Part shown: piece after piece, positions 1-64,000 of the stretch | Layout of the letters: the number at the start of each line of letters is the position of its first letter | Numbering within the stretch: the stretch's first letter is position 1 | Source of the DNA: a virus | Taxonomy: Duplodnaviria; Caudoviricetes | IMG/VR virus record: IMGVR_UViG_2724679206_000002 | Location: 1-64,000 of that record | DNA length: 64,000 nucleotides | Reading direction: 5' to 3' (one strand) | The notes under the pieces: generated by a model | Databases searched by the model: none | Told to the model about the DNA's origin: nothing | What the model saw: only the letters and a program-made list of their open reading frames with translations | Made by a program: the position numbers and the translations under genes

Positions 1-29
1 TTATTTAACAGGGCTTTGATTTGGTTTTA

Positions 30-140
30 AGTTGCTGTTAAATATAGTTTTTATATAGTAGTTGTTGTTAATAAATACGGTAAAAACAGCAACTTTGGTG
101 ATTATGTAAAACAAATACTTACGATATAGTTTTGCTGCTG
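30..140. promoter_or_regulatory. Probable att-arm region (integrase arm-type repeats) downstream of int
   Basis: AGTTGCTGTT (30-39), AGTTGTTGTT (60-69) and inverted AACAGCAACT (85-94) in AT-rich DNA next to the integrase 3' end. Confidence 0.4.
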
Positions 141-205
141 AATTTCCTGTCAACAATACCAATATAAAAGCCCAACACTGTGAGCTTTTATAAATCTGCT
201 GTACC

Positions 206-1324
206 TTATTTGAAAGGTAAATCAATTCCAATATCCGCATCATTCCAAATAATCTCATGTCCTGATGCATACATTTCTGTCATTTTTTCTGTAGCATGCC
301 CGGCTAAGGTTTGAGCTGATTTTCCCGCTTTTTTATGCAGATGGATTGAAAGGGCTCGGATTTCATGAAAACTTGGAAACTGGCGTCCAGTTAAGCCTGG
401 GTATGCATTTGCTTTCTTGCCGGCAACTAAAAATTCCCGAGACACATAATGAGGCTCTAATTGTGTCCAGTGTTTCTTAACCTGTCCCTTATTTTTGGTT
501 TTGCCTTTTGGAACCCTATGAATAATGTACGGACTGAGCACATTATCCATACATCGATCTAATACCTGCTGCAGTTCATCGTTGATTTTAATGCGCACAT
601 AGCCAGCGCCCTCGAGAAGCTCAAATTCATCTTCAGGATCATCGGTTGTTTTCTCCTGCGCCACATGCAGATAGCCATCGCGGATATCCGACCATTTCAT
701 ATTTATGATATCAATGCGTCGCTGAGTTGTGAGCATGGCTAAGTCAATGGCGTTTTTTAGCCACTGTGGCGAAACATCGCGAATGGCTTTTAGGCCCTCT
801 ATAGTGTGGCGCTTCCGTTGCTTAATTCTATATCGCTTGATTGTTTGTGCAGCAGGGTTGTCAATAACCAGCCCTTTGCTGATTGCTAAGTCAAAAATCT
901 GGATCAGCAGGCTTCGTGTTTCAATGCTGGTTGATGCTGGCAGGCTTTCCAGCAGCTGATTTGTCATGAATAGCGTAATAGAAGATAACGCTTTATCACT
1001 CCATTCAGCACAGCGATTCAAACTATGGGTGTATGTTTTGATTGAATTCGGTGCAAGCGGCCGGCCGTCTTTTCGGCGTTTTTCAGACAAGAATTTTTGA
1101 GAAAATTCACCGAAAGTCACTTCGCCAATCACAGTCATCACAAGATCTGTAGATGGTGTTAAAATTTCATTTAACTTACGCGCAGCGCTCACTGCTTTAG
1201 ATTTATCCAGCCCCATCGTGTGCCACTTACCCGTCAATGGATGGCGATATCTCCATCCATTGCCCGTGTTTCTGTATAGATTTGCAGGCAAATCTTTGTT
1301 TCTCTTTGTGCGTGGTCGAGCCAT
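206..1324 (-). CDS. int: Tyrosine recombinase / phage integrase with N-terminal arm-binding domain
   Basis: MARPR...LPANLY N-terminus; catalytic R (TTQRRID), HxxR (FHEIRAL), LAGH...Y. Confidence 0.95.
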   Translation of the reverse strand: MARPRTKRNKDLPANLYRNTGNGWRYRHPLTGKWHTMGLDKSKAVSAARKLNEILTPSTDLVMTVIGEVTFGEFSQKFLSEKRRKDGRPLAPNSIKTYTHSLNRCAEWSDKALSSITLFMTNQLLESLPASTSIETRSLLIQIFDLAISKGLVIDNPAAQTIKRYRIKQRKRHTIEGLKAIRDVSPQWLKNAIDLAMLTTQRRIDIINMKWSDIRDGYLHVAQEKTTDDPEDEFELLEGAGYVRIKINDELQQVLDRCMDNVLSPYIIHRVPKGKTKNKGQVKKHWTQLEPHYVSREFLVAGKKANAYPGLTGRQFPSFHEIRALSIHLHKKAGKSAQTLAGHATEKMTEMYASGHEIIWNDADIGIDLPFK

Positions 1325-1328
1325 GCTA

Positions 1329-1538
1329 TTAACTTCCTAAAACTTTATCGACTAGATCATCACCAGTTTGTTTTTGGTAGATGTTCCACTTGATGTACCA
1401 CAATTTGCCTTTTTGCTCAGCGGGTATTAATCCAAGGCGGCATTGTCGCACAATGGTTTGGCGAGTAGGGGGAGTAGCCTCATGCTCGCCGTATACTCGC
1501 TTGATAAACTCAGAAACTTTAATTAAACATGCGCTCAT
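1329..1538 (-). CDS. Excisionase-like small DNA-binding protein
   Basis: 69 aa immediately upstream of int; wHTH-like CRLGLIPAEQKGKLWYI; start reassigned to ATG 1538. Confidence 0.7.
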   Translation of the reverse strand: MSACLIKVSEFIKRVYGEHEATPPTRQTIVRQCRLGLIPAEQKGKLWYIKWNIYQKQTGDDLVDKVLGS

Positions 1539-1795
1539 AACATCACCTTCAACATAATTGCTTGAGCCTGAAGGCGCAGAACAAATTCCTTCCCATTCTT
1601 CAGCCACAATTTCAGGAATAGCTCAAAACGCTTTTGAGCCGCTTCATTCATTTTTCCAAGCCGATCTATTTTTAGACCGGGCTTGTTCGCTTTAGTAAAA
1701 ATTGCTTCACCAATGATTTTATTGATTACGCATTGATAGCCATCACTTGCCACAAACATTGTGAACGCTGGTATTAGATTTTCAGGGCAAATCAT
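1535..1795 (-). CDS. Hypothetical phage protein
   Basis: ORF coupled by ATGA overlaps in the leftward early operon. Confidence 0.7.
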   Translation of the reverse strand: MICPENLIPAFTMFVASDGYQCVINKIIGEAIFTKANKPGLKIDRLGKMNEAAQKRFELFLKLWLKNGKEFVLRLQAQAIMLKVML

Positions 1796-3009
1796 AGCGC
1801 TGCCTCACTGCCAGAATTCTCTAACTCAAAACGGCGGCGTTTTACATACCCCATGAGTTTGGGCTGAATATCTGCATGTCTGGTTGATGCTTCGATTTCT
1901 AAGCAATCCAATTCAGTTAAATCTTTAGCATTCTGAATTTGCACCATTAATGACGGCGGTTCTTTAACTTGAGCACTTTCAGGTGGATTCAGTTCATTCA
2001 AGCGCTTATGAATTGCATCAAGAAGAGGCTTACGCTGTTCTTCAGTCCAAGATTTGGTATAACCAGTCAGGGCAGTGGCCTCTGCTGGTAATGCCGCATT
2101 GGCTGCGCGCTGCAGCAGATCGTCAAGAAGTTTCGGATATTCAAGTTCAGCTTCATAAGCTAACTTATTATCAGTAACTAACTTTTCCGCTTCAATCTGC
2201 AGGCGCTGAAGTTCTTCAATACTTAATTCTTCTGGCTCAGGATTAGATGCATATTGCTCAGGATCAAGTTCAAGCAATTTAGCTTCAGTCAGTCTGCATA
2301 AGTGCTGCTGATCTTCACGTTCAAGATGACCGTTTGCAAAAAATACTGGGCGCAACCCCAGAACAGCTTCAGTAGAAGTACATGCATTAATCTTCGCCGT
2401 GAATTCTTCGATAATTTGAGCAGGATCAGTTTTGATCTCATCTACATCTTCAATAGAGAAAGCGGTCCGTGCTGCAGGTTTGGTTTCAGTTGGCGCTGCG
2501 GCATCATTCAAAGTTGCACCTTGAATGTTCACTGAATCTACGGCTTTAGTTTTGCGCGGACGTTTCTTTGGCTTATCGTTAAACCCGTCCTTTACTTCGA
2601 TTTCAGTGATCATATTGCCAAAGGTTTTGCCAAACGCTTGAAGCTGGAGTTTTGCATTATCAATATCAAGTTGAGCAAAGCCATTAGCCACGCTTAAGCA
2701 AATATCACCATGCTCATGATCATATGTAGTGCGCAAAATGCATGTTGGCATGACGATAAAAATTTCTTGCCCAGTTTCCAAATCATGTGGCTCTGCTGGC
2801 TTTGTAAATTGAATGCCAGCCAAGGTCAGCATTTCTCGCTTAATACAAAATTCATAATCAGGCAGCGCAAAAATTGTTGCAGGGAATTGATCAAGATCAT
2901 CAAAATCCACCGTTTGGTCAGCTAGACGGCATATTACATGCTTGCCCGCCATCATGGCATTAAAAGCTTCTGTACCTGAAAGAATAGGGTTCATTGATAT
3001 ATTCTCCAA
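1792..3009 (-). CDS. Hypothetical phage protein (405 aa, acidic helical C-terminus)
   Basis: Long ORF with GGAG RBS, in the early left operon. Confidence 0.75.
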   Translation of the reverse strand: MENISMNPILSGTEAFNAMMAGKHVICRLADQTVDFDDLDQFPATIFALPDYEFCIKREMLTLAGIQFTKPAEPHDLETGQEIFIVMPTCILRTTYDHEHGDICLSVANGFAQLDIDNAKLQLQAFGKTFGNMITEIEVKDGFNDKPKKRPRKTKAVDSVNIQGATLNDAAAPTETKPAARTAFSIEDVDEIKTDPAQIIEEFTAKINACTSTEAVLGLRPVFFANGHLEREDQQHLCRLTEAKLLELDPEQYASNPEPEELSIEELQRLQIEAEKLVTDNKLAYEAELEYPKLLDDLLQRAANAALPAEATALTGYTKSWTEEQRKPLLDAIHKRLNELNPPESAQVKEPPSLMVQIQNAKDLTELDCLEIEASTRHADIQPKLMGYVKRRRFELENSGSEAAL

Positions 3010-3708
3010 TTAATGATGCATGCTGTTTTGCTGCGGGTTTTGATTTTGCTGCGGCGGTGCGTCCGACCAGCCCATTTGATCCGCTCGAGCGCGGCAGGCT
3101 TGTTGAATTTGATTATTAAATTTTGTATTGCCAAAGGTATTAATGGCCTTGTCCAACGTTTCAGGCTTTTTCGCATTGCGTATAGACACCAAAGCATCTT
3201 GATAGCGCTGTTCTAAAGGTTTCTGCTGGTTATTTGTTTGCTGCTGTGCCGGCGGATTTTTGGGTGCAGATTGGCGCTGCTGCCCTTGATTTGACTGACC
3301 GCGGTTAGCCTGCTGATTCACTTGGTTGTGATATTCGTCTGAATCATAGTCTTTGGTGTCGTCAATCAAGAACATGCCATTCAGGGCATACTTTCGTGCG
3401 TATGAGCTGGATGTACCAAATGTCTGCGCGACGTCCATGCCTTTCTTATCAATTTCCACGCCAGCATGCGCCGTAACAGTAGTTTCTTTGCCATCGGCAT
3501 CGGTAAATACAACTTTTGCTGTAACCACAACTACTGGGCCAACTTGCTGCACTTCGTCCGTAATAACCAAAGTTGAATTGGTTGCCTGCAGCAAAGGCTT
3601 AACAGCTTCAAGGATGTCTTCGCAGCTGCGGAAATAGTATTTACCAAACTTGTTGTATTTGCTCTTTGGCGCTTTTAATTCAAGCTGGATTTGTTGTAAT
3701 GCGTTCAT
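3010..3708 (-). CDS. ERF-family single-strand annealing protein
   Basis: LKAPKSKYNKFGKYYFRSCEDIL and GTSSSYARKYALNGMFLIDD motifs, Q/N-rich linker. Confidence 0.88.
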   Translation of the reverse strand: MNALQQIQLELKAPKSKYNKFGKYYFRSCEDILEAVKPLLQATNSTLVITDEVQQVGPVVVVTAKVVFTDADGKETTVTAHAGVEIDKKGMDVAQTFGTSSSYARKYALNGMFLIDDTKDYDSDEYHNQVNQQANRGQSNQGQQRQSAPKNPPAQQQTNNQQKPLEQRYQDALVSIRNAKKPETLDKAINTFGNTKFNNQIQQACRARADQMGWSDAPPQQNQNPQQNSMHH

Positions 3709-3727
3709 TTTATTTCTCCCAGCTCAA

Positions 3728-4315
3728 TTATTTAAACGACGTGCCAGATGCATCAGTGTTGTGTTTTGCAATCTTGTACTGCTCACACTCATGGCGTGAC
3801 TTCCAGCGCGTAAAGCTGTGGTGACGGGTCACACGATCCAATTTGCGCTGCGGGTTCACGACACTCTTAACTGCAGTTTGGAATGGTAATGAATTGACTA
3901 GATCTGCTGGAGCGGCTTTATACATGCCGTTATCAACTATCACTACACCATTTAACCAGGAGAAAATCGGGGCATTCTTATCAAATACATTGCGGTCGAA
4001 GCCTTTAGAAAAATCTGCAGAAACCTTGATGATGTATTCGAACCCATTTACATCCACTTTATAGCCGTGGCTTACGCGGCAGATGAAGCGGGCAGTGATC
4101 TTCTGAGCGCCCAGAACTTCATTTACATTGCGGCGAATCCAAGACTTTGCAGCAAGCGTGGCTTCTTCTACGCGGTTAAGTTCACCTGCAGTATTTAGGA
4201 TGTAGATTTCATTATTCTTCACGCAGTAAACCGTGTTACCCATGCGGATGCGATGGAAGCCTGCATCATCTAGGCCTAAGTCTTCACGGAATGGTTTATC
4301 AAAAGTCTTGTTCAT
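3728..4315 (-). CDS. Hypothetical phage protein
   Basis: 195-aa ORF in the early left operon. Confidence 0.7.
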   Translation of the reverse strand: MNKTFDKPFREDLGLDDAGFHRIRMGNTVYCVKNNEIYILNTAGELNRVEEATLAAKSWIRRNVNEVLGAQKITARFICRVSHGYKVDVNGFEYIIKVSADFSKGFDRNVFDKNAPIFSWLNGVVIVDNGMYKAAPADLVNSLPFQTAVKSVVNPQRKLDRVTRHHSFTRWKSRHECEQYKIAKHNTDASGTSFK

Positions 4316-4743
4316 TAGGCAGCTTCCAGCAGTTTGTATTGGAGCATGTGAGCCACCAGCATTTGGTTAATGCTGAGATGGTCGTTGAAGTCGGTAAAGT
4401 CGCGGATTGGATAGCCAGATGTATCCATGACTTTGTCTACAGATAGATTTGTGATTTCGGCATTGGTGAATTCACTGCCGGGTACGCCGTATGAGTCATC
4501 GATGCGTTCGAAGTCAAAGCTGACGTCTAGAGTAAAGCCGTCTAAGCGGACAACTGCAGTGCCTGAGTTGGCCGTGTTGAATTGCATAGCGGCCACAGCG
4601 TTATACGCTGGGGCGATTTGATCATTGGATGATGGCATGCCGCCAAAGTCTGGCTGGTATGCGTATGCTAATGCGCCAATTGCGATGCTGGCTGTAAATA
4701 CGCTTACAGCAAAGCTATTGAAAGGAGTAAAGGTTTTGTTCAT
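4315..4743 (-). CDS. Hypothetical protein with N-terminal hydrophobic segment, first gene of the PL operon
   Basis: Start reassigned to ATG 4743 (MNKTFTPF) because the upstream extension overlaps the OL operators. Confidence 0.65.
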   Translation of the reverse strand: MNKTFTPFNSFAVSVFTASIAIGALAYAYQPDFGGMPSSNDQIAPAYNAVAAMQFNTANSGTAVVRLDGFTLDVSFDFERIDDSYGVPGSEFTNAEITNLSVDKVMDTSGYPIRDFTDFNDHLSINQMLVAHMLQYKLLEAA

Positions 4744-4820
4744 ACTTATCTCGCAGTTATCTGTAAAAGCGCCTCGGGTCTCAAACTTCGGCGCTTTTTT
4801 GTTGTCTGGTGAAATAAATA

Positions 4821-4877
4821 CTACTTTAAGTAGAAATATTGTCAATACTTTGTAGAATGTTTTTCTACTTTAGGTTG
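4821..4877. promoter_or_regulatory. OL: three 13-bp CI operators
   Basis: CTACTTTAAGTAG (4821), CAATACTTTGTAG (4843), CTACTTTAGGTTG (4865), 22 bp apart; same palindrome as between cI and cro. Confidence 0.8.
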
Positions 4878-4937
4878 TTTTGTTTTATAGTGGGCAAAAG
4901 AAAACCCATCACTGGGATGGGTTGGATGGAGCTTGTT

Positions 4938-5252
4938 ATGAAATTAGAATCAATAATATTTATGGAAAATAGACTTCATGAGAAATCAACTCAGCTATAT
5001 CTAGAAAATTTTCCATGTACAGAAGATGAGTTTTATGTACCAGTGGGCGACTACACCAAACCAATTGGTTATCTAAAATTTAAACAAATATCTAAGAAAT
5101 ACTGCTTTGAATTATCCGAGCTAGTGTCCCTAGATTATCCCAACCCAAATCCACAATTTTCGTTGTCAGGTGTTTTATACTCTCGGCAGAAAGCGATCGA
5201 AGCCCATCAAGCAATTTGTGCTTATCAGCAGGGGGTAAGTCAGCTGCCATGA
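4938..5252 (+). CDS. Possible small hypothetical protein overlapping the convergent gene 5092-5601
   Basis: GGAG RBS before ATG 4938; long 3' antisense overlap lowers confidence. Confidence 0.4.
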   Translation: MKLESIIFMENRLHEKSTQLYLENFPCTEDEFYVPVGDYTKPIGYLKFKQISKKYCFELSELVSLDYPNPNPQFSLSGVLYSRQKAIEAHQAICAYQQGVSQLP

Positions 5253-5601
5253 TCTTAGATTCCAATAGTAGTTTAAGTTGATCGGCTTCAAATTTAACAG
5301 TCACCACACCCAATATAGCTGACAAGCCACCATCATTAGCCATGAAGTCTGCGCCTTTTTGGGTTAGTCGAGTGAATCCAAGGCTAAACAAGTGACTTCC
5401 TGATCCACCCAATTCAAAACGAATATGAATACTTTTTGGTTCAAGCAACTCATGAGACTGCAAATAGAATAGATTTGCATAAATTTTTCTGAGTTGCTCC
5501 TCGTTTGAGTTATTAATCAGATCCGAAAAGTCATAGGGAGATGGATAAACATCTGCCATCTTGCTCATTAACTCTAGTTGCAGTTGCCTATCAAGCAGCA
5601 T
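5092..5601 (-). CDS. Phage protein with winged-helix-like N-terminus, paralog of 5620-6129
   Basis: LTQKGADFMANDGGLSAILGVVTVKFE; GGAG RBS. Confidence 0.8.
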   Translation of the reverse strand: MLLDRQLQLELMSKMADVYPSPYDFSDLINNSNEEQLRKIYANLFYLQSHELLEPKSIHIRFELGGSGSHLFSLGFTRLTQKGADFMANDGGLSAILGVVTVKFEADQLKLLLESKIMAADLPPADKHKLLDGLRSLSAESIKHLTTKIVDLGWDNLGTLARIIQSSIS

Positions 5602-5619
5602 TTTCTCTCCTTAAGTTTA

Positions 5620-6129
5620 TTAGAAAGAACTCAACCACGTTCCAATTACAGTCATTGCACCCGGTAGATTATCAACACACTCATCCAGTAGTTTTGTGGT
5701 CAGGTGTTTTATGGACTCGGCGGGAAGCTCTTCGAGTGCAAGAGTCATTGACTGCTTTTGCTCTTGGCTTAGATCCGATTCATTAATTTTAGTACTAATA
5801 ATGGCTTTCAGAGTTTCAGTTTCAAACCTGATCGTTACCACGTTTAAGATGGCCGATAGACCACCATCATCTTTTAGAAAATCCAAGCCTTTTTCGGTAA
5901 TTTCTGGCTTCATGACAAGAATGGAGCCGCCCCCATTTCCAGATGTACTATGCACCACTTTAGTGGAGTTTTCGGTAAGGAGGCCGTGACCCTTGAGATA
6001 GTTCAAATTGACAGCAATTTTATAATACTCAGGAGTATCTGGCTTTCGCTCGTAATCAGTCCATACAAATGGGTAACATTCTGCGATCTTACTCAACAAC
6101 TCAAGCTGTAACACTCGATCTAAAATCAT
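5620..6129 (-). CDS. Phage protein with winged-helix-like N-terminus, paralog of 5092-5601
   Basis: ITEKGLDFLKDDGGLSAILNVVTIRFE; same 169-aa length. Confidence 0.8.
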   Translation of the reverse strand: MILDRVLQLELLSKIAECYPFVWTDYERKPDTPEYYKIAVNLNYLKGHGLLTENSTKVVHSTSGNGGGSILVMKPEITEKGLDFLKDDGGLSAILNVVTIRFETETLKAIISTKINESDLSQEQKQSMTLALEELPAESIKHLTTKLLDECVDNLPGAMTVIGTWLSSF

Positions 6130-6195
6130 ATTTTTCTCAATTTTAAAGACCCGCGTCGGGTTCGTAATTTTAATGAATTCTTTGTTTGAAACAGA

Positions 6196-6537
6196 TCATT
6201 CACACGTAATGCTTAATTTTTCTTTGTAGTAATTCAAAGCTATATCTAGGTCTTTTAATAGCTGTGCTTCAGTGTAATCATTTGGCTGAAGTTTCAATAG
6301 TGATGGCATATAGTTGGTTTTGTATTCTGTAGGGTAATCCTTGCAGATTATGTTGATTTGCTCAGCTTTAGATGTGTTTGGGCTATCAAGCTTATCCAGA
6401 TAGCTGCCGATAATGATATCTGATTTTTTAAATTGAGTCTCAGCTGCGGCATGTGTCTTCGGGTCTTCGGCCTGTTGCTTTTGGCAGCCGGTGATTGAAA
6501 TTGCTAGAAGCAGGGCAATAATTAGTTTAGTTTTCAT
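6196..6537 (-). CDS. Putative lipoprotein
   Basis: Signal peptide MKTKLIIALLLAISITG-C lipobox. Confidence 0.75.
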   Translation of the reverse strand: MKTKLIIALLLAISITGCQKQQAEDPKTHAAAETQFKKSDIIIGSYLDKLDSPNTSKAEQINIICKDYPTEYKTNYMPSLLKLQPNDYTEAQLLKDLDIALNYYKEKLSITCE

Positions 6538-6643
6538 AGTTTTGTCTTGTTGTTATTGGTGGGTGAATTATATGCGGAAATATGAAAAAGAAAACCCAAA
6601 AAAACTAGTAGGGTGGTGAAGATATTTATTCCAAAATTTTTAA

Positions 6644-7309
6644 TTAAATTGGTAAATTATCAAAAATAAAATTTATTACATCATCCTCATCTAGCCCAAT
6701 AAATGAAAAATTAGATTCCTTTGTAACGATAAATTTAATATTGAAATATTGCTTAAAATATAAGTCAATTTTATAAATAGAATAATGGTTGGTTTTTAAT
6801 AGTGATGTGTATGCTTCTAATGAATTAATATCTTTATTTTGAGTGTAGAAAATATTTTTTGAAAATATATTGTTAGGGTATAAACCATCTCTAAACTCTA
6901 CTTTTGAGATGTAGTCAATCTTGTCGCGCCAGTAATCAAGCAAATTAAGCAGATTTAAGTCTTCCTTGGATAGGAAAAAGTCAAAATGAAATAATTTTGA
7001 CAAAAAGTTTTTTAAATTTGAGATGCTTCTAGGTTGATTTATAATAACAAAGTTAAATGTAGTTCTATTATATATTCTAAAAATAACCTCTTTTGTTGAA
7101 AGTCTCTCTAAAGATTTTTTTATATTATTGGTGTCATAATACTCTTCAATAATAACTTGATTGAGAGAATACTTTAGCTCGATATATTGCAATCGCTTTC
7201 TAGAAATGGAAATAGACTCATTAATCCTGGCAGATTTATTTTCAAAATAATCTGCCAATTGATTAAAATTAGAGGGGAATGATGCTGTATAAAAGCTTAA
7301 TTTACTCAT
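6644..7309 (-). CDS. Third gene of AT-rich putative anti-phage operon
   Basis: Start reassigned to ATG 7309 (ATGAGTAA overlap with upstream stop); very AT-rich. Confidence 0.65.
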   Translation of the reverse strand: MSKLSFYTASFPSNFNQLADYFENKSARINESISISRKRLQYIELKYSLNQVIIEEYYDTNNIKKSLERLSTKEVIFRIYNRTTFNFVIINQPRSISNLKNFLSKLFHFDFFLSKEDLNLLNLLDYWRDKIDYISKVEFRDGLYPNNIFSKNIFYTQNKDINSLEAYTSLLKTNHYSIYKIDLYFKQYFNIKFIVTKESNFSFIGLDEDDVINFIFDNLPI

Positions 7310-8402
7310 CGCCAACAACCAGACTATTATTATACTCTTCAATAGTTCTATCAAAATTTTTATATAAAAATCCATCAAAAAATTTAAAAAAAATAGATTT
7401 TTCATTGTCTTTAAATTTGTGACGATCTAGAGTATACCGCTCACCTTTTGAATTTTGTTTATAGTAGCATTTTAGGTCATAGAAAAATCTGGAACAGTCT
7501 TTGACATTAAGAAAGCCTGCATTGATCTCTAGTAGTTTTTTGTCTTTCGTATCTTCTACATGCCAAGTAATTTCTGTAATGTAATGTCCAAGTTTTTTTA
7601 AGCCTTTATACAAATCATTGGTATGTAAGGATGATCCAGATAATTGAGCTGATTTAAGAAACCCTTCTTCTTTTTCCAGATCTTCTTTAACCAACTCCAC
7701 AGCTTTATTGTTTTTACTATGGTGTAATTTAATTTTTTTAACATCGCGGAGTTGATATCTATTATCATCTAAAATAATTAAATTAATAAAGAAATTAGTT
7801 CTATAATCAGATATCTTAACGTCTTTTAAACTTACCTCTTTTGATTTTAGAGTCCCATTGGATTTCCCCGAAACTTTTTGAATAATATTATTAATAATTG
7901 GTTCTAAGACTTCCTCAGAATCAAATCTAAGGATGACATCACTTCCATTCTTTTCAACAGTAATTTTCTGGTCTTTTAATGGTTTTTGAATTAAACGTGT
8001 ATTACTTAGCTCTACTGAAGAAGTTGTAAGATTAACTTCATATTTATTCACACCTTTTCCAGCATGACTCATTTGATTATCAACATATTGAGGCGCTATT
8101 TCTTGTATTGCTTCTTTAAAATATTTAAATTCCGCACCAGAAAACTGCATAGTAGTTGTTTTTGCATTTTTTTCATCATGATTTATGCTATCAAGCAAAG
8201 CTTTTAATTTATTCCAATCAGAAACTTGAGTTGAAATAAAATGGCAAATTGATTCTCTATTTTCATTATTAGATAAAAAAACTCCGTAGTTTCTACAAAT
8301 TTCTAATAGCTTATCATCTGGTAACTTTTGTTTTTGACTGTAAATTGCATCAAAAATTTCTCTATCAGAAACCAGCAGGTTATCAAATCCAAATTTTTTC
8401 AT
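7302..8402 (-). CDS. Second gene of putative anti-phage operon (GAPS4b-like by recollection)
   Basis: TAATG coupling to the nuclease gene; AT-rich; N-terminus SDREIFDAI...LLEICRNYGVFLS. Confidence 0.55.
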   Translation of the reverse strand: MKKFGFDNLLVSDREIFDAIYSQKQKLPDDKLLEICRNYGVFLSNNENRESICHFISTQVSDWNKLKALLDSINHDEKNAKTTTMQFSGAEFKYFKEAIQEIAPQYVDNQMSHAGKGVNKYEVNLTTSSVELSNTRLIQKPLKDQKITVEKNGSDVILRFDSEEVLEPIINNIIQKVSGKSNGTLKSKEVSLKDVKISDYRTNFFINLIILDDNRYQLRDVKKIKLHHSKNNKAVELVKEDLEKEEGFLKSAQLSGSSLHTNDLYKGLKKLGHYITEITWHVEDTKDKKLLEINAGFLNVKDCSRFFYDLKCYYKQNSKGERYTLDRHKFKDNEKSIFFKFFDGFLYKNFDRTIEEYNNSLVVGDE

Positions 8403-9355
8403 TATCTTAAAGCCATTCCAATTTCAATTTCGCTAAACTCTGTCGTAAAGTGCTTGATCTTTTGAATATCAATTTTATTTAAGAGATCTTTTAGATCAGG
8501 ATCTTTAATGTTTAATAAGCTTTCACATTTTCTAATTGCATTTTTAAAATTTGCAGGTGCAAATGCACATTGTTCAAGTTGATAAATAGTAATCTTACTT
8601 TCAATATCAAGTAGTTGATGATGTCGTAAATAGTCAATTAAATAAACAAATTCATCAATCTCTTCACCCTCAGCTCTATAGAAAATAATAACAGTTTTAA
8701 GGGTTTTGTCTTCTAGAATGATGAAAGGTGATTTCAAAAGTTCAATAGTGGCTGCTTTACTATTACCAATAGTAGCCTGATCTTTTCTTTGAGGGTAAAA
8801 AAAAGTGTAATCGCTTGATATTTGCTTCTTATGTTGTAGTCGACCAAGATGTAGAGCAATATTATTTAACCAATAAATATCACTAGGATCTAATATATAT
8901 AGCCTGCTATTTTTGGGAGTATTAATACTAATATTTGTAACTTTATTAAATTTTGAAGTTAGTGATTTTATATATTTATTATCATGATTATAGATAAACA
9001 ACATACCATGCACTTTAAAATCTGAAGCACCTTCTAAATACAAAGTTTGCCATTCTTCGCTTATTTCAGAACATTCCACTTGCATTGAAAGGCTTTGCAA
9101 GACTTCATTTAGATTTAAACTGCTTAGAGTGCTCTCAGAAAAACTTTTGAGATCAGTATGAATATAAGTAACTGTGTTTGTGTATGGATCATTGTAATAA
9201 AAGACGACATCTGCTGGATGAGTATTTTTCTCATGCTCAGCATTTTCACATTTCCAATTAAGGTCTTCAAAAGTACATTTTTCCCACCCAAAATAATTAA
9301 ACAGTTCTTCAGAAATTAGAGCAGCCATTTTGCCAATATTGCTAGTTTCAGCCAT
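8402..9355 (-). CDS. PD-(D/E)xK nuclease-like protein (GAPS4a-like by recollection)
   Basis: THPADVVF...HTDLKSF motif; begins 18 bp after the cI stop. Confidence 0.6.
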   Translation of the reverse strand: MAETSNIGKMAALISEELFNYFGWEKCTFEDLNWKCENAEHEKNTHPADVVFYYNDPYTNTVTYIHTDLKSFSESTLSSLNLNEVLQSLSMQVECSEISEEWQTLYLEGASDFKVHGMLFIYNHDNKYIKSLTSKFNKVTNISINTPKNSRLYILDPSDIYWLNNIALHLGRLQHKKQISSDYTFFYPQRKDQATIGNSKAATIELLKSPFIILEDKTLKTVIIFYRAEGEEIDEFVYLIDYLRHHQLLDIESKITIYQLEQCAFAPANFKNAIRKCESLLNIKDPDLKDLLNKIDIQKIKHFTTEFSEIEIGMALR

Positions 9356-9373
9356 TTTTTATACCTAAATTAA

Positions 9374-10036
9374 TTAAACATCCCGATACAACCCAACAAC
9401 TTTCCCAACCAACTTACAGCCATCCTCCAAAGCAATTGCTTTCTCAGACCATTCAGGGTTTAAAGGCTGCAGATACATATTGTCTGTTTCTACGATCAGC
9501 TTTTTAAAAGTTGCCGCTTTTCCGCTTTCACTAGAAACAATAACTAGATCTCCGGTTTTTAAATCACTCACTTGAAAGTCAGGATTTACATAAATTTTGT
9601 CGCCAGGGCGGAAGTCAGGGAGCATGGATTCACCTGAAACTTCTAAGCCATAGCCATGCTTCCCGCATTTAGGATTTGGCGGTAACCATTCTTCAAATTC
9701 TGTTCCGGCAGGAACGGCTTCTACGGTTGTCCACGAGCCAGCTTGTACCCATGAAATTACTGGAACTAGTCTGCCAGCAACAGGGAATGGAGCTGAAACA
9801 TTTGGTTCAATGCCAGTACCATGATCTAAATAGCTAATATCAACATTAAATTTTTCAGCCAAAGTCTGCATTTTTTCTTCACGTGGTTTTGCAATGCCAA
9901 GCGTATATCTACGAGCCATTTCATACGTAACTTCAATAGCATCTTTAAGCTGGTTCACTGTCTTAATTGGCGAACCATCTTGTTCCATAAGGCTTTTGAG
10001 TCTTGATGCAAATTCAAGATATTTAGCTGATTGCAC
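9374..10036 (-). CDS. cI: CI-like repressor (HTH plus S24 autopeptidase)
   Basis: N-terminal HTH, VQAG cleavage site, VSGESM catalytic Ser, TFKKL catalytic Lys; start inferred at GTG 10036. Confidence 0.92.
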   Translation of the reverse strand: MQSAKYLEFASRLKSLMEQDGSPIKTVNQLKDAIEVTYEMARRYTLGIAKPREEKMQTLAEKFNVDISYLDHGTGIEPNVSAPFPVAGRLVPVISWVQAGSWTTVEAVPAGTEFEEWLPPNPKCGKHGYGLEVSGESMLPDFRPGDKIYVNPDFQVSDLKTGDLVIVSSESGKAATFKKLIVETDNMYLQPLNPEWSEKAIALEDGCKLVGKVVGLYRDV

Positions 10037-10056
10037 TTTGGATTTCTTTCCATTTT

Positions 10057-10138
10057 CTACCACTGGTAGAAGTTTACCTCGTATTTTTAGTTGCACCAAT
10101 TCTATTTTAGGTAGTATATTATCTTCTACTTTAAGTAG
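10057..10138. promoter_or_regulatory. OR: three 13-bp CI/Cro operators
   Basis: CTACCACTGGTAG (10057), CTATTTTAGGTAG (10102), CTACTTTAAGTAG (10126, identical to the first OL site). Confidence 0.82.
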
Positions 10139-10154
10139 TTTTATTGAGTGCATT

Positions 10155-10403
10155 ATGTCATCTCCAAAAGATGCTTTAGAAAAAGCTATAAAAATTGCTG
10201 GCAATAAATCAGCTTTAGCCCGTGGCTTAGGCATTACACCTTGGGCTTTAAGTAAGTGGAATTTCAATAAAATTCCAGAAGATCGATGTTTGCCAATTGA
10301 GGAATTAACTAAATCAAAAGTTAAAGCAGAACAGTTGCGGCCAGATATTAATTGGGCGTTTATACGTTCTACCCAAAATAGTAATAAACCCGCCATCCAA
10401 TAA
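10155..10403 (+). CDS. cro: Cro-like repressor (YdaS/Cro family)
   Basis: GNKSALARGLGITPWALSKW HTH and LRPDINW motif; divergent from cI. Confidence 0.88.
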   Translation: MSSPKDALEKAIKIAGNKSALARGLGITPWALSKWNFNKIPEDRCLPIEELTKSKVKAEQLRPDINWAFIRSTQNSNKPAIQ

Positions 10404-10424
10404 ACACGTTCAAAAGGAACTGCC

Positions 10425-10871
10425 ATGAACATATTGGATGCCGCCCATCACACTGTCCGCCAATTTAAAGGCGGGGCAGCCGCACTCGCTGTCCGAATGG
10501 GCATGCGCAGCGTTGCAGTGCTCAACAGCAAAGTGAACCAAAACACAGAGACACATCACCTCACGCTGATGGAAGCCTCAACCATTATGGCCATTACAGG
10601 GGATTACCGAATTTTGCAGGCCTTATGCGCCGAGCACGGCAAAGTGGCCATCAATTTGCCCAATATCCCTGAATGCAGAGATACCGCGCTGACAGATTTG
10701 GTTTTGAGTATTGGAATGAATGGCGGGGATATATGTGCGCAGTTCAAAGAAATGATGGCAGACGGTCGGATCACACGCGGCGAAGCCATAGACATGTCCA
10801 AAGTTATCCATGCCATGCATGAAGTCTTGGCAGAACTGGAAATGCAGATCAACAAATGTGTAGAGCAATAA
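10425..10871 (+). CDS. CII-like phage regulatory protein
   Basis: GGAAALAVRMG...LNSKVN...HHLTL and DGRITRGE motifs; follows cro. Confidence 0.8.
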   Translation: MNILDAAHHTVRQFKGGAAALAVRMGMRSVAVLNSKVNQNTETHHLTLMEASTIMAITGDYRILQALCAEHGKVAINLPNIPECRDTALTDLVLSIGMNGGDICAQFKEMMADGRITRGEAIDMSKVIHAMHEVLAELEMQINKCVEQ

Positions 10872-10927
10872 AAAAAGCCTGACGGTTCAGGGCAGGCTTT
10901 AAACATCCATAAAAAGTGGAGCAATTT

Positions 10928-11359
10928 ATGAATAAATCCAAAGTAGCACAGAGCATTCTAGGTCACAACCAGCAGGGCGTTATGAACAACAAATCGCAAC
11001 ATGACTTAACACGTGAAATTGAAAAGCGCGAATTTGAATTAGGTTTAGCGCCTGACGATGCCTATGTAAAAACTGCAGAAGATTTCATAGCTGGTGATGT
11101 GGTCGTGTTTATGGATGAATCCAAAACAGACCGCTTAATGACTGTTTTTAAAGTACAGCGTAATGGTGTGCTGCTGGACGGAAACAGAAACTTTGCCTTA
11201 ACGCATCTCATTCGTTCTGCCACAACTGCAGAGCTTAAAGCTAAACAACGACTGCCGGCGCCCGCTGCGCTATTTGTTTCTGCCAGCCATGAAACTGGCA
11301 GTCGGGATGAATCCATACACCTAATTCGTGCCTTAGGCGCACAAGGCTGGGTCACATGA
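10928..11359 (+). CDS. Hypothetical phage protein
   Basis: GGAG RBS; early right operon. Confidence 0.65.
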   Translation: MNKSKVAQSILGHNQQGVMNNKSQHDLTREIEKREFELGLAPDDAYVKTAEDFIAGDVVVFMDESKTDRLMTVFKVQRNGVLLDGNRNFALTHLIRSATTAELKAKQRLPAPAALFVSASHETGSRDESIHLIRALGAQGWVT

Positions 11360-11676
11360 GCCATGCATTTCAAAAGATATTGGATCAAAAACAGCTTCAT
11401 AGCATTCAGTCCTGGTATGAGCCGGCATTGCATCTGCTGGAAGAGCTAATGGAAGCAGCCAAACAAAATTTGCAAAAGCGCAATTACAACGAAGCGAATG
11501 CAGCCATACAGCGCGATATATTCCGCGATCAGCTGCAGCGCAGATACCGCATACCCATGTACACCGTTCTTGAAATAGAAAAGAGCATGGGCCGCGCGGG
11601 CGTTATTGAATTTATAGGCGGAAACTTTGTGAAGCCAGCAAGCAAAGAAAGCCAGAGTGGAGAGGTAAAGCCATGA
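11356..11676 (+). CDS. Hypothetical phage protein
   Basis: ATGA-coupled ORF. Confidence 0.65.
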   Translation: MSHAFQKILDQKQLHSIQSWYEPALHLLEELMEAAKQNLQKRNYNEANAAIQRDIFRDQLQRRYRIPMYTVLEIEKSMGRAGVIEFIGGNFVKPASKESQSGEVKP

Positions 11677-12083
11677 GCTACGATCAAAGAATTTATTGTG
11701 TTTTATGTCATCACAGAGAAGTCTTTAATCCGATTTTCAGAATGAATTCGCAATTTCAGCTTTGCGTAGAATGCGCGAGAGAAATTGCAAATTTGTATGT
11801 ATTCGATTTTGAAGTTCGTTGGATTGATTCCGATTTTGAAGACAAATATGGTCCAGCACCAAAAAGTAAAGTTCGAAAATCATTGCCCCGTCAAATTAGA
11901 GAAACCGTCTTTATCCGTGATGGCCGTATATGCAAGCACTGTGGTTGTTTTGATAATTTAACAATCGACCATATTCATCCAGTAACCCGTGGCGGCACAG
12001 ATGATCTAGAGAATCTGCAGGTTCTTTGCCGAAGTTGTAACTCTAAGAAAGGCACGAATATTCAGGGCGGGAGCAAGCTATGA
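11673..12083 (+). CDS. HNH endonuclease
   Basis: RDGRICKHCG...IDHIHP..RGG.DDLENLQVLCRSCNSKK. Confidence 0.9.
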   Translation: MSYDQRIYCVLCHHREVFNPIFRMNSQFQLCVECAREIANLYVFDFEVRWIDSDFEDKYGPAPKSKVRKSLPRQIRETVFIRDGRICKHCGCFDNLTIDHIHPVTRGGTDDLENLQVLCRSCNSKKGTNIQGGSKL

Positions 12084-13138
12084 GCAGGTTTGTCCCAAAC
12101 TCATTTCAGATCACCAATGCCTTTGTTGATGAAGCAATGAATAAGCTTAGTGATGCCTCTATCAAGATTTACTTGCTGATCGTACGGAAGACTCGCGGTT
12201 GGGGAAAGGAGAGTGATTCATTATCATTGACTCAATTGGAGGAGTTATCGAGGAAAAGCCGTCCAACGGTGGTGAAATGCCTTAATGAGCTAGTAAAAGT
12301 TGGTCTTGTTCAGAAGCGTAGTCAATCAAAATTTGGCAATGTTTACTCCTTAATTGATAACTACAACATTGGAGAGATTATTAAATTCCCTAGTAAAAAA
12401 AATTTACTAGTTAAGGACTTCACTCCATTCGAAAATGAAGTAGTTAAAAATTTTAACCAGCAAGTTTTTGGCTATAAAAAAGTCAAAAATTCAGCTCAAA
12501 AAATTAGCGAAATTCGCCTAAATTTTCCTAGTAAAAATTCTTTACTAGTTAAAAGTTTTAACCAGACTAGTAAAAACTTTTTACCGCAACTAGTAAAAAT
12601 TTTTAACACACATAAAACAACTATCAAAAAACACTATCAAAATAAAAAAAAGAGCTGGTTGGTTTTGAAAAATTTGAAAGAAGAAATTGTTCTGGCAAAT
12701 AATTCAATACCAGTTGAAAAAATCACTGAGGCGACTTGGTTTAATCGAGAGCTTGCAGCATTTGAAAATTTTAATGCTGACAAAAACCACAATCAGGAGT
12801 TTTTAACATACCTGTTTGCAGATTGGCTGATACGCGCATATTTCAAATACGAGAAACAGGCTCATGCCAAAACATTGTCGGATAGATCCCAAGCATCTGG
12901 TTCAGTAAAACCATCTCCAGATCCAAAACACCTCACTGAAAAACAGATTGCTGTGTTTGCACAGAAACTGGCGCATCACAGTGAATTCGCCAGCAAGTTC
13001 AGCGAACCCGGCGACAGCTACGAAAAGCTGGCTGCCAAGATTGCCGTCAAACTCGAAGATCCAGCACAAGCCAAAAAATGGGAAAAATACCTCAAGCAGG
13101 TGGGCTTCACTGGAACGATCGCAAGGGAAGTCGCATGA
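12080..13138 (+). CDS. Phage replication initiator (O-like, N-terminal wHTH)
   Basis: IVRKTRGWGKESDSLSLTQL...SRPTVVKCLNEL; internal iteron repeats. Confidence 0.85.
   Translation: MSRFVPNSFQITNAFVDEAMNKLSDASIKIYLLIVRKTRGWGKESDSLSLTQLEELSRKSRPTVVKCLNELVKVGLVQKRSQSKFGNVYSLIDNYNIGEIIKFPSKKNLLVKDFTPFENEVVKNFNQQVFGYKKVKNSAQKISEIRLNFPSKNSLLVKSFNQTSKNFLPQLVKIFNTHKTTIKKHYQNKKKSWLVLKNLKEEIVLANNSIPVEKITEATWFNRELAAFENFNADKNHNQEFLTYLFADWLIRAYFKYEKQAHAKTLSDRSQASGSVKPSPDPKHLTEKQIAVFAQKLAHHSEFASKFSEPGDSYEKLAAKIAVKLEDPAQAKKWEKYLKQVGFTGTIAREVA
12389..12608 (+). repeat. Iteron-like repeats, probable replication origin
   Basis: Recurrent TAGTWAAAA..TTT(T/A)AC units, e.g. CTAGTAAAAATTCTTTACTAGTTAAAAGTTTTAAC and CTAGTAAAAACTTTTTAC. 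Confidence 0.75.
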
Positions 13139-13395
13139 ACCAGGCGAAGCGTACCTACCTGAACCTGATGATCTTCAAAATCATTGCTGAGTGCAAAGGC
13201 CGTATCTCTGTACAGCAGATCCACCAGCAGATTGAACCAAACATGGGAATGTCAGTACGCAGCCTACAGCGCTACATGAAGGGCTTAGCGGAATGGGGGC
13301 TGATTCAGGCAGATGGCAAAACACCTCAGGGTTTTAAACTTTCTGAACATGCGAAAAGCATCTTCAAGGAACTAGCTGGGAGCGCGGCACATTGA
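13135..13395 (+). CDS. Small winged-helix DNA-binding protein
   Basis: MSVRSLQRYMKGLAEWGLI HTH; ATGA overlap with the initiator stop. Confidence 0.7.
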   Translation: MNQAKRTYLNLMIFKIIAECKGRISVQQIHQQIEPNMGMSVRSLQRYMKGLAEWGLIQADGKTPQGFKLSEHAKSIFKELAGSAAH

Positions 13396-13535
13396 ACAGC
13401 GTATACATTGGTGAAATGGAAAAATATAACGCGGCGGCGGGATTGGGTTATCAGGTTTACCAGTTCAGCACAGAGCAAGTGAAAAGCAGTATGGCAATAC
13501 AGCAAGTTGAAAAAATGATAGGTGGTGTGGAATGA
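13392..13535 (+). pseudogene. C-terminal remnant of a DUF559/Vsr-like phage endonuclease
   Basis: Translates as YIGEMEKYNAAAGLGYQVYQFSTEQVKSSMAIQQVEKM; catalytic N-terminus absent. Confidence 0.6.
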
Positions 13536-13972
13536 ATACAGCGGCGAAAATTGAAGTAATGGATTGGGCTAAATTTACAGCTGAGGAGTGGTTTAAGCAG
13601 TACGGGGCCTACATTCAAACCTGCCGCATGAAATCAGGTAACGCGCCAGACTCGCTGGGTATTAATCAAATCTTCTGGCTCATTTGTGAAAACAATAAAG
13701 GCGTGACAGAACGTAGAAATCAATTGGTATGCCAGATAAGCGATTTTGAAGCTGATGAAGTACGCAAATTAATTATAGATTTAAAATTTTCAAACCGAAT
13801 CTGTAATTCTGCGAAAGTGGCAGTAAACTTTTTTATTGAAAGGAATATCCGAGGGATGTCACTCCGCCAAATGGAAAATGAATTTAAGCTTGGAAAGACT
13901 TCGATCGATAATATGATTTTTGCAGGAAAGTATTTCTTAAATGGCCATGATAAAAGACTGAGAATTAATTGA
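13532..13972 (+). CDS. Q-like antiterminator / late regulator
   Basis: End of early right operon; C-terminal HTH RGMSLRQMENEFKLGKTSI; followed by a pR'-like promoter and terminator. Confidence 0.65.
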   Translation: MNTAAKIEVMDWAKFTAEEWFKQYGAYIQTCRMKSGNAPDSLGINQIFWLICENNKGVTERRNQLVCQISDFEADEVRKLIIDLKFSNRICNSAKVAVNFFIERNIRGMSLRQMENEFKLGKTSIDNMIFAGKYFLNGHDKRLRIN

Positions 13973-14069
13973 TTGTCCGGACAGCATATGGCATATTTCT
14001 GTTATAGTGACCGAAGTGTATGTAAAGCACTAAAGTTAGTTAAAAGCTCGCCAAGTGGTGGGCTTTTTT
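13969..14069 (+). promoter_or_regulatory. pR'-like promoter with sigma-pause element and tR'-like terminator
   Basis: TTGATT-17bp-CATATT, -10-like TATAGT at 14003-14008, hairpin AAAGCTCGCC-AAGT-GGTGGGCTTT plus T run. Confidence 0.65.
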
Positions 14070-14150
14070 AACGTCTGCCTTCACGAAGCTTTTGGGCTTT
14101 TAAAAGAATAAAAATGGTATAGTGAGTTTGTCGTTTAAGTACCTTATTTT

Positions 14151-14438
14151 ATGTCTGAAATCTATAAATATCTCTGCACTCAAATTAGTACATTTGGGTC
14201 ATTACCAACGCATAAAGTTTTTATAACTAGCGTAGGCAGGAAGACAAAATTAGTTTTCGCAGATAACACGTTTGTTTATGGCACTGTTTCAGATTGGGCT
14301 TTAAACCATTCAGGCCTTGATTCAAGAAAATCAGCATGGTCGGAAGAACCTAAATCATTTTTAGAAGATGAAAAAAATAGATTGGGCCTATACAAGGCTT
14401 CACATCCACTATTCATAACAGAAGCAGGCATAGGTTAG
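14151..14438 (+). CDS. Hypothetical moron protein
   Basis: 95-aa ORF after the terminator with an upstream TATAGT. Confidence 0.6.
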   Translation: MSEIYKYLCTQISTFGSLPTHKVFITSVGRKTKLVFADNTFVYGTVSDWALNHSGLDSRKSAWSEEPKSFLEDEKNRLGLYKASHPLFITEAGIG

Positions 14439-14535
14439 TTTTTAAGATTTATTGGATTTAACCATGTCATAAGTGGTTATATTTTAATAAAGTTTGCTTT
14501 GTTAATACTTAGGGCGTATAACTGCACTACGTTGA

Positions 14536-14612
<77 letters not shown>

Positions 14613-14633
14613 ACGTAAAAATTAAAAGTTTAT

Positions 14634-14667
14634 ATACCTACCTTCCACTAGAGGTAGGTATTTTTTT
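14634..14667 (+). terminator. Intrinsic terminator after tRNA
   Basis: ATACCTACCT-N8-AGGTAGGTAT followed by T run. Confidence 0.85.
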
Positions 14668-14733
14668 GCCAGTTGTTTTATTCCTAGCTGTTTAAAAATG
14701 AATTCAGCTGGTACCTAAATCTAAGAGATTCAA

Positions 14734-14847
14734 ATGCTCCGATTCTTAAAATGCTTATTTAGCTTTCATGGCGCAATTGAAATTGACTACACGATTGATG
14801 ATGAAGCAATCAAAGTGTGCCGTGACTGCTTAAAAGAAGTTAAGTAA
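14734..14847 (+). CDS. 37-aa Cys/His microprotein (possible zinc binder), absent from the ORF track
   Basis: MLRFLKCLFSFHGAIEIDYTIDDEAIKVCRDCLKEVK; AAGAG RBS. Confidence 0.55.
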   Translation: MLRFLKCLFSFHGAIEIDYTIDDEAIKVCRDCLKEVK

Positions 14848-15345
14848 TTTGCCTAACGTTTTACTGCACATAAAATCCCGTTCAATATGCATTATTGGCG
14901 GAGTTTCATTTTTTCTCTTATTGCTTTGAATGCGTTCAATCTAGGTAGTCATTAATAGACTATTGTAAAAATAATTTACAAATGAAACATAAAAGCATCT
15001 AAAGATATGTGAAATGAAACATAGTCTCTATATTTTCTATACCTTTCAAGTAATTTCGAGTGTTAGATTCTTATTCATACTTATTAATATAAATTAAAAG
15101 TATAAAAGATTGAACATTTATAACCTTACTTAAGGCAGACAATTAAGTAGGGTTTTTTTATTTATAAAATTTTACACTTATATAATCCGAGTGTTAGATC
15201 AATTATTTATATCATTGATAGTTAAATTTATTTTTTTATTCTTGGTGTTTTTGAAATTTTAACATTTGGTATATTTTGCAATTTAGAATTAATATGAAAT
15301 TAGATATGTTACAAGCCTACATTAAAACAATGAGAATAAAGAACC

Positions 15346-15612
15346 ATGATTAAGACCTGTGAATTGCATATATTGCATCAAATATACGATTTCCTTGCGG
15401 AGAGAGATGAGTTTCATAAAAAAACTCCGAATACTCAAGTCATAGAATTTTTTAAAGAACTGAACATTGGTAATCAATCAGACTTTGTTCTTACAAGCCC
15501 CAGTACTGTGTATGGTAATTTTGGGCGTGTGTCTAAAGTAAGTTTGTCGAATGCACCTCTTTTTAGAGAAAAAGATAAATTTATTAAATGGGCTTACGCT
15601 CAAGTACAGTAA
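15346..15612 (+). CDS. Small moron protein, paralog of 16098-16370
   Basis: QIYDF, FFKEL, APLFREKDKFIKWA; own terminator. Confidence 0.65.
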   Translation: MIKTCELHILHQIYDFLAERDEFHKKTPNTQVIEFFKELNIGNQSDFVLTSPSTVYGNFGRVSKVSLSNAPLFREKDKFIKWAYAQVQ

Positions 15613-15660
15613 AGCCTTGTCGGGGTTTTGTTTTGCAATTTATGGGTTAAAATAGTGGTC

Positions 15661-15864
15661 ATGAAAAGATCACGAAAATTAGCAGTTCCACCCAAAATTA
15701 GCTGGACCACTGAACAAGATATTTACCTAATTGAAAATAGTACTCTTGATATCAGCCAATTGTGCATTCAGTTGGCTTTTACAGAAGAGCAAATTATAGA
15801 AAGAAAAGAAGTTCTTGGTTTGATCCGGCGTGAAAGGCAAATGAGAAGATTTAGAGGTAAGTAA
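15661..15864 (+). CDS. Small Myb/SANT-like HTH protein
   Basis: WTTEQDIYL...EEQIIERKEVLGL pattern; followed by a hairpin terminator. Confidence 0.55.
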   Translation: MKRSRKLAVPPKISWTTEQDIYLIENSTLDISQLCIQLAFTEEQIIERKEVLGLIRRERQMRRFRGK

Positions 15865-16097
15865 AAAAGCCCCGTTATTTTGCGGGGTTTTTCTTTTGAG
15901 GTCCAACAAGTTGCGGATGCGGGATGATTTGATATTTGCGCTTGAAATTTAAATGAATCTATATCTTGTTGCTTAAATATGAATTATTGTTATTTCCTTA
16001 TAAAAATTATGTATTTAAATGTAATAAGTAGTCAGTGATTGTGTTTGGAATACCCTGTAGATTACTGGGCTGATAAGGGGTAACAAGGAATATAATC

Positions 16098-16370
16098 ATG
16101 CCTATCGATAGTTCAAAATTAATAATTGAACAAATATATAATTTTATAATTGAAAAACCCCAGATTAGATATCAGAGTAAATTTATGCAATTAGCAATTT
16201 TCTTCGGTGAATTACATGAAGTGCATAAAAAAGACTTCCAGGCGACTAAACCATTTATTTATAAGGGCGTTTTTAATGGTGAAACAAGAAAAATATCAGC
16301 CCTTGGAGCGCCAGAGTTTTTTGATAAAGAAAAATTTTTAAACTGGGCTGCAGGTAAAATAACAGACTAA
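16098..16370 (+). CDS. Small moron protein, paralog of 15346-15612
   Basis: QIYNF, FFGEL, APEFFDKEKFLNWA; AAGGA RBS; terminator AAAACCACC-ACTG-GGTGGTTTT. Confidence 0.65.
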   Translation: MPIDSSKLIIEQIYNFIIEKPQIRYQSKFMQLAIFFGELHEVHKKDFQATKPFIYKGVFNGETRKISALGAPEFFDKEKFLNWAAGKITD

Positions 16371-17010
16371 ATACAAAACCACCACTGGGTGGTTTTCTAA
16401 TGGACGAAATATTTTAAGATGTATTTAATATATATCTTAAATAAAATTATCTATAATTTCGATTGCTTAAATGCATCCCGAATCAGCGCAAATGATAAAG
16501 GTGAAGCTTCATAGGAAACTATGGGGCTTTTTTAATGGATGTAATTTATGGTTGCTGATAGCTAATTGTGGGAAACCCATAAGCACCCATCCAAAACTAA
16601 GCAACGCATTAAGCCCTATAGTGGATGGTATTTATAAAAAAGTTAGATTGATGATATTTAAATTTTTTTTCATTTCATGTGATTGCAGGGCATCTATTTT
16701 TTTAAATTATATTTTTTTTATTAAAAGATTTGAAATTAATTTAAAGCCTTATCTAACCAAAGTATGTCGCGCTGTGAAACACCCTAACGACTTTTAACAG
16801 TTCGAACCTCTGAAGGGTTTAATTAAGTGCCGTATGCCTACCATCATTATGATTGAAAGAAAGCATGTTGAATATAAATCCTATCTGTACGTTAGGTGGT
16901 GAAATTTTGACACTGTCTCAAAATGTAGATGCCATAACGCTAGAAGTTTAAGCAATCCAGTATTGCAGATGAAGCAGCAAATTTTTGCACTTTTATAATT
17001 AGGAGTGAAA

Positions 17011-17688
17011 GTGAAAAATAGTCGAAGTGCATGGGATATTTGGGCTAAAAGCAATTCTGGCTCATTCTCAGATCCTTTTGAAGTAAAGAAAACATACCGA
17101 GCAGCGCGTGAACGCCGTGCGCTTGGAAGTGACATCATTTATCCATGTTCATTAAAAACAGAAGTGGTTAATGAAGACTCTGTACACCGTGGTAGCACAG
17201 GCGGGATTGTGATTACCGGGGAAACTTTCATTACAGTGAAATTGCCTTATGGTGTGAGCGCTAATGATATTTGGCGTGCAACGATTGATGAAAATGGAAA
17301 GCAGAGAAACAGCCTTTCGGTCAGTGCAAAAAAATTTAAGAAAAAGGTATATGAGACTTACGCGCCAATATTCAAAGCCCTGAAATGGAAGGCATTGAAT
17401 AAAGAGTGTGAAGTGCGCCTAATGGTGCAGCCACCGCTGAAAACCCGCAATTACAGCTCTAAAACTTATCCGCGCTTTGATATCGATAATTATCCAAAAT
17501 TACTGATCGACTCACTCAAAGGCAGAGAAATGCTTTTTAAAGATGACAATATTTTTGTCAGTGAAAAGATCGAATTTGCAGAACCAACACAAGACGGCTG
17601 TGTCTGGCTTTCATGCATATTTATTGAAGAAACGAATTGGCTTGAGAAAAAAGTAGATTTTGATTGGCTTGCAGGGAGGTCTATCTAA
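17011..17688 (+). CDS. RusA-like Holliday junction resolvase
   Basis: DIDNYPKLLIDSL...DDN acidic signature; AGGAG RBS before GTG 17011. Confidence 0.8.
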   Translation: MKNSRSAWDIWAKSNSGSFSDPFEVKKTYRAARERRALGSDIIYPCSLKTEVVNEDSVHRGSTGGIVITGETFITVKLPYGVSANDIWRATIDENGKQRNSLSVSAKKFKKKVYETYAPIFKALKWKALNKECEVRLMVQPPLKTRNYSSKTYPRFDIDNYPKLLIDSLKGREMLFKDDNIFVSEKIEFAEPTQDGCVWLSCIFIEETNWLEKKVDFDWLAGRSI

Positions 17689-18395
17689 TGGCGAAACATA
17701 CTAATTTGGAAACACGTGCAATGATCGGCCGTAAGCTGGCATTAGCGCGTGAGCGCAGCGGCATGCTGCAGCACGAAGTTGCTATTGAATTGTTTGGTGT
17801 AGAGCAGAAGAACCGCATTTCAGAAATGGAAAATGGTAAAACACTGCCGGATGCGGAACTGCTTCAGGTCATGTGCAGCCTCTACCATGTATCAGTTGAT
17901 TGGGTGCTGGGCTTTACGATCAATCCTGAGCTGAATGAAACTGAATCCGTGGCCGGTGTTCTTTTTAATAGTGTGGGCGATCTGCTATCAGAAAATCTAA
18001 ATGCCCTTACTTTTCAGCTTTCATTGCTATGCTCAAATCATATATCGAGTTTTCCAAAGTCATTAAGCCTGCAGCTTTTAGAGCACTCTAAAATAGTGGT
18101 TAATGAATATTTAAGCCTGAATCATTTGGATCAGGCAAATGACGCACAATTTAAGCAGTCTATTATGGACTTGATTCAAACGGTCAAAGCATGTGAAAAG
18201 GACAGAGCGATTCAGTTCAATTCAATTGCCAAAGGCATGGAAGATATATTTGAGCGTGATGAAAATGACGTTCAGGAGAAGATTCTTTTAGATTTGAAAA
18301 AATCAAAAAAAAGCCGCTTTACCCAAACTACGCTTAAGAAAGGCAGCGGTGAAGACAAGCAATTGGATTTTTTAGCAGGGGAAGGATTGAGATAA
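17688..18395 (+). CDS. XRE-family HTH regulator (candidate late activator)
   Basis: GRKLALARERSGMLQHEVA...RISEMENGK...VSVDWVLG. Confidence 0.8.
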   Translation: MAKHTNLETRAMIGRKLALARERSGMLQHEVAIELFGVEQKNRISEMENGKTLPDAELLQVMCSLYHVSVDWVLGFTINPELNETESVAGVLFNSVGDLLSENLNALTFQLSLLCSNHISSFPKSLSLQLLEHSKIVVNEYLSLNHLDQANDAQFKQSIMDLIQTVKACEKDRAIQFNSIAKGMEDIFERDENDVQEKILLDLKKSKKSRFTQTTLKKGSGEDKQLDFLAGEGLR

Positions 18396-18398
18396 GTC

Positions 18399-19256
18399 AT
18401 GGCAGTACAATCTTATCCGCAGGAAGTTTGGGAGCGATTAAAGGCAGTGTATGAATCATCGCCTAAAATGACATGGCAGCAATTGGTTGATTCTGTCGCT
18501 GAAGAACTTGGCTGTGAGATGCCTTCCGCATCGGTTGTTCGCCGTAAAGCATTAGCTGAAAAATGGAAGAAGAGTGCTAAATCACTAGTCAAAAAGAGCG
18601 CCAGAGAACTCAATAAGGAGATCAAAAAAATGACTAGTCAAAAGACTGGTCAGAAAAACTCACAAGATGATGATAGTACAGAAGAAAATAACGCTGAAAA
18701 GAACGTCAAAAATCCGTCATTTTTACCTAATTTAACTGGTCAAAATCAGCAGAAATACAATACTTCTGACAGAGTCCATACAAACAAGCTTTCCTCAGCA
18801 ACAATTATTCGAAAAAATCGCAATCGATTGGCTGATTTAGGCCAGCTTGCAGGCGATACAATTGACAGTGTGATCCATATACGTGATGAAGTGCTGCAGA
18901 TCGATATAAGCGGGCCCATCACTGATGAAACAGAACGCATAATTAATAATGTAAAGTTCAAAATGGGTTTAATCAGCCAGATTGTTGAACTGAATGTGAA
19001 GCAAAGTATTACTTTGACGAACATAGCCCGGTCAGAGGCATTGTTTTGGGGTTTTGAGCTGGAAGACCTGAAAGATCAGTCCGAGGTACAGGCACGGCGT
19101 TCCGCAGTTGTAGCGGGAGCTGAGCAGAAGCTGCTTGAGGCAAAACAGGCGATGAAGGCAGGTAAACTTGCAGCATTTCAGCGTAAGCTTGAGATCATTG
19201 AGGCAGGTGAGGCTGTAGAGGAAGATAATGATGAGTTTACGATCATAAAAGAATAA
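18399..19256 (+). CDS. Putative terminase small subunit-like DNA-binding protein
   Basis: W..LKAVYE...SVVRRKALAEKW N-terminal pattern typical of TerS HTH; helical C-terminus; no other TerS candidate seen. Confidence 0.45.
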   Translation: MAVQSYPQEVWERLKAVYESSPKMTWQQLVDSVAEELGCEMPSASVVRRKALAEKWKKSAKSLVKKSARELNKEIKKMTSQKTGQKNSQDDDSTEENNAEKNVKNPSFLPNLTGQNQQKYNTSDRVHTNKLSSATIIRKNRNRLADLGQLAGDTIDSVIHIRDEVLQIDISGPITDETERIINNVKFKMGLISQIVELNVKQSITLTNIARSEALFWGFELEDLKDQSEVQARRSAVVAGAEQKLLEAKQAMKAGKLAAFQRKLEIIEAGEAVEEDNDEFTIIKE

Positions 19257-19288
19257 AAGCCCTTACTCAAAAAAGTAAGGGCCTGTAT

Positions 19289-19552
19289 TCATTCGTAGTG
19301 ATATCGACAAGCAATTATCGTTATCTCTGCGTCTGTTGCCGCATAAACTAGCCTATGCTGTTCATCTATCCTTCTGCTCCAAAATCCCGATAAATCACCG
19401 AGTAGAGCTTCAGGTTTTCCAATACCTTCAAAAGGTGTGCGTTGGCATTCCTTTATGAGGTTATTGATTCGCTTAAGCGTCTTTTTGTCTTGGCTTTGCC
19501 AAAATACATAATCATCCCAAGCTGAAGGGGTAAAGCTAGTCTTCCGTTTCAT
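19289..19552 (-). CDS. yoeB: YoeB/Txe toxin
   Basis: AWDDYVFWQ, PFEGIGKPEAL, WSRRIDEQHRLVY, CRYHY. Confidence 0.95.
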   Translation of the reverse strand: MKRKTSFTPSAWDDYVFWQSQDKKTLKRINNLIKECQRTPFEGIGKPEALLGDLSGFWSRRIDEQHRLVYAATDAEITIIACRYHYE

Positions 19553-19799
19553 CTAAAAGTTCTCTTTCGATTGCTTTAGATGCACGAAACTCTGCAATTG
19601 ATTTTGCAAGGTGTGCTGCATTCTTTGGCGAAGATATCAAATGTAATGTTTCCATTACGCTGTTGTAGTGGTCTTGACCCATCACAACCGCATGTTGACC
19701 TTCTTTGCGAGTAATAACGGCTACATCCGCATCATCAATAACTTTGTCTAAAACGGATTTTAGATTGTTACGTGCATCTGTATATGTAAATACTTGCAT
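19536..19799 (-). CDS. yefM: YefM/Axe antitoxin
   Basis: YTDARNNLKSVLDKV, ETLHLISSPKNA; GGAG RBS before ATG 19799. Confidence 0.95.
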   Translation of the reverse strand: MQVFTYTDARNNLKSVLDKVIDDADVAVITRKEGQHAVVMGQDHYNSVMETLHLISSPKNAAHLAKSIAEFRASKAIERELLDETED

Positions 19800-19839
19800 G
19801 AAAAACTCCATATATCTGCTAGGCGAGAGTTTTAGTAGG

Positions 19840-19883
19840 TGTACAATATTCTGTACATGTTTAATTGTACAGTTTTCTGTACA
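19840..19883. promoter_or_regulatory. YefM-type operator, four TGTACA cores
   Basis: TGTACA at 19840, 19852, 19866 and 19878 (two pairs, 12 bp apart within each pair). Confidence 0.85.
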
Positions 19884-19965
19884 GGCTGTAAAGCATCATG
19901 TCAGGGGTGTTATCTGGGGGAATTAACGCAAGATTGGGATTTGGGAGCCTGAAGAGGATGATCTA

Positions 19966-20035
19966 CTGGAACTGAAGGCTGAGACTCATAGATATTGCCC
20001 GACAATCATCCTATGTAAAAATAGGGTGATTTTTT
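19966..20035 (+). promoter_or_regulatory. Late promoter motif plus hairpin (tape measure)
   Basis: CTGGAAC-N28-GACAAT; AATCATCCTAT/ATAGGGTGATT. Confidence 0.75.
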
Positions 20036-22210
20036 ATGTCAAATTCTTCAAGTGGTTTGCAATATGACGAGCTTGGTTTTCTGATTGGCTTAAAACAGAC
20101 TGGCCGCGATGTGGCCAAGATTGATAAAAACGTAGAGCAGATAATCAGCCTGTTGGAGCAGGCATTGAATGCCAAGGCAATTCAATATCAGCATGCATCG
20201 CAGCCTAAGCTGAGCGCATTGGCGCAGGCCTTACAGGATGCACAACGGCAGCCCATTAGTGTCGAAAGCTTGATGAAGGAGCAACGGCAGGCCACTACTG
20301 CGATGAATCAAGTGCTTGAGAAGGTTGAAGACATTGTGGCTCAAGCGGCTAAGCCTGCAGACCGTAAAACCAAGCTTAAATTACCCGCTTTTCAAAAAGA
20401 ACCTATCGTCATTGATTCGCAAGAGAGTATTGCGCGCGAGTTGGGAACAGACCGCCAGCGTGATTCAAATGGCCGCTTTATTGGATCTGGCCAGCAAAGT
20501 GGAACAGCCTTAGGTAAAATTACGCAAACGATAGGTACAGCAATAGCCAATGGCTTAAACAGCTCTCCTCAGGGCGTAGACCCTACTATTGACGCCATTA
20601 ATGAGGTTGCCTCTGTATTATCGCCAGTGAAGCGCGCAGCAGGCTTTATGCTGCGCCCGCTAACCGGGCTGATGAAGAGCCGCAAACGCAGTGAGCCATT
20701 GCCTAAGGAAGAGAGTGAACATAATAAGAAGCAGATTAAGATGCTGCAGCGGATTGCAGACAATCTATCATCTAAAGGTGGCCTGCTGGGCGGCATTGGT
20801 AAACTTTTGGGTACAGGTGGCAGCCTTTTAGGTGGATTGCTGGGTAAAGGCGGTAAAGGTTTAGGAAAAATTCTTAAATTCGGTAAAGGCATACCGGTTT
20901 TAGGCGCTTTACTCACAGCACTGTCATTCAGCGACTGGAAGAGCCAAAGTACTAAAGAAAAGGGCGGCACAGTAGGCAGCCTTGCAGGCGGAACAATTGG
21001 AGCTGTAGCAGGAAGTTTTCTGGGGCCCGCTGGAACCCTTATAGGCGGAATGGCTGGCGCTTGGATCGGCGAAAAGCTTGGCAGTACTGTTGCGCCGTAT
21101 TTTAAGGAATGGACTGACAGTTTAAAGTCAGCTGATTTACCTAGCTTGCTTAAAAGCGGCTGGGACAGTTTTATTGATTTGGCGAAAAAGGCTTTTGACT
21201 TAACACCGGTCGGGCAGAGCGCCAATTTAATCAAAGGCGGGTACGATTGGATAAAACAGAAACTCTTTGGCAACAGTGGCGGTACATCGCTGTTATTTCG
21301 TAAACAATACGGCGGTCAGGGATTGGATGCGCCTGCGCAGTATGGCGGGGCGTCTTTAAATTCGTTTTCAGCGAGTGAATATGCACCAATATTAGATGAG
21401 ATTGCACGAGGAGAATCAACCAAAGGGGCATTCGGTACATCTGGATATGATGCCGTATACAGCGGTGCGCCGATTAGGCCGCCGAAACCCATTTCACAAA
21501 TGACTTTTGGTGAGGTTAAGGCTTATCAAAAGCAATTGATTAAAGCTGGCTCAAAATCGACAGGAGCAGGGCGATATCAGAATATTTGGAATAATGGTGC
21601 GTTTGCAAAAATGGCCTCACAAGCTGGATTTAAAGACAGTGATATCTACAACGCGGAAAATCAAGATAAGTTGGCAATTCATTATGCTGGCGGGAAGAAA
21701 CAATTAGATGAGTGGATTAGAACTGGAAATGCGGCAGCTTTAGCAAACAAAACGTCCCAACAATGGGCAGGAGTCAAAAATGCACGTGGAGTTGGGAACT
21801 ATGATGGTGATGGTTTAAATAAAGCCCGCCATGGTGGCATTGATGCAATGCGGAAGGCCAGTGAAGAGATTTTAAATAATAGGAAACAAACTGCGGGTTC
21901 AAAATCTCCAGTGAACAATCAGGCTGCATCAATCGTAAATAGTGCGAAAAATAATACGAATTCAATGCTTGCTTTAAAAACCTCTGAAACGCCTACGATT
22001 GCGCGGACAACATCCTTAGCTACATCATTTAGTGCACCTAAAATCAATACACATGTTGAGCCAGCCAAAGAATACCTATCTTCTCCAAGCCCTCAGCAAG
22101 TCGTTGTTGTAAATCAAAATAGTGGGAACATTAACCAAAATGTGAGCGATCGCTTATTAGCCCACGCTATTACTGGCGGACTTGGGATGGGGGATGTGTG
22201 GAATGGTTAA
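20036..22210 (+). CDS. Tape measure protein with lysozyme-like/transglycosylase domain
   Basis: Gly-rich hydrophobic repeats; IARGES...GYDAVY...MTFGEV...GAGRYQ...QDKLA. Confidence 0.75.
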   Translation: MSNSSSGLQYDELGFLIGLKQTGRDVAKIDKNVEQIISLLEQALNAKAIQYQHASQPKLSALAQALQDAQRQPISVESLMKEQRQATTAMNQVLEKVEDIVAQAAKPADRKTKLKLPAFQKEPIVIDSQESIARELGTDRQRDSNGRFIGSGQQSGTALGKITQTIGTAIANGLNSSPQGVDPTIDAINEVASVLSPVKRAAGFMLRPLTGLMKSRKRSEPLPKEESEHNKKQIKMLQRIADNLSSKGGLLGGIGKLLGTGGSLLGGLLGKGGKGLGKILKFGKGIPVLGALLTALSFSDWKSQSTKEKGGTVGSLAGGTIGAVAGSFLGPAGTLIGGMAGAWIGEKLGSTVAPYFKEWTDSLKSADLPSLLKSGWDSFIDLAKKAFDLTPVGQSANLIKGGYDWIKQKLFGNSGGTSLLFRKQYGGQGLDAPAQYGGASLNSFSASEYAPILDEIARGESTKGAFGTSGYDAVYSGAPIRPPKPISQMTFGEVKAYQKQLIKAGSKSTGAGRYQNIWNNGAFAKMASQAGFKDSDIYNAENQDKLAIHYAGGKKQLDEWIRTGNAAALANKTSQQWAGVKNARGVGNYDGDGLNKARHGGIDAMRKASEEILNNRKQTAGSKSPVNNQAASIVNSAKNNTNSMLALKTSETPTIARTTSLATSFSAPKINTHVEPAKEYLSSPSPQQVVVVNQNSGNINQNVSDRLLAHAITGGLGMGDVWNG

Positions 22211-22264
22211 TATTTTTTAATGCTTACGAGTGATTGTTCACCCGCCAATGGGTAATGGATGAGA

Positions 22265-22333
22265 TTGGAACAGTCTGAAAGATTACTAAAATAATCATTC
22301 AAAATTGCCCTATTCATCAATAGAGCTTTTTTT
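22265..22333 (+). promoter_or_regulatory. Late promoter motif plus hairpin
   Basis: TTGGAAC-N28-CAAAAT; GCCCTATT/AATAGAGC plus T run. Confidence 0.75.
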
Positions 22334-22840
22334 ATGGGCAATCTCAACCTTACAGCCATTACAGATCAAACGCCGTATATTCAAAAGATTAAAGGCGCTT
22401 TAGAAAAGGCGACAGGGCAATCGATTCCGTTGACCGAAATTAAGAAGGTACAGCGCAAAGGTGGCGTCAGTGTTGCTCCAATTATATTTTTATTTGCCGG
22501 CGGCCAAGAACTCACTCTATTTGCCCGCGCAAGTGCTGATGTGTTTAAAGCTTCGCTCAATGGCAAAGAAATTGTTCTGTCCGGTGACTTCAGTGATGAC
22601 TATAAACAGACATTTGATAACGCCGTATCCGGTATTGCTCAGTTGATCCGCACCGCACAGCCGAAGATTGAGCAGCAGAATAAAAAAGAAAAAGTGAATA
22701 TTCCACGGCGCAAGTCCAATAGCGTTCCTAAACAGCTGTCCGAAAAACTGGAGCAGGAAAAGCAACTGGATCAAGATGTCGCAGATATGACAGCACATCG
22801 TGATCAGCTACTGCAGCAGTTAAAGCAGGCTACCCCATAG
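22334..22840 (+). CDS. DarA-related / Hdf-like head protein
   Basis: F.GGQ.LT segment similar to FEDGQSIT of 53963-55579; C-terminal coiled coil. Confidence 0.55.
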   Translation: MGNLNLTAITDQTPYIQKIKGALEKATGQSIPLTEIKKVQRKGGVSVAPIIFLFAGGQELTLFARASADVFKASLNGKEIVLSGDFSDDYKQTFDNAVSGIAQLIRTAQPKIEQQNKKEKVNIPRRKSNSVPKQLSEKLEQEKQLDQDVADMTAHRDQLLQQLKQATP

Positions 22841-22848
22841 AAAATAAG

Positions 22849-22874
22849 TGTCGAACTTTCGGGGTTGCTGTTCA
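22849..22874. mobile_element. Solitary IS3-family (IS150-group-like) terminal inverted repeat
   Basis: TGTCGAACTTTCGGGGTTGCTGTTCA resembles TGTCCAACTTTTGGGGTGCAGTTCA-type ends; no transposase nearby. Confidence 0.5.
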
Positions 22875-23247
22875 ATGAAGGGTTTTTCGAGGCGGTTTTT
22901 CTTGCCGAATGGCTAAGAGGCTTGTTTAGGGGGGGCTAATCAAAGTTGTGAAACATTGATCAAAGAACAGGCGTGGAACATGAAGAATCCATAAAAAAAC
23001 CCATTCTGGAGGGAATGGGTCGAAAATAGAAATCTACAGCTTTGATTTCAAAGGGATATTATATATCATTTCGTATAACGCGTATTATGTTAATTTTAGG
23101 AAAATTTTATAATCTTTGTGAAAGTAACATAATAAAAGAAGCCTTAAATCATCACTATAAAACTTAGGCTCATACCGAATTTTTAATACTTTGTTTAGAA
23201 AACAAGATAAAGCTGATACATTAAAAATGACATTATAAAAAAGAAAG

Positions 23248-24462
23248 ATGGTGCCAGTGATGAAAATTAAACATCCCATTCTAAAATTAGTCGTAAGCTG
23301 CCTTTGCTTAAATTCAACATATGCAATAGCCTCTCCTATCTTTCTCAATAATGGTAAAGTCCAAACGTCTAATATCTCTAGCAAAACGCCAGGAACAATC
23401 TTATCCATAAAAGAAGAGAATATCGATCTATTTACGAATGCTTCACAGCGGTTCTTAATCACTTACCGTAGTCGCGGAGTACGGTCTGAACCAATTGTGA
23501 CTTCAGGATATCTCTTACTGCCTAAAGGTAAAGTTCCCCAAGGGGGTTGGCCTGTTCTTGCTTGGGCTCATGGTACAACTGGTGTAGCAGATACTTGTGC
23601 ACCTTCTGGAGATTATGCCGGTGGACCAGTCCATGTCTATCAACAAATTGCCGCTAAAGCACTAAATGCCTGGCTTGCTCGTGGATATGCAGTCGTCGCT
23701 CCTGATTATCAGGGTTTAGGTACCCCAGGTGGACATCCATATATGAATGCACAAAGCCAGTTGCACACTGTCGTTGATGCTGTCCGGGCAACCCACCTTT
23801 TAAAGCCTTATAAATTTAGTAAAAACTGGTATGTAATGGGGCATAGTCAAGGAGGCGCAGCATCTTTGAAGGTTGCAGCGGATGGCCAGAAAGATGCACC
23901 TGAACTCAATTTAAGAGGTGCCATTGCACTCGCACCAGGTGGCTATCAATACCAAGGAATCGCTGAATACGTAGCAACCCATTCTCAAATTGAAACAAGT
24001 GTTGCCGCATTTTTTCCAATCGTGCTTCTGGGAGCAGAAGCAGCAGATCCTAGCATAGCTCCAGCAAATTTAGTTAGCTCAGACATGGGGGAAATTCTAA
24101 ATTATGCACGTAATCGCTGTTTGTCAGAATTACAATCTGATCTAAAGACAGCACCTAAAACAGTTTTTAAACCGAATGTAAATTTGACACCTTTGACAAA
24201 TTATTTAAAAAAACAGTCTATTGATAATATGACACCTACTGTGCCGACTCTAATTGTACAAGGTGATAAAGATCAGCTTGTAGATTACAGTGGTACTTAT
24301 GCTTACTATCAGCAAATATGTAAGACGCAAAAACCTATTTCCTTTCACCCAGTCAAAAATGGAGATCATCGTGACTCTTTAAGACAAAGTGAATTCCTGA
24401 TTGGAAGCTTTATCAATTCAGTTGAACAAGGGAAAACTGTAAATACCTGCAATTCAAAATGA
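23248..24462 (+). CDS. Secreted lipase (LIP / alpha-beta hydrolase), moron
   Basis: Signal peptide, WAHGTTG, PDYQGLG, GHSQG nucleophile, QGDKD and GDH triad residues. Confidence 0.88.
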   Translation: MVPVMKIKHPILKLVVSCLCLNSTYAIASPIFLNNGKVQTSNISSKTPGTILSIKEENIDLFTNASQRFLITYRSRGVRSEPIVTSGYLLLPKGKVPQGGWPVLAWAHGTTGVADTCAPSGDYAGGPVHVYQQIAAKALNAWLARGYAVVAPDYQGLGTPGGHPYMNAQSQLHTVVDAVRATHLLKPYKFSKNWYVMGHSQGGAASLKVAADGQKDAPELNLRGAIALAPGGYQYQGIAEYVATHSQIETSVAAFFPIVLLGAEAADPSIAPANLVSSDMGEILNYARNRCLSELQSDLKTAPKTVFKPNVNLTPLTNYLKKQSIDNMTPTVPTLIVQGDKDQLVDYSGTYAYYQQICKTQKPISFHPVKNGDHRDSLRQSEFLIGSFINSVEQGKTVNTCNSK

Positions 24463-24555
24463 TACGGTAGATTTAGGATTTTGAACTCAAAATAAAGCTA
24501 TGCAGTAGAAGAGTTAAATATTTCTAGTTTTATATACAAATGGAAATAAATCAAA

Positions 24556-25332
24556 ATGATGCCACAAAGTTTATTATCACTGACGAATAAAATAGCACTT
24601 GTAACAGGCGGTGCAGCAGGTATTGGGAAAGCCAGCGCTCTTATTCTTGCACAAGCAGGCTCGGACGTTATGATTGCCGATTTAAATTTAGAAGTAGCTA
24701 AACATACAGCTGAAGAAATAAAGAAACTAACTGGACGCAACATAGAATATGTTGCATGCAATATTCTGCAAGATGATCAATTGGTCAATGCAGTGAATAA
24801 AACAATCGAAATTTTTGGTCACATTCACATCTTAGTTAACAATGCTGGAGGAGGTGGCGGTGGCCGTGAATCTCCTGATCAAATTACCATAGATACTATA
24901 GAACGTGATTTTCAGCTTAATGTGTTTGCTGCTTGGCGATTGTGTCAACTCGTCGCACCGCATATGAATAAAGCGGGTTACGGCTCAATAATAAATATCA
25001 GCTCTATGAGTTCAATTAACAAAAGCCCTGCTATGAGCGGATATGCATCATCAAAAGCAGCGTTAAATCATATGGTCGCTAATTTGGCACATGATTTTGG
25101 TCCGAATATACGTATTAATGCTGTAGGACCTGGAGCGATTCGTACCGCAGCACTAGAAAAAGTCCTGAAGCCTGAGATTGAAAAAAAGATGCTCTCCCAT
25201 ACACCATTGCAACGATTAGGTGAACCCGAAGATATCGCGAGAGCTGTATTATTCTTTGCCTCACCTATTTCATCATGGATTTCTGGACAAACCTTATTTG
25301 TAAATGGTGGTGGTGTACAAACACTTGATTAA
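24556..25332 (+). CDS. SDR oxidoreductase, 7-alpha-hydroxysteroid dehydrogenase-like, moron
   Basis: TGGAAGIG, NNAGGGG, SSMS, YASSKAA, GPGAIRT, SWISGQ...GGG; pattern close to HdhA. Confidence 0.8.
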   Translation: MMPQSLLSLTNKIALVTGGAAGIGKASALILAQAGSDVMIADLNLEVAKHTAEEIKKLTGRNIEYVACNILQDDQLVNAVNKTIEIFGHIHILVNNAGGGGGGRESPDQITIDTIERDFQLNVFAAWRLCQLVAPHMNKAGYGSIINISSMSSINKSPAMSGYASSKAALNHMVANLAHDFGPNIRINAVGPGAIRTAALEKVLKPEIEKKMLSHTPLQRLGEPEDIARAVLFFASPISSWISGQTLFVNGGGVQTLD

Positions 25333-25609
25333 AGAGTGCTGTCTAAAACCTAAAACTCTTATAACTTTAATATGAGGTGCAATCTGTATTTGGATGCATA
25401 GCAACAGGCCTAAAGTTGCTACACAGGTCTCAACTACCCACTATTTAACAAAATGGCGATTATACGCAGCCTAGGTGTGGTAATCCTCCAATAGAAAAGT
25501 AAGCTTTTGATACTCACTTAGAGACGTTCTTAGCTATTTGATATTACTGCTAGCCAGTATTTTATAAATTTTATTTAGTTCTAAAAGACTGCATAGGCGG
25601 TCTTTTTTA

Positions 25610-25678
25610 TTGGAACAAGTACGCTGGCTGCAGTCATAAAAATCTTACCCTAAGCATAAATAGCTTTAGGAACGGGTA
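25610..25678 (+). promoter_or_regulatory. Late promoter motif after a terminator (baseplate operon)
   Basis: TTGGAAC-N29-TACCCT; TTACCC/GGGTAA stem. Confidence 0.72.
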
Positions 25679-26032
25679 ATGCTGAATTTTGGTTTGAATG
25701 TACTGCTGGTCTTGCTCTTTTCAATGCATGTCTATTTCGCATTTAAGGGCTTTCGTGGCAGTAAAATACACCTCATGAATCTTCTGCGTCAGGGCGTCGT
25801 TGATAACGTTTTCAGACATTCACGGAAGATTCTGTATCTGCTTTTGATCCCTGCGGTTTTGATCACCGGCATTGCCACATGGTCTTTCTATAATGTGCTG
25901 ACTTTCTGCGGCGCGTCAGATCTTATTCTTTATATTATTCTGGGCACATTCACCTGTTATTCCATGACAGTGATAGCAGCATTCCTGTTCTGCAAAGTCC
26001 TGCAATTAGCAGCGCATAAGGCGGGGCTATGA
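25679..26032 (+). CDS. Membrane protein (about three TM helices)
   Basis: Hydrophobic segments; first gene after a late promoter. Confidence 0.65.
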   Translation: MLNFGLNVLLVLLFSMHVYFAFKGFRGSKIHLMNLLRQGVVDNVFRHSRKILYLLLIPAVLITGIATWSFYNVLTFCGASDLILYIILGTFTCYSMTVIAAFLFCKVLQLAAHKAGL

Positions 26033-26364
26033 TTGATCGTAATAAGATACTGGCCATGCTTGATCATTGGTTCAATTCTGAAATCAATGGTTACTTTGGC
26101 TCACCTTATGGGCCAGACCTGAACAGCCTGCTGATGGGGCCCCTAGATTCGCCCGTGGCGAATGAATTTATCAACAAGATGAAGCAGGACATTCCTATTC
26201 TTCAGCAGCTCAGTGCGGATGAGCTTGCGCTCTACAGCCAAAATAAAGGATTTGAAACCAAAGTCATTTATCTTAAAGTCGGTGATGTAGCGATTAACTT
26301 AAATCAGATCCGCGACAGCCAGCTGACAATGCAGGGGGAAACATACGATGCTGACGCAAGCTGA
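26029..26364 (+). CDS. Putative baseplate wedge protein (gp25/W-like)
   Basis: NGYFGSPYGPDL motif; position before the baseplate J-like gene. Confidence 0.55.
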   Translation: MIDRNKILAMLDHWFNSEINGYFGSPYGPDLNSLLMGPLDSPVANEFINKMKQDIPILQQLSADELALYSQNKGFETKVIYLKVGDVAINLNQIRDSQLTMQGETYDADAS

Positions 26365-27787
26365 TTTTGAGGCGCGTATTGTTGCCGCGCTGGATGATTA
26401 TGAAATTCAGGAACAATATAACGCGCAAGATCCATTGGTGATCCAGCAGATCCGCTCTATTGCTGCATTTCTGGCGTTGTTCAGTCAGGAAATTGATATT
26501 GCAGAGCTTGAGCCGTTTATTAAAACCCGCGACCGGTCAATTATTGCGGATGCGGCCAATAAAGGGATTCTGCCAATAGGAATGCCTGCGCAGCATATTC
26601 TGGAAGTGATCAACCGTGCAGGTAACAGCATCAGCTTAAGCCAAGGGCGCTTGATTGAAGATAACAGCGGCAGGCCATGGCGCCTGCTGCAATCTGTGAC
26701 TGTATCGACAGGTGAAACTGGGGAAGTACTGGCCGAGCAGAGTGAGTACAGAGAAGTCCAATACTCTGTACAAAACAGTGAAAGTTTCCATCGTACGCAA
26801 ATAAAATTGCAAGATGATTTGTCATTGGCCGGTCTTACAGTACGTGATGATCAAAACGATAATTATCTGCTTAAGAAACGCTGGATGAATGTTGCGCCTT
26901 TGGAATATGCATTCAATATAACCACGGACAGTCTGCGCCGTATCTTTATAGAATTTGGTGATGATGATCGCGCGGGATGTACGGCAAAAGCCAATCAAGT
27001 ATTTACATTTGGCATTCTGGAAACATACGGCGATGTTGATATTTCACGCCTGAAAGATGCCTCACTGGCCGATGTATTCAATGCAGATGAACAGCGCGTG
27101 TCTGTACGTTTTAAGCAGGGCGGTGCAGTGCGCCAGGGTGCCGATCCGCTGAATGTTTCCGAGCTGCGGGTACTGTCCAGCTATCCTTCGCTTTATGATG
27201 AAAACGCCGTGTTTCTGGGAAACTTTGATTATTCAGTGCGGGCTAAATTTATGCCGCGCGCTTATTACTTGGCAGTATGGAATGAAAATGAGCATGACCG
27301 CTACTATGGCGCGACTTATCAAGATATCAATCATTTGCATATTGCCGTCACTGCTAAAAACAGCGCTGAACAGGCAACTCTAGAACAGGAAATTATTCAG
27401 TACATCGGCCAGCTGGATAGCCTGTATAAAGACCGGGTCCGTGTGCATGCCGTTTTAGAAAAGCCATACGCCTTGTCGTTAAATGGCCGTCTGGCAGCCG
27501 TGCATGATTTGGATGGGGTGAAGGTTCAGATTAAAGGCCTGCTGGTAGACCGCTATGGCCAAACGAAATTAAGCGCAAGCCGATGGCTGGTGAATGGCTT
27601 CAATACGCAGGAAATATCCACCCAGCTGCGGAAGAACATTACCGCCTTTCAGGACAATATCAGCGACTTTTCACTGAGCGTGCCTGCAGTCTTAAATAAA
27701 CCGCATGAATGGGTGTACATCTCCAATGAAAGCATCACGCTAAAATTAGAACGAACTGCAGAGATGGGGGCAGCATGGGTACTGTAA
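26348..27787 (+). CDS. Baseplate protein (J/BplA-like)
   Basis: Size, IEFGDDDRAG and GADP motifs, synteny. Confidence 0.65.
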   Translation: MLTQADFEARIVAALDDYEIQEQYNAQDPLVIQQIRSIAAFLALFSQEIDIAELEPFIKTRDRSIIADAANKGILPIGMPAQHILEVINRAGNSISLSQGRLIEDNSGRPWRLLQSVTVSTGETGEVLAEQSEYREVQYSVQNSESFHRTQIKLQDDLSLAGLTVRDDQNDNYLLKKRWMNVAPLEYAFNITTDSLRRIFIEFGDDDRAGCTAKANQVFTFGILETYGDVDISRLKDASLADVFNADEQRVSVRFKQGGAVRQGADPLNVSELRVLSSYPSLYDENAVFLGNFDYSVRAKFMPRAYYLAVWNENEHDRYYGATYQDINHLHIAVTAKNSAEQATLEQEIIQYIGQLDSLYKDRVRVHAVLEKPYALSLNGRLAAVHDLDGVKVQIKGLLVDRYGQTKLSASRWLVNGFNTQEISTQLRKNITAFQDNISDFSLSVPAVLNKPHEWVYISNESITLKLERTAEMGAAWVL

Positions 27788-28404
27788 GCTTTACTCGCCC
27801 GATTGATCAGCAAGTCAATAATCATCAGGGCTTAGAAACGGCCTTGGCCAAGGCATTTAAGCAAGTCTTTGCAGATGTCTTTGAACAGCAGGTGAAGGAC
27901 ATGCTGGACTATGGCTGTCCGCACTTAGGCAGCCGAACAGTCATTGAACGCTTTTCTAAGCAGGATGGCCTTGTCGTGCTGCGCCGCCCATATACATCCG
28001 ATACGTTGATGCGGGTCATATATGCAAACTGGTCAAGTCTGGCCAGTGAGCGCGGTTTAGGCTTCTTGGAATTTGTATTGCGCATGATCTGGACAGATCA
28101 GTGGCAGATTAAGCGAATGTGGCATCCGATAAAAACCTATTTGAATTACCCAGCACATATTACGGTTGATGAAAAGCCAGAGCATTTCCTTACAAGCCGG
28201 CTGCGTATTTCAATTGAGGATACAGTTGATACTTCTGAAATTATTGAGCTGTCACCCATATTGCGCCGGCTTGTTCCCGCCAATGTTGTGGTAAAGGTAC
28301 ATTCAAAGGCTTTGGATGTTGAGTTGGGGGATAGCTCAATAGGTGTCGGGGTATATGGTCGGGTTTATCAGGTGATTGATTTCAGCGATTTGGAACTGAC
28401 GTAA
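27775..28404 (+). CDS. Putative baseplate/tail protein (gpI-like)
   Basis: RGLGFLEFVL...LRRLVPA; follows the J-like gene. Confidence 0.55.
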   Translation: MGTVSFTRPIDQQVNNHQGLETALAKAFKQVFADVFEQQVKDMLDYGCPHLGSRTVIERFSKQDGLVVLRRPYTSDTLMRVIYANWSSLASERGLGFLEFVLRMIWTDQWQIKRMWHPIKTYLNYPAHITVDEKPEHFLTSRLRISIEDTVDTSEIIELSPILRRLVPANVVVKVHSKALDVELGDSSIGVGVYGRVYQVIDFSDLELT

Positions 28405-28431
28405 ATATCCCAATCAGTTAAGTGTTTTTAT
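28390..28431 (+). promoter_or_regulatory. Late promoter motif (weaker -10) upstream of the Tad1-like gene
   Basis: TTGGAAC-N29-TTTTAT. Confidence 0.55.
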
Positions 28432-28475
28432 GGAGTCACTTTAAATTGATCGTGCATATTTTTTCAGGAGTGCCC

Positions 28476-28934
28476 ATGGCTGAAAATACAGATAAAAACT
28501 TACTGGCTATTACCGCAGATGCTGGAAGTGACCAAAATCTGATTGTTGAAGAATTTTTAGGTCACGCTAAAGCTGATTTAGATCCAGCTGTCATTGAGCA
28601 GGTACAGAACGGTGAACAGGTTGACGGCGTAACGGCGTATGCCCGCGGCAATTATTATAAAATTTCAGCAAATCCTGATTCCCCAGACTACATTGAGCCC
28701 TTTGATATTCATCTCCATTTCCAAGACGGTCCAACGGCTTTAGAAGGGGTAAACGGCGCAACAAATGAGGCGCTTTTAAAAGTGCTGATTCATCGAACTC
28801 AGATTTTAGACAGCCAATTCCCTTCAGAACATAACAAGCAGGCGATTGCAGCTATGGAAACAGCTCTGGCTGCATTTGATGCACGGACAACTGAACGGCT
28901 GACACGTGGTGTTGAAGGTCAGAAGGCGGAGTAA
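28476..28934 (+). CDS. Tad1-like cyclic-nucleotide sponge (anti-Thoeris/CBASS family)
   Basis: FQDGP...GVNGATNEALL.VLI.R...F....N..AI...E.AL....RT..R..RGVEG; AGGAG RBS. Confidence 0.75.
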   Translation: MAENTDKNLLAITADAGSDQNLIVEEFLGHAKADLDPAVIEQVQNGEQVDGVTAYARGNYYKISANPDSPDYIEPFDIHLHFQDGPTALEGVNGATNEALLKVLIHRTQILDSQFPSEHNKQAIAAMETALAAFDARTTERLTRGVEGQKAE

Positions 28935-28939
28935 TCATT

Positions 28940-29137
28940 ATGAAATCTAAATTAATGAGTGTTGCCTTATTGGGTGCATTAGCATGCGGTTTAAGTGTTC
29001 CTGCGGCAGCCATTCACAGCGGATCAAACACAGATAAATCACCGTATGCCTTCACCACGAAACGCAAAGCAAATGCAAAAGCCAATAAGGTCAGCCAGAA
29101 GAAAAAGCGCCTAAATGCGCGGCGTTTAGGCCGTTAA
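28940..29137 (+). CDS. Small protein with signal-like N-terminus and very basic tail
   Basis: MKSKLMSVALLGALAC..., KRKANAKANKVSQKKKRLNARR; GGAG RBS. Confidence 0.55.
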   Translation: MKSKLMSVALLGALACGLSVPAAAIHSGSNTDKSPYAFTTKRKANAKANKVSQKKKRLNARRLGR

Positions 29138-29149
29138 GGAGAATTGTCA

Positions 29150-29374
29150 ATGCTGACTAAAATCCGTTGCTGTAAAAAAGCCAATGATCAGTATGTTGAT
29201 TTAGATGACATTTCATATATTGAAGTTTCCGACACTGACTATTGCGGTGGAATGCGAGGGTATGAAAGTAAATATGCCAGCGTCATTTTAGGCATGAAAA
29301 ATGGTCTTACTGTGTTGCTGACAATGGAAAGAACTAAACTTGATGAGCTTACAGCACGTAAATCTCAAGTCTAA
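29150..29374 (+). CDS. Small hypothetical protein
   Basis: AAGGAG RBS. Confidence 0.55.
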   Translation: MLTKIRCCKKANDQYVDLDDISYIEVSDTDYCGGMRGYESKYASVILGMKNGLTVLLTMERTKLDELTARKSQV

Positions 29375-29449
29375 TTGGAACATTGCAAAACCTATACTGC
29401 GCTGAATTGCCAAAATAGCCCTAATAATCTACTTATTGGGGCTTTTTTC
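29375..29449 (+). promoter_or_regulatory. Late promoter motif plus hairpin (head protease)
   Basis: TTGGAAC-N29-CAAAAT; AGCCCTAATAA/TTATTGGGGCT plus T run. Confidence 0.8.
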
Positions 29450-30364
29450 ATGGCTGATACAGCTCGAAAAACCAAGAAAATCACATACAATTTATTTGAG
29501 CGCGGCCGCCAGCATTCAGGTAAAAACCGCGCCAATGTTGATATGAAAGAAATGATCAGTCAGATCAATCATCCTAAAGTTCAGGAAATGATTAAGTCAG
29601 GGACTTTGTACGGCTATAACGGACATGAGATCCGCCGCCGCTACGGCATGTTTCCGCCTGAATCCGTAGTCATTGATGGGAAAGTGGTGTACTTAGAAGC
29701 TGCATTCAGAACCATTGAATCCTATGCTGATAAAAATGGTGATGTAACCCATGTAGCAGAGTTTCTCGATAATGCAGCAGGGGAACATGCCCGCAAGCAG
29801 TATCTAGCCCGTGTTGGCGGTTTCAGCTCAGCTCAGGATTACCGCCGTTCTGGACTAGGTTTAGTGCCGGTTAATTTTTATGGATATGACTATGTCACAC
29901 AGCCAAACTATGTCACTAACGTAGGCGATGGCCAGCTGTTTGATGGACTGGCTGTACCTGAGCAGCAGGAAGGCCTCATTTCCTGTTTTGACAGTGCGAC
30001 AGATGTTTCCCTGCTATCGCCTTCAGAAGCGATGATTGCGAATATGCTGGAACAGCAGATTGTACGTGATTTCGATAATATTCATGCACAGTTCCAGCTG
30101 TATCAGTTTAATGAGCAGGCCTTGGATCAGGTAGATATGCTTGCCGCGCAGCTGGCTAAACGTGAACAGCGAGCAGTCTTGCAGGCCCAGCGTGAACAGG
30201 ATTTCTATACGGGCATGGTTGGAGAGATCCGTTCATTTGACTCTGTATGCGATGAAGCTGAGCAATTGCTGAATCAAAGTGAAATTGCGCGCATGCATAT
30301 CGATGGAGAAAAGCCGAAGCGCAATGCTGCCAAGAAAGGCACTAAAATCTTTGGGTGGGGTTAA
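29450..30364 (+). CDS. Putative prohead (head-processing) protease
   Basis: GYNGH, GGFSS and YDYV..PNY motifs of prohead serine proteases; start reassigned to ATG 29450. Confidence 0.65.
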   Translation: MADTARKTKKITYNLFERGRQHSGKNRANVDMKEMISQINHPKVQEMIKSGTLYGYNGHEIRRRYGMFPPESVVIDGKVVYLEAAFRTIESYADKNGDVTHVAEFLDNAAGEHARKQYLARVGGFSSAQDYRRSGLGLVPVNFYGYDYVTQPNYVTNVGDGQLFDGLAVPEQQEGLISCFDSATDVSLLSPSEAMIANMLEQQIVRDFDNIHAQFQLYQFNEQALDQVDMLAAQLAKREQRAVLQAQREQDFYTGMVGEIRSFDSVCDEAEQLLNQSEIARMHIDGEKPKRNAAKKGTKIFGWG

Positions 30365-31173
30365 TGATGAATATGCCCAAAGATCCTCAAAAATGCATTC
30401 AAGATGCCTGGTATAAAATGCTGGTCGATTTTCGGGCATGGTTCATGCCTGAAACTGTTCAGACGACAGAGTGGAAAAATCGGAATATCAGCACTGCAAT
30501 AAAGTCCTGTCCAAGCCGGCTTATGGATGATTCAGAATCGATGCTGGCTGAGTACCGCAAAAGCCAAAATGCTGATGTCTCAGGCGGCGCTACGGCGTTT
30601 ATGCCTATTATGCTGACAGCTACGGCATTGATTGATCAACCGCCCGATGTTAGCCAATTATTGCCGGTACCGTACTTTGTGCCGGCAGTGATCGACGAAA
30701 AGTATGTGAAGATCCGCTTAGTCGCAAAAACAGTACGAGCGCAATTGGCTTTCTATGCAACTAACTCACATGATGCGCGGTCGGTCTGCGATCAGTTCTG
30801 CACATACATGCAGGATGATGTTAAGCGCCGTATAGATGTTCCTTTTGAAATTTCCAGTACACATTCTGAATTCAGCAGCTTCACAGTTTTAGAAAACCAG
30901 TTGTTCCCATCACCGGTTCCCAGTGATGCCATCAACCTGTCTATTTTTACGATCGATGTCCAGCTGATCGGCTATGTTCCGCAGATTCTGGGACTGGGCG
31001 GGCCGAATGATAACAATACGGACAATGGTTATACCCCAGACGGATCTGCAATAGAAAAGCCATTGGACAATTCCGTAGTGATTCAAGCGGATAAGCTGGC
31101 TGAAGACGGGCATGTCCGAATTCATGCTGATAGAGATACGGGCGCCATTACAGAGGAAAACATTCATGAGTGA
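30364..31173 (+). CDS. Virion morphogenesis protein (possible tail terminator / head completion)
   Basis: TAATG-coupled to the protease; late operon context. Confidence 0.5.
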   Translation: MMNMPKDPQKCIQDAWYKMLVDFRAWFMPETVQTTEWKNRNISTAIKSCPSRLMDDSESMLAEYRKSQNADVSGGATAFMPIMLTATALIDQPPDVSQLLPVPYFVPAVIDEKYVKIRLVAKTVRAQLAFYATNSHDARSVCDQFCTYMQDDVKRRIDVPFEISSTHSEFSSFTVLENQLFPSPVPSDAINLSIFTIDVQLIGYVPQILGLGGPNDNNTDNGYTPDGSAIEKPLDNSVVIQADKLAEDGHVRIHADRDTGAITEENIHE

Positions 31174-31675
31174 TATGATCCGCATTGACAGCCGCGTGAC
31201 CGGTTTTTCAGATGATCCTGTACGCTTGATGGCAATGTGCTATCAGGACACAGGCGAAATCCTGCTGCAAAAGACGGAGATCTACACAACGTTAGCAGTG
31301 CCGCCGGATTTACGAAAAAATACGGTGGTTGTAACTGATTCACCCAATTTAATTAAGAATTGGCAGTTGAAATTTGACGCGCAGCAGCATCTTGAAGAAG
31401 TGATCCGCATTTACCAGGCAAGCTATCGCGGTGGGCTGGTCGAGTTTGAACCGTCAATTGCGCGGTACAATCCGATGAACATTCTTCAGGTGCGCAAAAT
31501 TGATAAGCGGGGCATGCAGCAAGAGTTCGACAGCAGTTCGCTTGATAATGGGCACATTGCAGCGCTGCTGGCAATTTGGGCAAGCCATAAGATAGCGACA
31601 GGGTACGGAGTGATGTCGAATCAAGTGCAGAAAGTGGATGATATCGATCCGACGATGTTGCCGTTTAGTATTTAA
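31166..31675 (+). CDS. Hypothetical late protein
   Basis: GAGG RBS before ATG 31166. Confidence 0.6.
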   Translation: MSDMIRIDSRVTGFSDDPVRLMAMCYQDTGEILLQKTEIYTTLAVPPDLRKNTVVVTDSPNLIKNWQLKFDAQQHLEEVIRIYQASYRGGLVEFEPSIARYNPMNILQVRKIDKRGMQQEFDSSSLDNGHIAALLAIWASHKIATGYGVMSNQVQKVDDIDPTMLPFSI

Positions 31676-31713
31676 AGCACTTAAGTGCTCTGCACATTGC
31701 ATGGCGCGGCATT

Positions 31714-31754
31714 TTGGAACAGCTGTAAAACATTAAATTTTAAAAACTTAGAAT
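31714..31754 (+). promoter_or_regulatory. Late promoter motif (terL)
   Basis: TTGGAAC-N28-TAGAAT. Confidence 0.75.
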
Positions 31755-31783
31755 AAAAATTATAATTCTTCTTCCTATTTTCA

Positions 31784-33790
31784 ATGGCACTCCAACCTCT
31801 TAAAGAAATCCCTGAATGGTGGGAACTCTGCACCCGCTACCGCTATGACATTTATGCCTTTGCGGTCGAAGCGCTGGGCATTACACCAACATGGCAGCAG
31901 GAACTTTTATTTGAGTCAATTGCCTTTGACGGCAGCCGCACATCTGTAGCATCCGGTCATGGCTGTTTTGGTAAAGGCACAAAGATCCGCTTAGCAAATG
32001 GCAAGTGGAAGCGTGTTGAAAAAATAACAATTAAAGACGCCGTACTGGGAAGTGACGGCATTACACCGAGGGAAGTGATCAGCACCGTTACAGGCTGGCA
32101 GGATCTCTACCGCTTTGAATATGAAAATGGCAAAAGCCATGTCTACAACAAGTCACACATCCTTTGTTTAATTTCACTTGAAACCAAAAACGGCTGGAAA
32201 GCCGGCGATACCATGGAAGTTTTGGTTTCTAAATGGCTGGAATGGCCTGAGGAAACTAAACGCCAATTTGCTGCCTACGAGCTGAAGCATAAGAAATACA
32301 TCCCAGTACGCATTGAGCGCGCCGTATCACTGGGAGAAGGCGAGTATTTCGGCTTTATGCTGGATGGTGATTCAACTTTCCTCACTGCTGACGGCATGGT
32401 GCATCACAATACAGGCAAAACCGCTTCGGCAGGGGTCGTTGCACTCTGGCATCTGCTGTTCTTTGATGAATCGATCATGATGTTTACTGCCCCGCAAATT
32501 GGGCAGCTGAAAAAACAGGTATGGAAAGAAATCAGCATTAACCTGGCGCGGCTTAAAAATGGCCCGCTGGCTTGGCTGGCTGATTATGTCGGTTTCCAGT
32601 CTGAACTGGTTTACATCAAAGGATCAAAAGAAAAGTGGTATGTCTTTGCCAAGACGGCTCCAAAACATCAGCCGACTAACCTTGCAGGGAACCATGGCGA
32701 CAATTACATGGTTTGGGTGGATGAGGCCAGCGGTGTAGCGGATGAAGTTCTGGATGTTGCATTTGGTGCCTTAACGCACGAAGACAACCGTGCGGTAATG
32801 ACTTCACAGCCTACCCGTAATGCGGGCATGTTCTATGAAACACATCATACGTTGAGCCACCGCTCTGGCGGTGTGTGGACTGCGCTTACATTCAACGGTG
32901 AAGAATCTCCGCTGGTCAGTAAGCAGTCTTTAGCGGAACAGCGCCAAAAGTACGGCAGCCGTGATGATCCTCAATATCAAATTCGTGTTTTAGGTCAATT
33001 CCCAGACCGTGCCGATGAATTCCTTATAACCAAGCGCCAAGCAGAAGATATGTACTGCGGCGCTTCAATATTTACTGAGCACATTTTTGGCTATGTGATC
33101 ACGGTCGATGTCGGCGGCGGTGTAGGCCGAGACGATTCTGTTATTGCTGTATCTAAAGTTTGGGGTGAAGCGCAATGGGGGGATCGGGCGCGGCGGGTTG
33201 AAGTGGTTGATATACCGCTTTGCAAGAATAGAGATGATATTACTGAGCTGTTCGCAAAAATTCATGAATGCATTTTGAAATATCCGAATGCCACGCTGGT
33301 TGTCGATGACAATGGCGCCGGCAAGGGCTTAGGCCAGCTGCTGAAGAAAAACGGCATCTGGTATATGCCTGTGCATTGGGGCGGCGCATGCTTCAATAAT
33401 GACAACCGCAAAGAGTATGTGAATAAACGCGCTTTGGCCTATGTGGGTCTTTACCGGGCGGTAGAGCAGGGCCGGTTTAAAATTAAAACCATTAAGTTCA
33501 AAATTAAGGTACAGGCTCAGATTATTAAGATCCCTTATACATTCGATGAGCACAGTCGCTATAAGATTTTCAGTAAGGATGAAATGAAACGCATGGGGAT
33601 TAAATCCCCCGATTTAGGTGATGTTTTCGCCTTCTTATTTTTGGAAAATGTGTTCTATACCGAAGCGTATGAAAATGTTGCTGTCTTGGATGAAAGTCCA
33701 GAGGCGCAGGAGCAGGCAGCAAGAAAATCACGTTTCAGTCAGCTGAAAGAAGCCGCGGAAAAAGAATTTGGAAAAGATGGGAATAAGTAA
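31784..33790 (+). CDS. terL: Terminase large subunit containing a mini-intein
   Basis: Walker A SGHG/TGKT split by the intein, Walker B VWVDEA, nuclease DVGGG, DDNG, SPDLGD. Confidence 0.93.
   Translation: MALQPLKEIPEWWELCTRYRYDIYAFAVEALGITPTWQQELLFESIAFDGSRTSVASGHGCFGKGTKIRLANGKWKRVEKITIKDAVLGSDGITPREVISTVTGWQDLYRFEYENGKSHVYNKSHILCLISLETKNGWKAGDTMEVLVSKWLEWPEETKRQFAAYELKHKKYIPVRIERAVSLGEGEYFGFMLDGDSTFLTADGMVHHNTGKTASAGVVALWHLLFFDESIMMFTAPQIGQLKKQVWKEISINLARLKNGPLAWLADYVGFQSELVYIKGSKEKWYVFAKTAPKHQPTNLAGNHGDNYMVWVDEASGVADEVLDVAFGALTHEDNRAVMTSQPTRNAGMFYETHHTLSHRSGGVWTALTFNGEESPLVSKQSLAEQRQKYGSRDDPQYQIRVLGQFPDRADEFLITKRQAEDMYCGASIFTEHIFGYVITVDVGGGVGRDDSVIAVSKVWGEAQWGDRARRVEVVDIPLCKNRDDITELFAKIHECILKYPNATLVVDDNGAGKGLGQLLKKNGIWYMPVHWGGACFNNDNRKEYVNKRALAYVGLYRAVEQGRFKIKTIKFKIKVQAQIIKIPYTFDEHSRYKIFSKDEMKRMGIKSPDLGDVFAFLFLENVFYTEAYENVAVLDESPEAQEQAARKSRFSQLKEAAEKEFGKDGNK
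31964..32410 (+). mobile_element. Mini-intein (149 aa, Hint domain only) in the TerL P-loop
   Basis: Starts CFGKGTKI, block B N.SH.L, ends FLTADGMVHHN followed by Thr; removal restores GHGTGKT. Confidence 0.92.
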
Positions 33791-33802
33791 AAGCCCCGCT
33801 AT

Positions 33803-33877
33803 TTGGAACAGCTCCCTAATTTTGAGCGGTGGAGTGCTTAGTATTCAGCTTTATCGTTAGAATTCGAGTACTGAATA
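33803..33877 (+). promoter_or_regulatory. Late promoter motif plus hairpin (TerL-nuclease paralog)
   Basis: TTGGAAC-N29-TAGTAT; TATTCAG/CTGAATA abutting the ATG. Confidence 0.75.
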
Positions 33878-34657
33878 ATGAAACAGGTATTTAAGACTGT
33901 AAACCTGCTGGCGGCAGGTGTCCAATTGCTCGGAGATTTAAAAGGGCCACTCCTGAATTTTAAGAATAATGTGCGCCGTAATAGAAATGACCCCAGCCCT
34001 AAATATAAGCAGCTATTTACACCTGAAATGATTAATAAAGCCTACTTAAACCCAGCGCTGCAGCTGAAAAATTTCGGACATTTCATTATTGTGAATGCAC
34101 GATATACAGCAGTTGCTGCGGTGCAAGGCAATACGTCTAAAACACGAAAGACGGTAGTTTTAGAGTTTAAAGAAAATAGGGCTATGAGTATTGACGATAT
34201 TCTACAGCTTTTATCCACATACCCTGCAGCAACACTCAGTGTTAATGATAATGGTGAGGGTAAATTCCTAGGCCAGTTATTAAAGAAAAACGGCATTTGG
34301 TATATGCCAGTGCACTGGGGTGGAAACTGCTTTAGTAATGACAATCGTAAAGAGTATGTCAATAAGCGTGCACAGTCTTATGCCTGCTTATCTTACGCAG
34401 TCAATACGTATAGCTTTAAAATTTGCCAGCCGCACAATAACGAAAAAGTATTGAAAGAACTCAAAAGCATTCGTTACAGCTTTGATGAGCGTTCACGCTT
34501 TAGAATCATGCCAGTATCTGAGATGCGTGAGATCGGGCTTGATGTTCCAGATATTGCAGATTTATTTGCCCAGATTTTTTTAGAAGGTACCGCGTATTCA
34601 TTGGAACTAAACAGTCCTGACTTATCCACGCCAGCTAACAATACCCAAAGTGATTAA
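33878..34657 (+). CDS. Stand-alone paralog of the TerL C-terminal nuclease domain, catalytically degenerate
   Basis: Shares LGQLLKKNGIWYMPVHWGG.CF.NDNRKEYVNKRA, FDE.SR and PD..D.FA..FLE with TerL. Confidence 0.85.
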   Translation: MKQVFKTVNLLAAGVQLLGDLKGPLLNFKNNVRRNRNDPSPKYKQLFTPEMINKAYLNPALQLKNFGHFIIVNARYTAVAAVQGNTSKTRKTVVLEFKENRAMSIDDILQLLSTYPAATLSVNDNGEGKFLGQLLKKNGIWYMPVHWGGNCFSNDNRKEYVNKRAQSYACLSYAVNTYSFKICQPHNNEKVLKELKSIRYSFDERSRFRIMPVSEMREIGLDVPDIADLFAQIFLEGTAYSLELNSPDLSTPANNTQSD

Positions 34658-34668
34658 TTGGGTGGATT
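34601..34668 (+). promoter_or_regulatory. Late promoter motif plus hairpin (tail fibre)
   Basis: TTGGAAC-N29-AACAAT; ACCCAA/TTGGGT. Confidence 0.75.
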
Positions 34669-36738
<2,070 letters not shown>

Positions 36739-36777
36739 TCTCAATTTAAGCCCCACGGATATGTGGGGCTTTTTAGT

Positions 36778-36819
36778 TTGGAATTGGCAGGTTTGTATTA
36801 TTTATCTGGCAACTACCAT
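36778..36819 (+). promoter_or_regulatory. Late promoter motif after a terminator
   Basis: TTGGAAT-N29-TACCAT; preceded by AAGCCCCAC/GTGGGGCTT terminator. Confidence 0.7.
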
Positions 36820-36846
36820 ATTTAAAAACGGCTTGAAGCAGCAGCA

Positions 36847-37116
36847 ATGATTAATGAATACCGCAATGCCATCCGCGACCATATCAACCGCTTAATTAAG
36901 CAGGGCAAGTTGAATCAGCTGATTGTCTGGGATATTCAGCAGGACGAAGCTCAAGATCCAACACTATTGAGTTTAAGAATGTACGGTTCAAGGGCATATA
37001 CAGACGCTATTCAGGTTGCATGCGGCACCAGCGGCATCTGGGAAAAACTGCCGGTTAAAAGAATAGCGGTCCCCCTGATCGCAGATGTTCTTGAATTTCG
37101 CCGTGAATATCTCTAA
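36847..37116 (+). CDS. Small virion/baseplate protein
   Basis: DPTLLSLRMYG LysM/tail-X-like pattern. Confidence 0.5.
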   Translation: MINEYRNAIRDHINRLIKQGKLNQLIVWDIQQDEAQDPTLLSLRMYGSRAYTDAIQVACGTSGIWEKLPVKRIAVPLIADVLEFRREYL

Positions 37117-37128
37117 GGAATATGACTC

Positions 37129-38235
37129 ATGGCTAATCCAACTCCTGATCAATTGCAGCAAGCTCATAAGCAAATGCAGGAAGCGCTGCGAAAAGGCGGG
37201 CTGCGCCATGATCTTCAAGGCCGCAGAAGTGCTGACAGCAAGCAGCGCGGCGAAGCTGATAAAGAATTCAACTATGATGAATTCGGCAGAAAAATTCCCA
37301 AGCCTACTTTTTTAAGACCTGCAGATATTGAAAAAGGTGAGAAGTACGATGTTGAACGCGTGCTGTATACAACACTTGGGCAGCAGAAAGGAGAAGCCCC
37401 GAGAAAGATCACCCGCGAAGATATTATGGCCTTCAAGGACAATATTGACCTTTTGCGGGAGCATTATTCTACAGGCATCAGTATTCAAAATATTATCAAC
37501 TTAAGTCATGCCGATGATATTGACCGCGCCAATGAGCAAATACATCTTGTTGTGCCGCTCAGCCGTAAAGACAGTCTTGTGCATCTGATGACCAATGCAG
37601 GACCGAAAAGCAAGGTGACGAATCATCACGTTGAAATTGAGTTCAGCAGCTTCAGTTCATTGGTTTCAAGCACCAGTCAAAATGCCGTCAACTTGGTTAA
37701 GCGCTGGTTATCCGGCGGCAAAATTAAATTCGAGTGTGACTGTGAGCGGCATACATTCTGGTACCGCTATATGGCTACGATTGGCGGCTATGCCTTAGGG
37801 CGTAAGGAAAATGGCTACCCGAAGCTTAGAAACCCTTTATTGTCTGGTGTGGCATGCAAGCACGTCCTGAAAGCAGTGCATTGGATTCAATCTCCATCAG
37901 GCATTGAGTACCTTAAAAAGGAAGTCCAAAAAGACCGGACCAAGCAGCTCAGTGTACGGAAAAAACAGACAGATCGGCAAATCTTGGCAGAATTGGACCA
38001 GCAAATAAGTGACTTGAATAAAGCCACTAAAGGCAAGATTCAGCCAAATGTGCAAAAAGCTGAAAAAGAAATGATCCGCCGCGCAGCAAAAGTTGCGAAG
38101 GAGTATTTTGCTGAGCAGGGAAAACAGGCCAAACACTTTCAGGATGCGCAGGACCGGACAAAATACACAGAATGGCGCAATAGTGGAATTGTGACTGATG
38201 ATGTTTATCAGGAATTGATGCGGAGATTTAAATAA
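37129..38235 (+). CDS. Late protein with SWIM-like CxC...CKH motif
   Basis: FECDCERH...GVACKHV. Confidence 0.65.
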   Translation: MANPTPDQLQQAHKQMQEALRKGGLRHDLQGRRSADSKQRGEADKEFNYDEFGRKIPKPTFLRPADIEKGEKYDVERVLYTTLGQQKGEAPRKITREDIMAFKDNIDLLREHYSTGISIQNIINLSHADDIDRANEQIHLVVPLSRKDSLVHLMTNAGPKSKVTNHHVEIEFSSFSSLVSSTSQNAVNLVKRWLSGGKIKFECDCERHTFWYRYMATIGGYALGRKENGYPKLRNPLLSGVACKHVLKAVHWIQSPSGIEYLKKEVQKDRTKQLSVRKKQTDRQILAELDQQISDLNKATKGKIQPNVQKAEKEMIRRAAKVAKEYFAEQGKQAKHFQDAQDRTKYTEWRNSGIVTDDVYQELMRRFK

Positions 38236-38792
38236 TGCTGAATAGAGCAGTCAACCGTGTAGCCAATGGCCGCCATATGGCCGCGCGCCGTATTGTGATG
38301 AATACCCTGACAAGTATTCCAGCTCAGGTTTGGCGCAAGCGCATTGTGTACAGCAATCCGGTTGAAGCTGGTAAGCCAGCCGATCCGCTTTCATTTGAAG
38401 CCAATGCGCTGTCTATTCAGGATGAGCCGAACTATGAATATGATCCGGTCGGGCATGCTTTTGTACTGGCTGACAAGTTCAATGGCGGCTATATCCATAA
38501 GAACAATTCTCTGAATAACCCTTCAGATCTGGCGATTTTGGCACAGGTTGAAGTCTATGATGCTCATTTGTCCACTTTGGCGGAACAGTTGCTGCAGGTG
38601 CCGGATACTGTGCTGAATGAAGGTGACTTGCTGGGGCTGATGGTCTACGAGGGTTTTATTTTGTGGTTTGAAATTGTTGGAATCAGTGGGCAAACATTGA
38701 TGTCTGATTTCGGCAAAAAGTATGTGTTGAACCGCCGTGATGAAATTGGACTTGATCCAGTGAAAAGCGAAGTTGAATCTCGAACAAACTAA
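38235..38792 (+). CDS. Putative head-completion protein
   Basis: TAATG-coupled late ORF. Confidence 0.5.
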   Translation: MLNRAVNRVANGRHMAARRIVMNTLTSIPAQVWRKRIVYSNPVEAGKPADPLSFEANALSIQDEPNYEYDPVGHAFVLADKFNGGYIHKNNSLNNPSDLAILAQVEVYDAHLSTLAEQLLQVPDTVLNEGDLLGLMVYEGFILWFEIVGISGQTLMSDFGKKYVLNRRDEIGLDPVKSEVESRTN

Positions 38793-38814
38793 TTTTTTTA
38801 GCAGGGTTGAAGCA

Positions 38815-39117
38815 ATGTCTTATTTAATTTTTCAAGAACACGCAAAGAAAGCGGGTGATCAAGGGGTGGCAATCCAATGCACTTCAGCAATTTTCAATTA
38901 CCAGGTCATTGGTGCAGGTGCAGCAGTTGAATTCTCTGGCAGCAATAAGCCCGATGCTGACCCGCTTGTCGATGAACATTGGGAGCCAATTGTGGCCTTG
39001 CAAGCCGGCATTCCTGATTCAGAGCTGTTTCGGCAGCATGCGTGGGATAAGATCCGCTATACAGTGACTGCAGGCGAAAGCGTTGAAATTTATGTCTCCA
39101 GCGGTGTCAGCGGATAA
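38815..39117 (+). CDS. Small beta-rich virion protein
   Basis: ORF followed by a terminator. Confidence 0.55.
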   Translation: MSYLIFQEHAKKAGDQGVAIQCTSAIFNYQVIGAGAAVEFSGSNKPDADPLVDEHWEPIVALQAGIPDSELFRQHAWDKIRYTVTAGESVEIYVSSGVSG

Positions 39118-39179
39118 GGATGCTTTGACGGCTTTAAAAAACCTGCAGTCAAGCAGGTTTTTTTATTTAAGTAATATCA

Positions 39180-39221
39180 TTGGAACTGTATAGAACAGCC
39201 TTTTCCAAGTCATGCGAATCT
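39180..39221 (+). promoter_or_regulatory. Late promoter motif (major capsid)
   Basis: TTGGAAC-N29-GAATCT after terminator AAAAACCTGC/GCAGGTTTTT. Confidence 0.72.
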
Positions 39222-39261
39222 ATTTCCATCAAAGATTTTAGACCCATGACAGGTAAAAAAT

Positions 39262-41025
39262 ATGTCTCTATCTGATTTAATGCAGCAGCAATTCAAAGCG
39301 CAAATGCTTGCAACACAGCAATGCCAGAACTATTTCTATAAAGACGGTGAAGAAACTGGCTTTGACAGCGCTATGGGTATGCCGGAAATTCGCCCACAGG
39401 CGCTGAATGAATTACTTGATATTATGGGCTTTGACAGCGCTTCTGATGTCGATGAAGCGATTAAGACAGGGATCAGCCAGTATCAATATTGCCACGGCGG
39501 CGAATTGCCTCACCCATCCATCATTGCAACGGCATTAAGCAACGGTGTCGCCATTGCTAAAAAAGTTTGCAGCTACAGTGATCAAGCGACTCAAGGCTAT
39601 GCAGATTTAGAAAAAGGCTTTGATGACATCAGCAATACCCATCAAGAATCAGTCAGTATCGTGCCAGCACTGTCAGTGACCACAATTGCAACAACGATTG
39701 CGTATGCCTCTCCAATTGTGGCTTATATTCCAAACAGCAACGGTTCAAATGAAGTACCGATTGTTGCTGCGCGTTTTGTCACTGACCGCACATTTGGCGC
39801 CATGGAAAAAAATGATTATCTCGATGGTGTACAGGCGGCAAAGCCATATGCTGAAGGGCGCTTCCGTTTTGCGCTCAGCAATGGCGGGGCTGGCGCCGTA
39901 TATACAGTAGTCGCACACACGCATTATGCGGACTATGCCGCTAAAACACCGGATATCAATGCGCCACTGCTGCCATTTATCAGCGGTAATGTTTCTATTC
40001 GTATTGCGGGCAAAGAAGTTGCGCACACCCGCAGCCGCAGCAAATCTAAACTTGCAGGCTCTATTTCTGCGATTGCTGAAAAAAATGCAAATATTGGCGG
40101 CGAAGTATACTCAGTGACTTCCAGCAATATTAATTTGGATACCAGTTCGATTTCAGTCACCTTGGATAAAGAGCTTCCTGACGGCATCAAGCTGGAAGTG
40201 TGTTTAATTGCTGATTTTGAAGCACGTGATGCTGCCAATAAATTCAAAATGGAACCGGTTGGCGTCAGCATGGAGCCTGAATACGAAACATTGGTCAGCG
40301 CGCCGATCATGACGCAAATCCGGGCATCGAAACTGCTGGTCAATCAGATATCAAGCGAACTGAAAGTCGGTTTTGTAGGAACTGCATTAGGACTGATGCA
40401 AGGTAAAATCTATCTTGAGCAGACGATCCGGCTGTTGGGTGAAGGTAAAGACCGTGCTTTATACAATGGCCGAGAGTTTACCTTTGATGCTTCCCGCGGT
40501 GTAACGGGCAATTTAGCTGCGGCATATAACACTTCTGGCGATTTGTTCGGCGAATTCATGAAGTATCTTGAAGCGGCGAAGTTAGGGATTGTTCAGGATT
40601 CTGGCGGCGCTACAGTCGGTTTTGATTTGTATGTCGGCGATACGGCTAAAATTTTCTTTGCACAGCTGTCATCAGACAAAATGCCAGTGAAAACAGGTGC
40701 TACTGCCGGCCATGGTCAAATTGTACGGATTGGTACATTGGCTGACGGCACTAATGTTTATCACGTGCCAAGCTCTGCCGCTGTGCTGAATGAAGCAGGC
40801 CAAGCTTTTGAAATGCTGCTGATTGGCCGAGGTAATGAACCAGTACGCAATCCATTTATCGGCTTTACGGAAATGCCGCTGACAGTGAGTGAAGCGACTC
40901 CAGATCCGCGTGAACAGCTGATTGCCTTAATTGGATCACAGGCTGCAGAACTTAACCCGCTGGACCGCTATGCTGATCAGTTTGCATTGATCAACGCGAT
41001 CAACATGCCAAAACTCAAAAACTAA
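39262..41025 (+). CDS. Major capsid protein (P1 gp23-like) with FDS-containing N-terminal propeptide
   Basis: 587 aa, own promoter and terminator, RIGTL.DGTNVYH pattern; N-terminal GFDSA, GFDSA, GFDD. Confidence 0.7.
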   Translation: MSLSDLMQQQFKAQMLATQQCQNYFYKDGEETGFDSAMGMPEIRPQALNELLDIMGFDSASDVDEAIKTGISQYQYCHGGELPHPSIIATALSNGVAIAKKVCSYSDQATQGYADLEKGFDDISNTHQESVSIVPALSVTTIATTIAYASPIVAYIPNSNGSNEVPIVAARFVTDRTFGAMEKNDYLDGVQAAKPYAEGRFRFALSNGGAGAVYTVVAHTHYADYAAKTPDINAPLLPFISGNVSIRIAGKEVAHTRSRSKSKLAGSISAIAEKNANIGGEVYSVTSSNINLDTSSISVTLDKELPDGIKLEVCLIADFEARDAANKFKMEPVGVSMEPEYETLVSAPIMTQIRASKLLVNQISSELKVGFVGTALGLMQGKIYLEQTIRLLGEGKDRALYNGREFTFDASRGVTGNLAAAYNTSGDLFGEFMKYLEAAKLGIVQDSGGATVGFDLYVGDTAKIFFAQLSSDKMPVKTGATAGHGQIVRIGTLADGTNVYHVPSSAAVLNEAGQAFEMLLIGRGNEPVRNPFIGFTEMPLTVSEATPDPREQLIALIGSQAAELNPLDRYADQFALINAINMPKLKN

Positions 41026-41095
41026 AATTCAGTAAATTAAGGCGCATTGAATATGCGCCTTATTTCATTTTCTAATTTGATTAAGGGTGATTAAG

Positions 41096-41731
41096 ATGAC
41101 TCAAGCCAACCCAAATGTTCCAGCAGAAAAAGCCGCTGCAGCCAAAAGACGCACCGCTAGACCGAAAGCCGCTGCAGCGACTGAAGTTCTTGTTTCAGCT
41201 GATGCTGAAGTGCAACAAGAGCTGCCGCAAGCAGATGCAGAACTGCTAGCTGCAGATCATTCGCCTGCCACAACAGAACAGCTTGAAAAAGTTGATCCTG
41301 TAGAAAAAGAAGAAAAGGACCCTGATCAAGAAACAGGTCATTCACTGTCATCAGCAGAAACTGAGTTACTGGCGGAAAAACAGAAATCAGAATCAGCGGA
41401 TTTGTCCGATAAAGCAAATGATGAAGTTGTTTCGGCTCCGGCATCAGTCATTTCAGAACCTTCAGCTGCTTTGCAAAAACCAAGTGATAACTCAGAAAGC
41501 AAGGCGGTTGCAACTTCTAAAAAAACACAAGCCTCATCACAGCACCGCATATACGTAACTGTTAAAAATATGGGTATGCAAGCTGTATTCGAGCCGCTAT
41601 CCAAGACATCAATTAAGCCAGGTGAATCAGTTGTAATTGGCTGTAAATCAAATCAATTCAAATCGGAAGTTGTAAATAACTTGCAGCAGTTTATTGGCCT
41701 AGGCAAACGATTGGAGATCAAAAATGCATGA
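41096..41731 (+). CDS. Low-complexity virion protein with C-terminal domain shared with the next gene
   Basis: A/E/S-rich linker; C-terminal VKNMG...EPLSKTSIKPGE...NNLQQF. Confidence 0.65.
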   Translation: MTQANPNVPAEKAAAAKRRTARPKAAAATEVLVSADAEVQQELPQADAELLAADHSPATTEQLEKVDPVEKEEKDPDQETGHSLSSAETELLAEKQKSESADLSDKANDEVVSAPASVISEPSAALQKPSDNSESKAVATSKKTQASSQHRIYVTVKNMGMQAVFEPLSKTSIKPGESVVIGCKSNQFKSEVVNNLQQFIGLGKRLEIKNA

Positions 41732-42725
41732 ATATAACGGCTCAAATTCGCTGCTTGATGCACTGGGTGACGTGCCTAGTGTTAAAGTCATCAGTATGAC
41801 AAATACCTCTGCTTATGCGGTGACAGAGCCATTAACGCAAGTGCTTTTGAAACCAAATGAAGTCACTGTTATTCAAGTTACGGGTGCGGCGGCTTTAGAG
41901 CAAATAATTTCTAATTTAGGGCAAATTAATGCCTTAAAAGCAAATATTATTCAGCATGAATTACATGAGCCAGAGAATTCTGAAAATTCCATGGTAATGC
42001 GCGTTTCAGAAGAAGCGGATTTCGTGACACTGGCCATAGGCGGCGGACCATTCCAGATTGACTGGGGCGATGGTACAGCTGAGTTCATCACAGAAGGGTA
42101 TGTAACCCATGAATATGCCGCCCGCGCAGAATGGCGTATTGTCATTGATAAGGAACAGGGAAACATAAGCCCGTCACCAATGATGTTGGGTGTTGCTGTT
42201 GGTATCAAAGAAGTGATTGCGTGGTGGGGTGAAGGGTACGAAGTTTTACGATTTATTGATTCTGAAGAAGATAGGCTTCAGGATAAGCTGATTAAAGTTC
42301 CAAACATTGCACCTCAAGTATTTTCGCTTGAAAGAGGCGAATATTCACCGATTTTCTGTGCATGCACTAAAATTAATGATCCAAACATTAGCGAATGGGA
42401 TGTGTCTTTATGGCCGAATTTGGGCGGCATGTTCCAGCTTGCATCGGCATTCAATCAATCGCTAAATAAGTGGAATGTATCGAATGCTAGAAGCATAAAT
42501 GCTATGTTCCAGTATGCATTGGCATTCAATCAGCCGCTAAATGAATGGGATGTGTCTAGTAATGACGGCAACATGGTCAGCGCTTTCGAAGGTGCAGAAT
42601 CATTTGATCAAGACCTATCCGGCTGGTGTGTGGGGAATATTCTGTCAGAGCCGCAAGCATTTGCAGTCGGTTCCGCATTGCAACCTCAACATATGCCGGT
42701 TTGGGGGACTTGTCCTGTCGAATAA
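41724..42725 (+). CDS. Virion decoration protein with PKD-like and BspA/DUF285 repeat domains
   Basis: IDWGDG; repeats MF..A.AFNQ.L..W.VS. Confidence 0.75.
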   Translation: MHEYNGSNSLLDALGDVPSVKVISMTNTSAYAVTEPLTQVLLKPNEVTVIQVTGAAALEQIISNLGQINALKANIIQHELHEPENSENSMVMRVSEEADFVTLAIGGGPFQIDWGDGTAEFITEGYVTHEYAARAEWRIVIDKEQGNISPSPMMLGVAVGIKEVIAWWGEGYEVLRFIDSEEDRLQDKLIKVPNIAPQVFSLERGEYSPIFCACTKINDPNISEWDVSLWPNLGGMFQLASAFNQSLNKWNVSNARSINAMFQYALAFNQPLNEWDVSSNDGNMVSAFEGAESFDQDLSGWCVGNILSEPQAFAVGSALQPQHMPVWGTCPVE

Positions 42726-42772
42726 GTTCTTTGTATAAAAACTATAACTCTGCTTCGGCAGGGTTTTTTTTA

Positions 42773-42814
42773 TTGGAACTAATAAAAATTTTGCCCAGCG
42801 CGTACTGCAAGAAT
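42773..42814 (+). promoter_or_regulatory. Late promoter motif (tail sheath)
   Basis: TTGGAAC-N29-AAGAAT after a TTCG-loop terminator. Confidence 0.75.
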
Positions 42815-42848
42815 AAAGCTAAGAATTTTGCCGCAGGCAGTCATCATA

Positions 42849-44147
42849 ATGATTTTAAATTTAGACCAGCAAGGTAACTTGAATCTGTCAACATCATCAG
42901 ATGAAGAGGCGGTTTTTAACCTTGAATTGGTGACATACAGTTACTTGGCAGATGCACAGCTTGAAGCTGCATTTATCAGTAAAGTTTCAAATCCAGAACT
43001 CTCAGATATTGTCTTGCGTCTTCGTATTGTGGATTCAGTCAATGGTGATGAAATTATTAAAATTCAGGGAGCGCTGGATGAAGACCCTGACAATTTGGCA
43101 TCTATTGTCGCTGTGGCTGACGCAACAAAAGAGTTTGAAGTTTTTGAGCTCGCCTTGCCGCAGGAACCAAGTGATATTTTGGAGGCTATCAAGAGCTCAG
43201 AGGCCTTTAACTCATCCAACAGCCTAGGTCGCAGCAAAACAGTCATTGAATTGCCAGATGATACGTTGCCGGCATTTGATGGTGATGAGATTTATACCAT
43301 TCTGACCAATCAGGTCGAGCCGCCGGCCTATATTGTCCTGCCGCAAACAGATGACCTGCCGATATATGTGGCGGCACTGCGCGCAGCGGAAAAATTGAAT
43401 ATTCCGCTTGATGCTGAAATCGACCCAACCATTACAGCGGAACAAGCAGCGGAATTTGCATTATCCATGGATGCCCAGTCGCACCGCGTTCAATTCATCT
43501 GGTCACCAAATCTTTGCCGAGCGCGAGATTCAGTTTCATTAAGCGGGCGAAAAATACCTGCGCCGTATATTGGGCAATATATCGGTGACAAGCTGTTGCG
43601 CAATGCACGTACTGATGCAGAAGGCTATGCGCCGCTGCATGTCGCTGTAGCATGGAAGGATTTTCCGTTCCGTAAAAAAGCATTAGAGCTTCGTCCCGAT
43701 ATTGTATTGGATGAGCCGACGGTAGAAATGCTGGCTAAAGCCAAAGTTAATGTCGTGCGTCCAATCAAGTTTAAACAGGGCATGCGTTATGTGCTAAGTG
43801 ATCTGCTGACTCAGCGCCAAAGCAAGAACAGTGCGCTTCGCTTAGTACCGGCAGCTGAAATTGCCATGCGTACATCCAATGAAGTGGTTTCAATCTTAAA
43901 AGAACATATGCTGAAGCCGACTTCCAGTTATTTGAAAGATGCCAGCGATGACATTGACGATTATCTATCTGGCGCCGTGACTGCCGGATGGCTGAAGCCT
44001 GCTGATGATTTAGGCGGTAAGCCATATGCCTTCCGTTTGACGCCGGATAAAAATTTCCCATTTGAACGTGTGCGCCTTTACTTAGCGCGGCGTCCTGAAG
44101 GCGCAACACGGGCAGTTATTTTTGATGAAGACGTTTTAGTTAAATAA
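42849..44147 (+). CDS. Tail sheath protein
   Basis: C-terminal LAKAKVNVV, DLLT, GWL..., RPEGATR sheath-like pattern; start ATG 42849. Confidence 0.7.
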   Translation: MILNLDQQGNLNLSTSSDEEAVFNLELVTYSYLADAQLEAAFISKVSNPELSDIVLRLRIVDSVNGDEIIKIQGALDEDPDNLASIVAVADATKEFEVFELALPQEPSDILEAIKSSEAFNSSNSLGRSKTVIELPDDTLPAFDGDEIYTILTNQVEPPAYIVLPQTDDLPIYVAALRAAEKLNIPLDAEIDPTITAEQAAEFALSMDAQSHRVQFIWSPNLCRARDSVSLSGRKIPAPYIGQYIGDKLLRNARTDAEGYAPLHVAVAWKDFPFRKKALELRPDIVLDEPTVEMLAKAKVNVVRPIKFKQGMRYVLSDLLTQRQSKNSALRLVPAAEIAMRTSNEVVSILKEHMLKPTSSYLKDASDDIDDYLSGAVTAGWLKPADDLGGKPYAFRLTPDKNFPFERVRLYLARRPEGATRAVIFDEDVLVK

Positions 44148-44165
44148 TTTTAGGCAGGTGAAAAT

Positions 44166-44942
44166 ATGTTTGGTTCAAAAAACCCTTTAAATGCAAAAAC
44201 TCAGAATTTACTTCTGCGAGAATTTGATTCAGCTGCTGCGGAAATTAAAACTTCTGTTTCAGCATTAACCAGTTCAATTCGTGAAGAACTTTCATTTATT
44301 GAGCACGTCCGTGAACAAGCTTTAAACATTGTTGCGGAGCTTGCAGATGCAGTGACTGAAGGAACGCTTGAAGAAGGTGAGCTGCCATCGGACCGATTGG
44401 ACTTTTTGATTTTGGAGGTGATCGACGGCGCTGATGATGATGAAAATACATTAGAAAATGCTGTATTAGAATCAATTGCAGATGCATTGGCCACATTTGG
44501 GGTTGATGATTCTATTATTGAAGAAATGATGGGTGAAAATGTCGAAGCGGCCGATGCTGCGATTGAGGCGGCGGCAAGCACTGTAATTGCCAATATGCCA
44601 GACGATGGTGATCCGCTGGATGATTTGGTGCGTGAATTCATCTATGGCGAGCCAGATGAAATGGAAAGCGGCTTTGATGCTGCAACTGGGAAAAAACTGT
44701 CCCGCGGAAAAATGACCACAAAATCTTTCAACGGCAAGAAAATCCGTTATAAAGCTATTGCTGCAATTCGCAAGGGGGTAAAGACAGTTGTTAATAAACG
44801 CTTACCAGGGCAAAAAGTTCGCTTATCCAGCGACCAAAAAGCGGGTTTGAAAAAAGCGCGCTTAAAATCGACTTCTGCAAACTCGATCCGTAAGCGCATG
44901 AAGTCGTTGCTTAAAGGTAAAAAACTTGGATTGTATAAATAA
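44166..44942 (+). CDS. Acidic/basic bipartite protein, probable internal head or scaffold protein
   Basis: D/E-rich N-part, K/R-rich C-part, EFDSA and GFDAA motifs. Confidence 0.55.
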   Translation: MFGSKNPLNAKTQNLLLREFDSAAAEIKTSVSALTSSIREELSFIEHVREQALNIVAELADAVTEGTLEEGELPSDRLDFLILEVIDGADDDENTLENAVLESIADALATFGVDDSIIEEMMGENVEAADAAIEAAASTVIANMPDDGDPLDDLVREFIYGEPDEMESGFDAATGKKLSRGKMTTKSFNGKKIRYKAIAAIRKGVKTVVNKRLPGQKVRLSSDQKAGLKKARLKSTSANSIRKRMKSLLKGKKLGLYK

Positions 44943-45023
44943 CCAAAATTGCGCAATTATAATTTATTTCATTTCTTAGAGTAGAACTAAAGTTATCAGT
45001 TAATTTTATAATTTACCGATACT

Positions 45024-45058
45024 AAAAATAAGAGCGCTTATGGGCGCTCTTATTTTTA
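45024..45058. terminator. Bidirectional terminator
   Basis: AAAAATAAGAGCGC-TTATGG-GCGCTCTTATTTTT between convergent genes. Confidence 0.85.
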
Positions 45059-45078
45059 TATCCGATAATTGGGTTAAA

Positions 45079-46698
45079 TTAATGAAACACAGTTTCAAGT
45101 GCTTTTAACCCTACTTTTGGGTCTAGCAAACCATTGTAGATGTCTGGAATTTCTCGATTTACACCAAAAAATTCATAAATAGCGAGCATAGCGCCACGCA
45201 CTGAATATTCAACAGTAAAAACCACATCATCTTCGATTTCTACGAACTGCCCCAAAAAGGCGAAGTTTTTTGAACCATGTGGAATAACTAAAGGACGGTC
45301 ACCAGGTTTGCGGCATGCGAACAATGCGGATGCATACGGCATCATGGCTGTCGTCACATCAGTTGTATCTAAAACATGTTCTAAGATGTCATCAAAACCA
45401 AGTTGCTTAACGAGTTCAGTTAAAATCTCTTTACCTGTTGCTTCACACATTGGTTTCTTAATGTAGTTACCTTGATGGTCTATTTGGAAACCATAGCCCC
45501 ACAAAGTGTATATACCTTCCGGCAAATCGGCAAAATGGGGCTGTGCAGGAACAACAATTGATAAGTGCCAGCCAGATTCAAACCAAGTCATCAGCGCGCC
45601 TGTACCGGGCTCATTACCCGTATAGTCAATGATACGCTTTAATAGCACATCATCTTTCATTGTAAGGGTGAACGATTCCCATTTATGCTCATCGACGTTG
45701 CCGCAAAAAGTCATCGGGCGTCCAAAATCAGGGGCTTTTTTGGCTAAAGTTTCCCACAATGTCCAGCCATGATCCAAACGATCACGGATTAAAGGTGGCA
45801 CATCATCATTGCCTCCATAACGTGAATCTGCAGTAATTGATCCTAATGTGAATATAGCTAAGTCTTGTGGTTTAACTTCAATCTGCTCTGTGCCCTCAGG
45901 CAGCTTGACATATAATCGCGTCGCTTGGCGCTCTTGAGTTTGTGCGTCTGTGACAAAGTCTGCATCAGTCACATAATTTCCAAAGCGAACATCAACACCT
46001 TGTGCCGTCAACCAGCGTTGTAGAGGCAAAATCATAGAATCATACTGATTGTATTTAGTACGTTTTACGCCAGCGAGGGTATGAATACGTGGTAATTCCT
46101 GAATGAATCGTAAAAAATAGCGACGCAATTCGGCGGCGCTATGCCATTTTTGAAAGGCAAAGGTGGTACGCCACATGCGCCAGAAATTGGTGTCAAAAAA
46201 AGCCTCATCAAAAAATTCGTCAATACGCCGGCTACCAATTTTTTCCTCTTTAGAGGCAAGTAGGCGCAACATTTGTGCGCGGTGCATTGTGTTAAGTCCT
46301 AACTTTGCAGCGTCAGCAATATTATGTTTTGAATCAATCAATCGCGCTTGAGCATGAGTTTTAATCTGCTCATTGAATTGGCGGCACTCTTCACGTACAG
46401 AAATTTCCGGGTTTTCTAAAGAAGGAATACTGGAAAATAAGTCCCAAAGGCATAAATAGGTTTCATCTGTTAACATACGCCCGCCACGCGTCACCCACGC
46501 CTGAGCAGCATGTGGGGTATGGCCGCCGTCCATTGATCCGCCGGAGATATCAAGCTCTTCCAGAATATGAATGTTTTTTGCAGGAACTTTGGCATCACGG
46601 ATGGCAAAAGCCGCCGCTGCCATACCTGCAATACCTCCGCCAATAATCCAAAGATGTGAATGCTGCGGATCCAAAGCACTGCGTTTATTATTTTGCAT
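45079..46698 (-). CDS. Oleate hydratase (MCRA family), moron
   Basis: GGGIAG FAD motif, GGSMDG, RGGRM, YNQYDSMILPL, FTVEYSVR. Confidence 0.93.
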   Translation of the reverse strand: MQNNKRSALDPQHSHLWIIGGGIAGMAAAAFAIRDAKVPAKNIHILEELDISGGSMDGGHTPHAAQAWVTRGGRMLTDETYLCLWDLFSSIPSLENPEISVREECRQFNEQIKTHAQARLIDSKHNIADAAKLGLNTMHRAQMLRLLASKEEKIGSRRIDEFFDEAFFDTNFWRMWRTTFAFQKWHSAAELRRYFLRFIQELPRIHTLAGVKRTKYNQYDSMILPLQRWLTAQGVDVRFGNYVTDADFVTDAQTQERQATRLYVKLPEGTEQIEVKPQDLAIFTLGSITADSRYGGNDDVPPLIRDRLDHGWTLWETLAKKAPDFGRPMTFCGNVDEHKWESFTLTMKDDVLLKRIIDYTGNEPGTGALMTWFESGWHLSIVVPAQPHFADLPEGIYTLWGYGFQIDHQGNYIKKPMCEATGKEILTELVKQLGFDDILEHVLDTTDVTTAMMPYASALFACRKPGDRPLVIPHGSKNFAFLGQFVEIEDDVVFTVEYSVRGAMLAIYEFFGVNREIPDIYNGLLDPKVGLKALETVFH

Positions 46699-47011
46699 TG
46701 TTTGCCCTCGATTGATAAAAATTATGTGTGGTAGGTTTTTAAAACCATAATTTTAGTATGTCTTTTTATATATGAAAAGTGTATGAAATTTAAAGTATTT
46801 AAATAACTATTTTTGTAATGAAGAATCCATTCTTAATAGTTTTTTTGGATATTTTATTAAATACATTAAAAATTTTGGTGATAAATAGGGAGTGTTAAAG
46901 TTCGCTTTTAAATCCTTCTAAGAACTGAAACACTTTAATAGAAGATATTCAATTTTTTTACTTTCAGCTAACGGGCTATAAACTTTAATTATCAATAAAC
47001 TAAGTCATGGA

Positions 47012-47052
47012 TTGGAACATGCTAAAAAAATAGACCAATCATTTGTCAAAAT
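47012..47052 (+). promoter_or_regulatory. Late promoter motif (tail tube operon)
   Basis: TTGGAAC-N28-CAAAAT. Confidence 0.75.
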
Positions 47053-47081
47053 AAATTATCAAAAGACATTTGAGAAAAGCG

Positions 47082-47723
47082 ATGCGTCAAGTCAATCCTA
47101 TTTTACTCAATCAGTTAAGAGCTGACTATTTAGCAATTAAGCAGCTTGGTTCTCCTCTATTAGCCTGCCAAGGAATGTTGGTGCCGCGCGGCATGGAAGA
47201 CTACCGCTTGCTGATCAAGAGCTGCCCGCGTCCAATAGTCAGCAATGAAGATCCAGCGGAAGTGCAATACCCTGGCGGGTTTACAGGCATTGTTGCAGGT
47301 GTACCTAAAACGCACTACACAGGCAACTTGCAGATGTTGGTGACTGAAGCTGGCCATGATCAGATTTTTGCAGATTATATTGTTGCCAATGGCGGAATGA
47401 TTGACTGCGATTATTATGATGGCCGTGTAGACAGCTTTACTCGGGCATATTTTCTGGAGAATTGTGCAATCCGTTTTGAAATGGCTGAATACGATTCGGA
47501 TAGCCGCTCCCAAAATATGACTGTTTCATGCCCGATAGACTTTAACTTTTTCGGCAACTTCGCAAATATTGGCAGCAATGGCACCATCTTACCGGGCTTG
47601 CGTCAAATCGAAGGTACTCAAGAGCTGATCAGCCGTGTGCAGACTGTGATTGATACAGCGCTGTCAGCTACGACGAGCTTGCAAAGCAGTGTTACACGTC
47701 AACTAGGATCTCTTTTCGGATAA
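47082..47723 (+). CDS. Putative tail tube protein
   Basis: Size, beta-rich pattern, own late promoter. Confidence 0.55.
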   Translation: MRQVNPILLNQLRADYLAIKQLGSPLLACQGMLVPRGMEDYRLLIKSCPRPIVSNEDPAEVQYPGGFTGIVAGVPKTHYTGNLQMLVTEAGHDQIFADYIVANGGMIDCDYYDGRVDSFTRAYFLENCAIRFEMAEYDSDSRSQNMTVSCPIDFNFFGNFANIGSNGTILPGLRQIEGTQELISRVQTVIDTALSATTSLQSSVTRQLGSLFG

Positions 47724-47727
47724 AGCC

Positions 47728-48174
47728 ATGCAGTTATTGCCGAATTATGGAACAAATACTTACCGTGCCGTGGCTGGGCCTATATCAATACTTGCAGAGG
47801 TTTACCACAAGAAGCTCACTTTGAAAGGCTATTCATTGCTGCAGGATGAAGTCCAATCCGCTTTTATTGAGGAAGTTAAGCGCTATGCCGGCTGGCAAAG
47901 CCTTACTTGCCAGAAAAACGCGACAGCTCCGATCGAAGTAGACGAAAATTTAATTCTTGAAGCTTTTGAATGGGTCATCATTGAGCCGTGCGTAAAGGCG
48001 AACTGTGATCTTATCCAAGCATCATTGGTTGAAGCTTCACGCAGTATGGGTACTGAAGGGTTTGGCATGACGGTCAGTGAAGCTGAACAGGCCTATGAAG
48101 CTGAGAAGGAAAAAATGCCTAAGAACGCATTTATCCATCCGCCGTTCAGTTTTAAAACATTGGGAGGGCAGTAA
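47728..48174 (+). CDS. Putative head-tail adaptor
   Basis: Helical 148-aa late ORF. Confidence 0.45.
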   Translation: MQLLPNYGTNTYRAVAGPISILAEVYHKKLTLKGYSLLQDEVQSAFIEEVKRYAGWQSLTCQKNATAPIEVDENLILEAFEWVIIEPCVKANCDLIQASLVEASRSMGTEGFGMTVSEAEQAYEAEKEKMPKNAFIHPPFSFKTLGGQ

Positions 48175-49071
48175 ATGCAAATCGTCATTACTGCTGCAAA
48201 TAAGCTGATATCAGCATCAGAGTTAATGCTGGCCACGCTTCGCACTGATCTAGCTCCAGTGCCATTAAGCCTTGAATTTTCTGTTAAGGCAACACCAGAA
48301 CTTGAAGCTCAGCTTAAAGTGGGTGCCGAAATTTTAGTGGGTAATATCAGTCAACCGCTTGAAATTGTGCTGGTGCGGCCAGTCAAGTCGCAAACAGTGA
48401 AAGATGACCGCAGGATTGGCGCCATTTCATGTATTGCGGTTTTGGCTGGCTGTCAAAAGCTCATTGTGAATACTGATCGGGCCATCATTCAAATTGAAAC
48501 ATCATTTAATGCTGCGATTAGAGCGTGCGGTGTAAAAAATATCCGCTTTGGAGATGATCTTCCTCTGCCAGAATTCATTTGCCTTAAGGGCCGATTGCCT
48601 ACAGTAAGGCTGGCACTGTATCTGCAGCAGGAAGCTGCAGTAATTTGTTTTCGCGATAATAAGCTGAATGTTTTGAAACTGGATTCACTATTTAAACAAG
48701 ATCCAGTACTGAAATTGGATTTTAGTGAAGTAAGTTGGCTGAACAGCAATCAGAAAGAAAAGCTTCAAAAATCCTCCTATGTGTCAGTTGATCAAGACGG
48801 TTCAACGGTTATTGGTGATGACACAACAACATCGGGGCAAGCCGTTATTCAGAGAGCTGGACTGGATGCGCGTCAGCTGAAGAATTTAGAAAAGGTGCTC
48901 ATTCCACGCGGGACGATTGAACGGCCGCTGAATATGGGTCTTATGGCGGGTTTAATTGTTGAAATCAGTCAAACAAAATACGTGATATTGACTGCTGCCC
49001 ATCAGGTTGAAACCGGGGCAGTCGGGGGCAATGTCGGATCAATAACCAAATTATGGTTGGCAAGTTTATGA
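48175..49071 (+). CDS. Putative baseplate hub protein
   Basis: LRTDLAPVP.SLE, YVILTAAH patterns; upstream of the spike gene. Confidence 0.5.
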   Translation: MQIVITAANKLISASELMLATLRTDLAPVPLSLEFSVKATPELEAQLKVGAEILVGNISQPLEIVLVRPVKSQTVKDDRRIGAISCIAVLAGCQKLIVNTDRAIIQIETSFNAAIRACGVKNIRFGDDLPLPEFICLKGRLPTVRLALYLQQEAAVICFRDNKLNVLKLDSLFKQDPVLKLDFSEVSWLNSNQKEKLQKSSYVSVDQDGSTVIGDDTTTSGQAVIQRAGLDARQLKNLEKVLIPRGTIERPLNMGLMAGLIVEISQTKYVILTAAHQVETGAVGGNVGSITKLWLASL

Positions 49072-50306
49072 ATACTACAAAGATATTAGGTGAAGCCGTT
49101 GGCATTCAGCGTCAGGATATTATTGACCAGACTGAAGAGCAGCTGGCAGACAGTCTAAATGGCGCTGCAATTTTAGGCCGTTTCAAACGTGGCCGTTTAG
49201 ACAAAACTATGACTATTCATCAAGGCAATATCCGCGGGCAGCTGGGTTATGATCCAAATAACCCGGACTACATCGCCGTGCAGGATTGTCTAGATGCAGG
49301 TGTGCCGAGCGTGCAAGTGCTGCGTATTTCAGCTGGTGACGACAGTGGTGAAGGCGGTAATGGTGTCGCTGATGTAACCATACAAAATATTGACATGACT
49401 GGCAGATTTGCAATTGCAAGAGACAAAACCCCGAATGCTTATACTGTTCATGCTATAAATGATCAAGTTATTGATTTTTCGAGTAACTTAAAAGTAGTAA
49501 GTGACTCTGAAAACATGATTGCGATTAGGAAAGCGATTTTTGCACCGAGCGGGAATATATTTGCTCATTATGAATCAGATGCTTCATTTATTAATCTTCA
49601 AACAGCATTTTATTGGTTCAATGGGACGGACTTCTCAAGTCAAATAAGTTTTGATCCTCCTTTGGGCACACAAAACGTAATCCCAATTATCGCTGTATCG
49701 CCGGATGATCAATACATACTTTTCAGCGGATTGAATAAAGCAATAAATGTATATAAAAAATTAGATGCTATGTCTTATACGCGAATACATCAAATGGAAG
49801 ATGCTGAAATATTTACAGGATTAGAATTTTCACCTGATTCGACTAAATTTAGCTTTCTATCATTAGGTGACACTGCACTAAAAGTATACTCATTGGCTGG
49901 CGAAGACGATGCTTTAAGCTATCTGGGTAAGTTAAAGATTCCAGATTATGTAAGCTGGCCGGCCGGAAGCCTTGTATATTCCCCAATATGGATGAATAAC
50001 AGCATGATTTATCGTATTGTTCGTGAAAACATAGAAAATACAGATACTGATTACATGGCTTTTCAGGCAGTGATTGAAGTTTCAAGTGATAGCTTGTCTT
50101 ACGCTTACGAGAACACAGAAAGCGTCGGATTTCATGGTGCTGCGCACTCAAATTATACGGGCGGGGCTTTAGTTAATGTTGATTCTTATCGACATGGAAA
50201 TTATGGATACAGTCTTACTACGCTGAACACAAATGGCAACGTGATCAAAACAGTTAAAGACTTCTCAGAGCTGCGTGATCAAAAAATGCTTTATTTTACA
50301 GTCTAA
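49068..50306 (+). CDS. Virion protein: conserved 88-aa N-domain plus beta-propeller-like C-terminus
   Basis: FAPSG, VSPDD, FSPDS blades; N-domain duplicated at 50580. Confidence 0.7.
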   Translation: MNTTKILGEAVGIQRQDIIDQTEEQLADSLNGAAILGRFKRGRLDKTMTIHQGNIRGQLGYDPNNPDYIAVQDCLDAGVPSVQVLRISAGDDSGEGGNGVADVTIQNIDMTGRFAIARDKTPNAYTVHAINDQVIDFSSNLKVVSDSENMIAIRKAIFAPSGNIFAHYESDASFINLQTAFYWFNGTDFSSQISFDPPLGTQNVIPIIAVSPDDQYILFSGLNKAINVYKKLDAMSYTRIHQMEDAEIFTGLEFSPDSTKFSFLSLGDTALKVYSLAGEDDALSYLGKLKIPDYVSWPAGSLVYSPIWMNNSMIYRIVRENIENTDTDYMAFQAVIEVSSDSLSYAYENTESVGFHGAAHSNYTGGALVNVDSYRHGNYGYSLTTLNTNGNVIKTVKDFSELRDQKMLYFTV

Positions 50307-50511
50307 TGAAAGTGAAGTTCGCATAATGGTTGCTGATGCGTACATCAACGGTGATGTTGATTATCTGTGCAAAACAATAGTCTACAATAAAGCATCCCAA
50401 TCTTATTCTGTACTCTAAAATGAAATAATGCCAAGTAAGCCCGTAGACCGCGGGCTTTCTTTTCCGTCCTCTGGCAGCGGGTTAATATTTGCCACCGCGA
50501 TCCTAATTTAA

Positions 50512-50553
50512 TTGGAATCATTGCAAATCTGTTCAAATTGTTTCATGCACACT
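50512..50553 (+). promoter_or_regulatory. Late promoter motif
   Basis: TTGGAAT-N29-CACACT. Confidence 0.65.
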
Positions 50554-50579
50554 GTTGATTATTTGATTTAGGAAAAGTA

Positions 50580-51137
50580 ATGAATACTACAAAGATATTA
50601 GGTGAAGCGGTTGGCATTCAGCGTCAGGACATCGTGGACCAGACAGAAGAGCAGCTGGCAGACAGTCTAAATGGCGCTGCAATTTTAGGCCGTTTCAAAC
50701 GTGGCCGCTTAGATAAACCCATTACGATTCATCAAGGTAATATCCGCGGGCAATTGGGCTATGAACCAAATAACCCGGACTATATCGCTGTGCAGGATTG
50801 TCTGGACGCAGGCGTGCCTAACGTGCAAGTTTTACGTATTTCAGGGGGCGCATTGATTTGCCAAAAGCTTGTTAATGTTGATAATTATCGTCAATTTATT
50901 GTTAGGCCTGATCTTACTGACGCGGGCCAGCAAGAGATAGATAAGGTACTTGATGCACTAATTGAATCCGGTAGGTACACAATCAATGAGCATCCATATC
51001 AATTGAAGAACACCTATTATGTACGGACGGATGAATATATTGATATATCTATCAGCCGTTCTGAATCAATAGGCGAATTTAACGAAGTTGAATTTTGTGC
51101 ATCCGTGCCTTTCATTTTTGAAGCATGGTACACCTAA
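50580..51137 (+). CDS. Virion protein: same 88-aa N-domain plus unrelated short C-terminus
   Basis: MNTTKILGEAVGIQRQD...VQVLRIS shared with 49068. Confidence 0.75.
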   Translation: MNTTKILGEAVGIQRQDIVDQTEEQLADSLNGAAILGRFKRGRLDKPITIHQGNIRGQLGYEPNNPDYIAVQDCLDAGVPNVQVLRISGGALICQKLVNVDNYRQFIVRPDLTDAGQQEIDKVLDALIESGRYTINEHPYQLKNTYYVRTDEYIDISISRSESIGEFNEVEFCASVPFIFEAWYT

Positions 51138-51655
51138 TGCTGATCGGGTTTAAGCGAGCCAAAATTCTAAGCTACAGCGCAAAGAACAGAACTGCCAAAA
51201 TTCATATTCACGGTATGACTGATGGGGCCAGCGAAGGTTTAACGGCCACTTTTGCTTATCCGGTCGGGGACAGTGATAAGGATACTGAACGGGAAATTCT
51301 AACGGGAGAAGACGTTTATGTATTCTTTGAAAATGGTGAGGAATCTAGGCCTGTTATTGCGTTTTTCAGCAGCCATGGTGAAGAGCCCGTTGTTGATATA
51401 CGCCGTATCCGGCAAGAGAACATTGAATTGCTGGCTAAAAGCCAAGTGTATATAGAAGCGCCAGAAGTCCGCATTAAAGCAAAACTGATCTTGGAAGGTG
51501 ATTTTGAGCACCAAGGAAATCAAAAAACAGAAGGCATGATCACGGCCACAGTCGATGTTGTTGCTGCAAATGTATCCGTTAAATCTCATCCTCATAGCAA
51601 TGTCCGTGCAGGAACAGACGATAGTGGGCCTCCTAAACCAGCTGGAACTGCCTAA
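51137..51655 (+). CDS. Baseplate central spike (gpV-like)
   Basis: OB-fold GEDVYVFFENG..RPVI, beta-helix, C-terminal HPH metal motif. Confidence 0.8.
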   Translation: MLIGFKRAKILSYSAKNRTAKIHIHGMTDGASEGLTATFAYPVGDSDKDTEREILTGEDVYVFFENGEESRPVIAFFSSHGEEPVVDIRRIRQENIELLAKSQVYIEAPEVRIKAKLILEGDFEHQGNQKTEGMITATVDVVAANVSVKSHPHSNVRAGTDDSGPPKPAGTA

Positions 51656-51712
51656 GCGTATTGAACATAACGTATTTCATAATGATTTTAATTTTAGAAT
51701 CATGGCTTCGGT
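51642..51712 (+). promoter_or_regulatory. Late promoter motif plus hairpin (portal)
   Basis: CTGGAAC-N29-CATAAT; ATGATTTTA/TAGAATCAT. Confidence 0.75.
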
Positions 51713-53248
51713 ATGGCTGCTTCAGACATCCTTTCGTTATTGCTTGGTCCTAGCGCCAATAGTGTTCCTCTGCAGCTGGCGAATGACAATCAGGAAACTA
51801 TGGTGCAAATGTTTGACTCATTTGCACCATTTTCGCTTGGTACAAATTCAACTGTAGAAAACCGTAAGCGAACCCGCAAAGAAATATATACAAAATGGGA
51901 GCAGATGCTCCGTTTCGCGCCTGTTGCAGAGGGAATTGGCATTCATGTCACTGCAGCTTTAGGCGGTGATACCCATAATGGTCAGCAAATTTTTATAACA
52001 CCGGCTGAGCGCTTGCGGGGTGAAACCGGTGCTGCTGCTAAAGAGCAGCTGGAACGGTTGCAAAAGCGTATCAAGCCCATGGAAACCTTGATTAATAAAT
52101 ACATCACTAAGATTTGCTCTGACGGCATTTCATTTGGCGATGCTTATGCACGGATCTATGGGAAGAAAAGTAAAGGCGTTACAGATATGCTCTGTAATGA
52201 GTTCACTCATCCGCCCTTATTGCAGTCCTTTGAGCAAGGCAGCAAAACCGTCGCTTTTTTTGCCTTAAATCCAAAAAACTGGGTCAAAACCATTACTAAA
52301 ATGAGTTCTACACAAATGGTCCGGCTAAAGATGCCCCGTATTGTGAATGTGCCTCAATTTGATTTAGTTGAAACTGGGTTGATCGTACAGATGCTCGAAA
52401 GAGATGAACCCGATGAATTACCGATCCTGCCTGCTATGGTTGGCGGTTCATTCCTGTTTGCAATTGAGAAAGCATATGATGACGTCATGCTGTCTTTAAC
52501 AACAATGAATAGCCAGCAGGTTGCAGATGCAGTCAACCAGATGTTTTTATCCCTTAATATGGCAGGCATGCCAGAAGCGCAGCGCGAAGCATACAAGCGC
52601 GGTTTAGAAGGTATGCTGCAAGATCATGAGAAATTCGTAAAAAATGCGATGTCTGGTGGAGAAGGTATTTGGAATACCAAATATCATGTATTGCCGACCT
52701 GGGACGAAAAACAGATCTTAAACCCAGTCGGTGACATTAAAGGCCAGCGCAATTCACCGATTAATATTGAAACATTCATGATCAATGTACGCCTGCTGAT
52801 GGGCGGCTTTGGACTTGATCCATCGATGGTTGGTTGGGCGGATATGCTGGCGGGCGGTTTAGGAGATGGAGCCGCGACATTAACATATTCCAGCCAGGTG
52901 ATGCGGCGCTCTATGTGGATTCGGCAGTCAGCAACACAATTCGTGAATGACATTATGCATCTTGATTGGGGCTATGCATACAATGAACAGTTTGATCAGC
53001 TGGATTTCCCATGGCAGGTTGAATTCTCAAGTAGCCAATCTGCTGCCGTGACTGAAGAAAATACAAATAAGCAAACGCAAATGAATACTTCACTGCTGAA
53101 GATTCAAGTCATTAACTCATTGAAAGAATCCAATCTCAGTGAAGAGACCATGCAGTACATATTAGAAAAAGATGCTGGCTTCAATTATGACGATGCCAAT
53201 CGTGTGGCTAAAGATATTGCAGCTTCAAGACAAAATGAATCGGAGTAG
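51713..53248 (+). CDS. Portal protein
   Basis: 511 aa; FGDAY, GGSFL, FGLDPSMVG motifs typical of portals; N-terminal MFDS. Confidence 0.72.
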   Translation: MAASDILSLLLGPSANSVPLQLANDNQETMVQMFDSFAPFSLGTNSTVENRKRTRKEIYTKWEQMLRFAPVAEGIGIHVTAALGGDTHNGQQIFITPAERLRGETGAAAKEQLERLQKRIKPMETLINKYITKICSDGISFGDAYARIYGKKSKGVTDMLCNEFTHPPLLQSFEQGSKTVAFFALNPKNWVKTITKMSSTQMVRLKMPRIVNVPQFDLVETGLIVQMLERDEPDELPILPAMVGGSFLFAIEKAYDDVMLSLTTMNSQQVADAVNQMFLSLNMAGMPEAQREAYKRGLEGMLQDHEKFVKNAMSGGEGIWNTKYHVLPTWDEKQILNPVGDIKGQRNSPINIETFMINVRLLMGGFGLDPSMVGWADMLAGGLGDGAATLTYSSQVMRRSMWIRQSATQFVNDIMHLDWGYAYNEQFDQLDFPWQVEFSSSQSAAVTEENTNKQTQMNTSLLKIQVINSLKESNLSEETMQYILEKDAGFNYDDANRVAKDIAASRQNESE

Positions 53249-53251
53249 GCA

Positions 53252-53887
53252 ATGAGTATTTATGATGGGGGAACTTTGCCGCCGATTAGTGTAGAAGCAG
53301 CCTCTAATGCCTTACAAGGCATGTGGTCTGGCATGCCGATCAGTAAGGCAAAGGCTATTTATGACGGGATCTATAAATTAGGAACAATCTCAAACATTCA
53401 TTTTGGGGTAGAGCTTAAGCCCTTTGATCCAAACAGTGCGATTGCACAACAGGATATTCCCATTTTTGATGAACAGGTGCGGCTGCCTTGGTTATGCCAG
53501 AGTATCGATTTGTCAGTGCTGGATGCGCAGACAGACAGCGCGCAGGTGGGGGCTTTTCAGCTGAATTTTTTAACGGGCAACAATTCAGGTGAAATTTCAA
53601 TTCCATTTATTGAGACAAAAAATGCTGACATTTTAAATAGTGCAGGCTTTATCAAAGATATTATGTTTCCAGATGGGGCGGCTGGCGGTACTCAGGCACT
53701 GCCGATCGATTATCTGATGAAAATGACCATTTATATTTACGATAGGCACAGTTATTCAACACGGGTTTTTGAAGTTCAGCACATGGTCGCGCTGCAGACT
53801 GGCAGCATTCCGCTGGATGCTTCTAACCGTGGCGGGGTGGGTATAGTGACGCTGAATTTTATTAAGATGTTTCCCATGTTGAAGTGA
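53252..53887 (+). CDS. Tube-fold baseplate/tail initiator-like protein
   Basis: Beta-rich, ISIPFIET motif. Confidence 0.45.
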   Translation: MSIYDGGTLPPISVEAASNALQGMWSGMPISKAKAIYDGIYKLGTISNIHFGVELKPFDPNSAIAQQDIPIFDEQVRLPWLCQSIDLSVLDAQTDSAQVGAFQLNFLTGNNSGEISIPFIETKNADILNSAGFIKDIMFPDGAAGGTQALPIDYLMKMTIYIYDRHSYSTRVFEVQHMVALQTGSIPLDASNRGGVGIVTLNFIKMFPMLK

Positions 53888-53962
53888 TTGGAACAGATAA
53901 ACAGTGCGAAGTTTTTGAAGTGACAAAATTGCCTCAAGTATAAAAAGTTGAGGCATATTTAA
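53888..53962 (+). promoter_or_regulatory. Late promoter motif plus hairpin (DarA-like)
   Basis: TTGGAAC-N29-CAAAAT; TGCCTCAA/TTGAGGCA covering the GAGG RBS. Confidence 0.8.
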
Positions 53963-55579
53963 ATGCGTAATATTGATATTTTCAAACAGCACTGGGCGCC
54001 GCATCAGTCCCGCATCGTTGCCGGCTTTGACTCAGCTGTAAACAGCGGAACATGCTTAATTGGCGTTATTCAAGGCAAGTATCGGACGCTGAATGCGATT
54101 GTGACTGAGACTGCGACAGAAGATGATCAGTGGCGTATCGTGAATTTGAAGGGCCATAAAGATAGTATTCCAGCTTTTGATTCAATTGCCGTATTGGGCG
54201 CCGTAGACGATACGCAGGCTTCGGCACTTGCAGGACTGCAGTTCGGCCGCATGTTTGATTCTGCCGTAGACTCAGTAATTGAAACCAATCCGCAGGGGCT
54301 GATGCGCCATTTGGCGGCGCCGTATTACCACAAAACCCCAAATATCATCCCGGAATGGCAGCTGGCCCAGCTTCAGGATGTCACATGCGCCACTGTGCCC
54401 GGCTGGGACGGAATCAGTCTGACGTCCCATGACGGACAGACCGCCAATTTAATGCTGGATCTGCAGCGGCATGATGACCATGGCGGTCTGCTGCAGGAAT
54501 TTGACGGACTGGCGCCGCTGCTTGAGTCTATCGGCGCTGTGTATGCGGACTTTGATTCAATCATTGTTGAATATCAGTATTTGGAAAAGCTGATGGCCAT
54601 GCTTCACAAAGTGATGCAAAGCACTTCAAAAGGTGGGGTAAAAATTCTGAATGTTGAACAAAGTGAAAAGCCGTTTAAGCATAAAAAAGTATTGAATATT
54701 GCTGTTACTTATAATTTTGAAGATGGTCAAAGCATTACAATCCTGTTTCATCATCCAGACCGTGAAGCTAAAAAAATTACGCCGCAGGATATGCTGATTT
54801 CATGGAAGATCCTCATGAATAGCCGTGATATTACAGGCGCTATTCAGCCGAATCAGGGTGAAGGAATTGAGATGCCGGTACTGGCAGGCCGGATCATGAA
54901 ACTGGTCAATCAGAACAGCGCCCGCTTTAAGCGCACTCAGGCTAAAAAGGCAGAAAATGTTCAGGCCTTAGCCGATGCAGAACAACGTTTGTTTGATAAA
55001 CAGGGGATAAAAGCTGCGCTTGAGGCCGAAATTCAGGGTTTGCTGAATCAGCTGGATCAACAACAGGCACAGCAATTAGCCCAACAAACATCACAAAATG
55101 AGGATATTCCTGCTGAACCTGCTAAGGCATATCCGCCAATAGAAGATTTAGGCGACGGTTATTACCAGGCATTTAAAAATGATAAGAAAGTAGATTCTTG
55201 GACGGCACATTTGAATACAAACGGTAAATGGGAAGTATCAGCAAACAACGCTCAAACACGTGCATGGAACCGTGGATTTGGAGCGCCACGATTCTTTAAT
55301 ACTATTGATGAGATGATTGCAAAGTATCCTGCATTTGGTGAACTGGCAGAGTTGTTGGAGACATCGAATGCATCCAGCGGCAACAAAGGTGATTCTGATG
55401 ATGCTGATTATTTGAATCAAGTCATTAAGGGTGAAGTGGATTTTTCGAAGTCAAATGAAGTTGAAACGAAGCTTGAAGACATTGGCAGCCGGCTTACTGC
55501 AGAAATTAATGACTTATTTGAGCAGGCCGTTACTTCCTATTCAGTTTATCAAGTCGGCCAAGCCTCACAAATTCATTGA
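53963..55579 (+). CDS. DarA-like (defence against restriction) internal head protein
   Basis: FEDGQSITILFH.PD...WKILMNSRDIT...KLVNQNSARF DarA N-terminal pattern; coiled coil; four FDS motifs. Confidence 0.72.
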   Translation: MRNIDIFKQHWAPHQSRIVAGFDSAVNSGTCLIGVIQGKYRTLNAIVTETATEDDQWRIVNLKGHKDSIPAFDSIAVLGAVDDTQASALAGLQFGRMFDSAVDSVIETNPQGLMRHLAAPYYHKTPNIIPEWQLAQLQDVTCATVPGWDGISLTSHDGQTANLMLDLQRHDDHGGLLQEFDGLAPLLESIGAVYADFDSIIVEYQYLEKLMAMLHKVMQSTSKGGVKILNVEQSEKPFKHKKVLNIAVTYNFEDGQSITILFHHPDREAKKITPQDMLISWKILMNSRDITGAIQPNQGEGIEMPVLAGRIMKLVNQNSARFKRTQAKKAENVQALADAEQRLFDKQGIKAALEAEIQGLLNQLDQQQAQQLAQQTSQNEDIPAEPAKAYPPIEDLGDGYYQAFKNDKKVDSWTAHLNTNGKWEVSANNAQTRAWNRGFGAPRFFNTIDEMIAKYPAFGELAELLETSNASSGNKGDSDDADYLNQVIKGEVDFSKSNEVETKLEDIGSRLTAEINDLFEQAVTSYSVYQVGQASQIH

Positions 55580-55594
55580 TAGGAAATTTATGTA

Positions 55595-55909
55595 ATGAAT
55601 GCATTAGAAAGATTGAAACTCACCAAAGAGCTGCGTCAGCTGGTAGATACAATTCCTGATATGAAGGGCATGGATAAGTTGCAAAGTACAAAACGTTTGC
55701 GCGAATTGATTGAGATTTTAGGCGGTCAGGCAACGTCTGAAGTAAATAAACTGTATCAGTCAATTATTGATGGAAGAGAGGAAGCATCAGTTGAATTGCT
55801 GCTGCAGGTACGTGCAGAGGCAGAAAAAAACCTGCAAGATCCTTTGCTGATTGACGCTGTAAATGTATTGATTGCGCAAATCAATGAATTGGCTGGAACA
55901 GCTGAATAA
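55595..55909 (+). CDS. Small helical Dar-associated protein
   Basis: ALERLKLTKEL...DKL...RLREL...LGG; LYQSIIDG echoes the DarA C-terminal YLNQVIKG. Confidence 0.55.
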   Translation: MNALERLKLTKELRQLVDTIPDMKGMDKLQSTKRLRELIEILGGQATSEVNKLYQSIIDGREEASVELLLQVRAEAEKNLQDPLLIDAVNVLIAQINELAGTAE

Positions 55910-55967
55910 TCCGGCCTCATGCATCTTTCAAAATAGTCCTTAACAGGGCTATTTTTTTGAGTACGTA
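55893..55967 (+). promoter_or_regulatory. Late promoter motif plus hairpin (polyvalent protein)
   Basis: CTGGAAC-N29-CAAAAT; AAAATAGTCCT/AGGGCTATTTT plus T run. Confidence 0.8.
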
Positions 55968-58802
55968 ATGAGTGATTTTGCAAAAATTGACAACATTCAG
56001 GATGAATCTGAAGTTTTAACAACAATCGATAAATTAATCTCAAAAGTTGAGAATAATGAGATTGTTGAATGGGACAGTGAGCAGGCAGAAAAACTGTACC
56101 GCGAATATCTGGCAAATCTTGATAAGTATGATGGCAAGTCTATTGCTGCATCAAAGGCCTATTTTAATGATCACCTAAATGGCAAGCTGGTGCACACCAA
56201 AATTGGTTTAGTCCGTATTAATTCAAAATCAAGAGGTAAGGTTCATGACCGGATGCGGGATGTTAAATATTTGGCTATCCCATATATTCCTGAAGTTTTA
56301 ATGACGGGTGAAATTAGTGATTTAGTGCCATTAAATAAAGACCGTACTGATAGCGTAGAAGGGTATTATATTTTTGAAAAGTCAAAGCAGCTGAATGACT
56401 TCACGCTAAATATAACTTTGAAAGTGGCATTAGATTCTGAAGGGCATTTATTATATTACTTAGGCGCATCAAAAGAAAAAAGCCAACTTACACCTATCTC
56501 ACAGGTCGTTAACCCCATAGGCTTGGAAGCTGGCTTTGACTCTATTGAATCACGGTATGAAGACGAAATCAATATTGATGTACAAGTTTTAGACAAAGAT
56601 GGCAATGTGCTATCTCAAGCGGACGCCTTGAAAGCATTATTAAAAAAATACGGTATTAATAATATTGTAAAAGGCCGCAACAATAAGGTTAAGACAGCCA
56701 AAGGAACACAGGTTTCAACCGTATTTGCATTACTTGAGACTAAAGACGTCATCGCTTCGCATACAGCCGCCGGCGCTGAAAATACTGAATACCCTCAGGA
56801 ACTGCAGCCGCGTGACCGCAGCCGCGAATCCTCACAGGCTTGGGTTCAAAAAACGTCAAATGGATTAGATACTGAAAGTCTTGGGCGATCTGGCCGAGCC
56901 GATACTGGCGCCCCAATTGTAGGGGATGATTTGGTCGTTGAATCGGGCAATGGCCGCACCATGGCTATTAAGCTGGCTTATGAACGCGGGCAGGCTGAAG
57001 AATACCGGCAATGGCTGATTGAAGAAGCCGAATATTTTGGATTTTCATCAGATCAGGTTGAGAATTTTACTGCTCCTATTTTGGTACGCATTCGCACTTC
57101 AGTTGTGGACCGAGTTCAGTTCACGATAGAGGCCAATCAGGACGATAAGCTGTCATTCAGCGCCACTGAGCGCGCGAAATCAGATGCCAAGCGGCTGGAC
57201 GAAAACCTGCTGGCCTTATTTACTCCAGGCGATGACGGCGACCTGCTGACGGCCGGCAATCAGAAGTTCATTCATGGCTTCCTGAAATCCATAGGCGATA
57301 CGGAAGCGGCTCAGTACATCACCACCGAAGGCAAGCCGACTCAGGCGCTTGTTGCCCGGATCAAGGCTGCTATTTTCAGTAAAGCCTATAACGATGACCG
57401 GTTGCTGGAAATGATGGCTGATCAAACAAAACCAGATCTACAGAATATGTTGAATGCCTTAGGCGCCGCAGCGCCCAAGTTTATAGAGGCGCAAGCGGTA
57501 AGCCGTGGTGATATTCAGGATGTATCCAGCTCAATTGTAGATGGGATCGAGCAGGCGCTGGACAAGCGCGTTACCAATGCCATTATTGATGCTGCCAATA
57601 CTATCGTTGCTGCAAAGCGGAATGACCAAGACATTGCAGAGTTTGTTCAGCAGCAGGGCTTATTTGGTGACTTGGGGGAGGGTGTGCCAGAGCTGGCAGT
57701 ATTCCTGTCAAAGAACAGCCGCAGCGCCAAAAAGATGAGCATGCTGTTTAAGGCAATGGCGGAATTTGCGGAAAAGCAGGCAATTGATCAGCTGAATATG
57801 GGGCTGTTTGGAGAGCCGGAACCAGTCAGCATTAAAGACGCGATCAGCTATGCCGCAGCAGTCATCAATGATAATTACGGGGACAATGCGACTATCAGCA
57901 TGTTTGACTCAGCGAATGAGGAATTCACGCTGTTTGATCAGCATGCCCATCAGGCAGCAACTTCTCCCTACAGCCGCGCCACGCTGCCGGAACAGGCGAA
58001 CTTGATTGCCGGCAAGTACCTTAAAGGCGCCGTAAAGATTGGTGAGCTGAATATCGCAATTAAAAATCCGGCAGACTCCGTCCGCGCTGGCACAGATCCC
58101 AGCGGAAAAAAATGGGAAGTCAAAATGCAGCATCACTATGGCTACATTGAAAATACAACGGGCGCGGATGGCGATGAAATCGATGTGTTTGTTAAAAACC
58201 ACTTGGATTCAGTACCGGAGCAAGCCTATATCATCCGGCAGCTGAATGCCGCCGGCGCCTTTGATGAGCATAAAATCATTATCGGCGCTGAATCTGAGAA
58301 TGAGGCTAAACAGATCTATCATTCAAATTTTGAACCGGGCTGGCAAGGCTTCGGGAGCATTCAGCGGATTGCAATGGCTGATCTGCCGCAGAAGCTTCAG
58401 CACACCTGGTCTGAGTTTGATTCATGGGCAGCAGACGGCAGCTATGAGCATATTCCATTAAAGCAAATTGTCACAGACAAGGCGCTTAAAGTGGACGAAA
58501 GCAAAATCAACAAAGAAGATCCGGTGCTGGTGATTGAAAAAGGGCATAAGTATTATCTTGTTGTCGGGCTGGAGCGGCTAAAGCTGGCCGCCCAGCGACA
58601 TGAAAGCCTGGTACCGGCGATCATTTTTGATGACAGGGATGTGAAGAGCAAAATCATTCAGAATGCCTTGAGAAAGGCCGGCAGCACAGTGGATACGGTT
58701 GCCCTTGCAGCCTTGATTGTTGATGAGATGGAGAAAATTTTAATTTCCAGTTTTGATTCGGCAGCCAATTCATTGTTTGAAATCCTTTACCAGTCCAGCT
58801 GA
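55968..58802 (+). CDS. Polyvalent DdrB-like protein: LPD-type domain, DdrB-ParB, inorganic-pyrophosphatase-like and degenerate ParB domains
   Basis: YPQELQPRDR, GAPIV...VESGNGR; HYGYI..T.GADGDEIDVF, FDEHK; PVLV...YYLVVGLER. Confidence 0.75.
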   Translation: MSDFAKIDNIQDESEVLTTIDKLISKVENNEIVEWDSEQAEKLYREYLANLDKYDGKSIAASKAYFNDHLNGKLVHTKIGLVRINSKSRGKVHDRMRDVKYLAIPYIPEVLMTGEISDLVPLNKDRTDSVEGYYIFEKSKQLNDFTLNITLKVALDSEGHLLYYLGASKEKSQLTPISQVVNPIGLEAGFDSIESRYEDEINIDVQVLDKDGNVLSQADALKALLKKYGINNIVKGRNNKVKTAKGTQVSTVFALLETKDVIASHTAAGAENTEYPQELQPRDRSRESSQAWVQKTSNGLDTESLGRSGRADTGAPIVGDDLVVESGNGRTMAIKLAYERGQAEEYRQWLIEEAEYFGFSSDQVENFTAPILVRIRTSVVDRVQFTIEANQDDKLSFSATERAKSDAKRLDENLLALFTPGDDGDLLTAGNQKFIHGFLKSIGDTEAAQYITTEGKPTQALVARIKAAIFSKAYNDDRLLEMMADQTKPDLQNMLNALGAAAPKFIEAQAVSRGDIQDVSSSIVDGIEQALDKRVTNAIIDAANTIVAAKRNDQDIAEFVQQQGLFGDLGEGVPELAVFLSKNSRSAKKMSMLFKAMAEFAEKQAIDQLNMGLFGEPEPVSIKDAISYAAAVINDNYGDNATISMFDSANEEFTLFDQHAHQAATSPYSRATLPEQANLIAGKYLKGAVKIGELNIAIKNPADSVRAGTDPSGKKWEVKMQHHYGYIENTTGADGDEIDVFVKNHLDSVPEQAYIIRQLNAAGAFDEHKIIIGAESENEAKQIYHSNFEPGWQGFGSIQRIAMADLPQKLQHTWSEFDSWAADGSYEHIPLKQIVTDKALKVDESKINKEDPVLVIEKGHKYYLVVGLERLKLAAQRHESLVPAIIFDDRDVKSKIIQNALRKAGSTVDTVALAALIVDEMEKILISSFDSAANSLFEILYQSS

Positions 58803-58870
58803 TTGGAACTGCAGAGGCTAGCTTTAGCCCAGCCTTGAGAAAATAGCCCTGTTCAAATCAGGGCTATTTT
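58803..58870 (+). promoter_or_regulatory. Late promoter motif plus perfect 12-bp hairpin
   Basis: TTGGAAC-N29-GAAAAT; AAAATAGCCCTG-TTCAAAT-CAGGGCTATTTT directly before the ATG. Confidence 0.82.
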
Positions 58871-59698
58871 ATGGGTAATGATCTTTCAAAAGTGCCAGCC
58901 GCTAATGCTCACTCGGTGAAACAGCCTGAGCGTATGAATGCAGATCCTTTTTGGGGAAAAGTCTCAAAACATAAATTTGCTGAATTCAATCTTTGCAGTG
59001 TTTCACGTGATGAGAATAATAATGAAGTCATTACTGTAGATACCAGCCAGCCTACAGTGCGTGCTTTTCTGGTCGATGGTGACAAGACCATGGAAAGCCA
59101 ATGGCAAACGCCCTTTGAAAATAGTAATCCTGAGCTGAAAATGCCGATGTTGATGGCGGGTTTGCAGACTGGGCAGACAATAACGTCCATGGGCGCTGCA
59201 GCAGACAGTATTCTGGGAGATACAGTTTCAGCTGCAGCAAAAACCGCGATGAAGCCTATGGCTGACTTTATAAAGTCAGTTCAAGGGCATACCAATCTGA
59301 ATAAAGTCAACACAACTCAGGTTTTCCTTTCGACCGCTTCAGTCCGTCTTAACCTCAGTCTTTTTTTTATTGCTTTTAGAAATGCAAAAATTGAAGTTGA
59401 GGAGAAAATAATGAAGCTGGAATCATGGTCCGTGCCAGTGCATTTGTCGCAGGGGACTGTACTTACAGATGTTGTTGAACAAGGGGCAGCGGGCCTATTT
59501 TCGGGTGTCATTCCGCCGTATATCTCTCTTACGACACACGGTAAAACCTATTGGCCGTTTATTTTAGAAAGCGTTTCTGCCCCGATTGTGACGCCGATTG
59601 ATGAAGACGGAAACCGTTTAAACCTCGCAATAAACATCAGCATTGTGAGCCGTACAGCATGGGATGCAGACGATGTTCGTAAACTTTATGGGAATTAA
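58871..59698 (+). CDS. Putative baseplate/tail-tube initiator protein
   Basis: WQTPFE, ILESVSAP..TP.D..G patterns; late promoter. Confidence 0.5.
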   Translation: MGNDLSKVPAANAHSVKQPERMNADPFWGKVSKHKFAEFNLCSVSRDENNNEVITVDTSQPTVRAFLVDGDKTMESQWQTPFENSNPELKMPMLMAGLQTGQTITSMGAAADSILGDTVSAAAKTAMKPMADFIKSVQGHTNLNKVNTTQVFLSTASVRLNLSLFFIAFRNAKIEVEEKIMKLESWSVPVHLSQGTVLTDVVEQGAAGLFSGVIPPYISLTTHGKTYWPFILESVSAPIVTPIDEDGNRLNLAINISIVSRTAWDADDVRKLYGN

Positions 59699-59703
59699 CA
59701 GAA

Positions 59704-60402
59704 ATGCTGACTTTTGATCCAGTTCAAATAGGAAATAATGTCTATCAACTTCATGAAATTGAATTCAATAACGCATTGAAGGTCGCGGCCATTGATCAGA
59801 GGCTGAATGAAAAACGTATCAGTGAATTTTTGAGGCATATACTGGATAAAGATCAGCCCTTAGAGCTGACAGCCCAAGAGCGTTATTGCTTGATGCTGAA
59901 ATATATGGAAAAGCAGTCTATCACGCTCTTTTCAACGGATACGGATTTTTCAAAATGTTATTTGGCCAGTGAAAAACCATGGCTAAATGAAATTACACAT
60001 AATGGAATTACAGTACGCCAGCTGATCGGTAGAGAAGTGGAGTATATGGAAGCTCACTGTGCGAATGCAGCTGAATGGATCGCATGCATGCTGGCATTCC
60101 AAATCAGTTACAGCGGGCATGAAGCTTTATCAGAGTTGCCGAACCGCAGTTTAAATGACACTGATTTTATTAATCAGTTTTCTGAACGTTTAGCATATTT
60201 AAAACGCCGCGCTCAAAGTGATTTTGATTTGATTTACCAAGATTTTAATGTGTTAAATAATCAGCTGTTCAGCAAAATTCATCTCAATGTCAGTAATCAA
60301 GGTCTTGTTATTTCAAGAGGTGCAGATGACGCTCCACTTCGATTTCGCCCCGCTGCCGCCTTTCTTGGAATCATCAAAGAACTGGATCAGTCACTTGTTT
60401 AG
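59704..60402 (+). CDS. Putative baseplate/tail assembly chaperone
   Basis: Late operon context; LTAQER motif. Confidence 0.5.
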   Translation: MLTFDPVQIGNNVYQLHEIEFNNALKVAAIDQRLNEKRISEFLRHILDKDQPLELTAQERYCLMLKYMEKQSITLFSTDTDFSKCYLASEKPWLNEITHNGITVRQLIGREVEYMEAHCANAAEWIACMLAFQISYSGHEALSELPNRSLNDTDFINQFSERLAYLKRRAQSDFDLIYQDFNVLNNQLFSKIHLNVSNQGLVISRGADDAPLRFRPAAAFLGIIKELDQSLV

Positions 60403-60613
60403 TACTGCGCATGATTTGGCCCAGCATTCAAAAATGTCATTGCATGAAGTACTCAATATGCCAGTCAGTTTTGAAGCATTTTATTATTCTTCAGAAGCTT
60501 GGGAGAAACGAAAATTGGAAATTGAAGCCGAGGTTAAGCAGAGCAATGCCCTTATTAAAATGGGCAATGAAATAATTAAAGCAATCAGCAGTTTAGGTGG
60601 AAAAAGGAAATGA
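60326..60613 (+). CDS. Small tail-assembly-associated protein overlapping the upstream gene
   Basis: AGAGG RBS before ATG 60326; SLHEVLNMP motif. Confidence 0.45.
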   Translation: MTLHFDFAPLPPFLESSKNWISHLFSTAHDLAQHSKMSLHEVLNMPVSFEAFYYSSEAWEKRKLEIEAEVKQSNALIKMGNEIIKAISSLGGKRK

Positions 60614-60655
60614 GTGCTGTAGAAAAACCCTAGATCTAAGTCTAGGGTTTTTTAT

Positions 60656-60727
60656 TTGGAACATGCTTTTTTACTGCTTAATCAGTCGAGCCAAAATACT
60701 TGTATAGAAAATTACAGGTATACAGCC
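60656..60727 (+). promoter_or_regulatory. Late promoter motif plus hairpin (lysis cassette)
   Basis: TTGGAAC-N29-CAAAAT after a terminator; ATACTTGTA/TACAGGTAT. Confidence 0.8.
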
Positions 60728-61108
60728 ATGCAGGAAAATACTTTCCCTTGGATCATTAAGATTATTCCAGCTGTTGTTGGGGCTTTACTCGCTTTGGTGT
60801 TGAGCGGCGACATTGATAAGACAGGGAAAATTCAAGTTTCAATGTCTGTCATTGGCAAGTTTGCGGCAAGTGTCACGGTGAGCTTATACGGTGGATCTGC
60901 CTTCATTGAATACTTTGGAATGCTTAAAGCATCAACGATGTATCAAGGTTTTGTGATGCTGATGTTTGCTGTTTTTGGCCTTCTTGCGATCGGGATTTTA
61001 TATCAGTCAATTGCTTTGCTGAAGGGAAAACCTTTACCAGAAGTTATTGCTGAAATTAAGTCTGCCTTTCTTGCTATTTGGAGCAGCGGAAAAGGGGGCA
61101 ATGACTAA
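60728..61108 (+). CDS. Holin
   Basis: Three hydrophobic helices, TAATG-coupled to lysozyme; start ATG 60728. Confidence 0.75.
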   Translation: MQENTFPWIIKIIPAVVGALLALVLSGDIDKTGKIQVSMSVIGKFAASVTVSLYGGSAFIEYFGMLKASTMYQGFVMLMFAVFGLLAIGILYQSIALLKGKPLPEVIAEIKSAFLAIWSSGKGGND

Positions 61109-61728
61109 TGAGTATTGATCAATCGCAACAAATTGCGCAAACATATTCATGGCTGCGGGCCATGTCCGGCGGTAAGTTGTCAGTGGATCAAGTTATAGCT
61201 GGTGATCAGATTATTGCTACAAGTGGTTTAAGCACTTTTGCACAATCAATCGGATTTGTATTGCCTTCATCTGTGGCCACAGGTCAATGGGATATCTCAG
61301 ATAAAGGGTATGCATTAATTCGTGAACTTGAAGGTTTTAAAGCTGACGCATATTTGGACACCGGTGGCGTTTGGACAATTGGTTTTGGTACCATCAAATA
61401 TCCCGATGGAACGCGGGTACGAAAAGGAGATGTTTGCACACGCGGGCAAGCTGAAGTATGGCTTAAAAATGACAGTGCATGGGTAGATACTTGCTTAGAT
61501 CGAACTGTTAAAACAAAAATAACTCAAACCCAATTTGATGCTTTGGCCAGCTTTGTTTACAACATTGGTGAAACAGCATTTGTAAAAAGCACTATGCTGA
61601 CTCTAATCAATCAAAATAATTTAACTGGTGCTGCAAACCAGTTTGATCGATGGGTATTTGATAATGGAAAGCGGGTGCAGGGCCTTGTTAATCGTCGCCT
61701 TAAAGAAAAGTCGCTATTCTTATCGTGA
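61108..61728 (+). CDS. Endolysin, GH24 phage lysozyme
   Basis: EG....YLDTGGVWTIGFGT E-D-T triad, FDALASFVYNIG, GLVNRR..E..LF. Confidence 0.93.
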   Translation: MSIDQSQQIAQTYSWLRAMSGGKLSVDQVIAGDQIIATSGLSTFAQSIGFVLPSSVATGQWDISDKGYALIRELEGFKADAYLDTGGVWTIGFGTIKYPDGTRVRKGDVCTRGQAEVWLKNDSAWVDTCLDRTVKTKITQTQFDALASFVYNIGETAFVKSTMLTLINQNNLTGAANQFDRWVFDNGKRVQGLVNRRLKEKSLFLS

Positions 61729-61742
61729 TCAAAGCTATGGTG

Positions 61743-61770
61743 CTGTGTAGCCTGATTACAGGCTACACAG
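61743..61770. terminator. Hairpin between convergent lysozyme and NRPS genes
   Basis: CTGTGTAGCCTG-ATTA-CAGGCTACACAG. Confidence 0.7.
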
Positions 61771-61798
61771 TCCACTTTTTGAAAAAATAATTTAGAAA

Positions 61799-64000
61799 TT
61801 ATGTTTTCATTATATTACTGGGAATAAAATTGCTCTCAATCCAATACTTAAGATATTTATGTAAAATTTCTTGATTTAAAGTTGGGGATTCTAAATTATT
61901 ACCTAAAGCTTTTTTGACATTATCCGTGCGATAAGTAGGCATATTTTCATAAACCTCCCAACGGGTCATTGAGCCATAGACAGGTTCTTTAAGCATAGGC
62001 AATAATGGCAGAAGTGGGTTGCTGTTCAAGTCACCAGATTTTTCTAAAATATTTATCCATTCTTGATACTGAACTAGCTCTAAGTTATAGCCATATTTAA
62101 GAAGATATCCGTGTAATTCAATTAAATTAATCGAATCATCAGGATTTAAAGGCACAAAATTATAACACTGCTGATAACACATTTTTTTTGCGATATTCAA
62201 TAAGCAACTACTTACATAATCTACTGCAATAAACTCTTTTTTCTGCTTCTCTAATTTAGGAAATACTCCTATTTCGATACAGCCTTTTAAAAATCTTGCT
62301 ACGAAGTCTTTTTCATTACCAATACCATTTTTACTATCTCCCATGATAAAACCAGGGCGATAGATATTAATCGGAAGGCCTTCATCTTGCGCTCTGATCA
62401 TTATTTTTTCTGCAACCCATTGGCTTTGAGAATAACCTGTATCGTATCTTAAGCAATCGAGATGCTTATCCAAAGGTTCATTTTCACTTAAATCACTCAC
62501 TTTATTGAAAAAGCCAGTAGGTCCAAATGCAGCAATGCTTGAAGTATAATGTAAAGGTTTAACTCTATGATTAATTGAAAATTCAATTATGTTTAAGGTA
62601 CCTGTCACGTTGGCAGGCTTATGCACTGAGTAGGGTTGTGTATAATTTACATGAGCTCCCAAATGAAAAATACATGATATATCCTCACTGAGTTTTTCGT
62701 ATTCAGTATGCGTTAAGCCAAATAAGTTTTGATCTAAAAAACCACAGATAACTTTAATTTTTTTTAAATATGTTTCATCCCATAGATTGTATTTTTTTTG
62801 GTTGAGAATAATTTTTTCCAGACCGTCTGATATGTTTTTAGCTCTTACTAAGCAATAAACTGCTTTAATTGAATCTTCTTTACATAGGTCATTTAAAAAG
62901 AAAGCACCTAAAAATCCAGTGCTGCCCGTAAGAAATACGTTGCCTTCATTTTCGGATAGCCAATTAATTTGGTGATAATTTTTTTCAAATAATGGTAATT
63001 CTAAATTTCCATCGTTTCTTAATATTTCTACAGTATTGTCTATTGAAACACTTTCTATTTTATTGATTTTAGATTCAATTAATAGCGCTAATTTAATGAG
63101 TGTAGGATTTTCATACAGTTCAATAATAGGGATTTGAACATAAAAATGTTTTTCAATATCTATTACTAATGTTGCGACATGCAATGAACTCCCACCTAAT
63201 TCAAAGAAGTCATCATACTGATCTATTGATGAGTAATTAAGCAATTCAATCCAAAGTTTTCTCAATTTTTTTATAATATGGTTTTCATCACTTGTATCAA
63301 TTTTTTTATTTATATCTGACATTTCAAAAAGCTTTCTTTTATCAGCCTTGCCATTTGAATTTAATGCAATATATGGAACTAAAGAAATCCTAGGGAGCAT
63401 ATAATTTGGAAGAATTTTCCCTAATTTATCTTTTAGATCAAATAATGAAAATTCTTTTTTTAGAATAACATAGGCCATAATATAGGGTTCATGATGTATC
63501 TCAATAGGTTTGATGATATCTACAACTACCGATTCAACAAGCTTACTATGCAAAATTTCTTGCTCTATCTCCTCAAGATTTATACGATGTCCTCTAATTT
63601 TAATTTGATTATCTTTGCGTCCAAAGCATTCGAGAAAGTCATTGTTATTAATCCTTCCTAAATCCCCGGTACGGTAGATTTTTTGCTCAATGCCATTGAT
63701 GGTTATTGTGATAAATTTTTCCAAATTTTCTGTATCATTATTAGCATAACTTCTAGATACACCATCACCTGCTATCCCAATTTCTCCCATATCCCCCTTA
63801 TGCACGATTTCCATTTGATTGTTTAGGATGAATATATCTGTATTCGCAATTGGCCTTCCAATATCTATATTTTTATTATGATTTAAATATTCCAAAGTGA
63901 TATGCCTTGTACTTGCATAAGTTGTACATTCAGTTGGACCATATCCATTTCTTAAATTTTCTACGTTAGAATGAATTAATACTTGCTTCATAGCATAGGC
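61799..64000 (-). CDS. NRPS-like protein (adenylation, thiolation, terminal reductase), 5' end beyond the window
   Basis: YGPTECT, YRTGDLG, QIKIRGHRI, LNSNGK; FFELGGSSL carrier Ser; LTGSTGFLG reductase; frame open to window edge. Confidence 0.9.
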   Translation of the reverse strand, partial: AYAMKQVLIHSNVENLRNGYGPTECTTYASTRHITLEYLNHNKNIDIGRPIANTDIFILNNQMEIVHKGDMGEIGIAGDGVSRSYANNDTENLEKFITITINGIEQKIYRTGDLGRINNNDFLECFGRKDNQIKIRGHRINLEEIEQEILHSKLVESVVVDIIKPIEIHHEPYIMAYVILKKEFSLFDLKDKLGKILPNYMLPRISLVPYIALNSNGKADKRKLFEMSDINKKIDTSDENHIIKKLRKLWIELLNYSSIDQYDDFFELGGSSLHVATLVIDIEKHFYVQIPIIELYENPTLIKLALLIESKINKIESVSIDNTVEILRNDGNLELPLFEKNYHQINWLSENEGNVFLTGSTGFLGAFFLNDLCKEDSIKAVYCLVRAKNISDGLEKIILNQKKYNLWDETYLKKIKVICGFLDQNLFGLTHTEYEKLSEDISCIFHLGAHVNYTQPYSVHKPANVTGTLNIIEFSINHRVKPLHYTSSIAAFGPTGFFNKVSDLSENEPLDKHLDCLRYDTGYSQSQWVAEKIMIRAQDEGLPINIYRPGFIMGDSKNGIGNEKDFVARFLKGCIEIGVFPKLEKQKKEFIAVDYVSSCLLNIAKKMCYQQCYNFVPLNPDDSINLIELHGYLLKYGYNLELVQYQEWINILEKSGDLNSNPLLPLLPMLKEPVYGSMTRWEVYENMPTYRTDNVKKALGNNLESPTLNQEILHKYLKYWIESNFIPSNIMKT

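Follow-up and report, generated by a model that had tools for sequence, protein, structure and literature searches.

The window analysed here, a stretch of 64,000 nucleotides (G000:C11:150187-214186), contains an integrated tailed prophage with an integrase gene (206-1324) at one end and an endolysin gene (61108-61728) at the other. Its gene content includes a CI-like repressor, a Q-like antiterminator, sheath, tube, and baseplate proteins, a portal protein (51713-53248), and P1-like Hdf/DarB-like proteins. Loci related to the window came from Acinetobacter species, and the nearest cultured phage found for it was Acinetobacter phage vB_AbaM_ABMM1 (ABMM1). The genes of concern here lie on the + strand: terL (31784-33790), which encodes a large terminase of 668 aa; an ORF of 259 aa (33878-34657), which begins 87 nt past the terL stop in the same reading frame as terL; and a tail-collar fibre gene (34669-36738), which lies directly 3' of terL in relatives without the intervening cassette.

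Several features elsewhere in the window were noted in passing. Matches to Hdf-like and DarB-like PHROGs at 22334-22840, 53963-55579, and 55968-58802 suggest P1-style capsid-borne anti-restriction proteins. Metabolic cargo is represented by an MCRA-family (oleate-hydratase-like) gene at 45079-46698, located on the opposite (−) strand within the tail module, and by genes for a secretory-lipase-like hydrolase and a FabG-like reductase at 23248-24462 and 24556-25332. The low-GC gene flanking the prophage (window 61799-64000; G000:C11:211988-215035) encodes a carboxylic-acid-reductase-like protein of 1016 aa with AMP-binding, PP-binding, and NAD_binding_4 domains and is not a defence gene.

The resident large terminase

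TerL retains all three nuclease aspartates, D442, D508, and D613, and these, together with D610, were invariant in the 13 TerLs aligned. Its nuclease domain (about residues 426-626; 33059-33661, + strand), located by BLASTP and alignment, is the parent-type domain of the downstream paralogue and is followed by a charged C-terminal arm (residues 627-668; 33662-33787, + strand) that the paralogue does not have. Pfam was nearly blind to the C-terminal domain, giving only Terminase_6C at E 0.13. Walker A is split by a mini-intein of 149 aa (31964-32410, + strand; GHG/C...HN/TGKT, with slashes at the intein boundaries), which was recognized by Pfam Hom_end_hint at residues 61-130. Natural TerLs of 512 aa without the intein are present in L015 and L020, the former reading SGHGTGKT at Walker A. 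The intein itself is under purifying selection (Nei-Gojobori dN/dS 0.028-0.078, six pairs).

A stand-alone copy of the nuclease domain

The gene following terL had been described in the initial annotation as an intact ORF that aligned with the whole C-terminal domain of TerL. The ORF was intact, as described, and BLASTP aligned TerL residues 435-626 with residues 66-241 of its product (89/196 identical, 45%; E 1e-47); the alignment covers the whole nuclease domain, whereas the last ~42 residues of TerL (627-668) remained unmatched. Neither Pfam nor PHROGs gave a match for the ORF. A word-indexed protein search returned 26 proteins, consisting of the window's own, 22 family members, and three weaker partial matches. 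The 22 members were 61-78% identical to the ORF product and 223-282 aa long, and 21 of them spanned at least 93% of the query.

Structure prediction had been proposed as a check. An AF2 model was built from a 33-row alignment (mean pLDDT 79.7, pTM 0.76; residues 1-35 and 246-259 below pLDDT 50). Foldseek comparison of this model with the PDB gave 40 matches at E <= 0.001, terminases throughout among the matches listed, with the Sf6 gp2 nuclease domain (5c15) first (E 1.4e-8, TM 0.58/0.66) and the Sf6 gp2, E217, G20c, D6E, P22, and T4 terminases as the top matches. The model thus agrees with solved terminase nuclease domains.

The predicted protein begins with an extension (residues 1-45; 33878-34012, + strand) consisting of a low-confidence helix at residues 8-30 and an Arg/Lys/Asn-rich linker, whose length is altered from member to member of the family by tandem repeats. 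This is followed by the RNase H-like core of the nuclease domain (residues 46-241; 34013-34600, + strand), for which block-mean pLDDT was mostly 80-94. The protein has no ATPase domain and ends just past the last core helix, with a C-terminal tail of 19 aa (34598-34654, + strand) common to P0002, P0004, and P0018; the tail is present because the TGA stop usual in the family is TCA here, so that the ORF extends into the leader of the next gene. A read-through fusion of the ORF with TerL was considered and rejected; the frame is the same, but TAA, TAG, and TGA intervene. Compared with the nuclease domains of Sf6 gp2, Pseudomonas phage E217 TerL, G20c, D6E, P22, and T4 gp17, the protein has the same fold in the model but is encoded by a separate gene, lacks the ATPase domain, two aspartates, the Gly-rich loop after strand 1, and the arm, and has in addition the predicted N-terminal helix and the basic linker.

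Loss of the catalytic aspartates

Of the three metal-binding acids of TerL (D442, D508, and D613), only the third Asp is retained in the ORF family. The change from VVDDNG to SVNDNG that had been read from the window held throughout: D508 is invariant in 13/13 TerLs, and the corresponding residue is N in 23/23 family members. The change from TVDVGGG to IVNARY was correctly recognized as loss of an acidic residue (the D442 position is N in 21 of the 23 members and D in the other two), but more than a simple residue exchange took place, since the D-V-GGGVGRDDS loop has been shortened by five (BLAST) to nine (MAFFT) residues. The PD..D motif was kept, as had been claimed, with D225 and D228 present in at least 90% of family members. 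A weak HMM alignment to Sf6 gp2 (SPNLAD), read with the presumed numbering of its catalytic residues, suggests that the second Asp of PD..D is the conserved one. In RNase H-like/RuvC-like nucleases an Asp to Asn change in motif II preserves the shape of the pocket and abolishes catalysis. Having lost two of its three catalytic aspartates, the protein would have the nuclease fold but be an inactive member of it. We concluded from the alignments and the model that ORF 33878-34657 encodes a paralogue of the nuclease domain of TerL that stands alone and is, by prediction, catalytically dead, and we refer to it below as the pseudo-nuclease.

A variable accessory slot 3' of terL

In a genus sample of 247 genomes, 23 carried this type of TerL, and we inspected the gene 3' of terL in each. 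A pseudo-terminase occupied this position in 7 of the 23 (four C-type, one N-type, and two C-N), terL was directly followed by the tail-fibre gene in 13, and 3 had another context. Nuclease (C-type) copies follow terL in G000, G011, and G053, with the ORF intact in all three, and a divergent C-type protein of 258 aa, 29% identical, is found in G141. The N-type protein of G164 (= L005), of 254 aa, copies the ATPase domain of TerL, with 50% identity in the initial 56 aa and 30% in another 166 aa. This copy (L005:6765-7529; also L009:551-1315, − strand) is without an intein, has GWGCDEAM at Walker A and IDA at Walker B, which mark it as dead, and carries its own TTTGGAAC motif. The C-N proteins of G029 and G150 (567/573 aa; L032:688-2391 and L033:652-2373, both − strand) begin with the nuclease-like half and end with the ATPase-like half. 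In the ATPase-like copies, the GKT of Walker A is lost (GWGCDEAM, SGFTSKG) and the DE of Walker B has become DA, DI, or DV; in the C-N forms, all three nuclease acids are lost as well. An AF2 model of the G029 C-N protein had a mean pLDDT of 52.8 and a pTM of 0.40. Going by order of halves and residues lost, we regard the 567/573-aa proteins as circularly permuted and, by prediction, fully dead terminases. The pseudo-ATPase and permuted proteins of sister prophages thus share with the pseudo-nuclease the locus, the upstream motif, and the logic of a dead TerL domain, and differ from it in domain or order.

In the family-level sample this type of TerL occurred in 27/401 genomes, and an adjacent second copy in 2 of the 27. 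The cultured relative ABMM1 has no pseudo-nuclease gene, and none of 50,697 phage records contained the stand-alone gene, the sole two matches being terL genes. Metagenome contigs join 33780 to 34622/34635 and are natural variants without the cassette. We concluded that the pseudo-nuclease gene is an accessory cassette occupying a slot between terL and the tail-fibre gene, in which TerL domains are swappable. In one metagenomic relative, an additional gene of 402 aa and no known family (L035:681-1886) lies between terL and the gene upstream of it; this insertion ahead of terL is a second variable slot.

Integrity of the gene and selection on it

The initial annotation had stated that the gene did not look like debris and had named, among the findings that would refute its reading, homologues that are mostly frameshifted or neutrally evolving. 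Neither was found: the gene was full length in 21 of 22 related clusters, and dN/dS was well removed from neutrality in 10/10 pairs. For the latter we compared the five distinct ORF alleles available as DNA, those of the window, L003, L004 (= L037), L035, and the partial L038 (L036 gave the same match and ORFs as L035). The 10 pairs gave Nei-Gojobori dN/dS values of 0.185-0.263, with dS of 0.16-0.82. For TerL, six pairs gave 0.025-0.094 in the nuclease domain and 0.018-0.056 in the ATPase domain, and dN was ~4-6 times higher in the ORF than in the nuclease domain of TerL. These substitution patterns indicate that the ORF is under purifying selection, yet changes at non-synonymous sites faster than the nuclease domain of TerL.

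The alleles proved to be mosaic. Between the window and L003, synonymous differences numbered 0/19, 0/15, and 1/16 in three stretches of residues 94-221 and 28.5/36 in residues 41-93, and pN/pS in the divergent stretch was ~0.28; whole-gene averages of dN/dS therefore blend different histories. One segment of the ORF of ~115 nt (window about 34155-34270; residues 94-123) was near-invariant in DNA across the five alleles: each of the 10 pairs differed there at 0-3 of ~19 synonymous sites, compared with 40-70% in its flanks. The segment may mark a joint left by recombination or an element acting at the nucleotide level. Nucleotide-level constraint as a general explanation for the synonymous dips within the ORF was rejected, since the dips mostly reflect allele mosaicism and only residues 94-123 were low in 10/10 pairs.

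These results bear on the possibility that the gene is a functionless, slowly decaying remnant of a tandem terL duplication. A partial copy beside its parent gene and in the same frame is what such an event would leave, and the different remnants (C, N, and C-N) found in the slot from lineage to lineage could be viewed in the same way. Against this, the ORF is intact in 21/22 related clusters and in 3/3 genus genomes with its type, dN/dS remains at 0.185-0.263 while synonymous sites are at or near saturation, the protein has acquired a new conserved N-terminal segment, and each cassette has a conserved upstream motif. We consider a decaying relic highly improbable.

More distant relatives of the pseudo-nuclease

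An exhaustive profile-free search gave 90 matches. Among them were some ten additional stand-alone types, 205-297 aa long and encoded on contigs of at most 77 kb. The database entries of ten diverse relatives had either no name or only "hypothetical protein" (10/10). In a 15-row alignment, the Asp of motif II was Asn in 12/15 rows, the first Asp was retained only in P0018, and the TerL arm was absent from all 15; the pseudo-nuclease subfamilies were ~30% identical to each other. Neighbours in the ESM Atlas included viral clusters without a name (protein length 200-242 aa, cluster size 62 to 251), some of which may be active split terminases.

The family of the window was monophyletic (support 99/96, stem 0.78). 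When more types were added to the tree, 15 pseudo-nucleases formed one clade (SH-aLRT 96) and 4 were nested among TerLs; a single clade of all 19 was not rejected (p-AU 0.108), this group having been defined after the tree was seen. The branches are long and the tree is therefore unsafe, so that one origin and several are both possible. Full-text literature searches gave no description of a dead stand-alone nuclease domain of a terminase. To judge from these searches, the family to which the pseudo-nuclease belongs, conserved but unannotated and made up of dead copies of single terminase domains, is not in print.

A late-gene motif upstream of the pseudo-nuclease

The motif [AT]TTGGAAC (wTTGGAAC) occurs 14 times on the + strand of the window, and 13 of these copies lie in the late region, from 22264 to 60655, where they are found 33-83 nt ahead of + strand ORFs that include the terL, pseudo-nuclease, and tail-fibre genes. 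For ATTGGAAC alone there were 10 matches against 2.55 expected, and 0/100 shuffles reached 10. The copies of interest here, all on the + strand, are TTTGGAAC at 31713-31720, 71 nt upstream of terL; TTTGGAAC at 33802-33809, 76 nt ahead of the pseudo-nuclease ATG and kept in 4/4 aligned relatives; and ATTGGAAC at 34600-34607, 69 nt upstream of the tail-fibre gene and at the right edge of the cassette. Relatives also conserve the motif ahead of both the cassette and the tail-fibre gene, and each cassette found in the slot has one. wTTGGAAC is probably the late transcription signal of the phage. It often stands directly after a hairpin plus T-run, and several leaders have a strong AAAATAGCC...GGCTATTTT hairpin between the motif and the ATG (e.g. 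at 29374 and 58802).

The ORF had initially been credited with a late promoter and a hairpin of its own. The first part of this claim is matched by the late-gene motif TTTGGAAC at 33802, a putative promoter; the hairpin in the ORF leader (−16.9 kcal/mol) proved to be no better than those of shuffled sequences, 64/200 of which were equally stable (z −0.47), whereas strong leader hairpins at some other genes gave z of −4.7 and −2.7. A sigma-70 scan of the gap between terL and the paralogue gave no + strand site. Logan contigs from RNA-labelled runs (X17 and X18; X16 is RNA by guess) covered terL and the tail fibre and part of the pseudo-nuclease, the latter for example by one 203-nt X17 contig at 34427-34629 and, in X16, at a depth of 5-6; the contigs of all of these runs may stem from DNA carry-over.

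A block of 35 residues nearly identical to TerL

A stretch of ~35 aa, LGQLLKKNGIWYMPVHWGG.CF.NDNRKEYVNKRA, had been reported as nearly identical in TerL and the ORF product, and alignment gave 33/35 identical residues. The TerL copy lies at 33329-33433 and the paralogue copy at 34268-34372, both on the + strand, and the positions given earlier were correct to within 1-2 nt. In the model the block, a putative surface patch, spans a helix (residues 126-137), a strand (143-145), a loop, and the start of a further helix (163-176). It lies beside the active site and contains the motif NKRAQ, which is present even in Sf6 gp2. The two copies differ in DNA mostly at synonymous positions, again as reported: Nei-Gojobori counts were 17.5/20.0 synonymous and 3.5/85 non-synonymous sites (pS 0.875, pN 0.041), while in the rest of the domain 199.5/422 non-synonymous sites differed (pN 0.47). 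Three other prophages gave pS of 0.66-0.78 and pN of 0.065-0.11 for the block, and thus the contrast was present in 4/4 prophages. As synonymous sites in the block are saturated, its identity has been kept by selection on the protein, not by recent gene conversion; for the same reason, we rejected the idea that the gene is a silent cassette for gene conversion into terL.

Among TerLs, the first half of the block, LGQLLKKNGIWYMPVHWGG, occurs only in the subclade from G000, G011, and G053, the very genomes in which the gene is present; at this position sister TerLs have PVYWGG and more distant TerLs have LAQNLKSLGIFFKPMHWGG. The sharing of LGQLLKKNGIWYMPVHWGG would reflect either duplication or old conversion from the G000/G011/G053 subclade, or copies that co-evolve.

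A copy that tracks the resident TerL in this way might regulate the terminase of the phage itself, the dead domain binding DNA at the cleavage site or the ATPase domain of TerL, and thereby tuning or delaying headful cleavage; DNA affinity would be raised by the basic N-terminal linker. Such a role would account for a frozen block that lies, with its NKRAQ motif, beside the active site, for recurrence of the motif II Asp to Asn change in 12/15 diverse members, and for a gene that adjoins terL and bears the late-gene motif. The gene is, however, absent from 13/23 close relatives, some with TerLs about 90% identical (G170, G083, and G243), and from ABMM1, and it is therefore not required for packaging. 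The alternation of a nuclease copy and an ATPase copy in the slot from prophage to prophage would be odd for one fixed job, and the protein is fast-evolving with mosaic alleles. We regard a regulatory role as a doubtful but serious alternative.

The block bears also on whether dead TerL domains might be a weapon that poisons DNA packaging by competitors, either related phages that superinfect or satellites hijacking the terminase of this phage. Dead single domains of an oligomeric motor would be classic dominant-negative material, and a patchy, accessory, fast-diversifying distribution is what might be expected of such a gene. A block identical to that of its own TerL, however, would leave the phage's own motor as exposed as that of its rival, and the late-gene motif and late-region position are not the usual site of exclusion genes expressed in lysogeny. 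In addition, other phages reportedly dock TerL on the portal through its C-terminal arm (for D6E, PMC5727402); with no arm in the pseudo-nuclease, blocking of a rival's portal is unlikely. We view this explanation as improbable.

Discussion

We propose, with a probability of roughly 0.35, that the pseudo-nuclease is a harmless mimic that titrates a factor able to bind the nuclease domain of TerL. The mimic would be produced together with TerL late in infection and would absorb the TerL-domain-binding factor while itself neither cutting DNA nor joining the motor. The absorbed factor could be a host immune protein that senses terminase, or an inhibitor from a competing phage or satellite, and the frozen block of 35 aa would serve as the epitope for which identity with the real TerL is needed. 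Accessory distribution and fast evolution, which are typical of arms-race genes, are both properties of the pseudo-nuclease; its scattered occurrence, the exchange of domain types in the slot, and rapid divergence about a frozen patch speak more for an accessory gene in an arms race than for a core component of packaging. A block that tracks TerL would nevertheless suit a shared phage partner, such as the TerL ATPase domain or DNA, just as well as a decoy epitope.

What is known of terminase sensing also bears on the mimic. The initial annotation had drawn on Avs recognition in suggesting a decoy, and had offered a regulator of headful cleavage and an inhibitor of competing phage packaging as alternatives. 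Avs1-3 and Upx reportedly target terminase directly, one TerL domain can suffice, and SeAvs3 is reported to read the terminase active-site residues and bound ATP (10.64898/2026.04.30.721860). The sensing of terminase by Avs1-3 and Upx, together with the engagement of Avs2 by TerL-ATPase-like proteins, leads us to favour the mimic over the other readings. A pseudo-nuclease without active-site residues may be invisible to a SeAvs3-like sensor instead of competing for it, which weakens the Avs3 version of the proposal. When 20 of the 94 host-genome ORFs of at least 800 aa were run through PADLOC, no Avs was found among them; there were SspC, PDC-S06, and LmuB-like matches, and the lysogen is perhaps not the relevant host.

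Close parallels are T4 vs.8 and Ksap2, which are likewise stand-alone phage proteins resembling one TerL domain and are reportedly tied to terminase-sensing immunity (10.64898/2026.04.30.721860, PMC11564622). From their descriptions there, on which the likeness is based, they differ in being ATPase-domain-like rather than nuclease-like and in being reported as activators of Avs2, not blockers; vs.8 reportedly retains Walker A and B. ORF55 and ORF83 of DruSM1 are likewise phage accessory genes, proposed to act against terminase-sensing type III Avs (10.1101/2025.06.06.658234). As described there, they are a DNA ligase and a DprA/Smf-like protein and are thereby set apart from mimics of the sensed protein.

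The large terminase is a major molecular pattern by which bacteria detect phages, and the known phage answers to its detection are very few. It is conceivable, though we think it unlikely, that pseudo-terminases, as dead stand-alone copies of the nuclease domain, of the ATPase domain, or of both in permuted order, arise repeatedly in tailed phages with one TerL epitope kept frozen, and that they would constitute a new class of counter-defence. Through mimicry of the sensed protein, such a class would blunt either terminase sensing, by Avs1-3, Upx, or unknown Acinetobacter sensors, or terminase inhibitors encoded by satellites. If the copies are not decoys, they would be pseudo-enzyme partners of the packaging motor, which would be new as well. 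Under either reading, the slot and its motif are useful for the annotation of Acinetobacter prophages.
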